A DNA stretch of 64,000 nucleotides from the NCBI GenBank assembly GCA_027624175.1, contig JAQBXT010000005.1, positions 13,429 to 77,428 of the forward strand, given 5' to 3'. The notes under the pieces were generated by a model that saw only the letters and a program-made list of their open reading frames with translations, was not told the DNA's origin and did no database searches. Of the stretch, positions 1 to 64,000 are shown in pieces (positions within the stretch are counted from its first letter, which is position 1; the number at the start of each line of letters is the position of its first letter). This stretch comes from Pseudomonadota bacterium (lineage in GTDB: Bacteria; Pseudomonadota; Gammaproteobacteria; Burkholderiales; SG8-39). A program made the position numbers and the translations under genes.

Positions 1-1
1 G

Positions 2-721
2 AACATCCACAAGGGACTGTCGCAGTTCAATCGCCGCATGGTGATCCACGAGCTGCGCGAGGGCCTGCGCACGCTCGCGCCCGACCTGGTGTTTCTGCAG
101 GAGGTCCAGGGGCAGAACGAGCGCCATGCCGTGCGTTTCCCCGCCTGGCCGAACGCGCCGCAGCACGAGTTCCTGGCGCCCGCCGACTGGCAACACGCCT
201 ATGGCCGCAACCGCGTGCATCACCATGGCCACTACGGCAATGCCATTCTGTCGCGTTTCCGCATCCTGTCCTCGGAAAACGAGGATGTGTCGAACCACCG
301 CTTCGAGCGGCGCGGACTGCTGCATTGCGTGGTGGCGGTACCGGGATGGCGGCGCAACCTGCATTGCGTGTGCGTGCACCTGTCGCTGCACGAGCGCGGC
401 CGCCGCCGGCAGCTCGATGCCATTGGCGCGCGGCTCGAAGAGCTGGCGGGGCGCGATTTGCCGATCGTGGTGGCGGGCGACTTCAACGACTGGCGGCAAC
501 GCGCGACGCGCGTGCTGGAGGACAAGCTCGGCATGACCGAAGTCACTACGGCCTATGGCCGCCGGCCGGCACGCACCTTTCCAAGCCTGCTGCCTTTCCT
601 GCGCATGGACCGCATCTACGTGCGCGGCTTCACCGTGGTCGAGGCGCGCGTGCATCGCGGCCCGCCCTGGTCGCTGCTCTCGGACCACCTCGCGCTGGGC
701 GCGATGCTCAAGCCCGCGTAG
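2..721 (+). CDS. Endonuclease/exonuclease/phosphatase (EEP) family protein, YbhP-like; 5' end lies outside the window
   Basis: The frame is open from base 2 (NIHKGLSQFNRRMVIHELR...), matching the remembered E. coli YbhP N-region NIHKGFTAFNRRFILPELR. Motifs LQEV, GDFNDWR and SDH are present, and it sits directly upstream of a clsB-like gene as in E. coli. Confidence 0.8.
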   Translation, partial: NIHKGLSQFNRRMVIHELREGLRTLAPDLVFLQEVQGQNERHAVRFPAWPNAPQHEFLAPADWQHAYGRNRVHHHGHYGNAILSRFRILSSENEDVSNHRFERRGLLHCVVAVPGWRRNLHCVCVHLSLHERGRRRQLDAIGARLEELAGRDLPIVVAGDFNDWRQRATRVLEDKLGMTEVTTAYGRRPARTFPSLLPFLRMDRIYVRGFTVVEARVHRGPPWSLLSDHLALGAMLKPA

Positions 722-725
722 CGCG

Positions 726-1877
726 ATGCACTACGTCAACGGCAATCGGCTCACCCTGCTGCGAAACGGTGAGCAGTACTTCCCGGCCCTGGTCGCGGCA
801 ATCGACGCGGCGCGTGACGAAGTATTTCTCGAAACCTACATATTCGCCGACGACCAGACCGGGAGCCTGGTGGCCGACGCACTGGCGCGCGCGGCGGCGC
901 GCGGGGTGTCCGTGCATCTGCTCGTCGATGGATTTGGCACGCGCGGTTTCGCGCCGCGCTTTCGGCGCATGCTCACCGCCGCCGGCGCGCGGGTGCTGGT
1001 CTACCGACCCGACATCAGCCCCTGGACCTTGCGCCGCGACCGCCTGCGGCGCATGCACCGCAAACTCGCCAGTGTCGACGCCGGGGTGGCGTTTGTCGGC
1101 GGCATCAACATCATCGACGACTTCGACGCGCCGGGCAGCGCGCCGCCGCGATACGACTACGCAGTGCAGGTGGCGGGACCGCTATGCGCGGCGGTGCGGG
1201 ACGCAGCGGCGCGCCTTTGGGCCCAGGTGAACGCGCCGGCGCTGCTGGCGCCGCACCGGGATTTGGCTCGCACGCCGGAGCCTGACTTTGCGGACGGGCA
1301 GCGCGCCGCGCTGGTGCTGCGCGACAGCGTGCGCCACCGGCGTGACATCGAGCGCGCCTACCTCGAGATGATCCGGTCCGCGCGCGAAGAGATCCTGATC
1401 GCCAATGCCTACTTCTTCCCGGGGCGACGCTTTCGCAAGGCCTTGCTGTCTGCCGCACGCCGCGGCGTGCGGGTGGTGCTGTTGCTGCAGGGCCGCGTGG
1501 ATCACTTCTTGTTCCACTATGCGTCGCGTGCCATGTACGGGCCGCTGCTCGACGCAGGGATCGAGATCCAGGAGTATCGCCGCAGCTTCCTGCACGCCAA
1601 GGTGGCGGTGTTCGACTGCTGCCGGGCGAGCATTGGCTCGTCCAACATCGATCCGTTCAGCCTGTTGCTGGCGCGCGAGGCGAACGTGTTCGTCGATGAC
1701 GCGCGCTTTGCCGCCGAGCTGCGCGCAAGCCTGGAGGACGCCATGCGCACCGGCGCGAGCCCGCTGCCTCCCCTGGAGTGGAGGCGCCGGGCGTGGTGGC
1801 GCCGCGCGTGGAACTGGATCGCCTACGGCATTGCGCGGTTAATGATCGCCTTCGCCGGCTACGAGCGGTACCACTAG
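726..1877 (+). CDS. clsB: Cardiolipin synthase B-type phospholipase D family protein (383 aa)
   Basis: The ATG at 726 gives MHYVNGNRLTLLRNGEQYFPAL. Two HKD motifs are present (HRKLASVD and HAKVAVFD). The upstream part of track ORF 555..1877 is Arg/Cys-rich junk overlapping the previous gene. Confidence 0.85.
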   Translation: MHYVNGNRLTLLRNGEQYFPALVAAIDAARDEVFLETYIFADDQTGSLVADALARAAARGVSVHLLVDGFGTRGFAPRFRRMLTAAGARVLVYRPDISPWTLRRDRLRRMHRKLASVDAGVAFVGGINIIDDFDAPGSAPPRYDYAVQVAGPLCAAVRDAAARLWAQVNAPALLAPHRDLARTPEPDFADGQRAALVLRDSVRHRRDIERAYLEMIRSAREEILIANAYFFPGRRFRKALLSAARRGVRVVLLLQGRVDHFLFHYASRAMYGPLLDAGIEIQEYRRSFLHAKVAVFDCCRASIGSSNIDPFSLLLAREANVFVDDARFAAELRASLEDAMRTGASPLPPLEWRRRAWWRRAWNWIAYGIARLMIAFAGYERYH

Positions 1878-1887
1878 GCGAGCGCAG

Positions 1888-2631
1888 CTACGCGCATCGC
1901 AGCCGGCCGCCCTCCATCACCGGCACGATCCGAAAAGCGTCGAAGCGGCAGGCGAATTCGACTTCGTGCGCGAGCCCGCGCGCCGCCATCATCCGGCCCA
2001 CCCGGCAATCCAGCAGCACCTGCGGCGCCTGCGCCTGCCGGAAGAACGCCAGCGCGGTGCGCGCCGCATCGGAGAAATCCGCCTGCGCGCCCAGCACGCC
2101 GGCGAAGCGGTCCACCATGCAGCCCGCGCCGTAGAAGTCTTCGAGATTGAAATTTCCTCCCGATCCCGAGCACAGAATGAGAACGGTGTCGCGCGGGTGC
2201 TCGGACGCAATGTGCGAGACGATCGCCTGCGCGTTGAGCAGGGAGCCGCAATACACGCGCTTGGCGCCTGCGGCGAGCGTCATTGCCACGGTGCCGTTGG
2301 TGGTCGAATAAATGAGCGCTTTGTCTTTCACGCCGTGCTGCAGCAGCGCGACCGGCGCCGGATGCGCGAACCCAGGTAGCGTCTCCGCATAGAGCTCACC
2401 CGACAGTACGTAGCCGCCATCCGCGTGGCGCTCGCCCGCGGCCCGCGCCGCGGCCTCGTCGGCCACCGGCAAGACCTCGGTTGCGCCGTGCGCGAGCGCC
2501 GCCACCATCGTGGTGGTGGCAAACAGGATGTCGAGCACCACGATCACTTTGCCCGGGACGCGGATGCCGTCGAGCTCCTCCTTGCGGGTGAGGACGTGGA
2601 TCCGGTGGTTGAGCTCGATCTTCGCGCTCAT
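1888..2631 (-). CDS. 2-phosphosulfolactate phosphatase (ComB) family protein
   Basis: 247 aa with VVLDILFATTT and YSTTNGT motifs typical of the ComB family. Its start overlaps the upstream gene stop in an ATGA arrangement. Confidence 0.65.
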   Translation of the reverse strand: MSAKIELNHRIHVLTRKEELDGIRVPGKVIVVLDILFATTTMVAALAHGATEVLPVADEAAARAAGERHADGGYVLSGELYAETLPGFAHPAPVALLQHGVKDKALIYSTTNGTVAMTLAAGAKRVYCGSLLNAQAIVSHIASEHPRDTVLILCSGSGGNFNLEDFYGAGCMVDRFAGVLGAQADFSDAARTALAFFRQAQAPQVLLDCRVGRMMAARGLAHEVEFACRFDAFRIVPVMEGGRLRCA

Positions 2632-3077
2632 GGCGCAGGCCGCCTGCCGAACATGCCCCAGCCCTCCATCGACATCACCAACTCGCCCGCCTGGTTCAGC
2701 GCCTCGGTACGCGAGCGCAGCAGCCCGACTCCCGGCCTGCTCTGGGAGACGCGCGATTCGAGCACGGTACGGCGGTAGGTGATGACGTCGCCGGGCCGCA
2801 CCGGCTTCGGCCAGCGGATGTTGTCGAGACCCGGTGAGCCCAGGCTAACGGCGCGGTTGATGTACGAATCGCAGTTGAGCCGCATGCACACAGCGCAGGT
2901 GTGCCAGCCGCTGGCGATGAGGCCGCCAAAAAACGAACTCCGGGCGGCCACCGGGTCGATGTGGAAGGGTTGCGGGTCGAACTGCCGCGCGAAGTCGATG
3001 ATTTCGGCTTCGGTAAACACGTGTTTTCCCATCTCCACCGTCTCGCCGACCTTGAAGTCCTCCCAGTAGAGCGTCAT
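2628..3077 (-). CDS. MaoC-like (R)-hydratase / hotdog-fold dehydratase
   Basis: 149 aa; FTEAEIIDFARQFDPQPFHIDP...GGLIASGWHT is the MaoC dehydratase signature. Confidence 0.8.
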   Translation of the reverse strand: MTLYWEDFKVGETVEMGKHVFTEAEIIDFARQFDPQPFHIDPVAARSSFFGGLIASGWHTCAVCMRLNCDSYINRAVSLGSPGLDNIRWPKPVRPGDVITYRRTVLESRVSQSRPGVGLLRSRTEALNQAGELVMSMEGWGMFGRRPAP

Positions 3078-3239
3078 TGCGCAGGCGCCATTTTTTCGAA
3101 GTCCAGGACGCGCAGGCGGTGCGTGCAGGCAAAATCCTTGCGAGGCATCGGATCGGTCTCCAGGATAAAACGCGCCAATGTTAGCCCGGACGATTGGCGT
3201 GCGCGGCTAGAATAACGCAGCAGTTTTCACATCAGGACC

Positions 3240-4064
3240 ATGGAGCCGAACTCGAGAAATCCCGGCGGCGAGGACCAGTTCCTCGAGCAGATGGACCGCA
3301 AGCTCACAGGCTGGAGCGATCCGGAGGCTCGCCTGCGCCAGGCGCTCGATCGGGACGAACTGCAACTGTACTGCCAGCCCATCCTGTCCTTGCGCCCGCC
3401 GGGCGGTTTCGCCATGGCCGAGGTGCTCGTGCGGCTGCGCGAGGAGGAGGCGCGGCTGCTGCCGCCCGGGGATTTCCTCCCCGTATTCGAGCATTTCGGC
3501 ATGATGCCGGAGCTCGACCGCTGGGTCGTGGGCCATGTGGTGCGCTGGCTTGCGGGCGCGAGTTCCGGCGGGCTGCGCAACTTCAGCATCAATGTCTCGG
3601 TGCAGACCATCGGCGACCCGGAGTTCCCTGGCTTCGTCGCCGCGGAGTTGCGCACCATGCGAGTGCCGCCCGCGGCGCTGATTTTCGAAGTCGAGGAAGC
3701 CTCGGTGCTGGCCCGCGCCGAGTCTGCGGTTCAGTTCGCGGCTGCGGTGAAGAAAGAAGGTTGCAAGGTTGCGATCGACGGTTTTGGCCAGCGCTCGGTT
3801 TCGTTCGCGCCGTTGAAGACTCTGCGCGTGGATTTCGTCAAGGTGGATGGATCCATTGTGCGCAACCTGCTGCGCAGCAGCGTCGCCGATCAGAAGATGA
3901 AAGCCGTGGTGCGGGTCGGCGAGACCATCGGCATCGGCGTGATCGCGGAATGCGTCGAGGAACCGGACATTCTGGCCCGGCTCGGGGCGCTCAATGTCGG
4001 CTACGCGCAAGGTTTCGGCATCGCACGGCCGGCGCCCATCGCCCGGCGGCCCGCGGGGCAGTAA
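3240..4064 (+). CDS. Stand-alone EAL-domain protein (c-di-GMP phosphodiesterase family, partly degenerate motifs)
   Basis: Motifs present: QPI, EVLVRL (EAL box), SINVS, FEVEE, IDGFGQ (in place of DDFGTG), KVDGS, AECVE and QGF. Confidence 0.8.
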   Translation: MEPNSRNPGGEDQFLEQMDRKLTGWSDPEARLRQALDRDELQLYCQPILSLRPPGGFAMAEVLVRLREEEARLLPPGDFLPVFEHFGMMPELDRWVVGHVVRWLAGASSGGLRNFSINVSVQTIGDPEFPGFVAAELRTMRVPPAALIFEVEEASVLARAESAVQFAAAVKKEGCKVAIDGFGQRSVSFAPLKTLRVDFVKVDGSIVRNLLRSSVADQKMKAVVRVGETIGIGVIAECVEEPDILARLGALNVGYAQGFGIARPAPIARRPAGQ

Positions 4065-4128
4065 GGAAAGGACCGCGCGTGCGGAGGTCGGCGCCCGCTC
4101 TGGCTTCGATTCCGACCCGGCGAATTCC

Positions 4129-4157
4129 TTGCGCTGCCCCCGCTTACTCCTTATAAT
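4129..4157 (+). promoter_or_regulatory. Candidate sigma70 promoter of the rpsL operon
   Basis: TTGCGC (4129-4134), a 17-nt spacer, then a perfect TATAAT (4152-4157), about 78 nt upstream of the rpsL ATG. A perfect -10 is rare in this GC-rich context. Confidence 0.4.
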
Positions 4158-4234
4158 CCGGCCTCTTTTTTGCGCCTGGGCGGCTACGGTTCGCTGGACG
4201 TGGTCGCCCGGTTCATTTCTGGATTCGGAAAAAA

Positions 4235-4612
4235 ATGCCTACCGTCAATCAGTTGGTGCGTTTCGGGCGCTCGACCAAGAGGCCCAAGTCGAAGGTCCCG
4301 GCGCTGCGTCAGTCGCCGCAAAAACGCGGGGTCTGCACGCGCGTCTACACCACGACGCCCAAGAAGCCCAATTCGGCGCTGCGCAAGGTCGCCAAGGTGC
4401 GCCTCACCAACGGTTTTGAGGTGATCGGCTACATCGGCGGAGAAGGCCACAACCTGCAGGAGCACTCGGTCGTGCTGATCCGCGGCGGACGCGTGAAGGA
4501 TCTGCCAGGCGTGCGCTACCACATCGTGCGCGGCTCCCTGGATACCCAGGGCGTCAAGGACCGCAAGCAAAGCCGCTCCAAGTACGGCGCGAAGGCGCCC
4601 AAGTCGGCGTAA
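4235..4612 (+). CDS. rpsL: 30S ribosomal protein S12
   Basis: MPTVNQLVR...[11 protein letters not shown]...[13 protein letters not shown], the canonical S12 sequence. Confidence 0.98.
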
Positions 4613-4629
4613 CCGGAGAGAAGCCGCCC

Positions 4630-5100
4630 ATGCCGCGTCGCAGAGAAGTCCCCAAGCGCGAGATCCTGCCGGATCCGAAATTCAATCATCCGGACGTCGC
4701 GAAGTTCATCAACGTGCTGATGACCCGCGGCAAGAAGTCGGTCGCCGAGGGCATCGTGTACCGCGCATTCGACGTCATCAAGTCGAAGTCCGGGAAGGAT
4801 CCGGTCGAGGTGTTCTCGCAGGCAGTGCAGAACGTGAAGCCGGTGGTCGAAGTCAAGAGCCGGCGCGTTGGCGGCGCCAACTACCAGGTGCCCGTGGAAG
4901 TGCGCCCGGTGCGGCGCGTGGCGCTCGCCATGCGCTGGATCCGCGAAGCGGCGCAGAAGCGCGGCGAGAAGTCGATGACCGTGCGCCTGGCGGGCGAGCT
5001 GCAGGAGGCCGCCGAAGGCCGCGGCGGCGCGATGAAGAAGCGCGAGGAAGTGCACCGCATGGCGGACGCCAACAAGGCGTTCGCGCACTACAGGTTCTGA
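4630..5100 (+). CDS. rpsG: 30S ribosomal protein S7
   Basis: [18 protein letters not shown]...[11 protein letters not shown], the canonical S7 sequence. Confidence 0.98.
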
Positions 5101-5110
5101 CGGGATCCTG

Positions 5111-7216
<2,106 letters not shown>

Positions 7217-7240
7217 CCACCAGACCCGGGGATCAGCGTC

Positions 7241-8431
<1,191 letters not shown>

Positions 8432-8444
8432 AGACGAAGGCCAA

Positions 8445-8520
8445 AGGGGCATAGCTCAACTGGCAGAGCGTCGGTCTCCAAAACCGAAGGTTGGGGGTTC
8501 GATTCCCTCTGCCCCTGCCA
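8445..8520 (+). tRNA. tRNA-Trp (anticodon CCA), 3' CCA encoded
   Basis: Hand-folded cloverleaf: acceptor AGGGGCA/TGCCCCT, D stem GCTC/GAGC, anticodon stem TCGGT/ACCGA with loop CTCCAAA (CCA at 8478-8480), T arm GGGGG-TTCGATT-CCCTC, discriminator G plus CCA. Confidence 0.95.
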
Positions 8521-8531
8521 ACAGCGCGCAA

Positions 8532-8891
8532 ATGAACAGCACAGACATCGCCAAACTTGTAATCGCCGTCGCCCTGGTGGCGGGCGGCATCGCCGGCTTC
8601 TACTGGCTGGGAGAGCGCGCGCTGGTGCTGCGCATCCTCGCAGTGGCGGCAGGCATTGCGGCAGGCGCCGGCATGGCGGCAATGACCGCGCCAGGCCGCG
8701 AGTTCCTGGTGTTTGCGCAGGAGGCGGTGCTCGAGGTCAAGAAGGTGGTTTGGCCGTCGCGCAAGGACACCGTGCAGACCACCGCCGCGGTATTCGCGTT
8801 TGTGGTGGTGATGGCGCTGTTCCTCTGGATCAGCGACAAGACACTGGAATGGGTGCTCTACGACTTGGTGCTCGGATGGAAAAAAACATAA
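8532..8891 (+). CDS. secE: Preprotein translocase subunit SecE
   Basis: 119 aa hydrophobic protein with C-terminal [17 protein letters not shown]...W motif, in the conserved position between tRNA-Trp and nusG. Confidence 0.9.
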
Positions 8892-9436
8892 AACTGGCTG
8901 AAGCGGGCAAGCGCTGGTACGTGGTGCACGCGTATTCCGGCTTCGAGAAATCGGTGCAGCGCGCGCTGGAGGACCGTATCTCGCGCGCCAGCATGCAGGA
9001 CAGATTCGGCAAGATTCTGGTGCCAGTGGAGGAAGTGGTGGAGATGAAGGGCGGCCAGAAGCACATCTCGGAGCGCAAGTTCTTCCCCGGCTACGTGCTG
9101 GTGGAAATGGAAATGAACGACGATACCTGGCACCTGGTGAAGAACACCAACAAGGTCACCGGATTCGTCGGCGGCTCGGCGATGCGGCCCACGCCGATCT
9201 CCGAGAAGGAGGTCAACGCCATCATGCAGCAGATGCGCGAGGGTGTGGAAAAGCCCAAGCCCAGGGTGCTGTTCGAGAACGGCGAGATGGTGCGCGTGAA
9301 GGATGGCCCGTTCACCGACTTCCAGGGCACCGTGGAGGACGTGAACTACGAGAAAAGCCGGCTGCGCATCGCAGTCACGATTTTTGGGCGCTCGACTCCG
9401 GTCGAGTTGGAGTTCGGTCAGGTCGAGAAGGCCTGA
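8876..9436 (+). CDS. nusG: Transcription termination/antitermination factor NusG
   Basis: The ATG at 8876 gives [27 protein letters not shown]... with a C-terminal KOW region ([15 protein letters not shown]). It overlaps the secE end by 16 nt. The track ORF start at 8750 is a spurious extension. Confidence 0.93.
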
Positions 9437-9493
9437 GCGTTTTAGACGGGGAGGGCGCTTCGGCGTCCGCATGCACCCGACAGGAGAGTCGTC

Positions 9494-9925
9494 ATGGCAA
9501 AGAAAGTCGTCGGCTTCATCAAGCTTCAGGTACCGGCGGGAAAGGCGAACCCCTCGCCGCCCATCGGACCCGCGCTCGGCCAGCGCGGCCTCAACATCAT
9601 GGAATTCTGCAAGGCGTTCAATGCCCAAACGCAGAAGGTGGAGCCCGGCCTGCCTCTGCCCGTGGTCATTACCGCGTACGTGGACAAGAGCTTCAGTTTC
9701 ATCATCAAGACGCCGCCCGTCACGGTGCTGATCAAAAAAGCCGCGGGAATCGAGTCCGGCAGCCCGCGCCCGCACACCGACAAGGTTGGCAAGATCACGC
9801 GCAAGCAGGTCGAGGAAATCGCCAAGGCGAAGACGCCGGACCTGACTGCCGCCGACCTGGACGCTGCGATGCGCACGGTCGCCGGCAGCGCGCGTTCGAT
9901 GGGCGTCCTGGTGGAGGGCATGTAA
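9494..9925 (+). CDS. rplK: 50S ribosomal protein L11
   Basis: [32 protein letters not shown], the canonical L11 sequence. Confidence 0.98.
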
Positions 9926-10624
9926 ATGGCGCACGTTTCCAAGCGCAGGAAAGCGATGGGCGGCAAGGTTGACCATGCCAAGCCCTACTCCGTCATGGAT
10001 GCAATGAAGCTGATCAAGGAAACCGCCACCGCCAAGTTCGACGAGGCAGTGGATGTCGCGGTCAACCTCGGCATCGATGCCTCGAAGTCGGACCAGACCG
10101 TGCGCGGCGCGGTGGTGCTTCCGGCCGGTACCGGGAAAAAGGTGCGTGTCGCGGTATTCGCGTCGGGCGACAAGGCCCAGGCGGCGAAAGCCGCGGGCGC
10201 GGAGATCGTCGGTATGGAGGACCTCGCGGAGCTGGTGAAAGCCGGCAAGCTCGACTTCGACATTGTGATCGCTGAACCCGCAGCGATGCGCGTGGTCGGC
10301 GGGCTCGGCCAGATCCTTGGCCCGCGCGGCCTGATGCCGAATCCGAAAGTCGGCACGGTGACGCCGGACGTCGCGACGGCGGTGAAGAATGCGAAGGCCG
10401 GCCAGGTCCAGTTCCGCGCCGACAAAACGGGCATCGTGCAGTGCACGATCGGCCGCGCGTCGTTCACGCCGGAACAGTTGCGCGACAACCTTGCGGCGCT
10501 GGTGGATGCACTGAACAAGTCCAAGCCGCAGCATACGAAGGGGATCTTCCTGAGGAAGCTCTCGGTATCGAGCACGATGGGAGTCGGGGTCAAGGTAGAC
10601 CCCGCCTCGCTGCAGGCGCAGTAG
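9926..10624 (+). CDS. rplA: 50S ribosomal protein L1
   Basis: 232 aa; [34 protein letters not shown]. Its ATG follows the rplK TAA immediately. Confidence 0.97.
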
Positions 10625-10825
10625 GCAGTGTAGGGACTTTGGGCTGCCGCTCTGACGAGCGGCTGCTGTCAAAGACCGCAGGGGCCGGAAGTTCCGGCTT
10701 AAAGGAGCAGCACCCTGCGCAGACGGCGCACCCGAAGCAGGAATGCCATGTGGTTCCTGATTCAAGGTCGCCAGGGTGGATCGCCGCAAACGGCGCTCCG
10801 TTTGACTAACGTAAGGAGGTAGACC
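10625..10825 (+). promoter_or_regulatory. rplJ (L10) leader region with several stem-loops
   Basis: A 201-nt untranslated spacer in the position of the autoregulatory L10 leader. Hairpins: GCCGCTC-tgac-GAGCGGC, GCCGGAAgTTCCGGC and CAAACGG-cgct-CCGTTTG, followed by AAGGAGG-N7-TTG. No covariance model was run. Confidence 0.5.
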
Positions 10826-11353
10826 TTGAGTCTCAGTCTGGAGCAGAAGCAAGCGGTTGTTGCCGAGATTGCCGCACAGCTGGCGCAGGCCCAAGCGGTG
10901 ATCGTCGCGGAAAATCGCGGCCTCACTGTCGAGGCGGTCACCAGCCTGCGCGCGAAAGCGCGCAAGTCCGGGCTCTACCTGCGCGTGCTGAAGAACTCGC
11001 TCGCGCGGCAGGCCGTCAAGGGCACGCCGTTCGAGATGCTGACCGACCAATTGGCTGGTCCGCTGATGTACGGCATGGCGCAGGACCCGGTGGCCGTCGC
11101 CAAGGTGCTGTCGGAGTTTGCCAAGGACAATGAGCGGTTTGTCATCAAAGCGGGCGCGATGCCCAACGCCATGTTGTCCTCAAAGGACGTCAAGGCGCTG
11201 GCGACGATGCCCAGCCGCGACGAACTGCTGGCAAAGCTCCTCGGCACCATGCAGGCGCCGATCGCGAAGCTGGCGCGCACCATGAACGAGGTCCCGGGCA
11301 AGTTCGTCCGGACGCTCGCCGCGGTGCTGGCCGCCAGGGAAAAAGCTGCTTAA
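10826..11353 (+). CDS. rplJ: 50S ribosomal protein L10
   Basis: TTG start 7 nt after AAGGAGG; [19 protein letters not shown]..., 175 aa. Confidence 0.93.
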
Positions 11354-11378
11354 TCAGGAACCCATTCAGGAGAACACC

Positions 11379-11747
11379 ATGGAACGTGCACAGATTCTGG
11401 AAGCTGTATCGAAATTGACGGTCCTCGAGCTTTCGCAGCTCATCAAGGACATGGAAGAGAAGTTCGGCGTGTCGGCCGCGGCTGCCGTAGCGGTTGCCGG
11501 CCCGGCGGCCGCAGCGGCGGCGCCCGTCGAGGAGCAGACCGAGTTCACCGTGATGCTGAACGCCTGCGGCGAGAACAAAGTCAACGTGATTAAGGCGGTG
11601 CGCGAGGTCACGAGCCTGGGCCTGAAGGAGGCCAAGGATCTCGTCGACGGTGCGCCCAAGGCGGTGAAGGAGGGCGTCTCGAAAGCGGATGCGGACGCGG
11701 TGCTGAAGAAATTGATCGACGCCGGCGCGAAGGCGGAAATCAAGTAA
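11379..11747 (+). CDS. rplL: 50S ribosomal protein L7/L12
   Basis: Ala/Pro hinge [20 protein letters not shown] and C-terminal [13 protein letters not shown]...EAGAKAEIK. Confidence 0.98.
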
Positions 11748-11859
11748 GGAACTTCGGAATCCCGGGGCGGTCAGAATGGCCCCCCGCGGATTCCGGACAA
11801 ACAAAGGGCCTTGATTTAACAGGGTCTTTTGTCTGTCCCGCAGCGTTCTTGGAGCCTTC

Positions 11860-20348
<8,489 letters not shown>

Positions 20349-20370
20349 ACGCGGTAGAAGCGCTACGGGG

Positions 20371-20398
20371 AAAGGCCGCCGCAAGGCGGCCTTTTTTT
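20371..20398. terminator. Bidirectional rho-independent terminator after rpoC
   Basis: AAA-GGCCGCC-gcaa-GGCGGCC-TTTTTTT: a perfect 7-bp GC stem with a GNRA-like loop, a T7 tract on the plus strand and an A3 tract on the other side. It lies between convergent rpoC and the cyclase-FHA gene, whose stop overlaps the T tract. Confidence 0.85.
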
Positions 20399-21311
20399 AG
20401 ACCCGGTACAGTGCCCGTTGGGCGCGTCGGAAAACGATCGGCAGCGCCTGCGGGTCGGCAAGCGGGCGCCCGAGGCTGATACACCCGCTGCCATGCAGCA
20501 CCGTTTCGCCGCGCAGCACGCGCACCTCGCCGGGCGCGCCGTCGAAGGCGACATAGGTGCCGTTGGCACTGCGGTCGGTCAATTTGAAGCGCATCGTGTC
20601 CACGTCAACCGCGGCGTGGGTGCGTGAAACGAAGTCGTCCACGACGACGATGCCGTTGGTCGCGTCGCGGCCGAAAGCGAGGTGCGGGCGGAAGGCGTTG
20701 AGCCGGTGCATCGCACCCCCGAAATGGAACTGCAGCGCGCCCTCGTCCGCCGGCAGCGTGCGCACGCCCGTCGGATTCACGTTGGTGATCCCTGCGCGGT
20801 CCGTTTGCCACTGGATCTCGTGCACCTGCGACTCGCGGTCGTCGCCCTTGAGGCGCGCCGAGTAGGCGGCGCGTGCGAAGGCCTGAACCAGCGGCGAAAG
20901 GCGATCCACAGTCGCCTGCGTAGCGAGGATCTGGTTGACGCGCGCGATCGCGGCGAGGTAAGCGGCGACGTTGACGATGGTGCCGAACATGTCGTCGCCC
21001 TCCACGATCACCGAGCCGAAGCTGATGCCGGAATGGATGCGCAGGGGCTGGCTGGGAGGGCGGATGGCGGCGATCTGCCCGTGCAGATCGCTCATCGCCA
21101 GAACAGCGGTGTCTGCGTCGGGGAACGCGCACATGACTCCGTCGCCCAGGGTCTTCACTAGGCGCCCGCTGTGCCGCGGCAGCACGGTGGCGACCCTGGC
21201 GTAGAAACCCTGTGTCAGGTCGCGCGCGTTCTCGTCACCCAGCTCCCGGAACAGCCGCGTGCTGTTCGAGAGATCGACGAAGGCAATGGCATGATCGCGC
21301 GTTACTCGCAC
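20397..21311 (-). CDS. Class III adenylate/guanylate cyclase-homology domain fused to a C-terminal FHA domain
   Basis: N-terminal half: FVDLSNST, KTLGDGVMCAF and GISFGSVIVEGDDMFGTIVNVAAYL (cyclase homology). C-terminal half: FGRDATNGIVVVDDFVSRTHAAV...TDRSANGTYV (FHA GR...SxxH...NG). Confidence 0.8.
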   Translation of the reverse strand: MRVTRDHAIAFVDLSNSTRLFRELGDENARDLTQGFYARVATVLPRHSGRLVKTLGDGVMCAFPDADTAVLAMSDLHGQIAAIRPPSQPLRIHSGISFGSVIVEGDDMFGTIVNVAAYLAAIARVNQILATQATVDRLSPLVQAFARAAYSARLKGDDRESQVHEIQWQTDRAGITNVNPTGVRTLPADEGALQFHFGGAMHRLNAFRPHLAFGRDATNGIVVVDDFVSRTHAAVDVDTMRFKLTDRSANGTYVAFDGAPGEVRVLRGETVLHGSGCISLGRPLADPQALPIVFRRAQRALYRV

Positions 21312-21394
21312 TTAGCGCTCGGGCAGCGTCAAGAGGAAATCATACAGGGGCGCCCGGCCCAGCCATGTGAACTGTTGCGCATATAATTGCCCCC

Positions 21395-21559
21395 ATGGGC
21401 AAGCTCGAAAGACCGGGCGTCACTTCCTCGGCGGACCGCCTGGCGCGCATCGATCTCGCCAATCCGAAGGCGGTCTGCGTTCTGCACAAGCACATGCCTT
21501 GCGCCGCCGCGCACTGCGATGCGCTCCTCGACCGCGAAGAGCCCGATTACGTCCGCTGA
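21395..21559 (+). CDS. Candidate small ORF (54 aa, Cys/His-containing), possibly leaderless
   Basis: Not in the track (<60 aa). MGKLERPGVTSSADRLARIDLANPKAVCVLHKHMPCAAAHCDALLDREEPDYVR; about 80% G/C at third codon positions. A perfect TATAAT (21382-21387) ends 7 nt before the ATG, and the TGA stop is 1 nt before the GNAT GTG start. No family was recognised. Confidence 0.3.
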   Translation: MGKLERPGVTSSADRLARIDLANPKAVCVLHKHMPCAAAHCDALLDREEPDYVR

Positions 21560-21560
21560 G

Positions 21561-22082
21561 GTGCAAGTCCGCGACGCCGCGCAGGGCGACATCGCTGCGA
21601 TCCATTCGATCTACGCGCACCACGTGCTGCACGGTCTGGCTTCCTTCGAGGAGGTCGCGCCCGACGCCGCGGAGGTGCGTCGCCGCTACGACGACGTCAC
21701 CGGGCGCGGTCTGCCCTATCTGGTCGCCGGGGAGGGGCAGAGCGTGCTCGGCTTCGGCTACTGCGCGCCGTACCGGGCGCGCTCCGCCTATCGCTACGCG
21801 CTCGAGGATTCGGTGTACGTGAAGGAGGGTCAGCTCGGCAAGGGGATCGGCAATCGCCTGCTCGCCGAGTTGATCGTGCGCAGCGAGCGCCTCGGCTACC
21901 GCCAGGTGATTGCGGTGATCGGCGACAGTGCCAATGCCCACTCCATCGCCTTGCACGCGCGGCACGGCTTCGTGCGCGTCGGCACCCTGCGCTCCACCGG
22001 CTACAAATTCGGCCGTTGGGTGGACAGCGTGCTGATGCAGCGCCCGCTGGGCAGCGGGGACGGGACGCCCCCGGCTACTTGA
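21561..22082 (+). CDS. GNAT N-acetyltransferase, phosphinothricin/methionine-sulfoximine acetyltransferase (PAT/YncA) family
   Basis: The GTG at 21561 gives VQVRDAAQGDIAAIHSIYAHHV...YALEDSVYVKEGQLGKGIGNRLL...SIALHARHGFVRVGTLRSTGYKFGRWVDSVLMQRPL. The upstream part of track ORF 21387.. has no family resemblance. Confidence 0.8.
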   Translation: MQVRDAAQGDIAAIHSIYAHHVLHGLASFEEVAPDAAEVRRRYDDVTGRGLPYLVAGEGQSVLGFGYCAPYRARSAYRYALEDSVYVKEGQLGKGIGNRLLAELIVRSERLGYRQVIAVIGDSANAHSIALHARHGFVRVGTLRSTGYKFGRWVDSVLMQRPLGSGDGTPPAT

Positions 22083-22839
22083 GCAGCAGTGCTGCGCCGC
22101 TGATTACCAGCAGCGTTGCGACGACGCGCTCGAACCGGGCCTGGTCGAGGCGCGCGTGCCAATGGTCGCCTGCCAGCATGGCGAGTGCCATCACCGGAGC
22201 GAACAGCAGCAGCGCGGCGAGTGCCCTGCGGTCGTAGAAGCCCAGGCTGCCGTAGCCGGCGGCGCGCACCAGACCCAGGCACAGGAGCACCGACGAGATG
22301 CTGGCGCGAAAGCGCCGCTTGTCGAGCGCGAGCGCGCGCAGGTAGATGGCGTAGAACGGGCCGGCCATGCCGCCGAACAGCGTCGCCACCAGCCCGCCGG
22401 CGCCGCCTGCGGCGGCGGCCAGGGATCGCGGCGGCAGCTTTGCCGCGGGCGCACGCGGCAGGAACGACCACAGGCCGAAGGCGATGATGAAGGCCGCAAA
22501 GGCCTTGAGCAGCAGCGCATGGTCGAGGGAGGCGAACAGCCACAGGCCGAGCGCGAGGCCGATTGCCGAGGGCAACGCCAGGCCGCGCAGGGCGTGCCAG
22601 TCCACGTGGCGGAACTCCTGCACCGACTGGCCGAAGGAGGCGACGATGCCAAGGGTCGTCACTACCGGAATGACGACGGTCAGTGGCATGACCAGGGCGA
22701 GAAGCGGAATTGCCACCACGCCTGCGCCAAAGCCGGTGGCGCCGCGCAGCGTGTACGCGGCGAAGATCACGAGCGTGCAAAGCGCGAGCGCCCACGGGCT
22801 GGCCAGCCCAGCGAGAGAGTCCAGCAGGAAATCAAGCAC
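22075..22839 (-). CDS. TSUP/TauE-SafE family anion (sulfite-type) exporter membrane protein
   Basis: 254 aa polytopic protein with GATGFGAGVVAIPLL and GGLVATLFGGMAGPF repeats. Its 3' end overlaps the convergent GNAT gene by 8 nt. Confidence 0.8.
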   Translation of the reverse strand: MLDFLLDSLAGLASPWALALCTLVIFAAYTLRGATGFGAGVVAIPLLALVMPLTVVIPVVTTLGIVASFGQSVQEFRHVDWHALRGLALPSAIGLALGLWLFASLDHALLLKAFAAFIIAFGLWSFLPRAPAAKLPPRSLAAAAGGAGGLVATLFGGMAGPFYAIYLRALALDKRRFRASISSVLLCLGLVRAAGYGSLGFYDRRALAALLLFAPVMALAMLAGDHWHARLDQARFERVVATLLVISGAALLLK

Positions 22840-23812
22840 CGATGGAGACGACGACCTTGCCCTTTGCCTTGCGCGACGCGAGCAAGTTCATGGCGTCGGC
22901 GGCTCTCTCCAGCGGGAATCTGGCCGAAACGTGCGGCTTCAGTTTGCCTTCCAGGTACCAGCGCGCAAGCTGGCGCGCGCTTTCGGCGAAGGCCTGCGGC
23001 TCGCGCCGCGCGTAGTCGCCCCAGTACACACCGACAACGGAGGCGCCCTTGAGCAGCGGGAGATTGAGCGGCAGCTTCGGGATATCGCCGGCCGCGAAGC
23101 CGATCACCAGGTGCCGCCCGCGCCAGGCAATGGAGCGGAATGCCGGCTCGGTATAGGGGCCGCCGACGGCATCGTAGATCACGTCCACGCCCTTGCCGCC
23201 GGTGAGTACCTTGATGCGCTCGCGCAGGTCCTCGGCGGAATAATTGATGGTCTCATCCGCGCCGTGCTGGCGGCACACCTCGAGCTTTTCCTCGCTCGAG
23301 GCGCAGGCGATGACGCGCGCGCCGAGCGCCTTCCCGACTTCGATGGCGGCGACGCCGACGCCGCCGGCGGCACCCAGCACCAGCAGGCTCTCGCCGGCCT
23401 TGAGTTGCGCGCGGTCGCGCAGCGCATGGTCGGTGGTGCCGTACGTGAGCACGAAGGACGCGGCCGCCTCGAAGCTCATGCCCGCGGGCATGGGCAGCAG
23501 ACGCCCGGACTCGGTTTTCACTTCCTCCGCGAAGGCGCCGAAGGTGGTGACAGCAATCACCTTGTCGCCGGGCTTGACGTTGTGTACGCCCGCGCCCACC
23601 TCCTTCACGACGCCCGCCAGCTCGCTTCCTGGCGAGAACGGCAGCGGCGGCTTGACCTGGTACTTGTTCTGGATGATGAGCACGTCGGGAAAATTGACGC
23701 TCGCCGCCTTGACGCTGATGACGACTTCGCCGGCGCCGGCCTTCGGCGAGGGCACGTCCTCGAGCACCAGCGACTCGGGCGGGCCGAATTGCTTGCAGAG
23801 CAGGGCTTTCAA
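22832..23812 (-). CDS. NADPH:quinone oxidoreductase / zeta-crystallin-type MDR protein
   Basis: MKALLCKQFGPPESLVLEDVP...NFPDVLIIQNKYQ...GSELAGVV...LVLGAAGGVGVAAIEV. Confidence 0.85.
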   Translation of the reverse strand: MKALLCKQFGPPESLVLEDVPSPKAGAGEVVISVKAASVNFPDVLIIQNKYQVKPPLPFSPGSELAGVVKEVGAGVHNVKPGDKVIAVTTFGAFAEEVKTESGRLLPMPAGMSFEAAASFVLTYGTTDHALRDRAQLKAGESLLVLGAAGGVGVAAIEVGKALGARVIACASSEEKLEVCRQHGADETINYSAEDLRERIKVLTGGKGVDVIYDAVGGPYTEPAFRSIAWRGRHLVIGFAAGDIPKLPLNLPLLKGASVVGVYWGDYARREPQAFAESARQLARWYLEGKLKPHVSARFPLERAADAMNLLASRKAKGKVVVSIGA

Positions 23813-23830
23813 GCAGTTCTCCTGCGGCAG

Positions 23831-24571
23831 CTACGTCGATCGCGAGGCGAGTCCGCCGTCGATCGAGACGATACAGCCGGTGGTATAGGCTGAGCGCTCC
23901 GAGGCCAGGAACGCCACCATCCAGGCGATCTCCTCGGGCGTCGCGGGGCGGCCGAAGGACATGCCGGCGAACAGCTCCTGGTAGCGCTCCGGATCGCCGA
24001 ACTTGGCCTCGGCCCGCTGTCGGAACAGGCTCTTCAACCGGTCGGTGGCCACCGGCCCCGGATTGATACCGACGACGCGAATGCCGTCTGCGTGGGACGC
24101 ACCGCCGAGCGTGCGGGTGAATGCCATCAGTCCGGCGTTGGCCGTACTGCCGGCGATGTAGCTGGCGTCGAGCTTCTCGCCCGCATTGCCGAGGATATTG
24201 ACGATGACGCCGGACTTTCTCGCTTTCATGCGCGCGTAAACCTGGCGCGTAAGGTTGAGGTAGCCGAACACCTTCAGGTCCCAGGCGCGACGCCAGGTGT
24301 CCTCGTCCACGCGCAGCAGGTCGCCACCCGGGATCGCGCCGGCGTTGTTCACCAGGATGTCGAGCTCCCCGGCCCATTCAGCCAGCGCCTCGGCGGCGCC
24401 GCGCTGCGACAGGTCGGCGGCCCGGAACTTGTGGCGGCTCGCCGCGGGGGGGTTGCGCGCGGCGATCATCACCTCGCAGCCCTCGTCGGCGAGTGCGCAG
24501 GCGCAGGCCCAGCCGATGCCCTTCGAACCGCCGGTCACCAGCGCGCGTTTGCCCTTAAGATTGAGTTCCAT
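23831..24571 (-). CDS. Short-chain dehydrogenase/reductase (SDR)
   Basis: The ATG at 24571 gives MELNLKGKRALVTGGSKGIG, with NNAG and YxxxK-region motifs. The longer track start (24610) would overlap the divergent gene. Confidence 0.85.
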   Translation of the reverse strand: MELNLKGKRALVTGGSKGIGWACACALADEGCEVMIAARNPPAASRHKFRAADLSQRGAAEALAEWAGELDILVNNAGAIPGGDLLRVDEDTWRRAWDLKVFGYLNLTRQVYARMKARKSGVIVNILGNAGEKLDASYIAGSTANAGLMAFTRTLGGASHADGIRVVGINPGPVATDRLKSLFRQRAEAKFGDPERYQELFAGMSFGRPATPEEIAWMVAFLASERSAYTTGCIVSIDGGLASRST

Positions 24572-24590
24572 CGTCTGACAGTCTACCAAC

Positions 24591-25427
24591 ATGCCCCACA
24601 TCACCACCAACGACGGCGTGAAACTGCACTATGAGGAAGCGGGCGTCGGAACGCCGATCGTCTTTGTGCACGAATTTGCCGGCGACCTGCGCAGCTGGGA
24701 GCCGCAGTTCGCGCACTTTTCGCGCCGCTACCGCTGCATTGCCTACAACGCGCGCGGCTACCCGCCCTCGGACGTCCCCGAGAGCATGGAGCGCTACTCG
24801 CAGGATCTCGCCCGTGATGACGTCCTCGCCGTCCTGGACGGGCTGAAGATCCAGCGCGCCTACGTCGTCGGCCTGTCCATGGGCGGCTTTGCCTCGCTGC
24901 ATTTCGGCATCAAGTACAGCGCCCGCGCGCTCGGGCTGGTGGTGGCCGGCTGCGGCTATGGCGCGGTAGCGGCGCAGCGGGAGGCGTTCCAGCAGTCCTC
25001 GCGCGCCAATGCCAAGCTGATGCTCGAGGAGGGCATGGCCAAGTTCGCCGCGACCTACGGCCACAACGCCACGCGCCTGCAGCTGCGCGACAAGGATCCG
25101 CGCGGCTTTGCGCTCTACATAAAATACCTGACGGAGCATTCGGCGCAGGGCTCCGCGAATACGATGCTTGGCTACCAGGCGCGCCGGCCCTCGCTGTACG
25201 ACCTGAAGAAGGAAATGGCGGGCATCACCGCGCCGACGCTGGTGGTCTGCGGAGACGAGGACGATGCCACGCTCGAGCCGGGGCTGCTGATGAAGCGCAC
25301 CATCCCGAAGATGGGACTGGTGGTGCTGCCGCGCAGCGGCCACGGGCTCAACCTCGAAGATCCGGCGCTGTTCAACCGCATCGTCGAGGATTTCTTCCAC
25401 CAGGTGGAAAGCGGGCGCTGGGCATGA
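24591..25427 (+). CDS. Alpha/beta-fold hydrolase
   Basis: GTPIVFVHEFAGD and nucleophile elbow VVGLSMGGF, with a late His (SGHGLNLE); 278 aa. Its stop overlaps the next start (ATGA). Confidence 0.85.
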   Translation: MPHITTNDGVKLHYEEAGVGTPIVFVHEFAGDLRSWEPQFAHFSRRYRCIAYNARGYPPSDVPESMERYSQDLARDDVLAVLDGLKIQRAYVVGLSMGGFASLHFGIKYSARALGLVVAGCGYGAVAAQREAFQQSSRANAKLMLEEGMAKFAATYGHNATRLQLRDKDPRGFALYIKYLTEHSAQGSANTMLGYQARRPSLYDLKKEMAGITAPTLVVCGDEDDATLEPGLLMKRTIPKMGLVVLPRSGHGLNLEDPALFNRIVEDFFHQVESGRWA

Positions 25428-26212
25428 GCGCCGGAAAACTGACCGTGGAAAAGCGCGGCGCCGTGGGTTGGGTCGTGTTCGACCAGCCGGCGAAGAAGAA
25501 CGCCATCAACGATGCCATGTGGCGCGGCATTCCCGAGGCGATGGCGCGCTACGACGCCGACCCGGAGATCCGCTGCGTGGTGTTCCGCGGCGCGGGCACC
25601 GAAGCCTTCGCTGCAGGCGCGGACATCTCCGAGTTCGAGAAGATCCGCGCGCACCGGGCCGCCGTGGGCGAATACGACGGGTTGCTCGACCGCGTGCTGC
25701 ATTCGATCCAGGATTCGCGCAAGCCCTCGGTGGCGCTGATCCACGGTTTTTGCATGGGCGGGGGTCTCGAAGTCGCGCTCGCCTGCGATCTGCGCTACTG
25801 CGGATCTTCGGCGCAGTTCGGCATCCCGGCGGCGAAACTCGGCCTCGCCTACAACGTCGAAGGCCACAAGCGGCTGCTGGAGACGGTAGGCCACGCGCGG
25901 GCGCGCGAAATCATGTTCCTCGGCCGGCGCTATCCGGCCGCCGAAGCCCTGGCGATGGGGCTGGTGCAACGCGTGCTGCCGGACGCCGAGCTCGACACCT
26001 ATGTGGAGGGCGTGATCGCGACGCTCATCGAGAACGCGCCGCTCAGCATTGCCAACTCCAAGACCATCCTCGAGGAGTACGCGAAGTCCGACGGCCTGGC
26101 CGAGCAGGAACGCATGCGCGCGGCGATCGATCGCTGCGCGAAGAGCGAGGACTACGAGGAAGGGCGGCGCGCGTTCATGGAGAAACGCAAACCGCAGTTC
26201 AAGGGACGATGA
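25424..26212 (+). CDS. Enoyl-CoA hydratase/isomerase (crotonase) family protein
   Basis: VVFRGAGTEAFAAGADISEF...IHGFCMGGGLEVALACDLR...FGIPAAKLGL. Confidence 0.88.
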   Translation: MSAGKLTVEKRGAVGWVVFDQPAKKNAINDAMWRGIPEAMARYDADPEIRCVVFRGAGTEAFAAGADISEFEKIRAHRAAVGEYDGLLDRVLHSIQDSRKPSVALIHGFCMGGGLEVALACDLRYCGSSAQFGIPAAKLGLAYNVEGHKRLLETVGHARAREIMFLGRRYPAAEALAMGLVQRVLPDAELDTYVEGVIATLIENAPLSIANSKTILEEYAKSDGLAEQERMRAAIDRCAKSEDYEEGRRAFMEKRKPQFKGR

Positions 26213-27294
26213 CCATGAAGATCAAGGCAATCCGCGCGCGCGCGGTGGCGGCGCCGATGAAACGGCCGCTCGCCACCAGCACCGGTACGCTTACCGAGAC
26301 GGCGCTGCTGCTCATCGACCTGCAGACCGACAGCGGCATCGTCGGGCGCTCCTACCTGTTCGGCATCGGCCGCCACAACCTCAAGCCGATCGCGGCGCTG
26401 ATGGCGGCCATGGCGGAGATGCTCGCGGGCGACGCGGTAGCGCCCTTCGAGCTCGAGGCAAAGCTCAGGAAACGCTACACGCTGCTCGGTGTGCATAACA
26501 TCGTGCTGTTCGCCATGTCGGGGATCGACATGGCCGCCTGGGACGCGCTCGGCCAGGCGCACAAGCTGCCGCTGGTACGCCTGCTGGGCGGGACGCCGCG
26601 ACCGGTGCGCGCCTACAACTCCAATGGACTGGGCATCATGCCGCTGCGGCCCCTGGTGAAGGAGGCGGTCGAACTGGTGCGAGAGGGATTCGGCGCGGTC
26701 AAGCTGCGCCTTGGCCGTGCCAGCGCGCGCGACGACCTCGGGGCCTTGCGCGCGGTGAAGAAATCGATCGGGCCGACAATCGTGCTGATGGTCGACTTCA
26801 ACCAGGGCCTCACCGTAGCGGAGGCGATCCGGCGCGGGCGCATGATCGACGAGGAGGGCGGCGTGACCTGGATCGAGGAGCCGGCGCGCGCGGACGATTT
26901 CGCGGGTAACGCGCGCATCGCGCGCGACGTCGCCACCCCGATCCAGATCGGCGAGAACTTCATGGGTCCGGAGCAGATGGCGCAGGCGCTCGCCGCTGGC
27001 GCCTGCGACTACGCCATGCCCGACGTGCAAAGAATCGGCGGCGTCACCGGCTGGATGCGCGCCGCGGCGCTGGCGCAGGCGGCGGGCATGGAAATGTCCA
27101 GCCACCTGTTTCCCGAGTTGAGCTGCCACCTGCTCGCAGTAACGCCGACCTGCCACTGGCTGGAGTACGTGGACTGGGCGGCGCCGATCCTGCGCGAGCC
27201 CCTGCGGCTCAAGGACGGCCACGTGCTGATCCCGGAGCGGCCGGGCAGCGGCATGCAATGGGACGAGAAGGCGGTGCGGCGGTTCCAGATCTGA
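26209..27294 (+). CDS. Enolase-superfamily protein, close homolog of mandelate racemase (MR subgroup), KxR variant
   Basis: The ATG at 26209 (ATGA overlap) gives MTMKIKAIRARAVAAPM... Long collinear similarity to remembered P. putida MR: LLLIDLQTDSGIVGRSYLF, GIDMAAWDALGQAHKLPLVRLLGG, MVDFNQ, VTWIEEP, IGENFMGPE, MPDVQRIGGVTGW, SSHLF and HWLE. It has VKLRLG where MR has VKTKIG. Confidence 0.85.
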   Translation: MTMKIKAIRARAVAAPMKRPLATSTGTLTETALLLIDLQTDSGIVGRSYLFGIGRHNLKPIAALMAAMAEMLAGDAVAPFELEAKLRKRYTLLGVHNIVLFAMSGIDMAAWDALGQAHKLPLVRLLGGTPRPVRAYNSNGLGIMPLRPLVKEAVELVREGFGAVKLRLGRASARDDLGALRAVKKSIGPTIVLMVDFNQGLTVAEAIRRGRMIDEEGGVTWIEEPARADDFAGNARIARDVATPIQIGENFMGPEQMAQALAAGACDYAMPDVQRIGGVTGWMRAAALAQAAGMEMSSHLFPELSCHLLAVTPTCHWLEYVDWAAPILREPLRLKDGHVLIPERPGSGMQWDEKAVRRFQI

Positions 27295-28949
27295 TGTTCA
27301 CGCGCCACTATCCGCACTGGCCGCCGGGCGTACCGAAGTCTCTCTCGGTGCCGCGCACCAGCCTGTACTACAACCTCGAAGTGAGCGCGCGCCGCTACCC
27401 GGACAAGGCCGCGCTGGTCTACTACGGCACCGGCATCACTTACGCCGAGTTGCTGTGCTCGGCCGAAGCGCTCGCGGGCTTCCTGCAGCAGGCCTGCGGC
27501 GTGCGGCGCGGCGACCGCGTGCTGCTCTACGCGCAGAACAGCCCGCAATTCGTCATCGGCTACTACGCCATCCTGCGCGCCGACGCGGTGGTGGTGCCGG
27601 TGAACCCGATGAACAAGCGCGACGAGCTCGCGTACTACATCTCGGATTCCGACGCGCGCGTGATCGTCGGCACGCAGGATCTGTACAGCGAGCTCGAGCC
27701 GCACCTGGGCAAGGGGCTCGCGCATTGCGTATTGGGGACATACTCCGATTACCTGCGCCAGGCCACGGACCTCAACGTGCCGGATTCGGTGCGGGCGCCG
27801 CGGATCGCGGCGGCGAATTGGAACGACGCCCTGGCTGCCGGGCATGCGCCCGCGCCGCACGCCGCCAGCCCAGACGACATCGCCGTGCTGCCCTATACCT
27901 CGGGGACCACGGGGCATCCCAAGGGTGCGATGCTCTCGCATTCCAACCTGTTGGCCACCAGTACCGGCGCCTGCACCTGGTTCGAGTCCTCCAGCGAGTC
28001 CGTGGTGCTCGGTGTGCTACCGCTGTTCCATCTCACCGGCATGCAGGCCAACATGAATGCGCCGATTCAGGTCGGCGCCACCTCGGTGCTGATGACGCGC
28101 TGGGACCGCGACGTCGCCGCCGAGCTGATCCAGCGCTGCCGGGTAACGGGGGTGACTGGCATCACCACCATGATCGTGGATTTCCTCGCCAACCCGAACC
28201 TGCAGAAGTACGACCTGTCGTCGCTGGTGCGCATTGGCGGTGGCGGTGCCGCGATGCCCGAGGCCGTGGCGGCGAAGCTGCAGGAACGCATCGGCTTGCC
28301 TTTCATCGAGGGCTACGGTCTTACCGAGACCTCTGCACCCTCGCACGCCAACCCGCCGCACCGGCCCAAGCGCCAGTGCGCCGGCATTCCCTATTTCGAC
28401 ACCGACTCGCGCGTCATCGACCCGGTGAGCCTCGAGGAGCTCGGGCCGAACGAGGTGGGCGAGATCATCACCCACGGCCCGCAGGTATTCCAGGGCTATT
28501 GGAAGCAGCCCAAAGCCACCGCCGATGCCTTCATCGAGCACGACGGCAAGAAGTTCTTCCGTACCGGCGACCTCGGCTATTACGACGAAGAAGGCTACTT
28601 TTTCATCACCGACCGCCTGAAGCGCATGATCAACGCCTCGGGATTCAAGGTGTGGCCGGCGGAAGTCGAATCCATGCTCTACGCCCACCCCGACATCCAG
28701 GAGGCCTGCATCATCGGCTCGCGCGACGCGCACCGCGGCGAGACGGTGAAGGCGGTGGTGGTGCTGAAAGCCGCCTCGCGCGGGCGCGTGCACGAGGACG
28801 ATGTGATTTCCTGGGCCAGGGAGCACATGGCCGCGTTCAAGGTTCCCCGCCTGGTCGAGTTCGTGGAGCAACTGCCCAAGACCGCCACCGGCAAGGTGTT
28901 CTGGAGAAAATTGCAGGAAGAGGAGAATAGACGATGCGACGTTGGTTGA
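27294..28949 (+). CDS. AMP-dependent acyl-CoA synthetase/ligase
   Basis: The ATG at 27294 (TGATG overlap) gives MFTRHYPHWPPGVPKSL. Motifs: AMP-binding LPYTSGTTGHPKGAMLSH, GYGLTET, TGDLGYYDEEGYFFITDRLK and C-terminal PKTATGKV. Confidence 0.9.
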   Translation: MFTRHYPHWPPGVPKSLSVPRTSLYYNLEVSARRYPDKAALVYYGTGITYAELLCSAEALAGFLQQACGVRRGDRVLLYAQNSPQFVIGYYAILRADAVVVPVNPMNKRDELAYYISDSDARVIVGTQDLYSELEPHLGKGLAHCVLGTYSDYLRQATDLNVPDSVRAPRIAAANWNDALAAGHAPAPHAASPDDIAVLPYTSGTTGHPKGAMLSHSNLLATSTGACTWFESSSESVVLGVLPLFHLTGMQANMNAPIQVGATSVLMTRWDRDVAAELIQRCRVTGVTGITTMIVDFLANPNLQKYDLSSLVRIGGGGAAMPEAVAAKLQERIGLPFIEGYGLTETSAPSHANPPHRPKRQCAGIPYFDTDSRVIDPVSLEELGPNEVGEIITHGPQVFQGYWKQPKATADAFIEHDGKKFFRTGDLGYYDEEGYFFITDRLKRMINASGFKVWPAEVESMLYAHPDIQEACIIGSRDAHRGETVKAVVVLKAASRGRVHEDDVISWAREHMAAFKVPRLVEFVEQLPKTATGKVFWRKLQEEENRRCDVG

Positions 28950-29371
28950 TTTTTCTGGCCTTCGCGGCGTGCCCGGCCTGGGCGCAGGTGAGCGTCGAGC
29001 AGCCCTGGAGCCGCGCCACGCCGCCGGGCGCGACGATCGGTGCCGGCTTCATGCAGCTCAAGAATGCAGGCGGCACCGCCCAGCGCGTCGTCGGTGCTTC
29101 CTCGCCCGTGGCCGGTCGCGTGGAAATGCACGTCACAACGCGCGAAGGCGACGTGATGAAGATGCGTCAGGTACAAGCCTTCGACATCCCTGCGGGCGGC
29201 AGCTTCGAGCTGAAGCCGGGTGGTGTCCACCTGATGCTGGTAGACCTGAGACGTCCGCTGAACAAAGGCGAGAAGGTGCCGCTGACGCTGAAGCTGGAAA
29301 AAGGCGGCGAGCTGAAAGTCGACTTGACGGTCGAGGAGATAGGCGCGCGCCGGCCGGCGCAGCCGCGCTAG
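28934..29371 (+). CDS. Periplasmic copper chaperone PCu(A)C (DUF461)
   Basis: Signal peptide MRRWLIFLAFAACPAWA, and an H(M)...M...HxM pattern (VEMHVTTREGDVMKMRQV...GGVHLML). It overlaps the ligase 3' end by 16 nt. Confidence 0.8.
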   Translation: MRRWLIFLAFAACPAWAQVSVEQPWSRATPPGATIGAGFMQLKNAGGTAQRVVGASSPVAGRVEMHVTTREGDVMKMRQVQAFDIPAGGSFELKPGGVHLMLVDLRRPLNKGEKVPLTLKLEKGGELKVDLTVEEIGARRPAQPR

Positions 29372-30384
29372 AACAGCTGCTTGCCAACCCACCAGGCGAT
29401 GCCGGCGACGAAGGCGGAGCAGGGAATCGTCAGCACCCATGCCCAGACGATGTTGCCGGCCACGCCCCAGCGCACCGCGGAAGTCGACTGCGCCGAGCCG
29501 GCGCCCACGATCGCCCCGGTGATGGTATGCGTGGTCGACACGGGAATGCCGAAGCCCGTGGCGACGAACAGCATCACCGCGCCGCCCGTCTCGGCGCAAA
29601 AGCCGCCCACCGGCTTGAGTTTGGTGATGCGCTGCCCCATGGTCTTGACGATGCGCCAGCCGCCAAAGGCGGTGCCGAGCGCGATGGTCACATAGCAGGC
29701 CACCACCACCCACATCGGTACCGGGTCCTGGGTGCCCAGATAGCCGGCGGCGATCAGCAGCATCCAGATGATGCCGATGGTTTTCTGCGCATCGTTGCCG
29801 CCGTGGCCCAGGCTGTAGAGCGATGCCGACACGAGCTGCATGCGCCGGAACCAGCGGTCCACGCGCGAAGGCGTCGCGCGCACGAACAGCCAGCTCACCG
29901 CCAGCATCAGCAGCGCGCCCAATACCATGCCCATCAGCGGCGCGATTAGGATGAAAGCGCAGACCTTGAGGATGCCGGCGGGAACCAGCGCCCAGGTCCC
30001 GGCCTTGGCCACCGCGGCCCCCACCAGCCCGCCGATCAGCGCGTGCGACGAGGAAGACGGCAGGCCGTAAACCCAGGTGACAAGGTTCCAGACGATGGCG
30101 CCCACCAGCGCCCCGAACACCAGGTGGTGGTCGACGACGCCCTGGTCGACGATGCCGCGGCCGATGGTGGTCGCCACCTTGAGCTGGAACACGAACAGCG
30201 CGGCGAAATTGAAGAACGCCGCCATCAGCACCGCCTGGTAGGGCTTGAGCACCCGCGTCGAGACCACCGTGGCGATGGAGTTGGCGGCGTCGTGGAAGCC
30301 ATTCATGAAATCGAAGGCGAGCGCGACCAGCACCAGCGCGATCACCACGCCCAGCCCGATCTGGCCCGTCGCGCCGACATCCAT
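29368..30384 (-). CDS. Inorganic phosphate transporter, PiT family
   Basis: 338 aa; FDFMNGFHDAANSIATVVSTR and GHGGNDAQKTIG signature repeats. Confidence 0.92.
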   Translation of the reverse strand: MDVGATGQIGLGVVIALVLVALAFDFMNGFHDAANSIATVVSTRVLKPYQAVLMAAFFNFAALFVFQLKVATTIGRGIVDQGVVDHHLVFGALVGAIVWNLVTWVYGLPSSSSHALIGGLVGAAVAKAGTWALVPAGILKVCAFILIAPLMGMVLGALLMLAVSWLFVRATPSRVDRWFRRMQLVSASLYSLGHGGNDAQKTIGIIWMLLIAAGYLGTQDPVPMWVVVACYVTIALGTAFGGWRIVKTMGQRITKLKPVGGFCAETGGAVMLFVATGFGIPVSTTHTITGAIVGAGSAQSTSAVRWGVAGNIVWAWVLTIPCSAFVAGIAWWVGKQLF

Positions 30385-31010
30385 CAGGAGTTTTCCAGCA
30401 CGATGCCTTCGACGACGTTGGCGACGTCTTCGCAGCGGTCGGTGATGGTCTCCAGCAGGTCGTAGATCACGCGCATCTTCATCACCTGCCTGAGGTCGTT
30501 CTCCTCGCGGAACAGCTTGGAGAGCGCGGCGCGCATCACGCGGTCGGCGTCCGACTCAAGGCGGTCGATTTCCTCGCAGAGTCTGAGGATCGCCTCCGAA
30601 CGCTTCACGTTGGTGAGCAAGCCGACGACGGTCTTCACGCGCTCGCAGCACATCTGGCAGATTTCGGCGAGCTGCTTGGCCTCCGGTGTGACGCTGCGCA
30701 GGTCGTAGAGCGCGACCGACTCGGCCACGTCCTGGATCAGGTCCAGGATGTCGTCCATGGTGGTGATCAGCTGGTGGATCTGGTCGCGGTCAAACGGCGT
30801 AATGAAGGTCTTGTGCAGCAGGGTGATGCAATCGTGCGTCACCTTGTCCGCTGCCCGCTCGGCGGCGTCGATGCGCTGTGCGTGCGCGTCGAGCTCGCTG
30901 AAGCCGCCGATCATGGTCGCCAGTTCGCGGCTGCCCTCGACGATGTACTCGGCATGCGCGTTGAACAGTTTGAAAAAATTTCCCTCGCGGGGCATCAGGC
31001 GTCCGAGCAT
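30384..31010 (-). CDS. DUF47 / PhoU-like accessory protein of PiT transporters
   Basis: 208 aa all-helical protein; MLGRLMPREGNFFKLFNAHAE...ERAADKVTHD...ESDADRV; coupled to the pit start. Confidence 0.85.
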   Translation of the reverse strand: MLGRLMPREGNFFKLFNAHAEYIVEGSRELATMIGGFSELDAHAQRIDAAERAADKVTHDCITLLHKTFITPFDRDQIHQLITTMDDILDLIQDVAESVALYDLRSVTPEAKQLAEICQMCCERVKTVVGLLTNVKRSEAILRLCEEIDRLESDADRVMRAALSKLFREENDLRQVMKMRVIYDLLETITDRCEDVANVVEGIVLENS

Positions 31011-31019
31011 GTGTGCTCC

Positions 31020-32162
31020 CTAGTCGGTGTATCCGAGGCCGGCATTCCGCAATTTTAGGAGATCGGCGGCGCCGAAACCCCATTGCGCGAGCGCGGCGCG
31101 GCCGCCGGCGCCGCGCTCAGGCGGTTCGCGCGGCACTGCGGTCGGTGTCGCCGAAAAACGCGGAGCCGGGGATGGCTGCTCGACACGCGCCACGTTGACG
31201 AAGTTCCCGCGCGCTTCGTTATGCGGATGCCGTTTCGCCTCCGAGAACGTCAGCACCGGCGCGAAGCAGGCGTCCGAGCCCTCGAACACCGCGCACCACG
31301 CGTCGCGCGTCTTCGACTTGAACGCGTGTGCGAATGCCTCGCGCATCTCCGGCCAGCGCGCGCGCTCGTTCTGTGGCGGCAGGCCGCTCAGCTGCAGGCG
31401 CTGCACCAGTTCCTCGAAGAACTTGGCTTCGATGGCGCCGATGGCCACGTACTTTCCGTCGCTGGTCTCGTAACAGTCGTACCAGGGTGCGCCGGTGTCG
31501 AGGACATTCGCGCCACGCTCCTCGCTCCAGCGATTCGCGGCGAGGAAGCCGGAAAACATCGCGGCCAGGAGCGACGCGCCCTCGACCATGGCGGCGTCCA
31601 CGACCTGGCCCTGGCCGGTGCGTTGCGCATGCAGCAGACCGCAGGCGATGCCAAAGCCGAGCAGCATGCCGCCGCCGCCGAAGTCGCCGACCAGATTGAG
31701 CGGCGGCACCGGCGCCTGCCCCTTCCTGCCGAAGGCGTGCAGCACGCCGGCGAGCGCAATGTAGTTGATGTCGTGCCCCGCGCGCGGCGCGAGCGGCCCG
31801 TCCTGTCCCCAGCCGGTCATGCGGCCGTAGACCAGTTTTGGATTGCGCTTGAGGCAGGCGTCCGGCCCGAGCCCGAGCCGCTCCATGACACCGGGGCGAA
31901 AACCCTCGATGAGCGCATCGGCGCGCGATACCAGGTCGAGCGCCGCGCCGGCCGCGCCCGGCGCCTTCAGGTCGAGCGTCACCGAGCGTCGGCCGCGCAG
32001 CATCACGTCCATCCAGCGTTCCCGCTTGAGGCCGAGGTCGCTGCCGCCGGGACGGTCCACCAGCAGCACGTCCGCGCCCATGTCGGCGAGCAGCATGCCG
32101 GCGAACGGCCCGGGGCCGATGGCTTCGAACTCCAGTATCTTGATGCCGGCGAGCGGGCCCAT
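31020..32162 (-). CDS. Family III CoA-transferase (CaiB/BaiF; alpha-methylacyl-CoA racemase-like)
   Basis: MGPLAGIKILEFEAIGPGPFAGMLLADMGADVLLVDRP...GHDINYIALAG. Confidence 0.88.
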   Translation of the reverse strand: MGPLAGIKILEFEAIGPGPFAGMLLADMGADVLLVDRPGGSDLGLKRERWMDVMLRGRRSVTLDLKAPGAAGAALDLVSRADALIEGFRPGVMERLGLGPDACLKRNPKLVYGRMTGWGQDGPLAPRAGHDINYIALAGVLHAFGRKGQAPVPPLNLVGDFGGGGMLLGFGIACGLLHAQRTGQGQVVDAAMVEGASLLAAMFSGFLAANRWSEERGANVLDTGAPWYDCYETSDGKYVAIGAIEAKFFEELVQRLQLSGLPPQNERARWPEMREAFAHAFKSKTRDAWCAVFEGSDACFAPVLTFSEAKRHPHNEARGNFVNVARVEQPSPAPRFSATPTAVPREPPERGAGGRAALAQWGFGAADLLKLRNAGLGYTD

Positions 32163-32199
32163 GGTCGATTCCTGCGCTGCAACCCGCGCATGCTACGCG

Positions 32200-33033
32200 T
32201 CAGGGCTGGTGCATGCCCAGCGCGGCCTCGATATTGCGCACCATCGCCACCAGGCGCGGGCCCAGGTCTTCCTCCAACTGGCCTTTTTTCAGCACAAAAG
32301 CAGGCACGGCGCAGTTGAATGCCATCACTTCGCCGTCCACCGTGCGCTGCATCGGCACGCCGACGGCGTATACCTCGCGCCGTATTTCGCCGAGCGAAAC
32401 GCAGAAGCCGCGGCTGCGGATCTCGTCCATCGCCTTGTCGATCTGCGGCCGATTCTTGCGGTGCATCTCGGGTTCCTTGACCTTCATCTGGTTGAGCAGC
32501 GCCTCGCGCTCGGGTGGCGTGCAGGAGGCGACGAAGGCGCGGCCGATCACCGACTGGGCGATGGGCACCGCGGTGCCGATATCGGGCAGCGTGGCGATGC
32601 CGTTGCCGCTGCGGCAGGACTCGACGTACACCATGCTCAGGCGGTCGCGCATGCCCATCGAGACCGAGCCGCTGCAGTAGTCGGCCAGTTCCTTCATCAC
32701 CGGGCGCGCGATCTGGCGCACACTCATCGAAGCGAGCAGCGGATAGCCGATCGACAGCACCGCCGAGCCGAGTTGGTACTTGCCCAGGCGCATGTTGTGG
32801 CGCAGGTAGCCGAGCCTGGTCAGCGTGTAGGTGAGGCGCGAGACCGTCGGCTTGGGCAGCCCGGTGCGCACCGAGATCTCCTTGTTGCCCAGCATCGGCT
32901 CGAGTGGCGTGAAGCAGCGCAGCACTTCGAGGCCGCGCGCGAGCGTCGTGGCAAACTGGCGGTCGCCTTCGTGTTCGTAGCTGAACGGGGGCACGGCCGG
33001 GGAAAGCGGTGCGTTGGACTCGGGCGCGCCCAT
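32200..33033 (-). CDS. IclR family transcriptional regulator
   Basis: LARGLEVLRCF...NKEISVRTGLPKPTVSRLTYTLTRLGYL HTH, followed by an IclR effector domain. Divergent from the SDR/lyase/hydratase operon. Confidence 0.9.
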   Translation of the reverse strand: MGAPESNAPLSPAVPPFSYEHEGDRQFATTLARGLEVLRCFTPLEPMLGNKEISVRTGLPKPTVSRLTYTLTRLGYLRHNMRLGKYQLGSAVLSIGYPLLASMSVRQIARPVMKELADYCSGSVSMGMRDRLSMVYVESCRSGNGIATLPDIGTAVPIAQSVIGRAFVASCTPPEREALLNQMKVKEPEMHRKNRPQIDKAMDEIRSRGFCVSLGEIRREVYAVGVPMQRTVDGEVMAFNCAVPAFVLKKGQLEEDLGPRLVAMVRNIEAALGMHQP

Positions 33034-33166
33034 GGCGTCTCCTCTGGTTGTAGTCGCTGCGGCAGGGGATGCTGAAGAATGTTTCTCGTTTCGATATTCG
33101 GTCCACGGGCAATCCCTGTCAACTTAGTCGTACTAGATTTCACATAGAGAAACTACGAGAGGAATC

Positions 33167-33946
33167 ATGGCCCTCAAGGCGTCCGAATCCCCCTTCGACC
33201 TGAGCGGTAAGGTTGCCCTGGTCACGGGGTCTACGCGCGGCATCGGCAAGTCGATCGCCGAGGAAATGGCGCGGGCTGGCGCCAAGGTGGTGGTCTCCAG
33301 CCGCAAGGCCGAGGCCTGCGAGCAGGTGCGCGCCGAGTTCGAGCAGCGGGGCTATGAAGTGCTGGCGCAGCCCTGCAACGTGTCGAGGAAGGAGGAGCTG
33401 CAGGCGCTGGTGGACGCGACAGTGAAGCGTTGGGGCCGTATCGATATCGCCGTTTCAAACGCCGCGTCGAATCCCTACTACGGGCCGTTGACCGCGATCC
33501 CGGATGACGCTTTCGACAAGATATTCAACAATAACGTGAAGAGCGTGCTGTGGCTTGCGGCGATGACGCTGCCCGGCATGGCCGAGCGCGGGGGCGGCAG
33601 CTACATCAGCGTAGGGTCGATCGGCGGCATCATCGCCAACACGGTGATCGGCGCCTACGGCATGTCCAAGGCCGCCGACCACATGCTGGTGAAGAACCTG
33701 GCCGCCGAGTGGGGCCCGAAAAACGTGCGCGTCAACGCCATCGCGCCGGGCCTGATCAAGACCGACTTCGCCAAGGTCCTGTGGGAGGACCCCCAGCGGC
33801 GCAAGGAGCGGGAGGCCGCGACCCCGCTGCGGCGCCTAGGCGAGCCGAAGGACATCGGCGGCATCGCCGCGTTTCTCGCCTCCGACGCGGCTGCTTTCAT
33901 CACCGGGCAGTGCATTGTGGCCGACGGCGGAGTTACGATCCTCTGA
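33167..33946 (+). CDS. Short-chain dehydrogenase/reductase (SDR)
   Basis: GKVALVTGSTRGIGKSIA, NAA, and YGMSKAA (YxxxK). Confidence 0.88.
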   Translation: MALKASESPFDLSGKVALVTGSTRGIGKSIAEEMARAGAKVVVSSRKAEACEQVRAEFEQRGYEVLAQPCNVSRKEELQALVDATVKRWGRIDIAVSNAASNPYYGPLTAIPDDAFDKIFNNNVKSVLWLAAMTLPGMAERGGGSYISVGSIGGIIANTVIGAYGMSKAADHMLVKNLAAEWGPKNVRVNAIAPGLIKTDFAKVLWEDPQRRKEREAATPLRRLGEPKDIGGIAAFLASDAAAFITGQCIVADGGVTIL

Positions 33947-33975
33947 AATGCTCGGGCACCAAAGGGAGAATGGCC

Positions 33976-34848
33976 ATGCCGCAGATGCTCCGCTCCGCGC
34001 TCGCCGCCGGCGATTTCATCGTCGCGCCGGGCGTGTTCGAGATGTTTTCCGCGAAGATCGCCGACCGCATGGGCTTCAAGGCCCTTTACATGACCGGCTA
34101 CGGCATCTCAGCCTCGCACCTCGGCTTGGCGGATGCCGGCCTGGTCACCTATCGCGACATGGTCGAGCGCGCGCGCACTATCGCCCAGGGGACCGCCACG
34201 CCCCTGATCGCGGACGCGGACACCGGCTTCGGCGGACTGGTCAACGTGCGCGAGACGGTGCGCGGCTACGAGGCCGCCGGCGTGCAGGCAATCCAGATCG
34301 AAGATCAGGAGATGCCGAAAAAGTGCGGTCACACGCCCAATCGCCGCGTGGTGCCACTCGCCGACGCGGTGAAGCGCATCGAAGTCGCGGTGGAAGCGCG
34401 CCGCAGCAGCGATTTCCTCATCGTGGCGCGCACTGATGCGCGCACCGCGCTCGGTGTCGACGAGGCGATCCGGCGCGCCCGCGCGTTCGCGAAAGCCGGC
34501 GCCGACATCCTGTTTGTCGAGGCGCCGGAGTCCGAGGCCGAGTTCGCGCGCATCGGCAACGAGCTTGGCGGCGAGGCCAAGCTGCTTGCCAACATGGTGC
34601 CGACCGGCAGATCGCCGATGCTGCCGGCGGAAAAGCTCAAGGGCTTCGGTTTCCACATTGCCATCTACCCCGGCGCAGGCATGGGCGCGGCCTGCGCCGC
34701 ACTGGAGTCCGCCTACGCCTATCTCAGAAAGAACGGATCGCTCGAGGGTTGCCCGGTGCCGTCCTTCGACATGCAGCGGCTGCACGATTTGGTCGGCTTT
34801 GCCGACATCTGGGAATTCGAGCGGCGCCACGTGGACCCGCAGGGCTGA
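33976..34848 (+). CDS. Isocitrate lyase/PEP mutase family enzyme (methylisocitrate/dimethylmalate lyase-like)
   Basis: MPQMLRSALAAGDFIVAPGVFE...YMTGYGISAS...PLIADADTGFGG...IQIEDQEMPKKCGH. The start is ATG 33976 (GGGAG 7 nt upstream); the alternative ATG at 33970 is too close to the SD. The track ORF start at 33550 overlaps the SDR. Confidence 0.82.
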   Translation: MPQMLRSALAAGDFIVAPGVFEMFSAKIADRMGFKALYMTGYGISASHLGLADAGLVTYRDMVERARTIAQGTATPLIADADTGFGGLVNVRETVRGYEAAGVQAIQIEDQEMPKKCGHTPNRRVVPLADAVKRIEVAVEARRSSDFLIVARTDARTALGVDEAIRRARAFAKAGADILFVEAPESEAEFARIGNELGGEAKLLANMVPTGRSPMLPAEKLKGFGFHIAIYPGAGMGAACAALESAYAYLRKNGSLEGCPVPSFDMQRLHDLVGFADIWEFERRHVDPQG

Positions 34849-34852
34849 AGCG

Positions 34853-36220
34853 ATGGCGGGCCGCACGCTGTTCGACAAGGTCTGGGATCCGCACGTCATC
34901 GAGGAGCTGGGTGACGGAGTGCAGCTGCTGCACGTCGACCGGCACCTGATGAACGAGCTCTCCGGCCACCGCGGCCAGCTCGAAATCGCGCAGCGCGGTC
35001 TGAAGATGCGAAATCCGGAGCTGGCGATGGGCACGCTCGATCACGTCGTCTCCACGGCGCCGGGCCGGCGCGGCGGCCCGGCGCCCTGGGCCGAACGGAT
35101 GATCGAAATCTTCCGCGTGGAGAGCGCTCGGGCGGGCTTTCCCGTGCACGACTTCGGCGACGACGGCCAGGGCATCGTGCACGTCGTGGGGCCGGAGCTC
35201 GGCTTTACGCTGCCGGGCGTCCTGCTCGTCTGCGGCGACAGCCACACCTGCACTCACGGCGCGCTCGGCGCGCTCGCCTGGGGTATCGGCACCAGCGAGC
35301 TCACGCACGTGCTCGCCACGCAGGCCATCGTGCAGCAAAAGCCGAAGACGATGCGCGTGCGCTTCGAGGGCACGCTGGCGCGCGGCGTCAGCGCCAAGGA
35401 CATGATCCTCGCGCTCATCGGCAGACTTGGCACGGCGGGCGGCGCGGGCTACGCCGTCGAGTACGCCGGCGAGGCGATCACTGCGCTCGATCTGGAAGGG
35501 CGGATGACCGTGTGCAACCTGTCGATCGAGCTTGGCGCCAAGATTGGCATGGTGGCGCCCGATGAAAAGACCTACGCCTACGTAAAAGGCAGGCGCTATG
35601 CGCCTAAGGGTGATCTCTGGAAGCCTGCGCTCGCGCATTGGCGGGGCCTGCCGGGCGACGCCGATGCGCGCTTTGACGCCGAGCACGCCGTCGATTGCGC
35701 CGCGCTCGCGCCGCAGATCACCTGGGGTACCAGCCCCGAGGACGTGATCGGCGTGCACGAGATGATTCCGGACGCCAAGCCGGAAGCCCTCGCCTACATG
35801 GGGTTGGAGGCCGGCCGGCCGATCGCCGGCACGAAGGTGGACCGCGTCTTCATTGGCTCCTGCACCAATGCTCGGCTGAGTGACTTGCGTGCGGCGGCCG
35901 AGGTGGTGCGCGGGCACCGGGCCGCAGCGCACGTCAATGCCTGGGTGGTGCCGGGGTCGCAGCGCGTCAAGCGCGAGGCCGAGGCCGAAGGGTTGGACGA
36001 CGCGTTCCGCGCCGCCGGCTTCGAGTGGCGCGAGCCCGGGTGCTCGATGTGCGTCGCGGCGAACGGCGACCGCGTCGAGCCGCGCGCACGCTGCGTATCG
36101 ACGTCGAACCGCAACTTCGTCGGCCGGCAGGGACCGCAGGCGCGTACGCACCTTGCGAGCCCCGCGACGGCGGCAGCCGCTGCGATTGCCGGCGAAATCG
36201 CGGACGCCAGGGCGCTCTGA
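34853..36220 (+). CDS. Aconitase-family hydro-lyase large subunit (LeuC-like)
   Basis: The ATG at 34853 gives MAGRTLFDKVWDPHVIEE...LLHVDRHLMNE. Fe-S ligand contexts VCGDSHTCTHGA, IGSCTNARLSDL and GCSMCVAANGD are present. Confidence 0.88.
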   Translation: MAGRTLFDKVWDPHVIEELGDGVQLLHVDRHLMNELSGHRGQLEIAQRGLKMRNPELAMGTLDHVVSTAPGRRGGPAPWAERMIEIFRVESARAGFPVHDFGDDGQGIVHVVGPELGFTLPGVLLVCGDSHTCTHGALGALAWGIGTSELTHVLATQAIVQQKPKTMRVRFEGTLARGVSAKDMILALIGRLGTAGGAGYAVEYAGEAITALDLEGRMTVCNLSIELGAKIGMVAPDEKTYAYVKGRRYAPKGDLWKPALAHWRGLPGDADARFDAEHAVDCAALAPQITWGTSPEDVIGVHEMIPDAKPEALAYMGLEAGRPIAGTKVDRVFIGSCTNARLSDLRAAAEVVRGHRAAAHVNAWVVPGSQRVKREAEAEGLDDAFRAAGFEWREPGCSMCVAANGDRVEPRARCVSTSNRNFVGRQGPQARTHLASPATAAAAAIAGEIADARAL

Positions 36221-36831
36221 TGGACAAGTTCGCCGTCCTCACGGCGGTCGCGGCGCCGTTCCCCCGCGATAACGTCGACACCGATTCCATCATTCGCATC
36301 GAGCGCTGCACCGGCACGCCGAAGGAGGCGCTCGGCCGGTACGCGTTCGAGATGGTGCGCTATCTGCCGGACGGCGCTGACAATCCGGACTTCGTCCTCA
36401 ACCAGCCGCGCTACCGCGGGGCGCAGATCCTCGTCTGCGGCGAATTCTTCGGCACCGGCAGCTCGCGCGAAATGGCGGTGTGGGCGCTTGCCGGCATGGG
36501 CATCCGCTGCCTCATCGCGCCCTCGTTCGGCCAGATCTTTTACGGCAACTGCTTCCAGAACGGCGTCCTGCCGATCACTTTGCCGCCGGCGACGGCCGCG
36601 GCGCTGATGCGGCAGGCGAGCGACCCCGCCGCCGGACCCTTCAGCGTCGACCTCGAGCGCCAGACGGTGAACGGCGACATCGGTTTCGAGATCGGCGCGC
36701 GACGCAGGAAGATGCTGCTCGAGGGCCTCGACGAAATCGCGCTGACGCTGGCGATGGACGCGAAGATCGCGGACTACCAGGCGGCCGACCGCGAGCGGCG
36801 GCCGTGGATCCATTTTTTCCGGAACCCCTGA
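36220..36831 (+). CDS. Aconitase-family hydro-lyase small subunit (LeuD-like)
   Basis: The ATG at 36220 overlaps the large-subunit TGA by 1 nt. MDKFAVLTAVAAPFPRDNVDTDSIIR...GEFFGTGSSREMAVWAL...SFGQIFYGNCFQNG. Confidence 0.85.
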   Translation: MDKFAVLTAVAAPFPRDNVDTDSIIRIERCTGTPKEALGRYAFEMVRYLPDGADNPDFVLNQPRYRGAQILVCGEFFGTGSSREMAVWALAGMGIRCLIAPSFGQIFYGNCFQNGVLPITLPPATAAALMRQASDPAAGPFSVDLERQTVNGDIGFEIGARRRKMLLEGLDEIALTLAMDAKIADYQAADRERRPWIHFFRNP

Positions 36832-36874
36832 CGAGGGGGTATTCTTTCGGTCTGGCAAGACGAGGAGCGGTCCC

Positions 36875-38059
<1,185 letters not shown>

Positions 38060-38061
38060 CC

Positions 38062-39159
38062 ATGAACTTCGACTATAACGAAGAGCAGCAACTGCTCGCC
38101 GACTCCGTGCGGCGCTTCATCCAGAAGGGCTACGAGTTCGAGGCGCGCAAGAAGATCGTCGCCTCGGCCGAGGGCTACAGCGAACCGGTGTGGAAGACCC
38201 TTTCCGAGATGGGGCTCACCGGCATTCCGTTCTCGCCGGATTACGGCGGTTTCGGCGGGGGCGCCATCGATTTGCTGAGCGTGATGGAGGCGTTTGGCGA
38301 GGGCTTGGTGGTGGAGCCCTTCCTCGCCACCCTGCTCGGCGCGCAGTGCGTGGCGCGCGCGGGAAGCGACGCGCAAAAGAAGGCGATCCTGCCTGCGGTG
38401 GTGGAGGGCAAGCTGAGGATGGCATTCGCGCATACGGAGAAGGGCGCTCGCTACGACCTTGGCCACGTGAATGCGACGGCGAAAAAGTCGGGCAGCGGCT
38501 GGACCCTGGACGGCGAAAAGGTGGTGGTGCTGGGCGCGCCGGCCGCGGCGAAGCTGGTGGTGTCGGCGAAGACGCCTGCGGGCGTGAGCCTGTTCCTGGT
38601 TGAGGCGAAGGCCGTGAACCAGAAGCCCTACCGCACGTTGGATGAGATGCGTGCGGCGGATGTCGTTCTATCCAGCACGCCCGGCGAGTTGCTGGGTAGC
38701 GAAGGCAAGGCGCTGGCGGTTGTCGAGGAAGTGGTGGATTTCGCTACGGCGCTGGTTTGCGCCGAGTCGGTGGGCGCGATGAAGTACGCCTGCGACAGCA
38801 CGCTGGAGTACCTCAAGACGCGCAAACAGTTCGGCGTGCCGATCGGCACTTTCCAAGCGCTGCAACACCGCATCGTCGACATGTACGTCGCCTACGAGCA
38901 GGCGAAATCGATGGCCTTCCTTGCCTGCAGCCAGTCGGACTCGGCGGCGAACGCGAAGGAGCGCGCGCGCGCCATTTCAGCGGCGAAGATCAAGATCGCG
39001 GACAACGCGCGCCTCATCAGCCAGGAGGCGATCCAGTTGCACGGCGGCATGGGGATGAGCGAGGAACTGAAGGTAAGCCACAGCTTCCGGCGCCTGACCA
39101 TGATCGCGCAGCAGTTTGGCGACGCGGACTACCACCTGGAGCGGTTCGCTAGCGCCTGA
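38062..39159 (+). CDS. Acyl-CoA dehydrogenase family protein, small subunit (PimD-like)
   Basis: 365 aa, starting 2 nt after the previous stop. MNFDYNEEQQLLADSVRRF...FQALQHRIVDM...IQLHGGMGMSEE. Confidence 0.78.
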   Translation: MNFDYNEEQQLLADSVRRFIQKGYEFEARKKIVASAEGYSEPVWKTLSEMGLTGIPFSPDYGGFGGGAIDLLSVMEAFGEGLVVEPFLATLLGAQCVARAGSDAQKKAILPAVVEGKLRMAFAHTEKGARYDLGHVNATAKKSGSGWTLDGEKVVVLGAPAAAKLVVSAKTPAGVSLFLVEAKAVNQKPYRTLDEMRAADVVLSSTPGELLGSEGKALAVVEEVVDFATALVCAESVGAMKYACDSTLEYLKTRKQFGVPIGTFQALQHRIVDMYVAYEQAKSMAFLACSQSDSAANAKERARAISAAKIKIADNARLISQEAIQLHGGMGMSEELKVSHSFRRLTMIAQQFGDADYHLERFASA

Positions 39160-39247
39160 GGGGTAGTCCAGGACCGCGGATTGCGACCTGGGTGGAGTTG
39201 ACCCGCTTTCGTGGACACTTCCCTAAGCTTGGTTTGGCGCCCCCGTC

Positions 39248-39592
39248 TCAGGCAAAGACTACGCTGAGCTTGCCTGCGGCTCGGCGCCGTGGTGCGTTTT
39301 TCACTACGATCTGAACGTCCCGGCCGAGGCTGGTCAGGCAATCGATCAATTTCCGTTCGGAGATTCCGCGGAATTGCCCGCGCAGGAGGCCGGAGAGCTT
39401 CGGCTGGGTGACGCCGAGAATCCTGGCGGCTTCTACTTGCGTCAGCTCCTGGCTGCGGATGATCTCGCTGATTTTCGCAACGAGCTGCGCTTTGACCAGC
39501 ATTTCATCGGCGTCCGGATAGCCGAGGTCGCGGTAGACGTTGCCGCTGCCTTCGTGGATTTCGGTTCCGTCAATGACTTTGCGTTTGCTCAT
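39248..39592 (-). CDS. XRE-family HTH protein, HigA2/COG5606-type antitoxin-like (114 aa), no adjacent toxin
   Basis: AAGGAG-N7-ATG at 39592. MSKRKVIDGTEIHEGSGNVYRDLGYPDADEMLVKAQLVAKISEII...LTQVEAARILGVTQPKLSGLLRGQFRGIS. Third codon positions are more A/T-rich (AAA is 6 of 8 Lys codons) than in neighbours. Confidence 0.8.
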   Translation of the reverse strand: MSKRKVIDGTEIHEGSGNVYRDLGYPDADEMLVKAQLVAKISEIIRSQELTQVEAARILGVTQPKLSGLLRGQFRGISERKLIDCLTSLGRDVQIVVKNAPRRRAAGKLSVVFA

Positions 39593-40138
39593 TTTCCAGC
39601 TCCTTGGCGCGCCGGCGCGGTACCAGCGTGCGGTCCAGTTGAGCACGCCGAAGGTGAACAGGCGCGCGAGCTGCGGGTCGCCCTGCATCAGCCCCTCGGC
39701 CTGGAGTTCGTCGGTCACCTTCTGCCACAGCGCGTCGTAGCGGTCCTTCAGCGCGATCACTCGGCGCCGGTTGGCCGGCGTGAGCGAGCGCCAGTCGTAG
39801 AGCATCACCGGGATGAAGTCGTGGCCGTCCTCGCGCAGGGTGCCCAGGTGCACGCGCACCAGCTTCCTGAACTTCGTCGCCGGCGGCAACTTGAGCGCCG
39901 CGACCGCCTCGAGGTGGCGCAGGCCGTCGGTCAGGCCCTGTTCCATGACCGCCAGCAGCATCTCCTGCTTGGTCTTGAAGTGGTAGAACGGGCTGCCCGA
40001 ATGCATGTCCGCGGCGCGCGAGATGTCGCGGATCGAGGTGCCGTCGAAGCCCTGCTCACGGAATAGCCGCGCGCACACGCGCAGCAGGTCCTCGGGGCGG
40101 TTGCCGTTCTGCGCCGGCTTCTTGCGCGCCTTCCTCAC
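39248..40138 (-). CDS. TetR/AcrR-family regulator ORF that lacks its own stop and continues in frame through the XRE gene (296 codons)
   Basis: The GTG at 40138 overlaps the DUF4387 stop (GTGA). TetR HTH LLRVCARLFREQGFDGTSIRDISRAADMHSGSPFYHFKTKQEML and ligand domain run to FGVLNWTARWYRAGAP. There is no stop before the XRE ATG at 39592. The 108 further upstream codons of track ORF ..40462 overlap DUF4387 and are rejected. Confidence 0.65.
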   Translation of the reverse strand: MRKARKKPAQNGNRPEDLLRVCARLFREQGFDGTSIRDISRAADMHSGSPFYHFKTKQEMLLAVMEQGLTDGLRHLEAVAALKLPPATKFRKLVRVHLGTLREDGHDFIPVMLYDWRSLTPANRRRVIALKDRYDALWQKVTDELQAEGLMQGDPQLARLFTFGVLNWTARWYRAGAPRSWKMSKRKVIDGTEIHEGSGNVYRDLGYPDADEMLVKAQLVAKISEIIRSQELTQVEAARILGVTQPKLSGLLRGQFRGISERKLIDCLTSLGRDVQIVVKNAPRRRAAGKLSVVFA

Positions 40139-40476
40139 TTGGTTTGCAGCCGCGGCAGGTCGGCGGGCGCCTCGATCTCCATGCGCAGCAGCTGCGCGGC
40201 GACCACCTTGCCGAGGTTGTCCATGCGTAGCGAGCGCGCCGCGCCGCCCTGCAGGGCGCGGTTCAGCATGATCTTCAGCGCCAGGATGTTGTCCAGCGGC
40301 CACAGCTCCACCGGCCCCTCGCACTGGTCGCGAAAGTGAGCGGCGACGCGCTCGGGGGTCACCTCGCGCTTGAGCACCGCGTAGGTCGGCGCATCCCAGG
40401 CAAAGAGGCCGATGTCCGCGCGGTCGGCTTTGTCGCCGGAGCGCGCGTGCGCGATTTTCCACAGCGGCACGCGCAT
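40135..40476 (-). CDS. Small DUF4387-like protein that accompanies AtuA/DUF1446 proteins
   Basis: The ATG at 40476 overlaps the AtuA-like stop (TGATG). MRVPLWKIAHARSGDKADRADIGLFAWD...; 113 aa. Confidence 0.75.
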   Translation of the reverse strand: MRVPLWKIAHARSGDKADRADIGLFAWDAPTYAVLKREVTPERVAAHFRDQCEGPVELWPLDNILALKIMLNRALQGGAARSLRMDNLGKVVAAQLLRMEIEAPADLPRLQTK

Positions 40477-41846
40477 CAGATTTTCTCCACGGCGATTTCC
40501 ACTTTCGACTCCATCAGCTCCCGCGCCACCAGCGTCGGCCAGATGCCGAGCAATTCCTTCGCGCCCTGCACGCCTTTCATGCTGCCCACATAGGGCGGGC
40601 CGGAGAGGCCCAGCCACGGAAACAACCGTCCGTAGGCGTCCGCCACCTTGCGTTCCCGCGTACGGATGGTCATGCGCAGGAAACATTCATTCAGCTGGTC
40701 GCGATAAGTCGGATCGGCATTCGCGCCAAGCAGCGAGTTGTAGCCGATGTATTCGACGTTCGTGTCCTCGACTGGCCAGCCGCGTTCGGCGACCAGGATT
40801 CTGATCGTTTCCGCCGCCTTTTTGCATTTCGCGTAGGCCTGCGGCCAGGAAAAGCCGATCATGCCGGTGCCCATCCAGCCGTCGTGGTAGCCGCCCACGA
40901 TCTTGAGTTTGTCCGGGCGCGGCGCGCCGCGCGCACCTGTGAGTTTCACGCGGTCGCCGCCCTGGTCGTCGATTTTGATCGCGCCCATGTCCAGCACCAC
41001 GTCGGGCGAGACGTAGGCATGCGGGTTGTGCACTTCGTAGAGCAGCTGCTGGCGCAGCGTGTCGAAGGAGACGCGGCCCCCGGTGCCCGGCGCCTTGGTG
41101 AACAGTGCGCTCGCGTCCGCGCCCACCTCGGCGATCGGATAGCCCAGGTGCGCGTAATCGGGAATCCCGGCCCATTCCGCCGCCGAGCCGAAGTTGCCGC
41201 CCGAGCCCTGGCCGGAACATTCCAGCAGGTGGCCGACGGTAAGGCCGAGCGCAAGCTTGTCCCAGTCGTCCCATTTCCAGCCCAGTTCATGCACCAGCGG
41301 CGCGAGCGACAGCGCCGCGTCCGCCACGCGCCCGGTGAGCACGATGTCCGCGCCCTGCTCGAGCGCGCGCACGATCGGTTTCGCCCCCAGGTAGGCGTTG
41401 GCGAACAGCATGCGGCTGCGCACCGTGTCGAGGGCGGCGCCGGTGTCCATGTGCGCGAGCGGCTCGCCCGCGGCGCGCAGTTCGTCCAGGCGCTCCAGCG
41501 CCGAGTCGCCGCTCACCGTGGCGATGGTGGCCTTCCAGCCTTTTTCGCGGAACGTGCGTGCGATCGCCTCGCGCGCGCCCTGCGGGTTGAGGCCGCCAGC
41601 GTTGAGGATGAACTTCACGCCGTGCTTCACGGCGAGCGGCCACAGCTCGGCAAGCATCGGCGGGCCGTCGCGCGCGTAACCCGCGGACGGATCCTTCTGC
41701 CGGTCCTTCTGCAGGATCGCGAGCGTCAGCTCGGAAAGGTGGTCGGAGGCGATGTACTGCACGCTGCCGCGCTCGATCGAGGCGCGCACCGGCTGCCAGG
41801 AGTCGCCGTAAAAGCCGAGACCGGCGCCGATCCTGACCGACTTCAT
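40476..41846 (-). CDS. AtuA-like acyclic terpene utilisation family protein (DUF1446)
   Basis: 456 aa; MKSVRIGAGLGFYGDSWQPVRASIERGSVQYIASDHLSELTLAIL... Confidence 0.8.
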   Translation of the reverse strand: MKSVRIGAGLGFYGDSWQPVRASIERGSVQYIASDHLSELTLAILQKDRQKDPSAGYARDGPPMLAELWPLAVKHGVKFILNAGGLNPQGAREAIARTFREKGWKATIATVSGDSALERLDELRAAGEPLAHMDTGAALDTVRSRMLFANAYLGAKPIVRALEQGADIVLTGRVADAALSLAPLVHELGWKWDDWDKLALGLTVGHLLECSGQGSGGNFGSAAEWAGIPDYAHLGYPIAEVGADASALFTKAPGTGGRVSFDTLRQQLLYEVHNPHAYVSPDVVLDMGAIKIDDQGGDRVKLTGARGAPRPDKLKIVGGYHDGWMGTGMIGFSWPQAYAKCKKAAETIRILVAERGWPVEDTNVEYIGYNSLLGANADPTYRDQLNECFLRMTIRTRERKVADAYGRLFPWLGLSGPPYVGSMKGVQGAKELLGIWPTLVARELMESKVEIAVEKI

Positions 41847-42259
41847 TTCGCCGTGGGCATGGCGCGCTCGATGAGCGCGTCGAACGGGACATTGGGCGCC
41901 AGGGTGCCGAAGGCGCCCGTCCAGTCCGCGCCCAGGCGCGCGCGGACGAAGGCCTCGAACACCAGGGCAGGGGAGTGGCGTGCGAGCAGGCTCGCCTGCA
42001 GCGCGAGCGCCAGGTCCTGCGTCAGGCGCCGCGCGGAGGATTCATGCTCGGAGGCGTCCTGCAGCCGGTCCTTGAGCGAGGCGCAGAACGCATCGTAGGC
42101 GCGGTGCCTGCCGGCGGCCGCGTCCAGCTCGGCGGCCACGGCCTCGATCACGTCGGGGGCTTTTCTCAGCGCGCGCAGTACGTCCAGGCACATGACGTTG
42201 CCGGCGCCTTCCCAGATGGAATACGGGGAGTATTTGTGGTGTGTGTCAGAAACCTCGTG
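41843..42259 (-). pseudogene. 3'-terminal remnant of an AidB-like acyl-CoA dehydrogenase gene (about the last 125 codons of a gene normally about 540 codons)
   Basis: The frame reads ...YSIWEGAGNVMCLDVLRALRKAP...ARRLTQDLALALQASLLARH..., matching the AidB C-terminus (E. coli SIWEGSGNIMCLDVLR). An in-frame TAG lies at 42262-42260, and no AidB-like sequence occurs in any frame upstream. The stop overlaps the AtuA-like ATG (ATGA). Confidence 0.6.
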
Positions 42260-42569
42260 CTACGTGCGAAATGTCCTGCCGAAACAAGGATGACCTTGCT
42301 GGCGCCGCCCCCGATCTGGCCGGCGCCCTTTCGCCCGAATCTGTGGTCGCCACTGTCCTTGTGAGCGGACCTGCCGTGACGATCTCTGACATTTGCCATG
42401 TGCCCCCCCGGCCCGGCCGGATTTCCGGCGGCGCGACGAGATTATGCGGCCTTGGTCGCGCACCCGGCAAACAGGACTTTGCGTCAAAAAGCGTAAAATC
42501 GCCAGCGGCTGCGGTCCGGTTGACTCCTCGACCCGGGATGCGCCGCCGGACAAGACTCGAAGCGCCGGA

Positions 42570-45140
42570 ATGACAAACGTTTCCGACATCGCCAAGCTGG
42601 TCGCGGGAGAGTCCCTGGACGCCGATCCGGCGGAGACCCGGGAGTGGCTCGACGCGCTCGATGCGCTGCTCGCCAGCTCCGGCAAGGAGCGCGCGCGCTA
42701 TGTGATGGGGCGGCTCGGCGAGCACGCCGGCGCGCTCGAGGTGCAGATGCGGGCGCGCTTCAACACGCCTTACTGCAACACCATCTCGCCGCAGGAGCAG
42801 CCCCCGTTCCCGGGGGATTTCACCATCGAGCAGCGGCTCGCCTCGATCATCCGCTGGAACGCGCTCGCCATGGTGGTGCGCGCCAACCGCGCGCACGCCG
42901 AGCTTGGCGGCCACATTGCGAGTTTTGCCTCGGCGGCGGACCTGTTCGAGGTCGGCTTCAACCATTTCTTCCGCGGCCATCAGGCCGACCCGGGCGCCGA
43001 CCTGGTGTATTTCCAGCCGCACTCGGCCCCGGGGGTCTACGCACGCGCCTTCCTGGAGGGGCGGCTCACCGACGCCCAGCTCGACAGCTACCGGCGCGAG
43101 ACCGGCGGCCAGGGCCTGTCTTCCTACCCGCATCCCTGGCTGATGCCGGAGTTCTGGCAGTTCCCCACCGGTTCCATGGGACTGGGGCCGCTGAACGCCA
43201 TCTACCAGGCGCGCTTCATGCGCTATCTGGAGCAGCGCGGCGTGCTGAAAACCGAAGGCCGCAAGGTGTGGGCCTTCCCGGGGGACGGCGAAATGGACGA
43301 GCCCGAGTCGCTGGCGGGCCTGTCGATCGCTGCGCGGGAAGGCCTCGATAACCTGATTTTCGTCGTCAACTGCAACCTGCAGCGCCTGGACGGGCCGGTG
43401 CGCGGCAACAGCTCGATCATCCAGGAGCTGGAGGGCCTGTTCGCCGGCGCGGGCTGGAACGTGGTGAAGCTGATCTGGGGCAGCGACTGGGATCCGCTGT
43501 TCGCGCGCGACCGCGAGGGCGTGATCCTGCGGCGCCTGCACGAGACCGTGGACGGGGAGTTCCAGACCTACGCCGCCACCGACGGGCGCTTCAACCGCGA
43601 GCATTTCTTCAACAAGTACCCGGAGCTGAAGGCGCTGGTGGCCGAGCTTACCGACGACGACATCGACCGCCTGAAGCGCGGCGGCCACGATCCGGTGAAA
43701 ATTTATTCGGCGTATCACGCCGCGGTGAACCACAAGGGCCAGCCCACGGTGATCCTCGCCCAGACCAAGAAAGGCTACGGCATGGGCACCTGGGGCCAGG
43801 GCAAGATGGGCACCCACCAGCAGAAGAAACTCGACGACGAAGCGCTGAAGGCGTTCCGCGACCGCTTCGCGCTGCCGCTCTCGGACGAGGATGTGACCGG
43901 CCTCAAGTTCTATCGCCCCGCGGCGGATGCGCCTGAGATGCGCTACCTGCACGCGAAGCGCGAGCGGTTGGGTGGCTACCTGCCGGAGCGCAGGACGGAA
44001 TCGCTGCGGCTAGCGTTGCCCGGGCGCGCGGCATTTGCCAAGGTGCTGGAGGGTTCCGGCGGGCGCGAGCAGTCCACCACCATGCAGTACGTGCAGCTGC
44101 TGGCGCAACTGCTCAAGGACCCCGGCCTGGGCAAGCACGTCGTGCCGATCGTCGCGGACGAGGCGCGCACCTTCGGCATGCAGTCGCTGTTCCGCAACTT
44201 CGCCATCTACTCGCCGCACGGCCAGCTCTACGAGCCCGAGGACCGCGAGGAGCTGCTCTATTACAAGGAAGCGAAGGACGGCCAGATCCTGGAGGAGGGC
44301 ATCACCGAGGCGGGCGCGCTCGCCTCATGGATCGCGGCGGCGACCAGCTACAGCACGCACGGCGTGCCGATGCTGCCGTTCTACATCTTCTATTCGATGT
44401 TCGGCTTCCAGCGCGTGGGCGACCTGATCTGGGCCGCCGCGGATTCGCGCTCGCGCGGCTTCCTGATGGGCGCCACCGCCGGGCGCACCACGCTCGCGGG
44501 CGAGGGTCTGCAGCACCAGGACGGCTCGAGCCACCTTTCCGCATCGACCATTCCGAACTGCGTCGCCTACGACCCCTGCTACGGCTACGAACTCGCGTTG
44601 ATCCTGCAGGACGGCGTGCGGCGCATGCTGGAGGCGGAAGAGGATGTTTTCTATTACGTCACCGTGATGAACGAGAACTACGCACACCCGGCGCTGCCGG
44701 CGGGCGCGGAGGAGGGCGTGCTCAAGGGCATGCACCGCGTGCGCGCGGCGGGGAAGGGCAAGAAGCACGTGCGGTTGCTGGGCGCCGGCGCGATTCTGCG
44801 CGAGGCACTTGCGGCCGCGGAAGTGCTGGAGGAACAGCATGGCGTTGCTGCGGAAGTCTGGTCGGTGACCAGCTTCACGGAGTTGCGCCGCGACGGGCGC
44901 ACGGCGAAGAAGAGCTGGGTGGCGCAGTGCCTCGAGGACGGCAAAGGCCCGGTGATCGCCGCGAGCGACTACGTGAGCGCGCTCGCCGACCTGATCCGCG
45001 AATGGGTGCCGGGGCGCTACGTGACGCTGGGCGCCGACGGCTTCGGCCGCAGCGACACGCGCGCGAAGCTGCGCGCGCACTTCGGCGTGGACCGGGACAG
45101 CATCGTGCAGGCGGCGCTCGGCGAGCTCGGACGGGCGTAA
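42570..45140 (+). CDS. aceE: Pyruvate dehydrogenase E1 component, homodimeric type (856 aa)
   Basis: The ATG at 42570 gives MTNVSDIAK...DPAETREWLDALDALL, collinear with E. coli AceE (GGHIASFASAADL, GDGEMDEPES, NCNLQRLDGPVRGN, YSMFGFQRVGD, GEGLQHQDG, GADGFGRSDTR). No E2/E3 genes follow. Confidence 0.92.
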   Translation: MTNVSDIAKLVAGESLDADPAETREWLDALDALLASSGKERARYVMGRLGEHAGALEVQMRARFNTPYCNTISPQEQPPFPGDFTIEQRLASIIRWNALAMVVRANRAHAELGGHIASFASAADLFEVGFNHFFRGHQADPGADLVYFQPHSAPGVYARAFLEGRLTDAQLDSYRRETGGQGLSSYPHPWLMPEFWQFPTGSMGLGPLNAIYQARFMRYLEQRGVLKTEGRKVWAFPGDGEMDEPESLAGLSIAAREGLDNLIFVVNCNLQRLDGPVRGNSSIIQELEGLFAGAGWNVVKLIWGSDWDPLFARDREGVILRRLHETVDGEFQTYAATDGRFNREHFFNKYPELKALVAELTDDDIDRLKRGGHDPVKIYSAYHAAVNHKGQPTVILAQTKKGYGMGTWGQGKMGTHQQKKLDDEALKAFRDRFALPLSDEDVTGLKFYRPAADAPEMRYLHAKRERLGGYLPERRTESLRLALPGRAAFAKVLEGSGGREQSTTMQYVQLLAQLLKDPGLGKHVVPIVADEARTFGMQSLFRNFAIYSPHGQLYEPEDREELLYYKEAKDGQILEEGITEAGALASWIAAATSYSTHGVPMLPFYIFYSMFGFQRVGDLIWAAADSRSRGFLMGATAGRTTLAGEGLQHQDGSSHLSASTIPNCVAYDPCYGYELALILQDGVRRMLEAEEDVFYYVTVMNENYAHPALPAGAEEGVLKGMHRVRAAGKGKKHVRLLGAGAILREALAAAEVLEEQHGVAAEVWSVTSFTELRRDGRTAKKSWVAQCLEDGKGPVIAASDYVSALADLIREWVPGRYVTLGADGFGRSDTRAKLRAHFGVDRDSIVQAALGELGRA

Positions 45141-45199
45141 CGATTGCGGCGGTTTCTGGCAAGGCCTTGGTACCGTGCACCTGCAGCACTTAGGAGCAA

Positions 45200-45610
45200 A
45201 TGACAAAAATGAGCGCAAAGGTCCCGGCGGCTTCCGGTCGCGTGCCCAGCCCGGAAGCGGGCACGAGCGCGCAAGTCACACCCATCGCCGGCGCGCCGAT
45301 CACCTCCAGGCTCGCGGACCAGCCGCTCCTGCAGCCGATCGTGCGCAAATTTGTTGGCCGGCTTCGCGAGCGGTTGCATGACGTGGCCCGGGCGGAAGCG
45401 AGCGGCGATTTGGTTGAAATTGCCGGGTTCGCTCACTGGCTGAAGGGTTTGGCGGGCTCGATGGGATACGACTATTTCACCGGACCGGCCCTCGAGCTGG
45501 AGAAAGCGGCGAAAGCCGGAGACCGCGCGCGCACTGAGCAGCTGATCGGCGAGATTCGGCTTGCGGCAGAACGGATTGTGGTGCCGGGCGAAAAATCGCC
45601 CGCCGCGTGA
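45200..45610 (+). CDS. Hpt (histidine phosphotransfer) domain protein
   Basis: 136 aa; FAHWLKGLAGSMGY contains the HxxKG phospho-His motif in a helical context. Confidence 0.7.
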   Translation: MTKMSAKVPAASGRVPSPEAGTSAQVTPIAGAPITSRLADQPLLQPIVRKFVGRLRERLHDVARAEASGDLVEIAGFAHWLKGLAGSMGYDYFTGPALELEKAAKAGDRARTEQLIGEIRLAAERIVVPGEKSPAA

Positions 45611-45628
45611 GCGCTTAAGGATCTTCCG

Positions 45629-47416
45629 ATGGCCACGGAACGACGCATGGATCAGGGCGGGGACCGGCGCGAGAACATCGACATCACCTGGAGCAGCGTA
45701 GGCGAGGCGCTGATCATGATGGTGGACGACGAGCCGCTGGTCATCGAGATGACGCAGGCGTTACTCCAGCGCGCCGGCTACCGGCGATTCGTGTCCACGT
45801 CGGACTCCACCGAAGCGCTACCCATGCTGCTGCGCGAGCGCCCGAGCGTGCTGCTGCTCGACATCAACATGCCGAAGGTCAGCGGATTCGAGGTGCTGGC
45901 CAGCATCCGGGCGAACAAGGCCGTGCGCAGAATTCCGGTGATCGTGATGACCGTGGCCGACGACGCCGAAACGAAGCTCAAGGCGCTCGAGCTTGGGGCG
46001 ATGGATTTCCTGCGCAAGCCGGTGGACCCGAGCGAGCTTGCGCTGCGCCTGAGGAACTCGCTGGCCGCAAAGGCGCACGAGGATTACCTCTCGCATTACG
46101 ACGCGACGACCGGGTTGCCGGGCCGCCTGCGCTTCATTGAACAGCTGGAAAGTGCAATGGAGGAATCGCGGCAAGCAGGCTCGAGCGGCGCCTTGCTGCT
46201 GTTCAACCTGGACCGGTTCAAGCAGGTGAACGAGGCGCTCGGGCCGGCGGCGGGCGACCTGGTGCTGCAGGTATCGGGGGCGCGCCTCGCAACGGAGCTC
46301 AAGGACATGGACCGGGAGCAGGTTTTCGGCGAGGAAGCGCGTGCAGGCTATGTCGCTCGCTTCGGCGGCGACGAGTTCTCGGTGATGTGCGCTCCGAGTG
46401 CGAGCGTGGGCCATGTAGCGCGCGCAGCGCAGCGCCTGCTTAAGGCGCTTGAGACGCCTCACAAAGCCGACGGGCGCGACCTGGTCGTCACCGCCAGCCT
46501 TGGCGTCACGCTATTCCCGGCCGACGGCACGAATGCAGATTCCGTCGTCAGGAATGCGGGCGTCGCGCTCACGCAGGCCAAGCAGGCAGGCGGAAATGCC
46601 TACCGCTTTTACTCCAAGGAGTTCAGCGCCACCGCGCTGCAGCGGCTGGGCCTCGAGGGCCAGCTGCGCCACGCGGTGGAGCAGGGAGAGTTGCGGCTTT
46701 TTTACCAGCCGAAGTTCCATGTGGCGACACGGCGGCTGAGCGGCGCCGAAGTGCTGCTGCGCTGGCAGCATCCGCAGCGCGGCCTGGTACCGCCCATGGA
46801 GTTCATTCCCATTGCGGAGGAGTCCGGGCTGATCGTACCCATCGGCGCGTGGGTGCTGCTCGAGGCCTGCCAACAAAATGCCAGGTGGGCAGCGCAGGGA
46901 CTGCCGTGCCTGCCGATCGCGGTCAACGTGTCGCCGCGCCAGTTCCGGCAGGCCGGCCTCGTCCAGGCGGTCACGTTCGCCATCGCCGAGACCGGGCAGG
47001 GCGGGAACCTGCGGCTCGAGCTGACCGAGAGCTCGATCATGGACGACCCGGAGTCGGCGATCCGCGTTCTAAAGGTGCTCAAGGCGCTCGGCATCAAGCT
47101 GTCGATCGACGATTTCGGCACCGGCTACTCCTCGATGAGCTACCTGAACAGGCTGCCGCTAGACGAATTGAAGATCGATCGCTCTTTCCTCGCGGCGATC
47201 AAGAAAGCCGATGACCGGGTTGTCCTGGTCGACGCGATCATCGCCCTGGCGCACAGCCTTGACCTGGTCGTCGTGGCCGAAGGCGTGGAAACCGGCGGAC
47301 AACTCGAGTATCTGGCGCGGCACAAATGCGAGGAAGCGCAAGGCTTCCTGTTCAGCAAGCCCGTGCCCGCCGAGGAGTTCGCCGCAAAGTTCCTGAAGCC
47401 GGCGGCGGCCGCTTAG
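45629..47416 (+). CDS. Response regulator with REC-GGDEF-EAL domains
   Basis: REC: MVDDEPLV...LLLDINMP...MTVADD...DFLRKP. GGDEF: RFGGDEFSVM. EAL: QPKF, EVLLRW, NVSPRQ, ELTES, DDFGTGYSS, KIDRSF, AEGVET and QGFLFSKP. Confidence 0.9.
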   Translation: MATERRMDQGGDRRENIDITWSSVGEALIMMVDDEPLVIEMTQALLQRAGYRRFVSTSDSTEALPMLLRERPSVLLLDINMPKVSGFEVLASIRANKAVRRIPVIVMTVADDAETKLKALELGAMDFLRKPVDPSELALRLRNSLAAKAHEDYLSHYDATTGLPGRLRFIEQLESAMEESRQAGSSGALLLFNLDRFKQVNEALGPAAGDLVLQVSGARLATELKDMDREQVFGEEARAGYVARFGGDEFSVMCAPSASVGHVARAAQRLLKALETPHKADGRDLVVTASLGVTLFPADGTNADSVVRNAGVALTQAKQAGGNAYRFYSKEFSATALQRLGLEGQLRHAVEQGELRLFYQPKFHVATRRLSGAEVLLRWQHPQRGLVPPMEFIPIAEESGLIVPIGAWVLLEACQQNARWAAQGLPCLPIAVNVSPRQFRQAGLVQAVTFAIAETGQGGNLRLELTESSIMDDPESAIRVLKVLKALGIKLSIDDFGTGYSSMSYLNRLPLDELKIDRSFLAAIKKADDRVVLVDAIIALAHSLDLVVVAEGVETGGQLEYLARHKCEEAQGFLFSKPVPAEEFAAKFLKPAAAA

Positions 47417-47417
47417 C

Positions 47418-49166
47418 TCAGGCCGGTTCGAACTCCATCAACAGTTTTCCGGGCGCCACCTGCGCGCCTTTGGCGACATACACGCCTGTCACGCGCAGTG
47501 CGGCGGGCGCAGCAAGCGTGTGCTCCATTTTCATCGCCTCGAGCACCACCAGCGCGCCGCCGGCTGCAATCCTGTCGCCCGCCTTGGCATGCACCTCGAC
47601 CACGCGCGCGTTCATCGGCGCGGTGAGCCTGCCGTCGGCGAGGCCCGCGGCGGCGCGGTTGGGCGGATCCATGGTGGCGTCGCGCCAGCTATAGGAGTGG
47701 CCATCGAGCTCGAAATGCAGCATCGAGCCATCCAGAACACTAGTCGCGGACGGCGGCGTTGTGCCGCTCATGTTGCTCCAGCCGGACCATTCGCCGTAGC
47801 CCGCGGCCGCGGCGCAGGCCGCAGCATATAGTCCGCGCGCGAGTGATTCATCCGCCTGCGGCGCCTTCCATGCGGCGAAGCGTGCTGTGAGAAACGAGGT
47901 GCTGGCGCCTGGTCCGGCGAAAGTCGTGTCTCGAAGCACCGCAGCGAGGAAGGACTTGTTGGTCCTCACCCCAAGCGCCAGCGTGCCATCCAGCGCGGCG
48001 GCGAGCTTCTCGCGCGCTTCGTCGCGCGTGCGGCCGTGGGCGACGAGCTTGGCGAGAAGCGAGTCGTAGTAAGGCGGGACCTCCATGCCGCTCTCGAGCG
48101 CATGGTCCACGCGTACGCCGTTCGCCGGCTGCCACAGCGCGAGGCGTCCAGATTGCGGCAGAAAATCCTTGCACGGATCCTCGGCGCACAGGCGCGCCTC
48201 GATGGCGTGGCCGTCGAAGCGGATATCCTCCTGCTTCAGGGGCAGCGGCTCGCCCGCGGCGACGCGCAGCTGCCATTCAACCAGGTCGAGCCCGGTGATC
48301 GCTTCCGTGACGGGGTGCTCGACCTGCAGGCGCGCATTCACCTCGATAAACCAGAAGCCGCCCTGTTCATCGAGCAGGAACTCCACGGTGCCCGCGCCGA
48401 CATAGCCCGCGGCGCGCGCCACGGCGATGGCGGCGGCGCCGAGCTTCGCACGCAGCATCGCGTCCACGGCGGGCGAGGGCGATTCCTCGATCAGCTTCTG
48501 GTGGCGGCGCTGCACCGAGCAGTCGCGCTCGCCGAGATGGATGCAGTGTCCCCGGGTATCGGCGAACACCTGCACCTCCACGTGGCGCGGGGAAAGAAGC
48601 GCTTTCTCCAGCAGCACGCGCCCGTCGCCAAAGGCATGTGCGGCTTCGGACTTGGCCGAAGCAAGCGCGGCGTCGAGCTCCTGCGCCGAGCGCACGAGGC
48701 GCATGCCGCGACCGCCGCCGCCGGCGATCGCCTTGATGACGAGCGGAAACTCGGGCTTGCCTTCGTAGGTGGGCAGGACTGGCACGCCGGCCTTTGCGGC
48801 GAGCTTTTTCGCGTTCGCCTTGTCGCCCAGCGCGCGCATCGCTGCGGGCGGCGGGCCGACCCAGATGCGGCCCGCCTTCAGAACACGCTCGGCGAACTCC
48901 GCGTTCTCCGCAAGGAATCCGTAGCCGGGATGCACGGCATCCGCCTCGGCTTTCAGGATTGCGTCGATATTGAGGTAAGACTCGCGCGGCGCGGCACCAC
49001 CGATGTGCACGGCGTGGTCTGCCGCGCGCACATGCGGCGCGTCGCGGTCGGCGTCCGAGTACACCGCGGTTGTGCGCAAGCCCATGCGCTTTGCCGTGCG
49101 CGCCACGCGCAGTGCGATCTCGCCGCGGTTGGCAATCAGCAACGAGTTGAACGTAAGGTGGGCCAA
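47418..49166 (-). CDS. Acyl-CoA carboxylase alpha subunit (biotin carboxylase + BCCP), AtuF/LiuD-like
   Basis: LLIANRGEIALRVART, HPGYGFLAEN, KAIAGGGGRGM, FIEVNARLQVEHPVTE, and the biotinyl site LEAMKMEH. No in-frame ATG is available; the best start is TTG at 49166 (MAHLTFNSLLIANRG). The rest of track ORF ..50417 is an out-of-frame overlap with the next gene. Confidence 0.85.
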   Translation of the reverse strand: MAHLTFNSLLIANRGEIALRVARTAKRMGLRTTAVYSDADRDAPHVRAADHAVHIGGAAPRESYLNIDAILKAEADAVHPGYGFLAENAEFAERVLKAGRIWVGPPPAAMRALGDKANAKKLAAKAGVPVLPTYEGKPEFPLVIKAIAGGGGRGMRLVRSAQELDAALASAKSEAAHAFGDGRVLLEKALLSPRHVEVQVFADTRGHCIHLGERDCSVQRRHQKLIEESPSPAVDAMLRAKLGAAAIAVARAAGYVGAGTVEFLLDEQGGFWFIEVNARLQVEHPVTEAITGLDLVEWQLRVAAGEPLPLKQEDIRFDGHAIEARLCAEDPCKDFLPQSGRLALWQPANGVRVDHALESGMEVPPYYDSLLAKLVAHGRTRDEAREKLAAALDGTLALGVRTNKSFLAAVLRDTTFAGPGASTSFLTARFAAWKAPQADESLARGLYAAACAAAAGYGEWSGWSNMSGTTPPSATSVLDGSMLHFELDGHSYSWRDATMDPPNRAAAGLADGRLTAPMNARVVEVHAKAGDRIAAGGALVVLEAMKMEHTLAAPAALRVTGVYVAKGAQVAPGKLLMEFEPA

Positions 49167-49174
49167 GGCCCACC

Positions 49175-50335
49175 CTACTTGAGGTGCTTCGAGGGCAGGA
49201 TGCCCATGTACTTGCAGATGATGCCGAGCATCACCTCGTCGGCGCCGCCGCCGATCGAGCCCAGGCGCCCGTCCCGGTAGGCGCGCGACACCGGGTTGTC
49301 CCAGGTGTAGCCCATGCCGCCCCAGTACTGCAGGCAGGCATCCGACACCTCGCGGCGCAGGCGCCCGGCCTTGAGCTTGGCCATCGAGGCGAGCTCGGTG
49401 ACGTCCTCGCCCGCGACGTACATCTCGCAGGCGCGGTAGGTGAGGGCGCGCAGCGCTTCCACCTCGGTCTTGAGTTCCGCGAGGCGGTAGTGCACGTACT
49501 GGAAGTCGAGCACCGTCTGCCCGAACATCTTGCGCTCGCGCACGTATTCGATGGTTTCGCTGATGGTGCGCGTGAGTCCCTGCACGGTGCTCGCCGCCGC
49601 CCACAGGCGCTCTTCCTGGAATTGCTGCATCTGGTAGGTGAAGCCGAAGCCCTCTTCGCCGATGCGGTAGCGCTGCGGCACGCGCACCTCGTCGAAATGG
49701 ATCAGCCCCGTGTCCGAAGACATCATGCCGATCTTGCGGATTTTCTGCGCCTTGACCACGCCCTTGCTGTCCATCGGCACGCAGATCAGCGTCTTGTTCT
49801 TGTGCGGCGCGCCCTCCGAGGTATTGGCGAGCAGGCACATCCAGTCGGCCTGCAGGCTGTTGGTGATCCACATCTTCGCGCCGTTGATCACGTAGTCGCC
49901 GCCAACTTTCCTCGCGGTGGTCTTGATCGACGACACGTCCGACCCGGCGCCCGGTTCGGACACGCCGAGGCAGGCCACGTAGTCGCCCGAGATTGAGGGT
50001 GCAAGGAACTGCTTGCGCAACTCGTCGGAGCCGAAGCGCGCCAGCGCCGGCGTCGCCATGTCGGTCTGCACGCCGATCGCCATCGGCACGCCGCCGCAGC
50101 GGATATGGCCGAGGGTCTCGGCCATCACCATCGAGTAGCTGTAGTCGAGCGCCGCGCCGCCGTAGGCTTCCGGCTTGGTGAGGCCGAGCAGCCCCAGGTC
50201 GCCCAGCTTCTTGAACACCTCGTGCGCGGGAAACTGCTCCGCCGCCTCCCACGCGTCGACATGCGGGTTGATCTCGTTGTCGATCAGGCGCTTCAGGTTG
50301 CGCCGGATTTCTTCGTGTTCCTGGGTGAACTGCAT
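49175..50335 (-). CDS. Acyl-CoA dehydrogenase, AtuD/citronellyl-CoA dehydrogenase-like
   Basis: The ATG at 50335 gives MQFTQEHEEIRRNLKRLIDNEINPHVDAWE...CLGVSEPGAGSDV...SIGGGADEVMLGIICK. Confidence 0.85.
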   Translation of the reverse strand: MQFTQEHEEIRRNLKRLIDNEINPHVDAWEAAEQFPAHEVFKKLGDLGLLGLTKPEAYGGAALDYSYSMVMAETLGHIRCGGVPMAIGVQTDMATPALARFGSDELRKQFLAPSISGDYVACLGVSEPGAGSDVSSIKTTARKVGGDYVINGAKMWITNSLQADWMCLLANTSEGAPHKNKTLICVPMDSKGVVKAQKIRKIGMMSSDTGLIHFDEVRVPQRYRIGEEGFGFTYQMQQFQEERLWAAASTVQGLTRTISETIEYVRERKMFGQTVLDFQYVHYRLAELKTEVEALRALTYRACEMYVAGEDVTELASMAKLKAGRLRREVSDACLQYWGGMGYTWDNPVSRAYRDGRLGSIGGGADEVMLGIICKYMGILPSKHLK

Positions 50336-50793
50336 GGGCGCGCGTCCTTCGTCGTGTCTGGTCGGGCGATGGTAGAACACAATCGATGCGGCCTCTGGCA
50401 TCGAGAAGCACGCGCATCGCGGGACGATTCTACTGCGGTCGGACCGGTCAATCGGATCGGGGATTCGGCCCCCGTGCGGTCTGCGTCCTTGCGTCTGCTA
50501 CAGATCCGCCTGGACCAGCCACGCCGGTCCTGACCTACCACCCGGTTCCCGACATCGCCTGAATCCGCTGCGCGAGTGCGCGCTCGTATTGCCTCGAACG
50601 TTCATGGCACTAGCGACGCCTGGCCGATAGATTTCCATGTGGATTTATGCCAATAAGGGCTCTCGACGCGACATGGGCGCCAGTGCGCTGTGCGTCGGGG
50701 CTAGGTAGCATCAAGGGGGATTTCATGGAACGTGGCGCGCACAGCCTCGGACATATTTTCCTATTCGTTCGGGGGTGTAATATTCTCAACGGC

Positions 50794-50991
50794 ATGGACG
50801 AGCCAATTCATCCGGTTCAGCTTGAGGCGTTGAAACGCGCGACGCCGGCACAGAAGCTGGAGATGGTTGGCGCGCTATACGAAGCCGGCATCCTGCTGCG
50901 GATGGCGGGTTTGCGCATGACGCACCCGGATTGGCCGGCCGACCGGCTCGAGCACGAGGCGCGCCGCTCGCTGCGCCATGCCGGCACCTGA
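50794..50991 (+). CDS. Small helical hypothetical protein (65 aa), partner of the downstream NTase-fold gene
   Basis: MDEPIHPVQLEALKRATPAQKLEMVGALYEAGILLRMAGLRMTHPDWPADRLEHEARRSLRHAGT. It overlaps the next ORF by 14 nt. The start is uncertain (in-frame ATGs also at 50647 and 50725, but their codons look non-coding). TAATAT lies 10 nt upstream of 50794. Confidence 0.5.
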   Translation: MDEPIHPVQLEALKRATPAQKLEMVGALYEAGILLRMAGLRMTHPDWPADRLEHEARRSLRHAGT

Positions 50992-51538
50992 TCCGTTCGC
51001 GCCGTTTCTCGATCCGCTCGAGCGCCTGGGACTGCGCTACTGCATCACTGGCTCGGTCGCGGCCAGCGTTTACGGCGAACCGAGGCTGACAGCTGGCATC
51101 GACGTGGTCCTGCTGTTGCGGCCGCAGGACATTCCCCTCTTGCGGTCCGGTTTTCCGGACGCCGACTACTACACGCCGCCCGAAGGGACTATGCGCGAAG
51201 CAATCGCGCGCAGCGCACACGGGATGTTCAACCTGGTCCACCACAAGAGCCAGTTCAAGGCCGATATCTATGTCGCCGCCGGGGATCCGCTGCACGCCTG
51301 GGCGCTCGAGCACAGGCGCCGCATCGATTTGCCGGGAGGCGGGGCCTGGATTGCGCCGCCCGAGTACGTGATCTTGCGCAAACTCGAATTCCTGCGCGAA
51401 GGAGGATCCGACAAGCATCTCCGGGACATCCGGTTCATGTTGGCCGCGACCGCCGTTGACCGCGCGTTCATTGAACGGGAAGTGGCGCGCCTCGGCGTGC
51501 AGGCGCAATGGCGCTCAGCGGGCGGGTACCAGCCTTAG
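50978..51538 (+). CDS. Nucleotidyltransferase-fold (minimal NTase-like) hypothetical protein, 186 aa
   Basis: LRYCITGSVAASVYGEPRLTAGIDVVLLL fits hG[GS]x9-13[DE]h[DE]h, but with Gly at the first acidic position. A later acidic strand (KADIYV) and C-terminal PPEYVILRKLEFLREGGSDKHLRDIRFML are typical of this kind of NTase. Confidence 0.6.
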   Translation: MPAPDPFAPFLDPLERLGLRYCITGSVAASVYGEPRLTAGIDVVLLLRPQDIPLLRSGFPDADYYTPPEGTMREAIARSAHGMFNLVHHKSQFKADIYVAAGDPLHAWALEHRRRIDLPGGGAWIAPPEYVILRKLEFLREGGSDKHLRDIRFMLAATAVDRAFIEREVARLGVQAQWRSAGGYQP

Positions 51539-51611
51539 CTTTTCGCCAATAGCGGTACGCGATGCGACCGGGGACGGACAGGTTCTCGTATCCGTTGGAT
51601 GCCATGCCGGG

Positions 51612-53222
51612 TCAGGGCCTGGCGACGCCGAATTGAACGGGCCGAACGGCGCGCGCATCGCCTTCCTTGCAGATCGACAGCACATAGCCAAGCACATTGC
51701 GCGTATCGCGCGGGTCGATGATGCCGTCGTCCAGCAGCAGCGCCGAGGTGACCAGCGCGCTTTGCTGGCGCTCAAAGTTCTCCACGATCTTCGCCTTCAG
51801 GGCGTCGATCTGCGGGTGGTCCACGTCCTGGCCTTTTCTTTTCATGCCGGCCTCCATGACGATCGCCATGGTGAGCGCGGCCTGCTCGGCGCCCATCACC
51901 GCGGTTTGCGCGTTGGGCCAGGAAAACAGGAAACGCGGCTGGTAGCCGCGCCCGCACATGCCGTAGTTCCCGGCGCCGAAGGAGGCGCCGCACATCAGCG
52001 TGATCTGCGGCACGTTGGCGTTCGACACCGCCTGGATCATCTTCGAGCCGTGCTTGATCATGCCCGCTTCTTCTGAAGCCTTGCCGACGATGTAGCCGGT
52101 GGTGTTCTGCAGGTAGAGGATCGGCAAGCCCACCTGGCAGCAGGACTGGATGAAGTGAGTCGCCTTGTTTGCGCCCGCCGGGTCGAGCGGCGCGTTGTTG
52201 GTGAGGATGCCGACGCGAAAGCCCTGCACAGTCGCGTGCCCGCACACCGTCGCCGGCCCGTAGTCGGCCTTGAAATCGAGGAAGTCGGAATCGTCCACGA
52301 TGCGCGCGATGGCTTCGCGCATGTCGACCGGCTTTCTGTAATCCTCCGGAATCACGCCGAGCAGTTCCTCGGCAGCGTAGCGCGGCGGTTTGCCCGCCGG
52401 CGTGAAGGACGATTTCCAATCCAGGCGCGAGAGCACTTCGCGCGCGTAGCGGATGCCGTCGGCGTCGTCTTCTGCGAGGTACTCGCCAAGACCCGAGACC
52501 TGCGTGTGCATCACCGCGCCGCCCAATTCCTCGTCGGTGGCGATTTCGCCGGTGGCGGCTTTGAGCAGCGGTGGCCCGGCGAGAAAGGCCTTGGCCCGCC
52601 CGCGCACCATAATTACGTAGTCCGAGAGCCCCGGCATGTAGGCGCCGCCGGCAGTGGAAGAACCGTGCACCACCGTCACCACCGGCAGGCCGGCAGCAGA
52701 GAGCTTCGCCAGGTTGTAGAAGATCGCGCCGCCGTGGATGAAGCCCTCGACGCGGTACTTGAGCAGATTCGCGCCCGCCGATTCGACCAGGTGCACGAAC
52801 GGCAGCCGGTTCTCCAGCGCGAGGCCCTGCGCGCGGATCAGTTTCTCGCGCCCCATGTGCTGGATCGCGCCGGCGTCGATGCCCGAATCGCTCGCCACCA
52901 CCATCGAGCGCACGCCGGACACGTAGCCGACGCCCGCGATCATGCCGCCGCCGGGGATGGTCTTCTCCGGGTCGGGATGGTCCAGGCAGTAGCCGGCCAT
53001 GGACGACAACTCGAGCCAGGGCGCGCCCGCATCGAGCAGTCGCGCGATGCGCTCGCGCGGCAGAAGTTGCCCGCGCTTTTTGAACAGCGGCCTGGCTTTG
53101 GCGGATTCGTCGCGCGTGCGCGCCTCCATCTGCCGCAGGCGCTCGATCAGCTTCAGCATGCCCGCGCGGTTGCGCAGGAACGCCTCGCCGGTGACTTCGA
53201 TTTTCGATTGGATCAGGGGCAT
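51612..53222 (-). CDS. Acyl-CoA carboxylase beta (carboxyltransferase) subunit, AtuC/LiuB-like
   Basis: The ATG at 53222 gives MPLIQSKIEVTGEAFLRNRAGM... (536 aa). GGGMIAGVGYVSG, VHGSSTAGGAYMPG and CGASFGAGNYGMCGR. The 21 extra N-terminal codons of the track ORF are rejected. Confidence 0.88.
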   Translation of the reverse strand: MPLIQSKIEVTGEAFLRNRAGMLKLIERLRQMEARTRDESAKARPLFKKRGQLLPRERIARLLDAGAPWLELSSMAGYCLDHPDPEKTIPGGGMIAGVGYVSGVRSMVVASDSGIDAGAIQHMGREKLIRAQGLALENRLPFVHLVESAGANLLKYRVEGFIHGGAIFYNLAKLSAAGLPVVTVVHGSSTAGGAYMPGLSDYVIMVRGRAKAFLAGPPLLKAATGEIATDEELGGAVMHTQVSGLGEYLAEDDADGIRYAREVLSRLDWKSSFTPAGKPPRYAAEELLGVIPEDYRKPVDMREAIARIVDDSDFLDFKADYGPATVCGHATVQGFRVGILTNNAPLDPAGANKATHFIQSCCQVGLPILYLQNTTGYIVGKASEEAGMIKHGSKMIQAVSNANVPQITLMCGASFGAGNYGMCGRGYQPRFLFSWPNAQTAVMGAEQAALTMAIVMEAGMKRKGQDVDHPQIDALKAKIVENFERQQSALVTSALLLDDGIIDPRDTRNVLGYVLSICKEGDARAVRPVQFGVARP

Positions 53223-53284
53223 GGGCCGCGCAACAAAGAAGGCATCTGCTTGGTCAGTGTCCACCATTGGAATATGATCCGTCA

Positions 53285-54439
53285 ATGATCCCCCGGACCC
53301 TGTTCACGCCGGAGCACGAGACCTTCCGCGACAGTGTGCGCAGGTTCATGGAGGAGGAGGTCAAGCCGCACGACGAGCGCTGGCAGGAGCAGGGCTACGT
53401 GGATCGCGAAGTGTGGCTGAAGGCCGGCGCCAACGGCTTCCTGTGCGCCTCGATGCCCGAGGAGTACGGCGGCTCCGGTGCGGACAAGCTCTACAGCGTG
53501 GTGCTGATGGAAGAGCAGGCGCGCGCCAACAACTCGTCGCTGGGCTGGGGGCTGCACTCGGAAATCGTCGCGCCCTACCTCCTGCGCTACGGCAGCGACG
53601 CGCTGAAGAAGAAGTACCTGCCGAAAATGGCCGCCGGCGAGATGATCGGCGCCATCGCCATGAGCGAGCCCGGCGCGGGCTCCGACCTGCAGGCGGTGAA
53701 GACCAGCGCGCAGAAAAAGGGCGACAAGTACGTCGTCAACGGCTCGAAGACCTTCATCACCAACGGCTGGCACTGCGACCTGGTGATCGTGGTGGCGAAG
53801 ACCGACCCGGCGAAAGGCGCCAAGGGCACCAGCCTGGTGGTCGTCGACACCACGATGAAGGGTTTCACCAAAGGCAAGCGGCTGAAAAAGCTGGGCCTCA
53901 AGGGCCAGGACACGGCGGAGCTGTTTTTCGACAACGTAGAAGTGCCGGCGGAGAACCTCCTCGGGCAGGAGAACAACGGCTTCATCTACCTGATGCAGGA
54001 GCTTCCCTGGGAGCGCATGCAGATCGCGATCGCGGCGGTGGCGAAAGCCGAGGCGGCGATCGAGTGGACCAAGACCTACGTCAGCGAGCGCAAGGCCTTC
54101 GGCAAGCTGGTGTCGAGCTTCCAGAACACGCGCTTCAAGCTGGCGGAACTTGCCACCGAAGTGCAGATCGCACGGGTATTCGTCGATCGTTGCCTGGAGT
54201 TGCTGCTGGAGAACAAGCTCGACACCGCCACCGCTTCGATGGCGAAATACTGGGTCACCGACCTGGAGTGCAAGGTGATCGACGAGTGCCTGCAGCTGCA
54301 CGGCGGCTACGGCTTCATGTGGGAGTTCCCCATCGCGCGCGCCTACGTGGACGCACGCGTGCAGCGCATCTACGGTGGCACCAACGAAATCATGAAAGAA
54401 GTCATATCCCGCTCAATGGGACTGGGAGGCAAGGACTAG
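53285..54439 (+). CDS. Acyl-CoA dehydrogenase
   Basis: The ATG at 53285 gives MIPRTLFTPEHETFRDSVRRFMEEEV...AMSEPGAGSDL...RIYGGTNEIMKEVISR. Divergent from the carboxylase beta gene across a 62-bp spacer. Confidence 0.88.
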   Translation: MIPRTLFTPEHETFRDSVRRFMEEEVKPHDERWQEQGYVDREVWLKAGANGFLCASMPEEYGGSGADKLYSVVLMEEQARANNSSLGWGLHSEIVAPYLLRYGSDALKKKYLPKMAAGEMIGAIAMSEPGAGSDLQAVKTSAQKKGDKYVVNGSKTFITNGWHCDLVIVVAKTDPAKGAKGTSLVVVDTTMKGFTKGKRLKKLGLKGQDTAELFFDNVEVPAENLLGQENNGFIYLMQELPWERMQIAIAAVAKAEAAIEWTKTYVSERKAFGKLVSSFQNTRFKLAELATEVQIARVFVDRCLELLLENKLDTATASMAKYWVTDLECKVIDECLQLHGGYGFMWEFPIARAYVDARVQRIYGGTNEIMKEVISRSMGLGGKD

Positions 54440-54483
54440 GGGACTGACCCCATTTTCATTTTTTGAAAATGGGGTCTGTCCCC
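54439..54483. repeat. 45-nt near-perfect palindrome (20-bp arms, 1 mismatch, TTTTT centre) between the acyl-CoA dehydrogenase and thiolase genes
   Basis: GGGGACTGACCCCATTTTCA-ttttt-TGAAAATGGGGTCTGTCCCC, starting in the TAG stop codon and ending 15 nt before the thiolase ATG. The core is AT-rich in a GC-rich genome. Confidence 0.85.
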
Positions 54484-54498
54484 CTTTAGGAGACCGAT

Positions 54499-55716
54499 AT
54501 GGCAAAGAGTGCACACGAAGCAATGATCTTCGACGCGATCCGCACGCCGCGCGGCAGGGGCAAAGGCGACGGGTCGCTGCATGAAGTAAAGCCGGTGGCG
54601 CTGCTCGCTGGCGTGCTCAGGGAACTCCAGCAGCGCAACGATCTGGACACCGCCGAGGTGGAGGACGTGGTGATGGGCTGCGTCACGGCTTCGGGCGAGC
54701 AGGGCTCCTGCATCGCCAAGACTGCGGCGCTGGTCGCGGGCTGGGACTGGAAGGTGCCCGGCGTGCAGCTCAACCGCTTCTGCGCTTCCGGCCTCGAGGC
54801 CGTGAACCTCGCGGCGCAGAAAGTGCGTTCGGGCTGGGAGGACCTGGTGGTGGCGGGCGGCGTGGAGTCCATGTCGCGCGTGCCGATGGGCTCGGATCGC
54901 GGCGCCTGGGCCTGTGATCCGCAAACGAGCCTGGACACCGCGTTCATTCCCCAGGGCATCAGCGCCGACCTGATCGCCACGCTGGAGGAATTCTCGCGCG
55001 AGAACATCGACGCGTTCGCGCTCAGGTCGCAGAAAAAAGCCGCCGCCGCGCGCGAGGCGGGCCGCTTCAAGAAATCCCTGGTGCCGGTGAAGGACTCTGT
55101 CGGCAGCGTGATCCTGGACCATGACGAGTTCATCAAGCCGCACACCACGCTGGAAGGCCTCGCCGCGCTCAAGACCTCGTTCGACAAGCCGGGCGAGTTG
55201 GGCTTCGACGCGGTGGCCATCCGCCGCTACCCGCAGGTGGAGCGTATCCGCCATGTGCACACTGCGGGCAATTCCTCGGGCATCGTCGACGGCTCCGCCG
55301 CCCTGCTGATCGGCAGCGAAAAGAAGGGCAAGGCGCTGGGCCTGAAACCGCGCGCGCGCATCGTCGCCGCGGCGCTCTCCGGCGCCGACCCGACGATCAT
55401 GCTCACCGGGCCGATGCCTGCGGCGCGCAAAGCGCTCGCCAAGGCGAAAATGAAGATCAGCCAGATCGATCTGTTCGAGATCAACGAAGCCTTCGCCGTG
55501 GTGCCGATGAAATTCATGCAGGAACTCGGCGTGCCCGAAGAGAAAGTAAACGTGAACGGCGGGTCGATCGCCATGGGCCACCCGCTCGGCGCCACCGGCG
55601 CGATGATCCTCGGCACGCTGATCGACGAGCTGGAGCGCCGCAAGCTGCGCTACGGCCTGGCCACGCTGTGCGTCGGCGGCGGCATGGGCATCGCCACCAT
55701 CGTCGAGCGCCTCTGA
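54499..55716 (+). CDS. fadA: Acetyl-CoA C-acyltransferase (3-ketoacyl-CoA thiolase)
   Basis: [11 protein letters not shown] (active-site Cys), [17 protein letters not shown] and CVGGGMG. Confidence 0.92.
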
Positions 55717-57827
55717 TGCCGGTGCGCTACGAAAAGGGTGACGACGGCATCGTCACCCTGACCTTCGATGCGCCTGGCGCGCCGGTCAATACCATGACTG
55801 CCGCGTGGCAGAAGGCATTCGCTGCTGCGGTCGAGCGCCTGATGAAGGAAAGGGACGCTATCGCCGGCGTCATCCTGTGCTCGGCAAAGAAGACCTTTTT
55901 CGCCGGGGCCGAGCTGAAGGACATCCTGAAACTCACCGAGGCGGATGCCCCGCGCCTGTTCCAGGAGATCGAGGAGACGAAAAAGCACTTTCGCGCGCTT
56001 GACCGGCTCGGCAAGCCGGTGGTCGCGGCGCTCGAGGGCGCGGCGCTCGGCGGCGGCTGGGAACTGGCGCTCGCCGCGCATTGCCGCATCTGCCTGAACG
56101 ACGAGCGCATCGAACTCGGACTGCCGGAAGCGACGCTGGGCCTGCTGCCCGGCGCGAGCGGCGTCACCAAGACCGTGCGCCTGCTCGGGCTGCAGGCTGC
56201 GCTGCCGATGCTGATGGAAGGCCGCACCCTGCGCCCGCAGGAAGCAGCCAAACTTGGCCTGCTGCAGGGCCTCGCCGCGACTCGCGAAGACCTGTACCGC
56301 ATGGCGCGCGAATGGATCGCGAAGCACCCGGCGCCGAAGCAGCCCTGGGACGAAGAGAACTACCGCATGCCCGGAGGCACGCCAGCGAGCCCGCAGATCG
56401 CGCAGATGCTCAGCATTGCGCCGGCCATGCTGGTGGAGAAGACACGCGGCCTGTACCCGGCGCCCGAGGCCGTGATGGCCGCGGCGGTGGAGGGTGCGAG
56501 CGTGGACTTCGACACCGCGCTCAGGATCGAGTCGCGCTACCTCGCCAAGCTGGCGGTGAGCCCGGTGGCGAAAAACCTGATCACGCTGTTCTTCAATCGC
56601 ACCGCGATTCGCGCCGGCGCTTCGCGTCCCAAGGACGTGCCGAAATGGAAGGCGACGAAAGTCGGCATCCTCGGCGCGGGCATGATGGGCGGCGGCATCG
56701 CCTGGGCCAATGCGAGCCGCGGCGTGCCATGCATCCTCAAGGACGTGACGCTGGAACAGGCACAAAAGGGCAAGGCCTATGCCGAGGCGTTGGCGGCGAA
56801 GCGCAACCGGCCGCAGGTCCCGGGGCTTATCACGGCCACGGCCACCGCGTCCGACCTGCAGGGCTGCGACCTGATCATCGAAGCGGTGTTCGAAAAGCGC
56901 GAACTCAAGGCGCAGGTGACGAAAGAGGCCGAGCCGATGCTCGCGCCGGGCGGCATCTTCGCCTCCAACACCTCGACGCTGCCGATCACGGGCCTCGCGC
57001 AGGCGAGCGCGAAGCCCGAGAACTTCATCGGGCTGCACTTCTTCTCGCCGGTGGACCGGATGGCGCTGGTCGAGATCATCAAGGGAAAGAAGACCTCCCC
57101 CGAAACGCTGGCGCGCGCCTACGACTACGTGCTGCAGATCGGCAAGACGCCGATCGTGGTGAACGACTCGCGGGGTTTTTACACCAGCCGCACCTTCGGC
57201 ACCTTCGTCGCCGAGGGCTGCAGCATGCTCGCCGAGGGCATTCCCGCGGCCGTGATCGAGAACGCGGGCAGGCTCGCCGGCATGCCGGTGGGCCCGCTGG
57301 CGGTGATCGATGAAACCTCGATGTCGCTCTCGGTGCAGGTGATGGATCAGGCCAGGGCAGACCTCGAGGCCGAAGGGAAGAAGTACGCGCCGCAACCGGG
57401 ACAGGAAGTGATCCAGCGCATGGTGAAGGAATTCGAGCGCCCCGGGCGCGCCGGTGGCGGCGGGTTTTACGAGTACCCGAAGGAAGGCAGGAAGTTCCTC
57501 TGGCCGGAGCTGGAAAAGATCTTCGGCGAGAAGGGCGCGAAGTGGGATTTCGAGGAGCTCAAGGAGCGGCTGCTGTACCGCCAGGCGATCGAGACCGCGC
57601 GCTGCCTGGAGGAGGGCGTGCTCGAGCACGTGCACGACGGCAACATCGGCTCGATCTTCGGCATCGGCTTTCCGGCCTGGGCCGGCGGCGCGCTGCAGTA
57701 CGTGAACCACGTCGGCACGAAGAAGTTCGTCAAGCGTGCCGAGGAACTGGCGAAGAAGGTCGGCCCGCGCTTCGCACCGCCCAAGCTGCTGCGCGAGCTG
57801 GCGGCGAAAAACAAGCCGCTCCTCTGA
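55716..57827 (+). CDS. Multifunctional enoyl-CoA hydratase/3-hydroxyacyl-CoA dehydrogenase (FadB/FadJ-like)
   Basis: The ATG at 55716 overlaps the thiolase TGA. N-terminal crotonase region FFAGAELKD...GAALGGGWELALA, followed by the Rossmann motif VGILGAGMMGGGIA; 703 aa. Confidence 0.9.
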   Translation: MPVRYEKGDDGIVTLTFDAPGAPVNTMTAAWQKAFAAAVERLMKERDAIAGVILCSAKKTFFAGAELKDILKLTEADAPRLFQEIEETKKHFRALDRLGKPVVAALEGAALGGGWELALAAHCRICLNDERIELGLPEATLGLLPGASGVTKTVRLLGLQAALPMLMEGRTLRPQEAAKLGLLQGLAATREDLYRMAREWIAKHPAPKQPWDEENYRMPGGTPASPQIAQMLSIAPAMLVEKTRGLYPAPEAVMAAAVEGASVDFDTALRIESRYLAKLAVSPVAKNLITLFFNRTAIRAGASRPKDVPKWKATKVGILGAGMMGGGIAWANASRGVPCILKDVTLEQAQKGKAYAEALAAKRNRPQVPGLITATATASDLQGCDLIIEAVFEKRELKAQVTKEAEPMLAPGGIFASNTSTLPITGLAQASAKPENFIGLHFFSPVDRMALVEIIKGKKTSPETLARAYDYVLQIGKTPIVVNDSRGFYTSRTFGTFVAEGCSMLAEGIPAAVIENAGRLAGMPVGPLAVIDETSMSLSVQVMDQARADLEAEGKKYAPQPGQEVIQRMVKEFERPGRAGGGGFYEYPKEGRKFLWPELEKIFGEKGAKWDFEELKERLLYRQAIETARCLEEGVLEHVHDGNIGSIFGIGFPAWAGGALQYVNHVGTKKFVKRAEELAKKVGPRFAPPKLLRELAAKNKPLL

Positions 57828-57837
57828 TGGCCCGGTC

Positions 57838-58611
57838 GTGATCCTCGACATCGAGCGGCGCGGACCCGCGGCCTGGCTGTGGATGAACCGCCCCGAGCAG
57901 CGCAACGCACTCAATGAAGACCTGATCGCCGCGCTGGAGACGGCGCTCGACGTCCTGGAGAAAGACGCCGTGGCACGCGCGGTGGTGCTCGCCGGGCGCG
58001 GCCCGGCGTTCTGCGCCGGCGGGGACCTGGCGCGCATGGAGCAGGCGGCGAAGATGACCAAGTCGCGCTCGCGCCGTGAGGCTTCGCGCTTTGCGAAACT
58101 CCTGTACCGGCTGCACAGCTACCCGAAACCGGTGGTCGCGCGGGTGCACGGGCCGGCGTTCGCCGGCGGCATGGGGCTGGTCGCCGCGTCGGATATCGTC
58201 GTCGCCGCGGAGGAAGCGGAGTTCGCGCTGCCCGAGACGAGGATCGGCCTGGTGCCGGCGATGATCAGCCCCTACCTGGTGCGCGCCATGGGTGCGCAGC
58301 AGGCGCGGCGCTACATCCTCACCGGTGAGCGGCTGTCTGCGCGCGAGGCGCAGCGCATCGGCTTCGTGCACGAATGCGTGCCGGCGGCGGAGCTCGATGT
58401 CGCGGTCTGGAAAATCTGCGAGCGGCTGGCGCTGGCGGGGCCCGAGGCGCTGGCGCGCTCGAAGAAGCTCCTGCTCAAGGTGCAGGGTGCGGCCATCACC
58501 CCGCAGTTGGCTCTCGACACTGCTGCCGTGCTGGCAGAGGCGCGCGCGGGCGGCGAGGCGCGCGAAGGGATCCGTTCGTTCCTCGAAAAGCGCAAGCCTT
58601 CCTGGCAGTAG
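57838..58611 (+). CDS. Enoyl-CoA hydratase (AtuE/LiuC methylglutaconyl-CoA hydratase-like)
   Basis: The GTG at 57838 gives (M)ILDIERRGPAAWLWMNRPEQRNAL...GRGPAFCAGGDL...VHGPAFAGGMGLVAASD...PETRIGLVPA. The track ORF start at 57736 overlaps fadB. Confidence 0.85.
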   Translation: MILDIERRGPAAWLWMNRPEQRNALNEDLIAALETALDVLEKDAVARAVVLAGRGPAFCAGGDLARMEQAAKMTKSRSRREASRFAKLLYRLHSYPKPVVARVHGPAFAGGMGLVAASDIVVAAEEAEFALPETRIGLVPAMISPYLVRAMGAQQARRYILTGERLSAREAQRIGFVHECVPAAELDVAVWKICERLALAGPEALARSKKLLLKVQGAAITPQLALDTAAVLAEARAGGEAREGIRSFLEKRKPSWQ

Positions 58612-58820
58612 GAAGCTTCCAGCCACTCGCGCAGTTGCGGGGATGCGCCTTGCTCACGCTCGGCCGTGGTAGTGACCGGCCGGGGAGATAGGTAACAAAA
58701 ACGTCGGAGGGCATGGGTTACAGATTTCCATGTCCTGCTGCTGCCCGACTGTGGCAAGGCGGATCGCCGACAACCGTCGAATTCGACGCGCCAGGGGCGG
58801 CGCGCGGCTCACGGTAGACG

Positions 58821-59222
58821 CTATGTGCCGGGAAGCGCCGGCTTCAATCCCAAGTGCCTGACAAAGGGGTCGAAGTCACGGTCGGAATACAGTAGCGGAG
58901 TCCGGCGCTCTATGCAGAACGTGGCGATAACGGCGTCAATGGTTTTACGGACCGTAACGCCTCTTCTTCGAAGAGCGCGATAGTTGTCCGCGGTCTTGAT
59001 GGCGAGGCTGGCGCCGAGCAAATCGTAAGTAGTCAGACTCGCCAGCAATTCCTTGGCGGCCTCATAGTCGGCATCGCTGCGGAATCCTTGCAATACTTCT
59101 GCAAGGATCAAATCACCGATGGCGACCGGCTCCGTTCCGAGCAAGGCATCGAGAAAGTCGGTTTCCCGGGTGACCTGCCCATTGAAATAGTCCACCCATA
59201 CGCTGGAATCGACAAGGATCAT
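58821..59222 (-). CDS. vapC: Type II toxin VapC (PIN-domain ribonuclease)
   Basis: MILVDSSVWVDYF...IGDLILAEVLQG...TIDAVIATFCIE...LLYSDRDFD contains the PIN acidic residues. The ATG overlaps the vapB stop (ATGA). Codon third positions are clearly more A/T-rich than in neighbours. Confidence 0.88.
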   Translation of the reverse strand: MILVDSSVWVDYFNGQVTRETDFLDALLGTEPVAIGDLILAEVLQGFRSDADYEAAKELLASLTTYDLLGASLAIKTADNYRALRRRGVTVRKTIDAVIATFCIERRTPLLYSDRDFDPFVRHLGLKPALPGT

Positions 59223-59413
59223 CAGTCGATTCGCATGCGGTCCAGATCGTCACGCCATTTGAGCTTGCCGCGGAAGCCTTTGAGGGTTTCCTGCTTCTTG
59301 AGCTGGATCAACGCCTTGAGACCGAGTTCCACGGCTTCCTTCTTGGTGCGTGCGCCGGTGGCCTTGATGGCGTCCGCGATGAGCTTTTCATCAATGACGA
59401 TGTTGGTTCGCAT
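59222..59413 (-). CDS. vapB: Type II antitoxin VapB (63 aa)
   Basis: The ATG at 59413 gives MRTNIVIDEKLIADAIKATGARTKKEAVELGLKALI, the typical MRTxIxIDD-type VapB N-terminus. Confidence 0.85.
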   Translation of the reverse strand: MRTNIVIDEKLIADAIKATGARTKKEAVELGLKALIQLKKQETLKGFRGKLKWRDDLDRMRID

Positions 59414-59432
59414 TGGGGGCTTCCATGTGTCA

Positions 59433-59460
59433 TGTGTATACTTGGATTGTACTATACACA
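59433..59460. promoter_or_regulatory. Inverted repeat, candidate VapB operator/promoter region
   Basis: TGTGTATA-N12-TATACACA (8-bp arms) 20 nt upstream of the vapB start, preceded by the tandem CATGTGT CATGTGT. A TATAGT/TATACA -10-like hexamer lies on the minus strand. Confidence 0.45.
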
Positions 59461-59556
59461 CGACGGTGAGGCGTCAGGCAGCGGTCCGCTCTCACTGAGA
59501 CGCCATCTGGCAGTAGCTGCGCTAACATCGGCTTCCTTTCTGGAGGGAAGCCCCGC

Positions 59557-60549
59557 ATGAACAAGCGCATCGTCCTCGCCAGTTACCCCGAAGGCTGGGT
59601 GACGGAGGCCAATTTCCGCGCCGAGACGGCGCCCATGCCCAAGCCGGCCGAGGGCGAAGTGCTGGTGAAGAACCACTGGCTCTCGCTCGACCCCTACATG
59701 CGCGGGCGCATGAGCCAGCAGAAGAGCTACGTGAAGGGCGTCGAGATCGGCGACGTGATGACCGGCGAGACCGCCGGCGAAGTGGTGGAATCGAAGCACC
59801 CGGGCTTCAAGCCGGGTGACAAGGTGACCGCGCCCTCGGGCTGGCAGCTGTACTGGAGCGGCAAGGGCGAGCTGCTGACGAAGGTGGATGCCTCGAAAGT
59901 GTCGCTGTCGTATTTCCTCGGCTGCCTCGGCATGCCGGGGCGTACGGCGTACTTCGGCATGAAGGACATCTGCGTGCCCAAGCCCGGCGAGACGGTGGTC
60001 GTGTCCGCGGCCTCCGGCGCGGTGGGCAGCGTGGTCGGGCAGCTGGCGAAGGCCTGGGGCTGCCGCGCGGTGGGCATCGCCGGCGGGAAGGCCAAGTGCG
60101 ACTACGTGGTGAAGGAGCTCGGTTTCGACGCCTGCGTGGACTACAAGGCGGGCGACCTCCTGAACCAGCTCAAAGCCGCGTGCCCGAAAGGCGTGGACGC
60201 GAACTTCGAGAACGTGGGCGGCGAGATCCTCGATACCGTGCTCAGGCTGATGAACGTGCGCGGACGCATCGCCATCTGCGGCCTGATCTCCGATTACAAC
60301 GCCAAGGAACCGTACGGCGTGAAGATGTTCCGCTCGATCCTGGTCAACCGCATCAAAGTACAGGGCATGATCGTGTTCGACTGGCTGCAGCGCTACCCGG
60401 AAGCAAACCAGGCCTTGCTCGATCTGGTGGTCGGCGGCAAGCTCAAGTACCGCGAGTCGGTAGTGCAGGGACTGGAAAGCGCGCCCAAGGGCCTGATCGG
60501 CCTCCTGAAGGGCGAAAACTTCGGCAAACAACTGGTGAAACTCACATGA
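59557..60549 (+). CDS. NADP-dependent alkenal/one oxidoreductase (YncB/CurA, leukotriene B4 dehydrogenase-like MDR)
   Basis: MNKRIVLASYPEGWVTEANF...LSLDPYMRGRM...VVSAASGAVGSVVGQLAK...GENFGKQLVKL. Confidence 0.88.
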   Translation: MNKRIVLASYPEGWVTEANFRAETAPMPKPAEGEVLVKNHWLSLDPYMRGRMSQQKSYVKGVEIGDVMTGETAGEVVESKHPGFKPGDKVTAPSGWQLYWSGKGELLTKVDASKVSLSYFLGCLGMPGRTAYFGMKDICVPKPGETVVVSAASGAVGSVVGQLAKAWGCRAVGIAGGKAKCDYVVKELGFDACVDYKAGDLLNQLKAACPKGVDANFENVGGEILDTVLRLMNVRGRIAICGLISDYNAKEPYGVKMFRSILVNRIKVQGMIVFDWLQRYPEANQALLDLVVGGKLKYRESVVQGLESAPKGLIGLLKGENFGKQLVKLT

Positions 60550-61238
60550 TCGACCTCTATACCTGGCCTACGCCCAACGGGCACAAGATCCACATCATGC
60601 TGGAGGAGACCGGACTGCCCTACAAGGTGATCGCGATCGACATCGGCGCCGGCGACCAGTTCAAGCCGGAGTTCCTCAAGATCTCGCCCAACAACAAGAT
60701 GCCGGCGATGGTGGACAGCGACGGCCCGGGCGGCAAGCCGATGGCGCTCGCGGAATCCGGCGCCATGCTGTTCTACCTGGCCTCGAAAACCGGCAAATTC
60801 CTGCCGACCGACATCCGCAAGCGCTGGCAGGTGATGCAGTGGGTGATGTTCCAGATGGGCCATGTCGGGCCGATGCTCGGCCAGGCGCACCACTTCCTCG
60901 GCTATGCGCCGGAGAAAATAGAATACGCCATGAACCGCTACAAGAACGAAGCCAACCGCCTGTACGGCGTGGTCGAGCGGCGCCTGAAGGAATCCAAGTT
61001 CCTCGCCTGCGACGAGTACACCATCGCCGACATGGCGACCATGCCCTGGATGCGCTTTCCCGAGCGCCAGGGCGTGGACATCGCGGAGTACCCGAATCTG
61101 CAGCGCTGGCGCGACGGCATCGCCGCGCGCCCGGCGGTGGAGCGCGCGCTCAAGGTGCTCGCAGACCGGCGGCGCCCGGAGATGACCAAGGAACAAAAAG
61201 AGGTCCTGTTCGGGGCGGCACAATATGCCAAGCGCTGA
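60546..61238 (+). CDS. yfcG: Glutathione S-transferase, YfcG-like (Nu class)
   Basis: The ATG at 60546 (ATGA overlap) gives MIDLYTWPTPNGHKIHIMLEE...FLKISPNNKMPAMVD...GPMLGQAHHF, collinear with remembered E. coli YfcG. Confidence 0.85.
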   Translation: MIDLYTWPTPNGHKIHIMLEETGLPYKVIAIDIGAGDQFKPEFLKISPNNKMPAMVDSDGPGGKPMALAESGAMLFYLASKTGKFLPTDIRKRWQVMQWVMFQMGHVGPMLGQAHHFLGYAPEKIEYAMNRYKNEANRLYGVVERRLKESKFLACDEYTIADMATMPWMRFPERQGVDIAEYPNLQRWRDGIAARPAVERALKVLADRRRPEMTKEQKEVLFGAAQYAKR

Positions 61239-61998
61239 GCTGAAGGGGAAGGTCGCCTGGATCACCGGCGGCGGTTCGGGCATCGGCCTCGCCGGCGCGA
61301 AGGCGCTGGCGGGTGCAGGCGCGCACGTGGTGATCTCGGGGCGCACCGCTCGCACCAACGACAGCGCGCTGGCCGAGTTGAAGAAGATCGGCAGCGCCGA
61401 GGCGATGCTGCTCGACGTTTCCGACCAGCAGGCGGTGGTGCGGGCCGCGGCCGACATCGAGAAGCGGCATGGGCGCATCGATATCCTGGTCACCAGCGCC
61501 GGCACCAACATCGGCGGGGGCAAGCGCAACTTCAAGAACATGACCCTCGAGGGCTGGAACGACGTGGTGCGCATCAACCTCGACGGCCTGTTCTATTGCT
61601 GCCACTCGGTGATCCCCGGCATGCGAGCGAGGAAGGACGGGCTGATCATCAACATCTCTTCCTGGGCCGGGCGCTACGCGAGCGTGCTCACCGGACCGGC
61701 CTACAACGCCACCAAGCGCGCGGTGATCGCCATCAGCGAGTCGATCAACATGGAGGAGTGCGCCAACGGCATTCGCGCCACCTCCATCCTGCCGGGCGAA
61801 GTGGCCACCCCGATCCTGGAGAAGCGCCCGGTGCCGCCCTCGGCGGAGGAGCGCGCACGCATGGCGCAGGCCGAGGATTTCGGCAAGGCGATCCTGTTCG
61901 TGGCCACCATGCCGGCGCGCACCTGCGTGAATGAAATGGTGGTCGCGCCGACCTGGAACCGCTTCTACCTCGGCGGCATCGAAGCGCCGGCGCGCTGA
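61225..61998 (+). CDS. Short-chain dehydrogenase/reductase (SDR)
   Basis: GKVAWITGGGSGIGLAGAKAL and YNATKRAV (YxxxK). It overlaps the GST end by 14 nt. Confidence 0.88.
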   Translation: MPSAELKGKVAWITGGGSGIGLAGAKALAGAGAHVVISGRTARTNDSALAELKKIGSAEAMLLDVSDQQAVVRAAADIEKRHGRIDILVTSAGTNIGGGKRNFKNMTLEGWNDVVRINLDGLFYCCHSVIPGMRARKDGLIINISSWAGRYASVLTGPAYNATKRAVIAISESINMEECANGIRATSILPGEVATPILEKRPVPPSAEERARMAQAEDFGKAILFVATMPARTCVNEMVVAPTWNRFYLGGIEAPAR

Positions 61999-62027
61999 GC
62001 GGACCCGCACCCGCCTCGCCCGCCGCG

Positions 62028-63128
62028 ATGGCCGAAGATCGAAAAGAGTCCCGGCTCCTCGCCCGCCTGCTGCGCGTGCAGCTGTTTCCGCGCCGCGGTT
62101 CGGGGCGGCGCGTGCGGCTGCTGGTGCGGCAGGAGGAGTCCACCGCGGCTCGCACCCTGGCCGGGCGGGTCGCGCTGGTAGTGGTGCTGTTCCTGAGCGT
62201 GCTGGCGGTGTTCTGGCTGGACCGCGACGGGCTGCGCGACGCAGCCGACGGCGTGGTGTCGTTCATCGACGTGATTTACTTCACCATGGTGACGGTAACC
62301 ACCGTCGGCTACGGCGACATCGTGCCGGTCACCGATCGCGCGCGCCTGATCGATTCGTTCTTCGTCACGCCGATCCGGTTTTTCGTGTTGTTCATTTTCG
62401 TGGGCACCGCCTACCAGATGGTGTTCCAGCGCATGATGGAGGAGCGCCGCATGAAAAAACTCGAGGACTCATTGACCGGCCACGTGATCGTCTGCGGCTT
62501 CGGCCAGAGCGGGCGCATCGCCGCCGTGGAGTTGGTCGCCAAGGGCGAGAAGCCCGAGCACGTGGTGGTGATCGACCAGAACGAGGGCGCGGCGCGCGCC
62601 GCCGCCGAGGCCGGCTTCGTCGCGCTGGTGGGCAGCGCGACCAGCGAGGAAATCATGCGCCGCGCGGTGGTGCAGCAGGCACGCGCGCTCATCCTGTGCG
62701 TCGGGCGCGACGACACCACGGTGCTCGCCACGCTCACCGCGCGCCAGCTGTCCAAGGATCTGCGCATCATCGCCAGCGTGCGCGAAAACGAGAACGCGAA
62801 GCTCGCGCGCCAGGGCGGCGCGGACGTGATCGTTTCGCCGGCGCGCGTGGGCGGGTACCTGCTCGCGGACGCGGTGGAAAGCGCCTACACGGTCGGCCTG
62901 ATCAACGAGATGCTCTCCGAGCGCGGGCGCGTGCGCCTCAGCGAGCGCGCCCCGAAGGAGGACGAAATCGGCCGCCAGGTGCGCGCGTTGCCGTGCCTGG
63001 TGATCGGCGTCGAGCGCGACAAGAAGCGCATCCTGTTCTGGGATCTCGGCGACACCGAGGTGAAGGCCGACGACCTGATGCTGGTGATCGAGGGGCCAGC
63101 CAGTGAGGAGCGCGGCGCGGCCGCCTGA
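62028..63128 (+). CDS. Two-TM potassium channel with cytoplasmic RCK/TrkA-N domain (MthK/Kch-like)
   Basis: Selectivity filter TVTTVGYGD; Rossmann-like VIVCGFGQSGRIAAVEL; C-terminal RCK region. Confidence 0.88.
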   Translation: MAEDRKESRLLARLLRVQLFPRRGSGRRVRLLVRQEESTAARTLAGRVALVVVLFLSVLAVFWLDRDGLRDAADGVVSFIDVIYFTMVTVTTVGYGDIVPVTDRARLIDSFFVTPIRFFVLFIFVGTAYQMVFQRMMEERRMKKLEDSLTGHVIVCGFGQSGRIAAVELVAKGEKPEHVVVIDQNEGAARAAAEAGFVALVGSATSEEIMRRAVVQQARALILCVGRDDTTVLATLTARQLSKDLRIIASVRENENAKLARQGGADVIVSPARVGGYLLADAVESAYTVGLINEMLSERGRVRLSERAPKEDEIGRQVRALPCLVIGVERDKKRILFWDLGDTEVKADDLMLVIEGPASEERGAAA

Positions 63129-63131
63129 GGG

Positions 63132-63854
63132 CTAAGCCGCGGTGAAGATGTCCTTGTAAGAGGCGTAGAACGACGCCGCGAGGACCGGGCCGAGCACCAG
63201 CCATCCCAGGCCGAACGGGATCGCGGCGACTATGCCGAGCACCAGCATCACCACGCCGTAGATCAGGAACGGCACCACGTTCCTCAGGCAGCCGAAGAAA
63301 CTGTCCTGCATGGCCTCGAGCGCGCCCTTGGCGTGGAACAGCACCAGCGCAGGCGCGAACCAGGTCGTCATCACCACTGGCAGCATCAGGGCGAAAAAGA
63401 TCAGTACTGCGAGCACGACGGTCAGGGCCGCGGCGGGCACCGCCATGTCCGGCATTGCACCACCCATCATTGCGAACATACTCGCGCCAGTCACCAGCCC
63501 CACCCCCAGCGCGATCACGACCGCGGCGCCAAGGTAGATCGCGCCGACCAGGGCGAGCGTGGTGAAGCGATCGCGAAATCCCGCGAACAGGTGCCCGAAT
63601 TCCAATTCGCGGCCCTCGTCGGCCGCGCGGCCTACGGCGAGCACCCCGGCACCGAATACCGGGGTCAGCACGGTGGTGGCGAGCATGCCGAGAATCGGCA
63701 CGATGCCGAGCACAACCATCACCACCAGCAGCGTCACGAACAGGGCGATCCACATCCCGGGCTGCTTCTTGAACAGCGCCCAGCCCGCCGCGATCCAGTC
63801 CCAGCCGCGCCCCGCCGCGACGCCGCGCCCGCCCGCAATGTATTCGCCCGCCAT
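63132..63854 (-). CDS. Polytopic membrane protein of unknown function
   Basis: 240 aa with about 6 hydrophobic spans (WIALFVTLLVVMVVLGIVPILGML...). High GC3. The start is 1 nt after the upstream thioesterase stop. Confidence 0.7.
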   Translation of the reverse strand: MAGEYIAGGRGVAAGRGWDWIAAGWALFKKQPGMWIALFVTLLVVMVVLGIVPILGMLATTVLTPVFGAGVLAVGRAADEGRELEFGHLFAGFRDRFTTLALVGAIYLGAAVVIALGVGLVTGASMFAMMGGAMPDMAVPAAALTVVLAVLIFFALMLPVVMTTWFAPALVLFHAKGALEAMQDSFFGCLRNVVPFLIYGVVMLVLGIVAAIPFGLGWLVLGPVLAASFYASYKDIFTAA

Positions 63855-63855
63855 C

Positions 63856-64000
63856 TCAGCCTCCCTTGGTTTCCCGCAGCCGCACTTTCACCGTGCCGAT
63901 GGCCTTCGCCACCAGCGAGCCGTCGGCGTTCTTCGCCTCGGCCTCGACGAAGGTCATGCTGCGCGCGTCGCGCAGCACGCGCGCTTCGGCGATCAGGCGG
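63856..64000 (-). CDS. PaaI/hotdog-fold thioesterase, C-terminal 48 codons only (runs off the window)
   Basis: The minus-strand frame reads ...RLIAEARVLRDARSMTFVEAEAKNADGSLVAKAIGTVKVRLRETKGG*, typical of the last strands of a PaaI-family thioesterase. TGA at 63858-63856. Confidence 0.55.
   Translation of the reverse strand, partial: RLIAEARVLRDARSMTFVEAEAKNADGSLVAKAIGTVKVRLRETKGG

What the first reader, a model, noticed from the sequence alone, without database searches (positions are those of the whole stretch)
39248..40138. TetR regulator ORF with no stop codon reads in frame into an orphan HigA2-like XRE gene that has its own RBS
- The TetR-family ORF starts at GTG 40138, coupled by GTGA to the AtuA-like/DUF4387 genes.
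- It encodes a normal N-terminal TetR HTH and ligand domain up to ...FGVLNWTARWYRAGAP. That is about 20-30 residues short of where such proteins usually end.
- It never meets a stop codon. It runs straight into MSKRKVIDG..., a COG5606/HigA2-type XRE HTH protein preceded by a perfect AAGGAG-N7-ATG that lies inside the TetR frame.
- The XRE part is compositionally different. AAA makes up 6 of 8 Lys codons, and about 30 of 114 codons end in A/T, against strongly G/C-ending neighbours.
- No HigB2/Gp49-type toxin gene lies on either side.

The locus could therefore yield two products. One is a 296-aa chimera with two different DNA-binding HTH domains; the other is a free 114-aa XRE protein. I do not know of a described TetR-HigA chimera controlling an atu-like operon.
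Basis: partly seen in the sequence, partly recalled or inferred. Interest (0 to 1): 0.6.

Follow-up and report, generated by a model that had tools for sequence, protein, structure and literature searches.

The report
Rearrangement scar fusing TetR to antitoxin
A piece of foreign DNA (a toxin-antitoxin cassette that has lost its toxin, plus the tip of a jumping gene) replaced the end of a TetR regulator gene, so the damaged regulator now happens to read in frame into the leftover antitoxin gene; it is an ordinary genomic scar, not a designed two-headed regulator.

Summary
A 296-aa ORF (40138→39248, minus strand) joins a TetR to an HTH_37/XRE protein with no stop codon between them.

It is best explained as a private rearrangement scar:
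- About a dozen close relatives (~78–91% TetR identity) carry a 195-aa TetR with no XRE gene next to it.
- The window copy follows these orthologues to residue 176/177 and lacks exactly the last helix (α9, half of the usual TetR dimer interface).
- The ancestral final 12 nt (CTC AGG CGC TAG) survive 449 bp downstream, overlapping the stop of the convergent acyl-CoA dehydrogenase gene.
- The 449-bp insert is a mosaic: the last 48 nt of a Gp49/HigB2-type toxin gene (source of the "perfect RBS"), the intact 114-aa antitoxin, the 26-bp terminal repeat of a widespread IS3-family element, and 32 bp of unknown origin.
- The left junction sits in an 8-bp microhomology.
- The operon is also damaged at its head. 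The aidB-like first gene keeps only residues 413–537, and the conserved candidate operator AAGCAATTGCTT is absent from the window.
- No TetR–HTH_37 fusion was found in two large protein searches.

Both a chimera and a free XRE protein could still be made, but nothing suggests an evolved regulator. Interest is low.

The parts
39248..40138 (-). Fused 296-aa ORF (tetR' :: toxin-tail linker :: XRE)
   Evidence: Open frame from GTG 40138 to TGA 39248. Contains TetR_N, a truncated TetR_C_24 and HTH_37.
39611..40138 (-). tetR' : codons 1-176 of the ancestral 195-aa TetR (helices α1-α8)
   Evidence: 88% identical to L001 TetR195 over residues 1-180. Alignment with the orthologues diverges after WYRAG. 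DNA homology to L001 ends at 39610.
39610..39617 (-). Left junction: 8-bp microhomology CGCCGGCG shared by tetR and the toxin 3' end
   Evidence: Homology to L001 runs to 39610, and homology to the TA cassettes starts at 39617. L005 reads CGCCAGGCGCGCCAAGGAG at this point.
39570..39617 (-). 3' tail (48 nt, ...RRAKELENEQTQSH*) of a Gp49/HigB2-type toxin gene, in another frame; contains the AAGGAG RBS (39600-39605) of the antitoxin
   Evidence: L005 and L006 toxins end ...RRAKELEDEQTKNH*/...TRNR* and overlap the XRE gene by 23 nt. The L006 toxin matches PF05973.
39248..39592 (-). Intact 114-aa HTH_37/XRE antitoxin gene (orphan)
   Evidence: HTH_37 at E 3.6e-27. 95% identical to P0121 and P0122, and all relatives are 114-116 aa. 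88-90% DNA identity to cassette loci. Closest PDB entries are 2o38 and 2a6c.
39239..39247 (-). About 9 bp of cassette-type flank after the XRE stop
   Evidence: BLAST homology to L008 and L009 extends to 39241 and 39239.
39193..39218 (.). 26-bp terminal inverted repeat of an IS3-family insertion sequence (TGGAGTTGACCCGCTTTCGTGGACAC on the + strand); the remnant may extend to about 39237. The IS interior side faces the XRE gene, and the rest of the IS is gone.
   Evidence: The 25-mer has over 120 exact hits in metagenome contigs. Conservation stops at the terminal T/A, with an RBS and the orfA ATG 30 nt inside. The full 1,453-bp copy in L094 has HTH_Tnp_1 orfA, rve orfB and an IRR matching at 22/26. 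There is a single copy in the window, and none in 100 shuffles.
39161..39192 (.). 32 bp of unknown foreign origin between the IS end and the ancestral tetR terminus
   Evidence: No match to L001, to any of 209 loci, or elsewhere in the window.
39149..39160 (-). Displaced last 12 nt of the ancestral tetR (CTC AGG CGC TAG = L R R stop), overlapping the ACAD365 stop codon
   Evidence: Identical to L001, and homology resumes exactly at 39160.
38062..39159 (+). Convergent acyl-CoA dehydrogenase (ACAD365), intact
   Evidence: 94% identical to the L001 ACAD365 over its full length. Pfam Acyl-CoA_dh_N/M/1.
40135..40476 (-). AtuA_ferredoxin-domain gene, intact, stop overlapping the tetR' GTG
   Evidence: 97% identical to L001 over 113 aa. 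PF23544.
40476..41846 (-). AtuA-family gene, intact
   Evidence: 93% identical to L001 over 456 aa. PF07287.
41843..42220 (-). 3' remnant (residues 413-537 of 537) of the aidB-like acyl-CoA dehydrogenase that heads the operon in relatives; the upstream operator/promoter region and the divergent ABC permease genes are missing
   Evidence: tblastn of the L001 AidB537 matches only 42220-41846, and the permeases have no hit. The architecture is conserved in relatives. The palindrome AAGCAATTGCTT is absent from the window.

Best explanation
The locus is a recent rearrangement scar found only in this genome.

Ancestral state (shown by about a dozen relatives): an operon aidB-like - atuA - atuA_ferredoxin - tetR (195 aa), whose 3' end overlaps the end of a convergent acyl-CoA dehydrogenase gene.

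Inferred history:
- Foreign DNA entered the last codons of tetR. It carried a Gp49/HigB2-type toxin gene, its overlapping HTH_37 antitoxin gene and an IS3-family insertion sequence.
- Later deletions pruned it. One deletion ran between an 8-bp microhomology in tetR codon 176/177 and the 3' end of the toxin gene. It removed TetR helix α9 together with almost the whole toxin gene and its promoter.
- Another deletion removed the IS body, leaving its 26-45-bp tip.
- The order and number of these events is inferred, not shown.

Consequences:
- The left junction happens to put tetR' in the antitoxin's frame. Ribosomes that start at GTG 40138 run through five linker codons into the antitoxin and make a 296-aa chimera.
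- Ribosomes can also start at the antitoxin's native RBS/ATG and make the free 114-aa protein.
- The TetR half most likely no longer works as a dimeric repressor. It has lost α9, and the candidate operator is gone from the window along with 77% of the first gene.
- The XRE half is an orphan antitoxin with no toxin to neutralise and no promoter of its own. It can be expressed only by read-through.
For: Ancestral architecture and length:
- All TetR orthologues listed are about 195 aa and cover 57-61% of the query. No hit covers both halves.
- L001 and about a dozen MAG loci show aidB-atuA-atuAfd-tetR195 facing ACAD365.

Junctions:
- Homology to L001 ends at 39610 and resumes at 39160 with CTCAGGCGCTAG.

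Toxin tail and native RBS:
- L005, L006 and L007 carry a Gp49 toxin that overlaps a 88-95%-identical XRE gene. The window's homology to these cassettes spans 39617-39247.

IS3-family end:
-.

Private to this genome:
- None of 80 related tetR loci has an XRE or toxin gene.
- No fusion appears among the best 150 of 1.84 billion representatives.

Foreign composition:
- XRE GC3 is 0.73 against 0.87-0.96 in the neighbours. It stays at 0.70-0.76 in every host locus.

α9 lost:
- The AF2 model of intact P0003 has helices at 155-174 and 181-193.
- In nine-helix TetR regulators, α8 and α9 form the four-helix-bundle dimer interface (PMC6755732, PMC11667970).
- In the chimera model, residues 152-212 fall below pLDDT 50.

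Operator lost:
- The invariant palindrome AAGCAATTGCTT overlaps a -35/-10 pair. It occurs once per locus in 18 related loci and is absent from the window.
- The aidB-like gene is reduced to residues 413-537.

Toxin loss recurs in this cassette clade:
- There are three different upstream junction types.
- Orphan antitoxins are common in general (PMC7192599).
Against: - Neither half shows decay. The XRE is full length and 95% identical to cassette copies.
- The TetR part is no outlier at conserved positions: 2 deviations, and 34 of 120 orthologues have at least as many. Continued selection cannot be excluded, only recency inferred.
- The 32 bp at 39161-39192 are unexplained.
- I cannot tell whether the IS tip is the left or the right end.
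- No intermediate (full cassette plus full IS at this site) was found.
- The operator, the ABC permeases and the aidB 5' part could sit elsewhere in the genome, outside the window, where a still-active TetR' could act in trans.
- No reads or expression data are available.
- The pLDDT drop in the chimera may partly reflect the shallower alignment (21 sequences against 32).
Confidence: 0.8

Rival explanations
1. The orphan XRE protein is the functionally relevant product and the fusion is incidental. It would be made from its own RBS on read-through transcripts. It would act as an anti-addiction or immunity factor against incoming Gp49/HigB2-type toxins (from plasmids or other mobile elements), or as a stand-alone regulator.
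For: - The gene is intact and its native AAGGAG-N7-ATG is preserved.
- Intact 114-aa XRE genes persist beside destroyed or absent Gp49 toxins in at least three independent junction types. One of these types is conserved between two samples.
- Orphan antitoxins are abundant, and such roles have been proposed for them (PMC7192599).
- In V. cholerae HigA2 the N-terminal disordered region neutralises the toxin and the HTH domain binds DNA (PMC11006873).
Against: - Its own promoter is gone, and no cognate toxin lies in the 64 kb.
- Intactness is equally explained by a recent deletion.
- V. cholerae HigA2 itself is not detectably similar at E ≤ 0.01, so the mechanistic analogy rests only on the shared Pfam family.
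Confidence: 0.2
2. The 296-aa protein is a working chimeric regulator with two DNA-binding domains. Dimerisation through the XRE domain would replace the lost TetR α8/α9 interface and would couple atu-type ligand sensing to a new operator.
For: - The frame is open, and both HTH motifs and the ligand-pocket helices α4-α8 are retained.
- No degenerative substitutions have accumulated.
- HigA2-type HTH domains dimerise.
Against: - The fusion is unique to this genome.
- It is bracketed by mobile-element debris.
- α9 is missing, and α8 plus the linker have low confidence in the model.
- The native operator/promoter and most of the first gene are deleted.
- The prior for an in-frame junction by accident is about 1 in 3.
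Confidence: 0.05
3. Assembly artefact: a chimeric join, or a sequencing error that removed a stop codon.
For: - The insert contains a fragment of a highly repeated IS end, and repeats can mislead assemblers.
- No reads are available for checking.
Against: - Both flanks of the 449-bp insert are collinear with the same orthologous locus, down to the retained last 12 nt of tetR. An artefact would need two precise mis-joins.
- The IS fragment is only 26-45 bp.
- The tetR stop is not 'missing' through a base error. It is displaced 449 bp downstream and is still present.
- The stretch upstream of the XRE ATG is stop-free in native cassettes too.
Confidence: 0.05

Closest known systems
HigB2/HigA2-type (Gp49 PF05973 / HTH_37 PF13744) type II toxin-antitoxin modules, e.g. 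Vibrio cholerae higBA2
   Same: - The XRE part is an HTH_37 protein of antitoxin size.
- In close relatives it is encoded immediately downstream of a Gp49-family toxin gene and overlaps it, toxin first as in higBA.
- Its N-terminal ~30 residues are predicted to be unstructured, like the toxin-binding disordered region of HigA2 (PMC11006873).
   Different: - Here the toxin gene is reduced to its last 48 nt and the operon promoter is gone.
- There is no detectable sequence similarity to V. cholerae HigA2 at E ≤ 0.01. The nearest solved structures are the uncharacterised 2o38 and 2a6c.
- This is a remnant, not a TA module.
Orphan antitoxins / degraded TA loci (e.g. surveyed in Klebsiella pneumoniae, PMC7192599)
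   Same: An intact antitoxin gene without a toxin partner, in a context unrelated to the intact pair. Such orphans are interpreted as remnants of degrading TA loci.
   Different: Here the deletion that removed the toxin also fused the antitoxin in frame to a host regulator gene, and an IS tip marks the other side.
TetR-family repressors with a TetR_C_24 ligand domain (KstR2-like; nearest solved 4mxm/4mo7 'Transcriptional regulator I2')
   Same: The N-terminal HTH and helices α4-α8 are 88% identical to 195-aa orthologues. These orthologues sit in an acyl-CoA dehydrogenase/AtuA operon with a palindromic operator that overlaps the promoter.
   Different: - α9 is lacking, which is half of each subunit's contribution to the four-helix dimer bundle.
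- The candidate operator is absent from the window.
IS3-family insertion sequences
   Same: A 26-bp terminus identical to that of a very widespread IS3-family group. These elements have TG...CA ends, orfA with HTH_Tnp_1, orfB with rve, and a length of 1,453 bp in L094.
   Different: Only one tip remains. There is no transposase, no second end and no recognisable target duplication.
Natural two-HTH single-chain TetR proteins (Mce3R-type double TetR)
   Same: One polypeptide carries two DNA-binding HTH domains.
   Different: - Mce3R-type proteins are tandem TetR duplications that rebuild the four-helix bundle within one chain, and they are conserved (PMC11667970). The 400-630-aa two-stretch hits look like this kind.
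- The window protein joins unrelated domains through a disordered linker and is found nowhere else.

Membership tests
TetR-family repressor (functional, dimeric) | N-terminal TetR_N helix-turn-helix | tested here: met
   PF00440 at E 1.7e-11, residues 19-64. Aligns with the orthologues.
TetR-family repressor (functional, dimeric) | Complete C-terminal domain including α8 and α9, which form the four-helix-bundle dimer interface | tested here: not met
   TetR_C_24 is matched only to profile position 94 of 114. Orthologues continue for 18 more residues. These form helix 181-193 in the AF2 model of P0003. The role of α8/α9 is taken from PMC6755732 and PMC11667970.
TetR-family repressor (functional, dimeric) | Cognate palindromic operator at the regulated promoter | tested here: not met
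   The candidate operator AAGCAATTGCTT is invariant in relatives and occurs once per locus in 18 loci. It is absent from the 64-kb window. It could still exist outside the window.
Type II TA module, Gp49/HigB2 toxin + HTH_37 antitoxin | Antitoxin gene of the HTH_37 family | tested here: met
   PF13744 at E 3.6e-27, over the full profile. 88-95% identical to antitoxins of intact cassettes.
Type II TA module, Gp49/HigB2 toxin + HTH_37 antitoxin | Adjacent intact toxin gene (PF05973) | tested here: not met
   Only the last 48 nt remain. No other match in the window.
Type II TA module, Gp49/HigB2 toxin + HTH_37 antitoxin | Own autoregulated promoter upstream of the toxin gene | tested here: not met
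   The sequence upstream of the 48-nt toxin tail is tetR coding sequence. No convincing promoter-like site lies there.
Type II TA module, Gp49/HigB2 toxin + HTH_37 antitoxin | [quoted passage not shown] | not testable with these tools
   Only an analogy to V. cholerae HigA2 (PMC11006873). The chimera model has pLDDT below 50 for residues 152-212.
IS3-family insertion sequence (complete element) | Terminal inverted repeats with TG...CA ends | tested here: inconclusive
   One end is present and identical to over 120 copies. No second end within 3 mismatches in the window.
IS3-family insertion sequence (complete element) | orfA (HTH_Tnp_1) and orfB (rve, DDE) transposase genes | tested here: not met
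   Present in L094. tblastn of both against the window finds nothing.
Evolved multidomain regulator (TetR + XRE architecture) | The same architecture recurs in other genomes | tested here: not met
   No hit covers both halves among the best 120 of 5.8 billion clusters or the best 150 of 1.84 billion representatives. None of 80 related loci has the architecture. Limit: only the top-ranked hits are listed, so very distant fusions could be missed.

The most novel reading that the evidence does not exclude
The accidental fusion has been co-opted. The XRE domain's own dimer interface would hold two TetR' halves together. The result would be a ligand-responsive, four-HTH regulator with a new DNA specificity, caught at the moment a new regulator architecture is born.
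Probability: 0.04. Interest if true: 0.55.

Novelty: new member of a known kind. Interest (0 to 1): 0.2.

Why it matters
This matters mainly as a caution and a worked example. An eye-catching "two-headed regulator" ORF turns out to be debris from a mobile-element visit. The debris is a toxin-less antitoxin, an IS tip and a beheaded operon.

It illustrates three things:
- Toxin loss from TA cassettes can create in-frame fusions with host genes.
- The "internal RBS" of such fusions is inherited from the cassette.
- Annotation pipelines would call this one 296-aa regulator when it is better flagged as a disrupted tetR plus an orphan antitoxin.

Two by-products may be useful:
- A strong candidate operator (AAGCAATTGCTT) for this AtuA/acyl-CoA-dehydrogenase operon family in soil Burkholderiales.
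- The terminal repeat of a very widespread IS3-family group.

Tried and rejected
- **Transposon-style insertion of the XRE gene:** rejected. There are no terminal inverted repeats and no convincing target duplication. The 7-bp GCGCCAA found on both sides of the XRE gene is too short and too GC-typical to count.
- **The 87-bp tail as a structured RNA, attC-like site or terminator:** rejected. Fold z = -1.0, no Rfam hit at E ≤ 1, and no terminator on the relevant strand.
- **The 87-bp tail as a diverged tetR C-terminus:** rejected. Translation in the tetR frame (…QVAIRGPGLPLRR*) and DNA comparison with L001 show about 37% identity by my own count, which is background level. Only the last 12 nt are homologous.
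- **Origin of the 32 bp at 39161-39192:** BLAST against 209 loci and against the window found nothing. It remains unexplained.
- **Plasmid database search:** only partial XRE matches at 67-71% identity in Xylella, Xanthomonas and Burkholderia plasmids, with no match to the flanks.
- **IS-bearing metagenome loci as the donor configuration:** none carries the cassette.
- **Left or right IS end:** unresolved. The interior-proximal 19-30 nt match no sampled copy well.
- **Relaxed-selection test on the TetR part:** inconclusive.
- **First chimera alignment (A4):** misaligned and discarded. A5 was used instead.
- **MAFFT placement of the right junction:** wrong. It was corrected with a gap-tolerant pairwise alignment.
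Full report
**Observation.** On the minus strand, GTG 40138 overlaps the TGA of the upstream AtuA_ferredoxin gene, and the frame stays open to TGA 39250-39248, giving 296 aa. Pfam finds three domains: TetR_N at residues 19-64, TetR_C_24 at residues 84-176 (matched only to profile positions 2-94 of 114), and a complete HTH_37 domain at residues 201-280. AAGGAG (39605-39600), 7 nt and ATG 39592 precede the XRE part. The codon claim holds: XRE GC3 is 0.73 against 0.87-0.96 in the five neighbouring genes, and 6 of 8 Lys codons are AAA.

**What the TetR should look like.** A search of 5.8 billion protein clusters returned 120 listed orthologues of 187-206 aa, almost all 194-196 aa, at up to 89% identity. 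All of them cover only 57-61% of the query, and no hit covers both halves. The orthologues end ...WYRAGGRKSLDEIAEEAARFLLRR. The window copy follows them to WYRAG and then reads APRSWK-MSKRK..., so 18 residues are missing. In an AlphaFold model of the intact orthologue P0003 (pLDDT 83), those residues form the last helix, 181-193, after helix 155-174. In nine-helix TetR-family repressors, α8 and α9 of each subunit build the four-helix bundle that holds the dimer together (PMC6755732, PMC11667970).

**Ancestral locus and junctions.** The closest relative is L001, a soil betaproteobacterial MAG. Its gene order is ABC permeases <- | -> aidB-like ACAD (537 aa) - atuA - atuA_ferredoxin - tetR (195 aa) -> | <- ACAD365 - ACAD394 - SDR. 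The tetR 3' end overlaps the ACAD365 3' end, and there is no XRE gene. About a dozen further MAG loci share this order. Window proteins are 88-97% identical to those of L001.

At the DNA level, homology to L001 ends at 39610 and resumes exactly at 39160 with CTCAGGCGCTAG. That sequence is the last three codons plus the stop of the ancestral tetR, overlapping the ACAD365 stop. A 449-bp insert (39161-39609) therefore replaces 47 bp of tetR. The tetR stop codon is not missing. It has been pushed 449 bp downstream.

**Anatomy of the insert.**
- *Cassette.* The closest XRE relatives (88-95% identity, all 114-116 aa) lie in two-gene cassettes. A 122-aa Gp49/HigB2-type toxin gene (PF05973) overlaps the antitoxin gene by 23 nt (L006, L007 and L005). 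The window's DNA homology to these cassettes spans 39617-39247. It therefore includes the last part of the toxin gene, read in another frame as ...RRAKELENEQTQSH*. The "perfect RBS" is the native coupling signal inside the toxin's 3' end.
- *Left junction.* Homology to tetR (to 39610) and to the cassette (from 39617) overlap in CGCCGGCG. This is an 8-bp microhomology typical of illegitimate recombination.
- *IS tip.* After the XRE stop come about 9 bp of cassette-type flank. Then comes a 25-mer, GTGTCCACGAAAGCGGGTCAACTCC, with over 120 exact matches in metagenome contigs from many environments, often near contig ends.
  - In those loci, conservation ends exactly at the following A. About 30 nt inside lie a reversed GGAGG and an ATG that opens MAKT..RYTPEF....
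  - A full copy in L094 is 1,453 bp long. It has an HTH_Tnp_1 orfA, an overlapping rve (DDE) orfB and a 22/26 inverted repeat at the other end. This is an IS3-family element.
  - The window keeps only 26-45 bp of one tip, with no transposase remnant.
- *Unexplained 32 bp.* The 32 bp between the IS tip and the tetR terminus match nothing I hold.

**The operon is damaged at its head too.** Of the 537-aa aidB-like first gene, only residues 413-537 remain (42220-41846). The divergent ABC permease genes are absent from the window, and aceE now lies upstream. In relatives, the permease/aidB intergenic region carries an invariant perfect palindrome, AAGCAATTGCTT. It overlaps a -35-like TTGCTT that is followed after 17 nt by TAGACT. 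The palindrome occurs exactly once in each of 18 related loci, including distant ones where gene order differs but tetR is still next to it. This makes it a strong candidate TetR operator (inference). It is absent from the 64-kb window. The 17-mer has no match even with 3 mismatches, and the 12-mer has no exact copy; its 2-mismatch hits are at chance level.

**Is the fusion found elsewhere?** No. None of 80 related tetR loci carries an XRE or toxin gene. Neither the word-indexed search nor an exhaustive HMMER search of 1.84 billion representatives lists a protein that matches both halves. The two-stretch hits are 400-630-aa proteins whose best-matching stretch falls in the query's TetR half, consistent with tandem TetR duplications. 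Toxin loss beside this XRE clade is recurrent, however. L008 keeps only toxin codons 1 to ~33, fused to the XRE ATG. L002, L003, L004 and L009 have no Gp49 DNA at all. Orphan antitoxins are common in bacterial genomes generally (PMC7192599).

**Structure of the chimera.** With an alignment covering both halves (A5), the model has mean pLDDT 58.5. The TetR core (residues 11-150) scores about 55-83. Residues 152-212, which include α8 and the whole linker, fall below 50, whereas α8 scored about 87 in the intact orthologue. The XRE HTH domain scores 51-63. This fits two beads on a flexible string with a destabilised TetR dimerisation region. The alignments differ in depth, so this is supporting evidence only.

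**Mechanism (best explanation, confidence about 0.8).**
- A foreign segment carrying the toxin-antitoxin cassette and an IS3-family element landed in the last codons of tetR.
- Deletions then removed the toxin, together with TetR α9 and the cassette promoter, via the microhomology. They also removed the IS body.
- Shown: the junctions, the toxin tail, the IS tip, and the fact that the arrangement is private to this genome.
- Inferred: the order and number of the events.
- The junction happens to be in frame (prior about 1 in 3, with five stop-free linker codons). The mRNA, if made, can therefore give a 296-aa chimera and, from the native RBS, free XRE protein.
- The TetR half most likely cannot dimerise normally and has no operator nearby. 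The XRE half is an orphan antitoxin with no promoter of its own.

**Caveats.**
- Neither half shows decay. The TetR part has only 2 deviations at columns that are ≥95% conserved, and 34 of 120 orthologues have at least as many. The events are either recent or the parts are still constrained.
- The operator and a cognate toxin could exist outside the window.
- An assembly artefact is unlikely. Both flanks return to the same orthologous locus with base-level precision, which would need two exact mis-joins.

**Comparison and verdict.**
- The XRE part works like a HigA2-type antitoxin by family (HTH_37) and by its relatives' gene context. The locus fails the defining test of a TA module because it has no toxin.
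- The TetR part fails two defining features of a functional TetR repressor: α9 and a nearby operator.
- The IS is only a tip.
- The whole is a new instance of well-known processes: TA decay to an orphan antitoxin, IS scars and accidental gene fusion. It is not a new kind of regulator.
Its functional suggestion is not supported.

Noticed in passing
window 41843-42570: The aidB-like acyl-CoA dehydrogenase that heads the operon in relatives is cut to its last 125 residues (42220-41846). The DNA upstream is unrelated and lower in GC, and it leads to a divergent pyruvate dehydrogenase E1 gene. The ABC permease genes of relatives are absent. A promoter-like site (TTGCCG-18-CATAAT) lies at 42470-42441 on the minus strand and could now drive the remnant operon.
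   Followed up: partly
L001 2621-2632 and 17 other loci: The perfect palindrome AAGCAATTGCTT overlaps a -35/-10 pair. It is invariant in the promoter region of the tetR-containing operon across relatives down to about 55% TetR identity. It is a strong candidate operator for this TetR_C_24 regulator family.
   Followed up: partly
window 34436-36831: A pair of aconitase-family large and small subunit genes (about 2.9 kb including flanks) sits between the SDR gene (33167-33943) and ACAD394 (36875). In L001, L011, L012 and L017 those two genes are adjacent. This is another window-specific insertion in the same 10-kb neighbourhood.
   Followed up: partly
L011 4586-5681; L014 4589-6440; also L012, L016, L017, L020-L023: The tetR/ACAD365 boundary varies among relatives. 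Some carry 0.75-1.9 kb of extra genes there, for example a cyclase-PilZ protein in L011, or MipA plus an NAD(P)H-binding protein in L014. The site of the scar is therefore a recurrent spot for gene gain and loss.
   Followed up: partly
L090-L209 (e.g. L094 6919-8371): An IS3-family group with the terminus TGGAGTTGACCCGCTTTCGTGGACAC is extremely widespread. Matches are often about 100 bp from contig ends, so the element probably breaks assemblies. Elements that share the identical 26-bp end have quite different interiors.
   Followed up: partly
L002 3630-4345; L009 2162-2845; L004 1-486: In these loci the 89-90%-identical XRE gene is preceded by sequence ending ...HRLVYRVEGNTVFIAQCRFHYD*. This looks to me like a YoeB/Txe/RelE-type toxin C-terminus, and its TGA overlaps the XRE ATG. 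Further upstream is a conserved 76-aa ORF (88% identical between L002 and L009) with no Pfam hit. It may be a hybrid or three-gene TA arrangement.
   Followed up: partly
L008 1-3715: The XRE copy with a 47-aa toxin stub sits in a cluster of other TA-like genes: Fic, PhdYeFM antitoxin, dnstrm_HI1420, and HigB-like toxin with HTH_3. This looks like a TA-rich island.
   Followed up: no
L010 and L016 (MFD MAGs): The aidB, atuA and ACAD365 homologues appear as several consecutive tblastn pieces in shifted frames. This probably reflects indel errors in long-read MAG assemblies rather than pseudogenes. It is a caution for using these loci at base resolution.
   Followed up: no

Follow-up and report, generated by a model that had tools for sequence, protein, structure and literature searches.

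A probable MenAT1-type toxin-antitoxin gene pair with a substituted catalytic residue inside an acyl-CoA carboxylase gene cluster of a Burkholderiales bacterium

We analysed a 64,000-nt stretch of DNA (referred to here as the window) from a Pseudomonadota bacterium of the order Burkholderiales (SG8-39; assembly GCA_027624175.1, contig JAQBXT010000005.1, positions 13,429-77,428 of the forward strand). Two overlapping plus-strand genes lie between minus-strand genes for an acyl-CoA carboxylase carboxyltransferase subunit and an acyl-CoA dehydrogenase (ACAD). All of the sequence elements that a first-pass annotation had listed at this locus, including the flanking genes, the ORFs, their overlap and the motifs in their products, are present. 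The locus contains the following features:

47418-49166, minus strand: biotin carboxylase gene with a biotinyl domain
49175-50335, minus strand: acyl-CoA dehydrogenase (ACAD) gene (Pfam Acyl-CoA_dh_N, _M and _1), divergent from the antitoxin gene
50336-50793, strand not applicable: 458-bp spacer from the ACAD start to the antitoxin start, without a conserved ORF and AT-richer toward the promoter of the toxin-antitoxin (TA) pair
50375-51598, strand not applicable: lineage-specific insert of about 1.22 kb carrying the TA module, delimited by blastn against relatives
50778-50783, plus strand: putative -10-like element TAATAT, 10 nt upstream of the antitoxin ATG, with no Shine-Dalgarno sequence
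50794-50991, plus strand: MenA1-like antitoxin gene, 65 aa, three helices
50978-51538, plus strand: MenT1-like minimal nucleotidyltransferase (NTase) toxin gene, 186 aa, whose first 14 nt lie within the antitoxin gene
51095-51097, plus strand: codon GGC for Gly40, at the position of the MenT1 catalytic Asp41 in a profile alignment
51612-53222, minus strand: acyl-CoA carboxylase carboxyltransferase (beta) gene (Pfam Carboxyl_trans, E = 1.4e-116), convergent with the toxin gene

It had been proposed that the pair was inserted between the genes for the carboxyltransferase and the dehydrogenase, and comparison with the same cluster in related genomes bears this out. DNA homology to eight close relatives, as detected by blastn, breaks on both sides of the pair, at approximately 51597-51616 (51683 for relative L011) and approximately 50335-50374. 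In four relatives (L005, L006, L010 and L011) the gap between the two flanking genes is 4-165 bp, and the intervening segment of about 1.22 kb is absent from the closest relatives. GC content dips to 0.555-0.565 at 50600-50900 (0.555 at 50600-50799), compared with about 0.62-0.72 elsewhere across the profiled stretch 48500-53500. An Rfam scan of 50250-51700 gave no match. A flanking direct repeat (50644-50677 and 51540-51573; 34 nt, 71% identity) was considered as a possible insertion scar and rejected: because it does not exceed shuffled controls, we do not claim it as such. The opposite strand of the insert carries an antisense ORF of 240 aa (50786-51508), which we take to be a high-GC artefact because homology supports the plus-strand genes.

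The upstream gene of the pair can be read from two starts. The longer ORF (50647-50991) would encode 114 aa, and starting at its internal ATG (50794) yields the 65-aa product that the first-pass annotation had favoured. In total, 178 homologues of this shorter protein were found; most of the 120 that are listed are called at 65 aa, and where N-terminal extensions are present in these homologues they are not conserved. We therefore retain the 65-aa form and reject the 114-aa ORF as the real product. As predicted from the sequence, the 65-aa protein is helical, its AF2 model (pLDDT 90) consisting entirely of helices, three in number. The top fold match of this model in the PDB is MenA1 (8AN5_C), but with E = 1.5, and PDB searches with the single antitoxin sequence and with family profile A2 reached no MenA1 chain. 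In Pfam, the window protein matches PF18993 (Rv0078B/MenA1) at E = 5.4e-4 (20.4 bits, below the 27.1-bit cut-off), 20 of 21 antitoxin relatives match the same family (best E = 5.2e-9), and a precomputed assignment to PF18993 accompanies almost every homologue listed. The sole HTH-type match is to PF13309 HTH_22 (E = 0.067; 13.7 bits against a 29.6-bit cut-off), and there is no HEPN match and no PADLOC match at E ≤ 10. The sequence RRSLRH, in which a loose resemblance to an Rx4H motif had been noted, lies within the conserved C-terminal helix of this PF18993-like protein, and the resemblance is irrelevant.

The downstream gene encodes a 186-aa protein with 2816 homologues at E ≤ 1e-3, and its family comprises 6348 cluster representatives at 50% identity. 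Because the homologues of both proteins are so numerous, neither plus-strand ORF is a chance ORF. Searched alone, the 186-aa protein matches nothing in Pfam, NCBIfam or PADLOC and has no PF08843 match at E ≤ 10, and a single-sequence search of PDB sequences found no match. Its link to MenT1 therefore needs a profile or a structure model. When the AF2 model (pLDDT 85) was compared with the PDB using Foldseek, the first five matches were all MenT1 (Rv0078A; 8AN5, 8AN4 and 8RR5), with a best E of 6e-7; four of these have TM scores of 0.52-0.71 and the fifth (8RR5) of 0.42-0.44. MenT3, MenT4 and TglT occur further down the list. The structure search thus returned the NTase fold that had been called from sequence. 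Profile A3, built from 54 diverse relatives, matches MenT1 (8an4_A) at E = 5.7e-13 over residues 6-183 against 6-192; the diverse profile was required here, as the shallow profile A1 reached MenT1 only at E = 0.042. The two-domain minimal NTase fold of MenT1 is therefore present in the window protein (best Foldseek TM 0.71; profile A3). In the profile alignment T38, D42, K135 and D150 correspond to T39, D43, K137 and D152 of MenT1, and all four are at least 90% conserved in the family. The KLEFLREGGSDKHLRDIRF segment is confirmed in the 186-aa protein.

The two genes overlap at 50978-50991 in the window, and this arrangement is a property of the family as a whole. Antitoxin and toxin genes occur together in 78 of 82 loci, three of the others being cut by contig ends and one containing an antitoxin remnant only, and an identical 14-nt overlap is found in 77 of the 78 complete pairs. 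Across the loci, the upstream surroundings fall into 33 distinct contexts and the downstream surroundings into 35. Neighbourhood analysis had been suggested as a check on whether the two genes always travel together and are mobile across genomes, and the linkage in 78 of 82 loci across more than 30 contexts indicates that they nearly always do so and that the pair is mobile. In the related genome JBASCW01 the carboxyltransferase-dehydrogenase junction (L011) is empty, and the pair is found at another site (L172).

These observations bear on whether the NTase might instead be a small-molecule enzyme, of the ANT(2'')/Lnu resistance type or TM1012-like, with the 65-aa protein an unrelated neighbour. 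ANT(2'')-Ia, LnuA and TM1012 do appear in the fold search (E = 2e-4 to 4e-3), and 4 of the 54 toxin relatives match Pfam Aminoglyc_resit weakly. However, MenT1 outranks these enzymes in both fold and profile comparisons, and the NTase gene is strictly tied to a PF18993 antitoxin gene that it overlaps by a conserved 14 nt, which is the signature of a TA system and not of a resistance gene. We consider a small-molecule enzyme extremely unlikely.

The nearest known system is MenAT1 (Rv0078B-Rv0078A) of M. tuberculosis, in which an approximately 68-aa non-DNA-binding antitoxin is encoded first, followed by an approximately 196-aa minimal NTase toxin (PMC10435456). MenT1 adds cytidines to tRNA CCA ends, and one MenA1 binds two MenT1 protomers (PMC10435456); MenA1 also induces autophosphorylation of MenT1 at T39 (PMC11375011). 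The window pair resembles this system in that the antitoxin gene immediately precedes the toxin gene within a single operon, and in the sizes of the antitoxin (65 versus 68 aa) and toxin (186 versus about 196 aa). The antitoxin is helical and has no recognised DNA-binding domain, and the toxin combines a minimal NTase fold of two domains with an active site of the pattern T-x-D-x-D ... K ... D. Fold and profile comparisons both place MenT1 first among the PDB matches of the toxin, and the phospho-acceptor Thr of MenT1 is kept as T38. The differences are mainly ones of sequence and distribution. The window toxin is only 18-19% identical to MenT1 and is unrecognised by PF08843, and the antitoxin falls below the PF18993 cut-off. 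The clade to which the pair belongs is proteobacterial, coming from environmental Burkholderiales-like and other MAGs, and is far larger than the set of 21 menA1 homologues surveyed by the discoverers of MenAT1. In addition, the genes of this clade overlap by a conserved 14 nt, and the window copy has Gly at the D41 position.

The MenT1 fold and profile matches, the PF18993-like partner and the linkage of the two genes uphold the toxin-antitoxin-like reading of the first-pass annotation. The novelty that it implied does not survive, as the architecture matches that of the characterised MenAT1 family almost throughout. The pair is an ordinary, previously unlabelled member of the known MenAT1 kind, with no new mechanism, and it opens no long-standing question. 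Because the pair matches the MenAT1 architecture, our analysis identifies the NTase as the toxin and not, as in MNT-HEPN systems, the antitoxin.

We also considered an AbiE-type (AbiEi/AbiEii) abortive-infection or anti-phage module, or an MNT-HEPN pair. The AbiEii (DUF1814) superfamily includes the MenT toxins, 35 of the 54 toxin relatives match PF08843 AbiEii weakly, and the module is mobile and sits at a variable junction. The toxins of AbiE (a type IV TA system), MenAT3 and MenAT4 are NTases of the same superfamily as the window toxin and have an active site built from the same four motifs, but these DUF1814 proteins are about 290 aa, some 100 aa longer. Their antitoxins (AbiEi, MenA3) are COG5340/wHTH proteins of about 200 aa, whereas the window partner is a 65-aa helical protein without a wHTH, COG5340 AbiEi or HEPN domain. 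The MNT-HEPN systems (MntA-HepT, type VII) likewise combine a minimal NTase with a small partner in an overlapping two-gene operon; in these, however, the NTase is the antitoxin and a HEPN RNase of about 130 aa (Rx4-6H) is the toxin, whereas the window pair has no HEPN domain and its NTase is a MenT1-like toxin. The earlier judgement that the pair is not MNT-HEPN accordingly stands, the partner being a MenA1-like protein of three helices with no HEPN match. Neither protein matched PADLOC-DB 2.0 at E ≤ 10, and no relatives were found in the viral contigs and phage collection searched. Membership of AbiE or MNT-HEPN is rejected on the size and family of the partner, and a defence system of either type is very unlikely, although a MenAT1-type pair might itself act in defence.

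Upstream of the antitoxin gene, a -10-like element was detected only through comparison of loci. Its family consensus is GGTGTAnnAT, and its distance from the antitoxin ATG is fixed in the 71 loci that extend far enough upstream; beyond the element, the upstream sequence of these loci is unrelated. TAATAT at 50778, which had been put forward as a candidate promoter, retains both the TAnnAT pattern and this constant spacing. A generic sigma-70 scan called no promoter there. From its conservation, TAATAT is the likely promoter element of the pair.

Taken together, we think it likely that 50778-51538 is a self-contained, horizontally acquired MenAT1-type TA module, and that the toxin encoded here is most likely dead or attenuated. 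In such a module a near-leaderless bicistronic transcript would start just after the conserved -10-like element and would encode the three-helix antitoxin followed by the translationally coupled NTase toxin. By homology to M. tuberculosis MenAT1, free toxin would add nucleotides to the 3'-CCA ends of tRNAs, and the extended ends would prevent aminoacylation, such that translation stops. The antitoxin would neutralise the toxin by binding across its active-site face and may, in addition, cause the toxin to phosphorylate itself on the conserved Thr (T38, equivalent to MenT1 T39).

The expectation that the toxin is impaired arises from a single position in the active site. The window toxin reads TAGID where T38, G40 and D42 align with T39, D41 and D43 of MenT1, and it therefore does have Gly where the first catalytic Asp is expected, as the first-pass annotation had observed. 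Relative to the MenT1 catalytic set T39/D41/K137/D152, it has T38, K135 and D150, with D41 replaced by G40. Asp at this position is at least 90% conserved across the clade, being present in 118 of the 120 top homologues and in all 82 loci (200 of 202 close homologues), and the closest relative (P0001, 97% identical) has Asp. The clade keeps D40, and therefore the family assignment holds and the window copy is a degenerate member. The window copy also differs at other conserved sites, namely P20R and V66T in the toxin and A26G in the antitoxin. The dN/dS of the toxin relative to its closest relative is 0.66, but this derives from nine differences, too few for the value to say much.

In MenT1 the D41A, K137A and D152A substitutions each abolish toxicity (PMC10435456), and D41A also abolishes T39 autophosphorylation (PMC11375011). 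Because Gly40 replaces the equivalent of Asp41, and D41A abolishes MenT1 toxicity, the window toxin is probably catalytically dead or strongly attenuated through D40G (GAC to GGC). If the toxin is inactive, the locus would represent a TA module of the chromosome that is decaying or 'disarmed' and whose antitoxin is still intact. A comparable case is ccdO157 of E. coli, a decayed chromosomal TA system with a point-mutated toxin, an intact antitoxin and a location that is empty in relatives. It differs in toxin family and target, and the decay in the window is deduced from one catalytic substitution.

D40G could alternatively be an assembly or sequencing error, or it could be tolerated since D42 remains. 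On the latter basis the module might be fully functional, with D42 and another acidic residue holding the metal in an active toxin. The toxin ORF and the antitoxin are both intact, the other catalytic residues are all conserved, and Gly at position 40 recurs in at least five other family members (P0055, P0056, P0245, P0265 and P0311). Nevertheless, the equivalent MenT1 substitution abolishes NTase activity together with toxicity and autophosphorylation, Asp is found in about 98% of close homologues, including P0001, and the window copy is altered at the other conserved sites given above. We consider a functional toxin unlikely.

Since G, A or Y recurs at position 40 in a few other family members, these residues could represent a functional variant rather than decay. 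According to one report, the non-toxic MenT1 mutant D41A removes the terminal A from a tRNA (PMC10435456), and on this basis the G40 protein might act as a non-lethal tRNA 3'-end remodeller. That the Gly variant is a recurrent, selected 'domesticated' toxin, acting in this way or as an anti-addiction module, seems to us quite unlikely. Were the anti-addiction reading true, the disarmed pair would supply antitoxin against incoming MenAT1-type elements. The D to G changes in the active site are natural counterparts of the D41A mutant made in the laboratory.

The MenAT1 assignment proposes a function for a very large unlabelled family, with thousands of clusters that are almost all annotated as 'hypothetical protein', and it extends the MenAT1 type to environmental Proteobacteria, well past the 21 menA1 homologues surveyed. 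The window also offers a clear case of a TA module that has entered a catabolic operon at a variable intergenic position. The only plasmid matches were six distant ones at 27-35% identity; five are cyanobacterial, one is from Herpetosiphon, and each is annotated as 'hypothetical'. In the one that was inspected, the gene is annotated as longer and has no separate small gene upstream. In the five contexts with gene tables, the neighbours of the pair are mostly ordinary metabolic and housekeeping genes. In one of these five, L170, the pair adjoins Uma2 and AAA_14/DUF4143 genes.

The carboxyltransferase, acyl-CoA dehydrogenase and biotin carboxylase genes lie consecutively on the minus strand. The first-pass annotation had described two overlapping plus-strand ORFs and an AT-richer spacer between the first two of these genes, and its account of the locus is accurate:

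51612-53222, minus strand, carboxyltransferase gene (Pfam Carboxyl_trans, E=1.4e-116)
50978-51538, plus strand, toxin ORF of 186 aa, between the carboxyltransferase and dehydrogenase genes
50647-50991, plus strand, 114-aa ORF with an internal ATG at 50794 that gives a 65-aa product
50786-51508, minus strand, 240-aa antisense ORF opposite the pair
49175-50335, minus strand, acyl-CoA dehydrogenase gene (Pfam)
47418-49166, minus strand, biotin carboxylase gene with a biotinyl domain (Pfam)

The 65-aa and 186-aa genes overlap by 14 nt (50978-50991), 458 bp separate the dehydrogenase start from the ATG at 50794, and GC content dips to 0.555-0.565 at 50600-50900 against ~0.62-0.72 in the rest of the profiled stretch. 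We place the antitoxin start at 50794 rather than 50647 because, among the matches listed for its 178 homologues, 65 aa is the commonest called size and accounts for most of them, and the N-terminal extensions present in some are not conserved; the 114-aa ORF was rejected as the product on the same grounds. The 240-aa antisense ORF is probably spurious, as such an ORF is expected opposite a real gene in sequence of 65% GC. Beside the biotin carboxylase gene is a 595-aa ORF (45629-47416, plus strand), whose translation contains receiver-like, GGDEF ('RFGGDEF') and EAL-like ('ELTES') features that suggest a response regulator of c-di-GMP turnover. The window also holds two further acyl-CoA dehydrogenase paralogues (53267-54439 and 36881-38062, both plus strand; 37% and 25% identical, respectively, to the dehydrogenase beside the insert), the former divergent from the carboxyltransferase gene.

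A search of a 90%-clustered collection gave 2816 homologues of the toxin at E<=1e-3, and one of 50%-identity clusters gave 6348 representatives at the same threshold. Among the matches listed from the 90%-clustered collection, identity is 73-97%, length is about 165-200 aa (nearly all 181-190) and almost all are labelled 'hypothetical protein'. The window toxin has no match in Pfam, NCBIfam or PADLOC, nor in PDB sequences searched with phmmer. Two independent lines, a structure model and a family profile, point to MenT1 (Rv0078A), which forms the MenAT1 toxin-antitoxin system of Mycobacterium tuberculosis with MenA1 (Rv0078B) (PMC10435456). The AlphaFold model, built with 20 homologues (pLDDT 85, pTM 0.82), has MenT1 as all five of its best PDB matches (entries 8AN5, 8AN4 and 8RR5; best E=6e-7; TM 0.52-0.71 for four and 0.42-0.44 for the fifth, from 8RR5), ahead of TM1012, ANT(2'')-Ia, LnuA, MenT3 and MenT4. 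The profile, made from 54 diverse relatives that are 30-59% identical to the window protein, aligns residues 6-183 with MenT1 residues 6-192 at E=5.7e-13. Weak matches to PF08843 (AbiEii) occur in 35 of these 54 relatives.

The 65-aa protein itself matches PF18993 ('Rv0078B-related antitoxin') below the Pfam cut-off (E=5.4e-4), and 20 of 21 antitoxin homologues match this family, the best at E=5.2e-9. Its model (pLDDT 90) has three helices, and the best fold match among 350,542 PDB chains is MenA1 (8AN5 chain C), at an E value of 1.5 that is not significant alone; the antitoxin family profile did not reach MenA1 among PDB sequences. The module agrees with MenAT1 in the order and sizes of its genes, in the fold and active-site layout of the toxin and, more tentatively, in the family of the antitoxin; it is best filed in the MenAT1 family and is predicted to work like MenAT1. 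PADLOC models gave no match for the module. Membership of AbiE was rejected for want of an AbiEi-type antitoxin, and that of MNT-HEPN because the HEPN domain is absent and the NTase is here the toxin. Mildly new, in our view, are the extent of this unlabelled proteobacterial clade, set against the 21 menA1 homologues that the original paper surveyed, and the natural replacements of the catalytic Asp by Gly.

MenT1 places cytidines, and other nucleotides less well, on the 3'-CCA of tRNA, blocking translation; a single MenA1 sits asymmetrically across two MenT1 protomers and occludes the active site (PMC10435456). MenA1 binding induces autophosphorylation of T39, for which D41 and K137 are needed (PMC11375011). 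By homology, the clade would share tRNA 3'-CCA extension, antitoxin block and Thr autophosphorylation. Profile alignment pairs MenT1 T39, D41, D43, K137 and D152 with T38, G40, D42, K135 and D150 of the window toxin; T38, D42, K135, D150 and an Asp at position 40 are each at least 90% conserved in the diverse family. Codon 40 is GGC (51095-51097), and the window copy, lacking one defining catalytic residue of MenAT1, is a degenerate member. Asp occupies this position in a 97%-identical homologue (P0001), in 118 of the 120 closest homologues and in 82 of 82 loci; G, A or Y occurs there in a few other family members. Because D41A, like K137A and D152A, abolishes MenT1 toxicity (PMC10435456), Gly40 most likely leaves the window toxin inactive or strongly attenuated. 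Relative to the pair on the 995-bp contig L085, the window copy departs from the family consensus at further conserved sites, with P20R and V66T in its toxin and A26G in its antitoxin. These changes fit relaxed constraint, but the counts are tiny: 9 toxin differences (dN/dS 0.66) and 4 antitoxin differences (dN/dS 0.33). Gly40 may also be a consensus or assembly error.

The proposal that the pair was inserted between the carboxyltransferase and dehydrogenase genes held up against related genomes, drawn from 80 dehydrogenase-carrying genomes. In the closest relatives (dehydrogenase 89-96% identical), DNA homology stops at ~51597-51616 (51683 in L011) and resumes at ~50335-50374; in L005, L006, L010 and L011 the two genes lie 4-165 bp apart, with no TA pair. 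These homology breaks and empty junctions mark ~50375-51598 as a lineage-specific insert. The MAG with the empty L011 junction, JBASCW01, carries an 81%-identical pair elsewhere (L172), beside metZ-like and metallophosphoesterase genes. The match of L085, whose pair is 97% identical, covers window 50749-51641 and reaches into the 3' end of the carboxyltransferase gene; the insertion is therefore common to at least one close relative. A 34-nt flanking repeat (50644-50677 and 51540-51573, 71% identical) was rejected as an insertion scar, being no better than shuffled controls. At the insert edge, just upstream of the dehydrogenase start, a terminator-like hairpin (50383-50404, minus strand; 7 bp, weak T tail) and the convergent toxin gene raise the question of whether the insert breaks co-transcription of the carboxylase cluster.

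The junction equivalent to window 50336-51611 holds differing cargo in close relatives and looks like a recurrent landing site, a variability that we count as mildly new. The cargo comprises another small ORF (78 aa) with a 163-aa NTase, both on the operon strand and overlapping by 8 nt (L007 5264-5984), an MBL-fold hydrolase (L009 5108-5947), a 776-aa ORF resembling a molybdenum hydroxylase (L008 434-2764) and a DUF4383 membrane protein (L012 5390-5911). The 163-aa NTase matches Pfam Aminoglyc_resit and DUF2204, and hhalign relates it distantly to the window toxin (probability 93.6%).

We surveyed gene linkage at 82 loci with a toxin homologue (80 metagenomic loci, L001 and L085). The antitoxin gene lies directly upstream in 78, with the identical 14-nt overlap in 77 of them; three loci are cut by a contig end, and in the other, L138, the antitoxin gene is reduced to its last ~9 codons. 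At L138 (3700-4549) the remnant ...ARRSLLNAGT precedes a toxin homologue with an intact D-x-D motif; either the toxin is an orphan or the contig is chimeric. Outside the coding sequences the loci share a single conserved element, a -10-like TAnnAT (GGTGTAnnAT) ending 10 nt before the antitoxin ATG, with no Shine-Dalgarno sequence between; this arrangement fits the near-leaderless transcript suggested earlier, and the element is a candidate promoter.

The pair is flanked by 33 different upstream groups (60 loci) and 35 different downstream groups (51 loci). Gene tables for five contexts show mainly ordinary metabolic or housekeeping neighbours (rhodanese with ABC-F; TetR/EthD with formamidase; DctPQM with TctABC; purF/metZ-like with PPIase) and no integrase or transposase; in one of the five, L170, Uma2 and AAA_14/DUF4143 genes adjoin the pair instead. 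Viral contigs and phage genomes yielded no relatives, and plasmids yielded just six, all of them distant. Downstream of the main pair at L136, ~3.6 kb further along the contig, is a second, distant toxin homologue (8180-8530; 33% identity over 119 residues). Significant flanking repeats are absent from most loci compared, the window included; in four unrelated contexts (L104/L109/L120; L092; L136; L132/L134), direct repeats of 25-70 nt flank the pair and are significant against shuffles (z 7-22). At L104 one copy of a 26-nt repeat abuts the -10 element, its end lying 20 nt upstream of the antitoxin ATG, and the other begins 5 nt past the toxin stop, outlining a ~760-bp mobile unit with target duplication.
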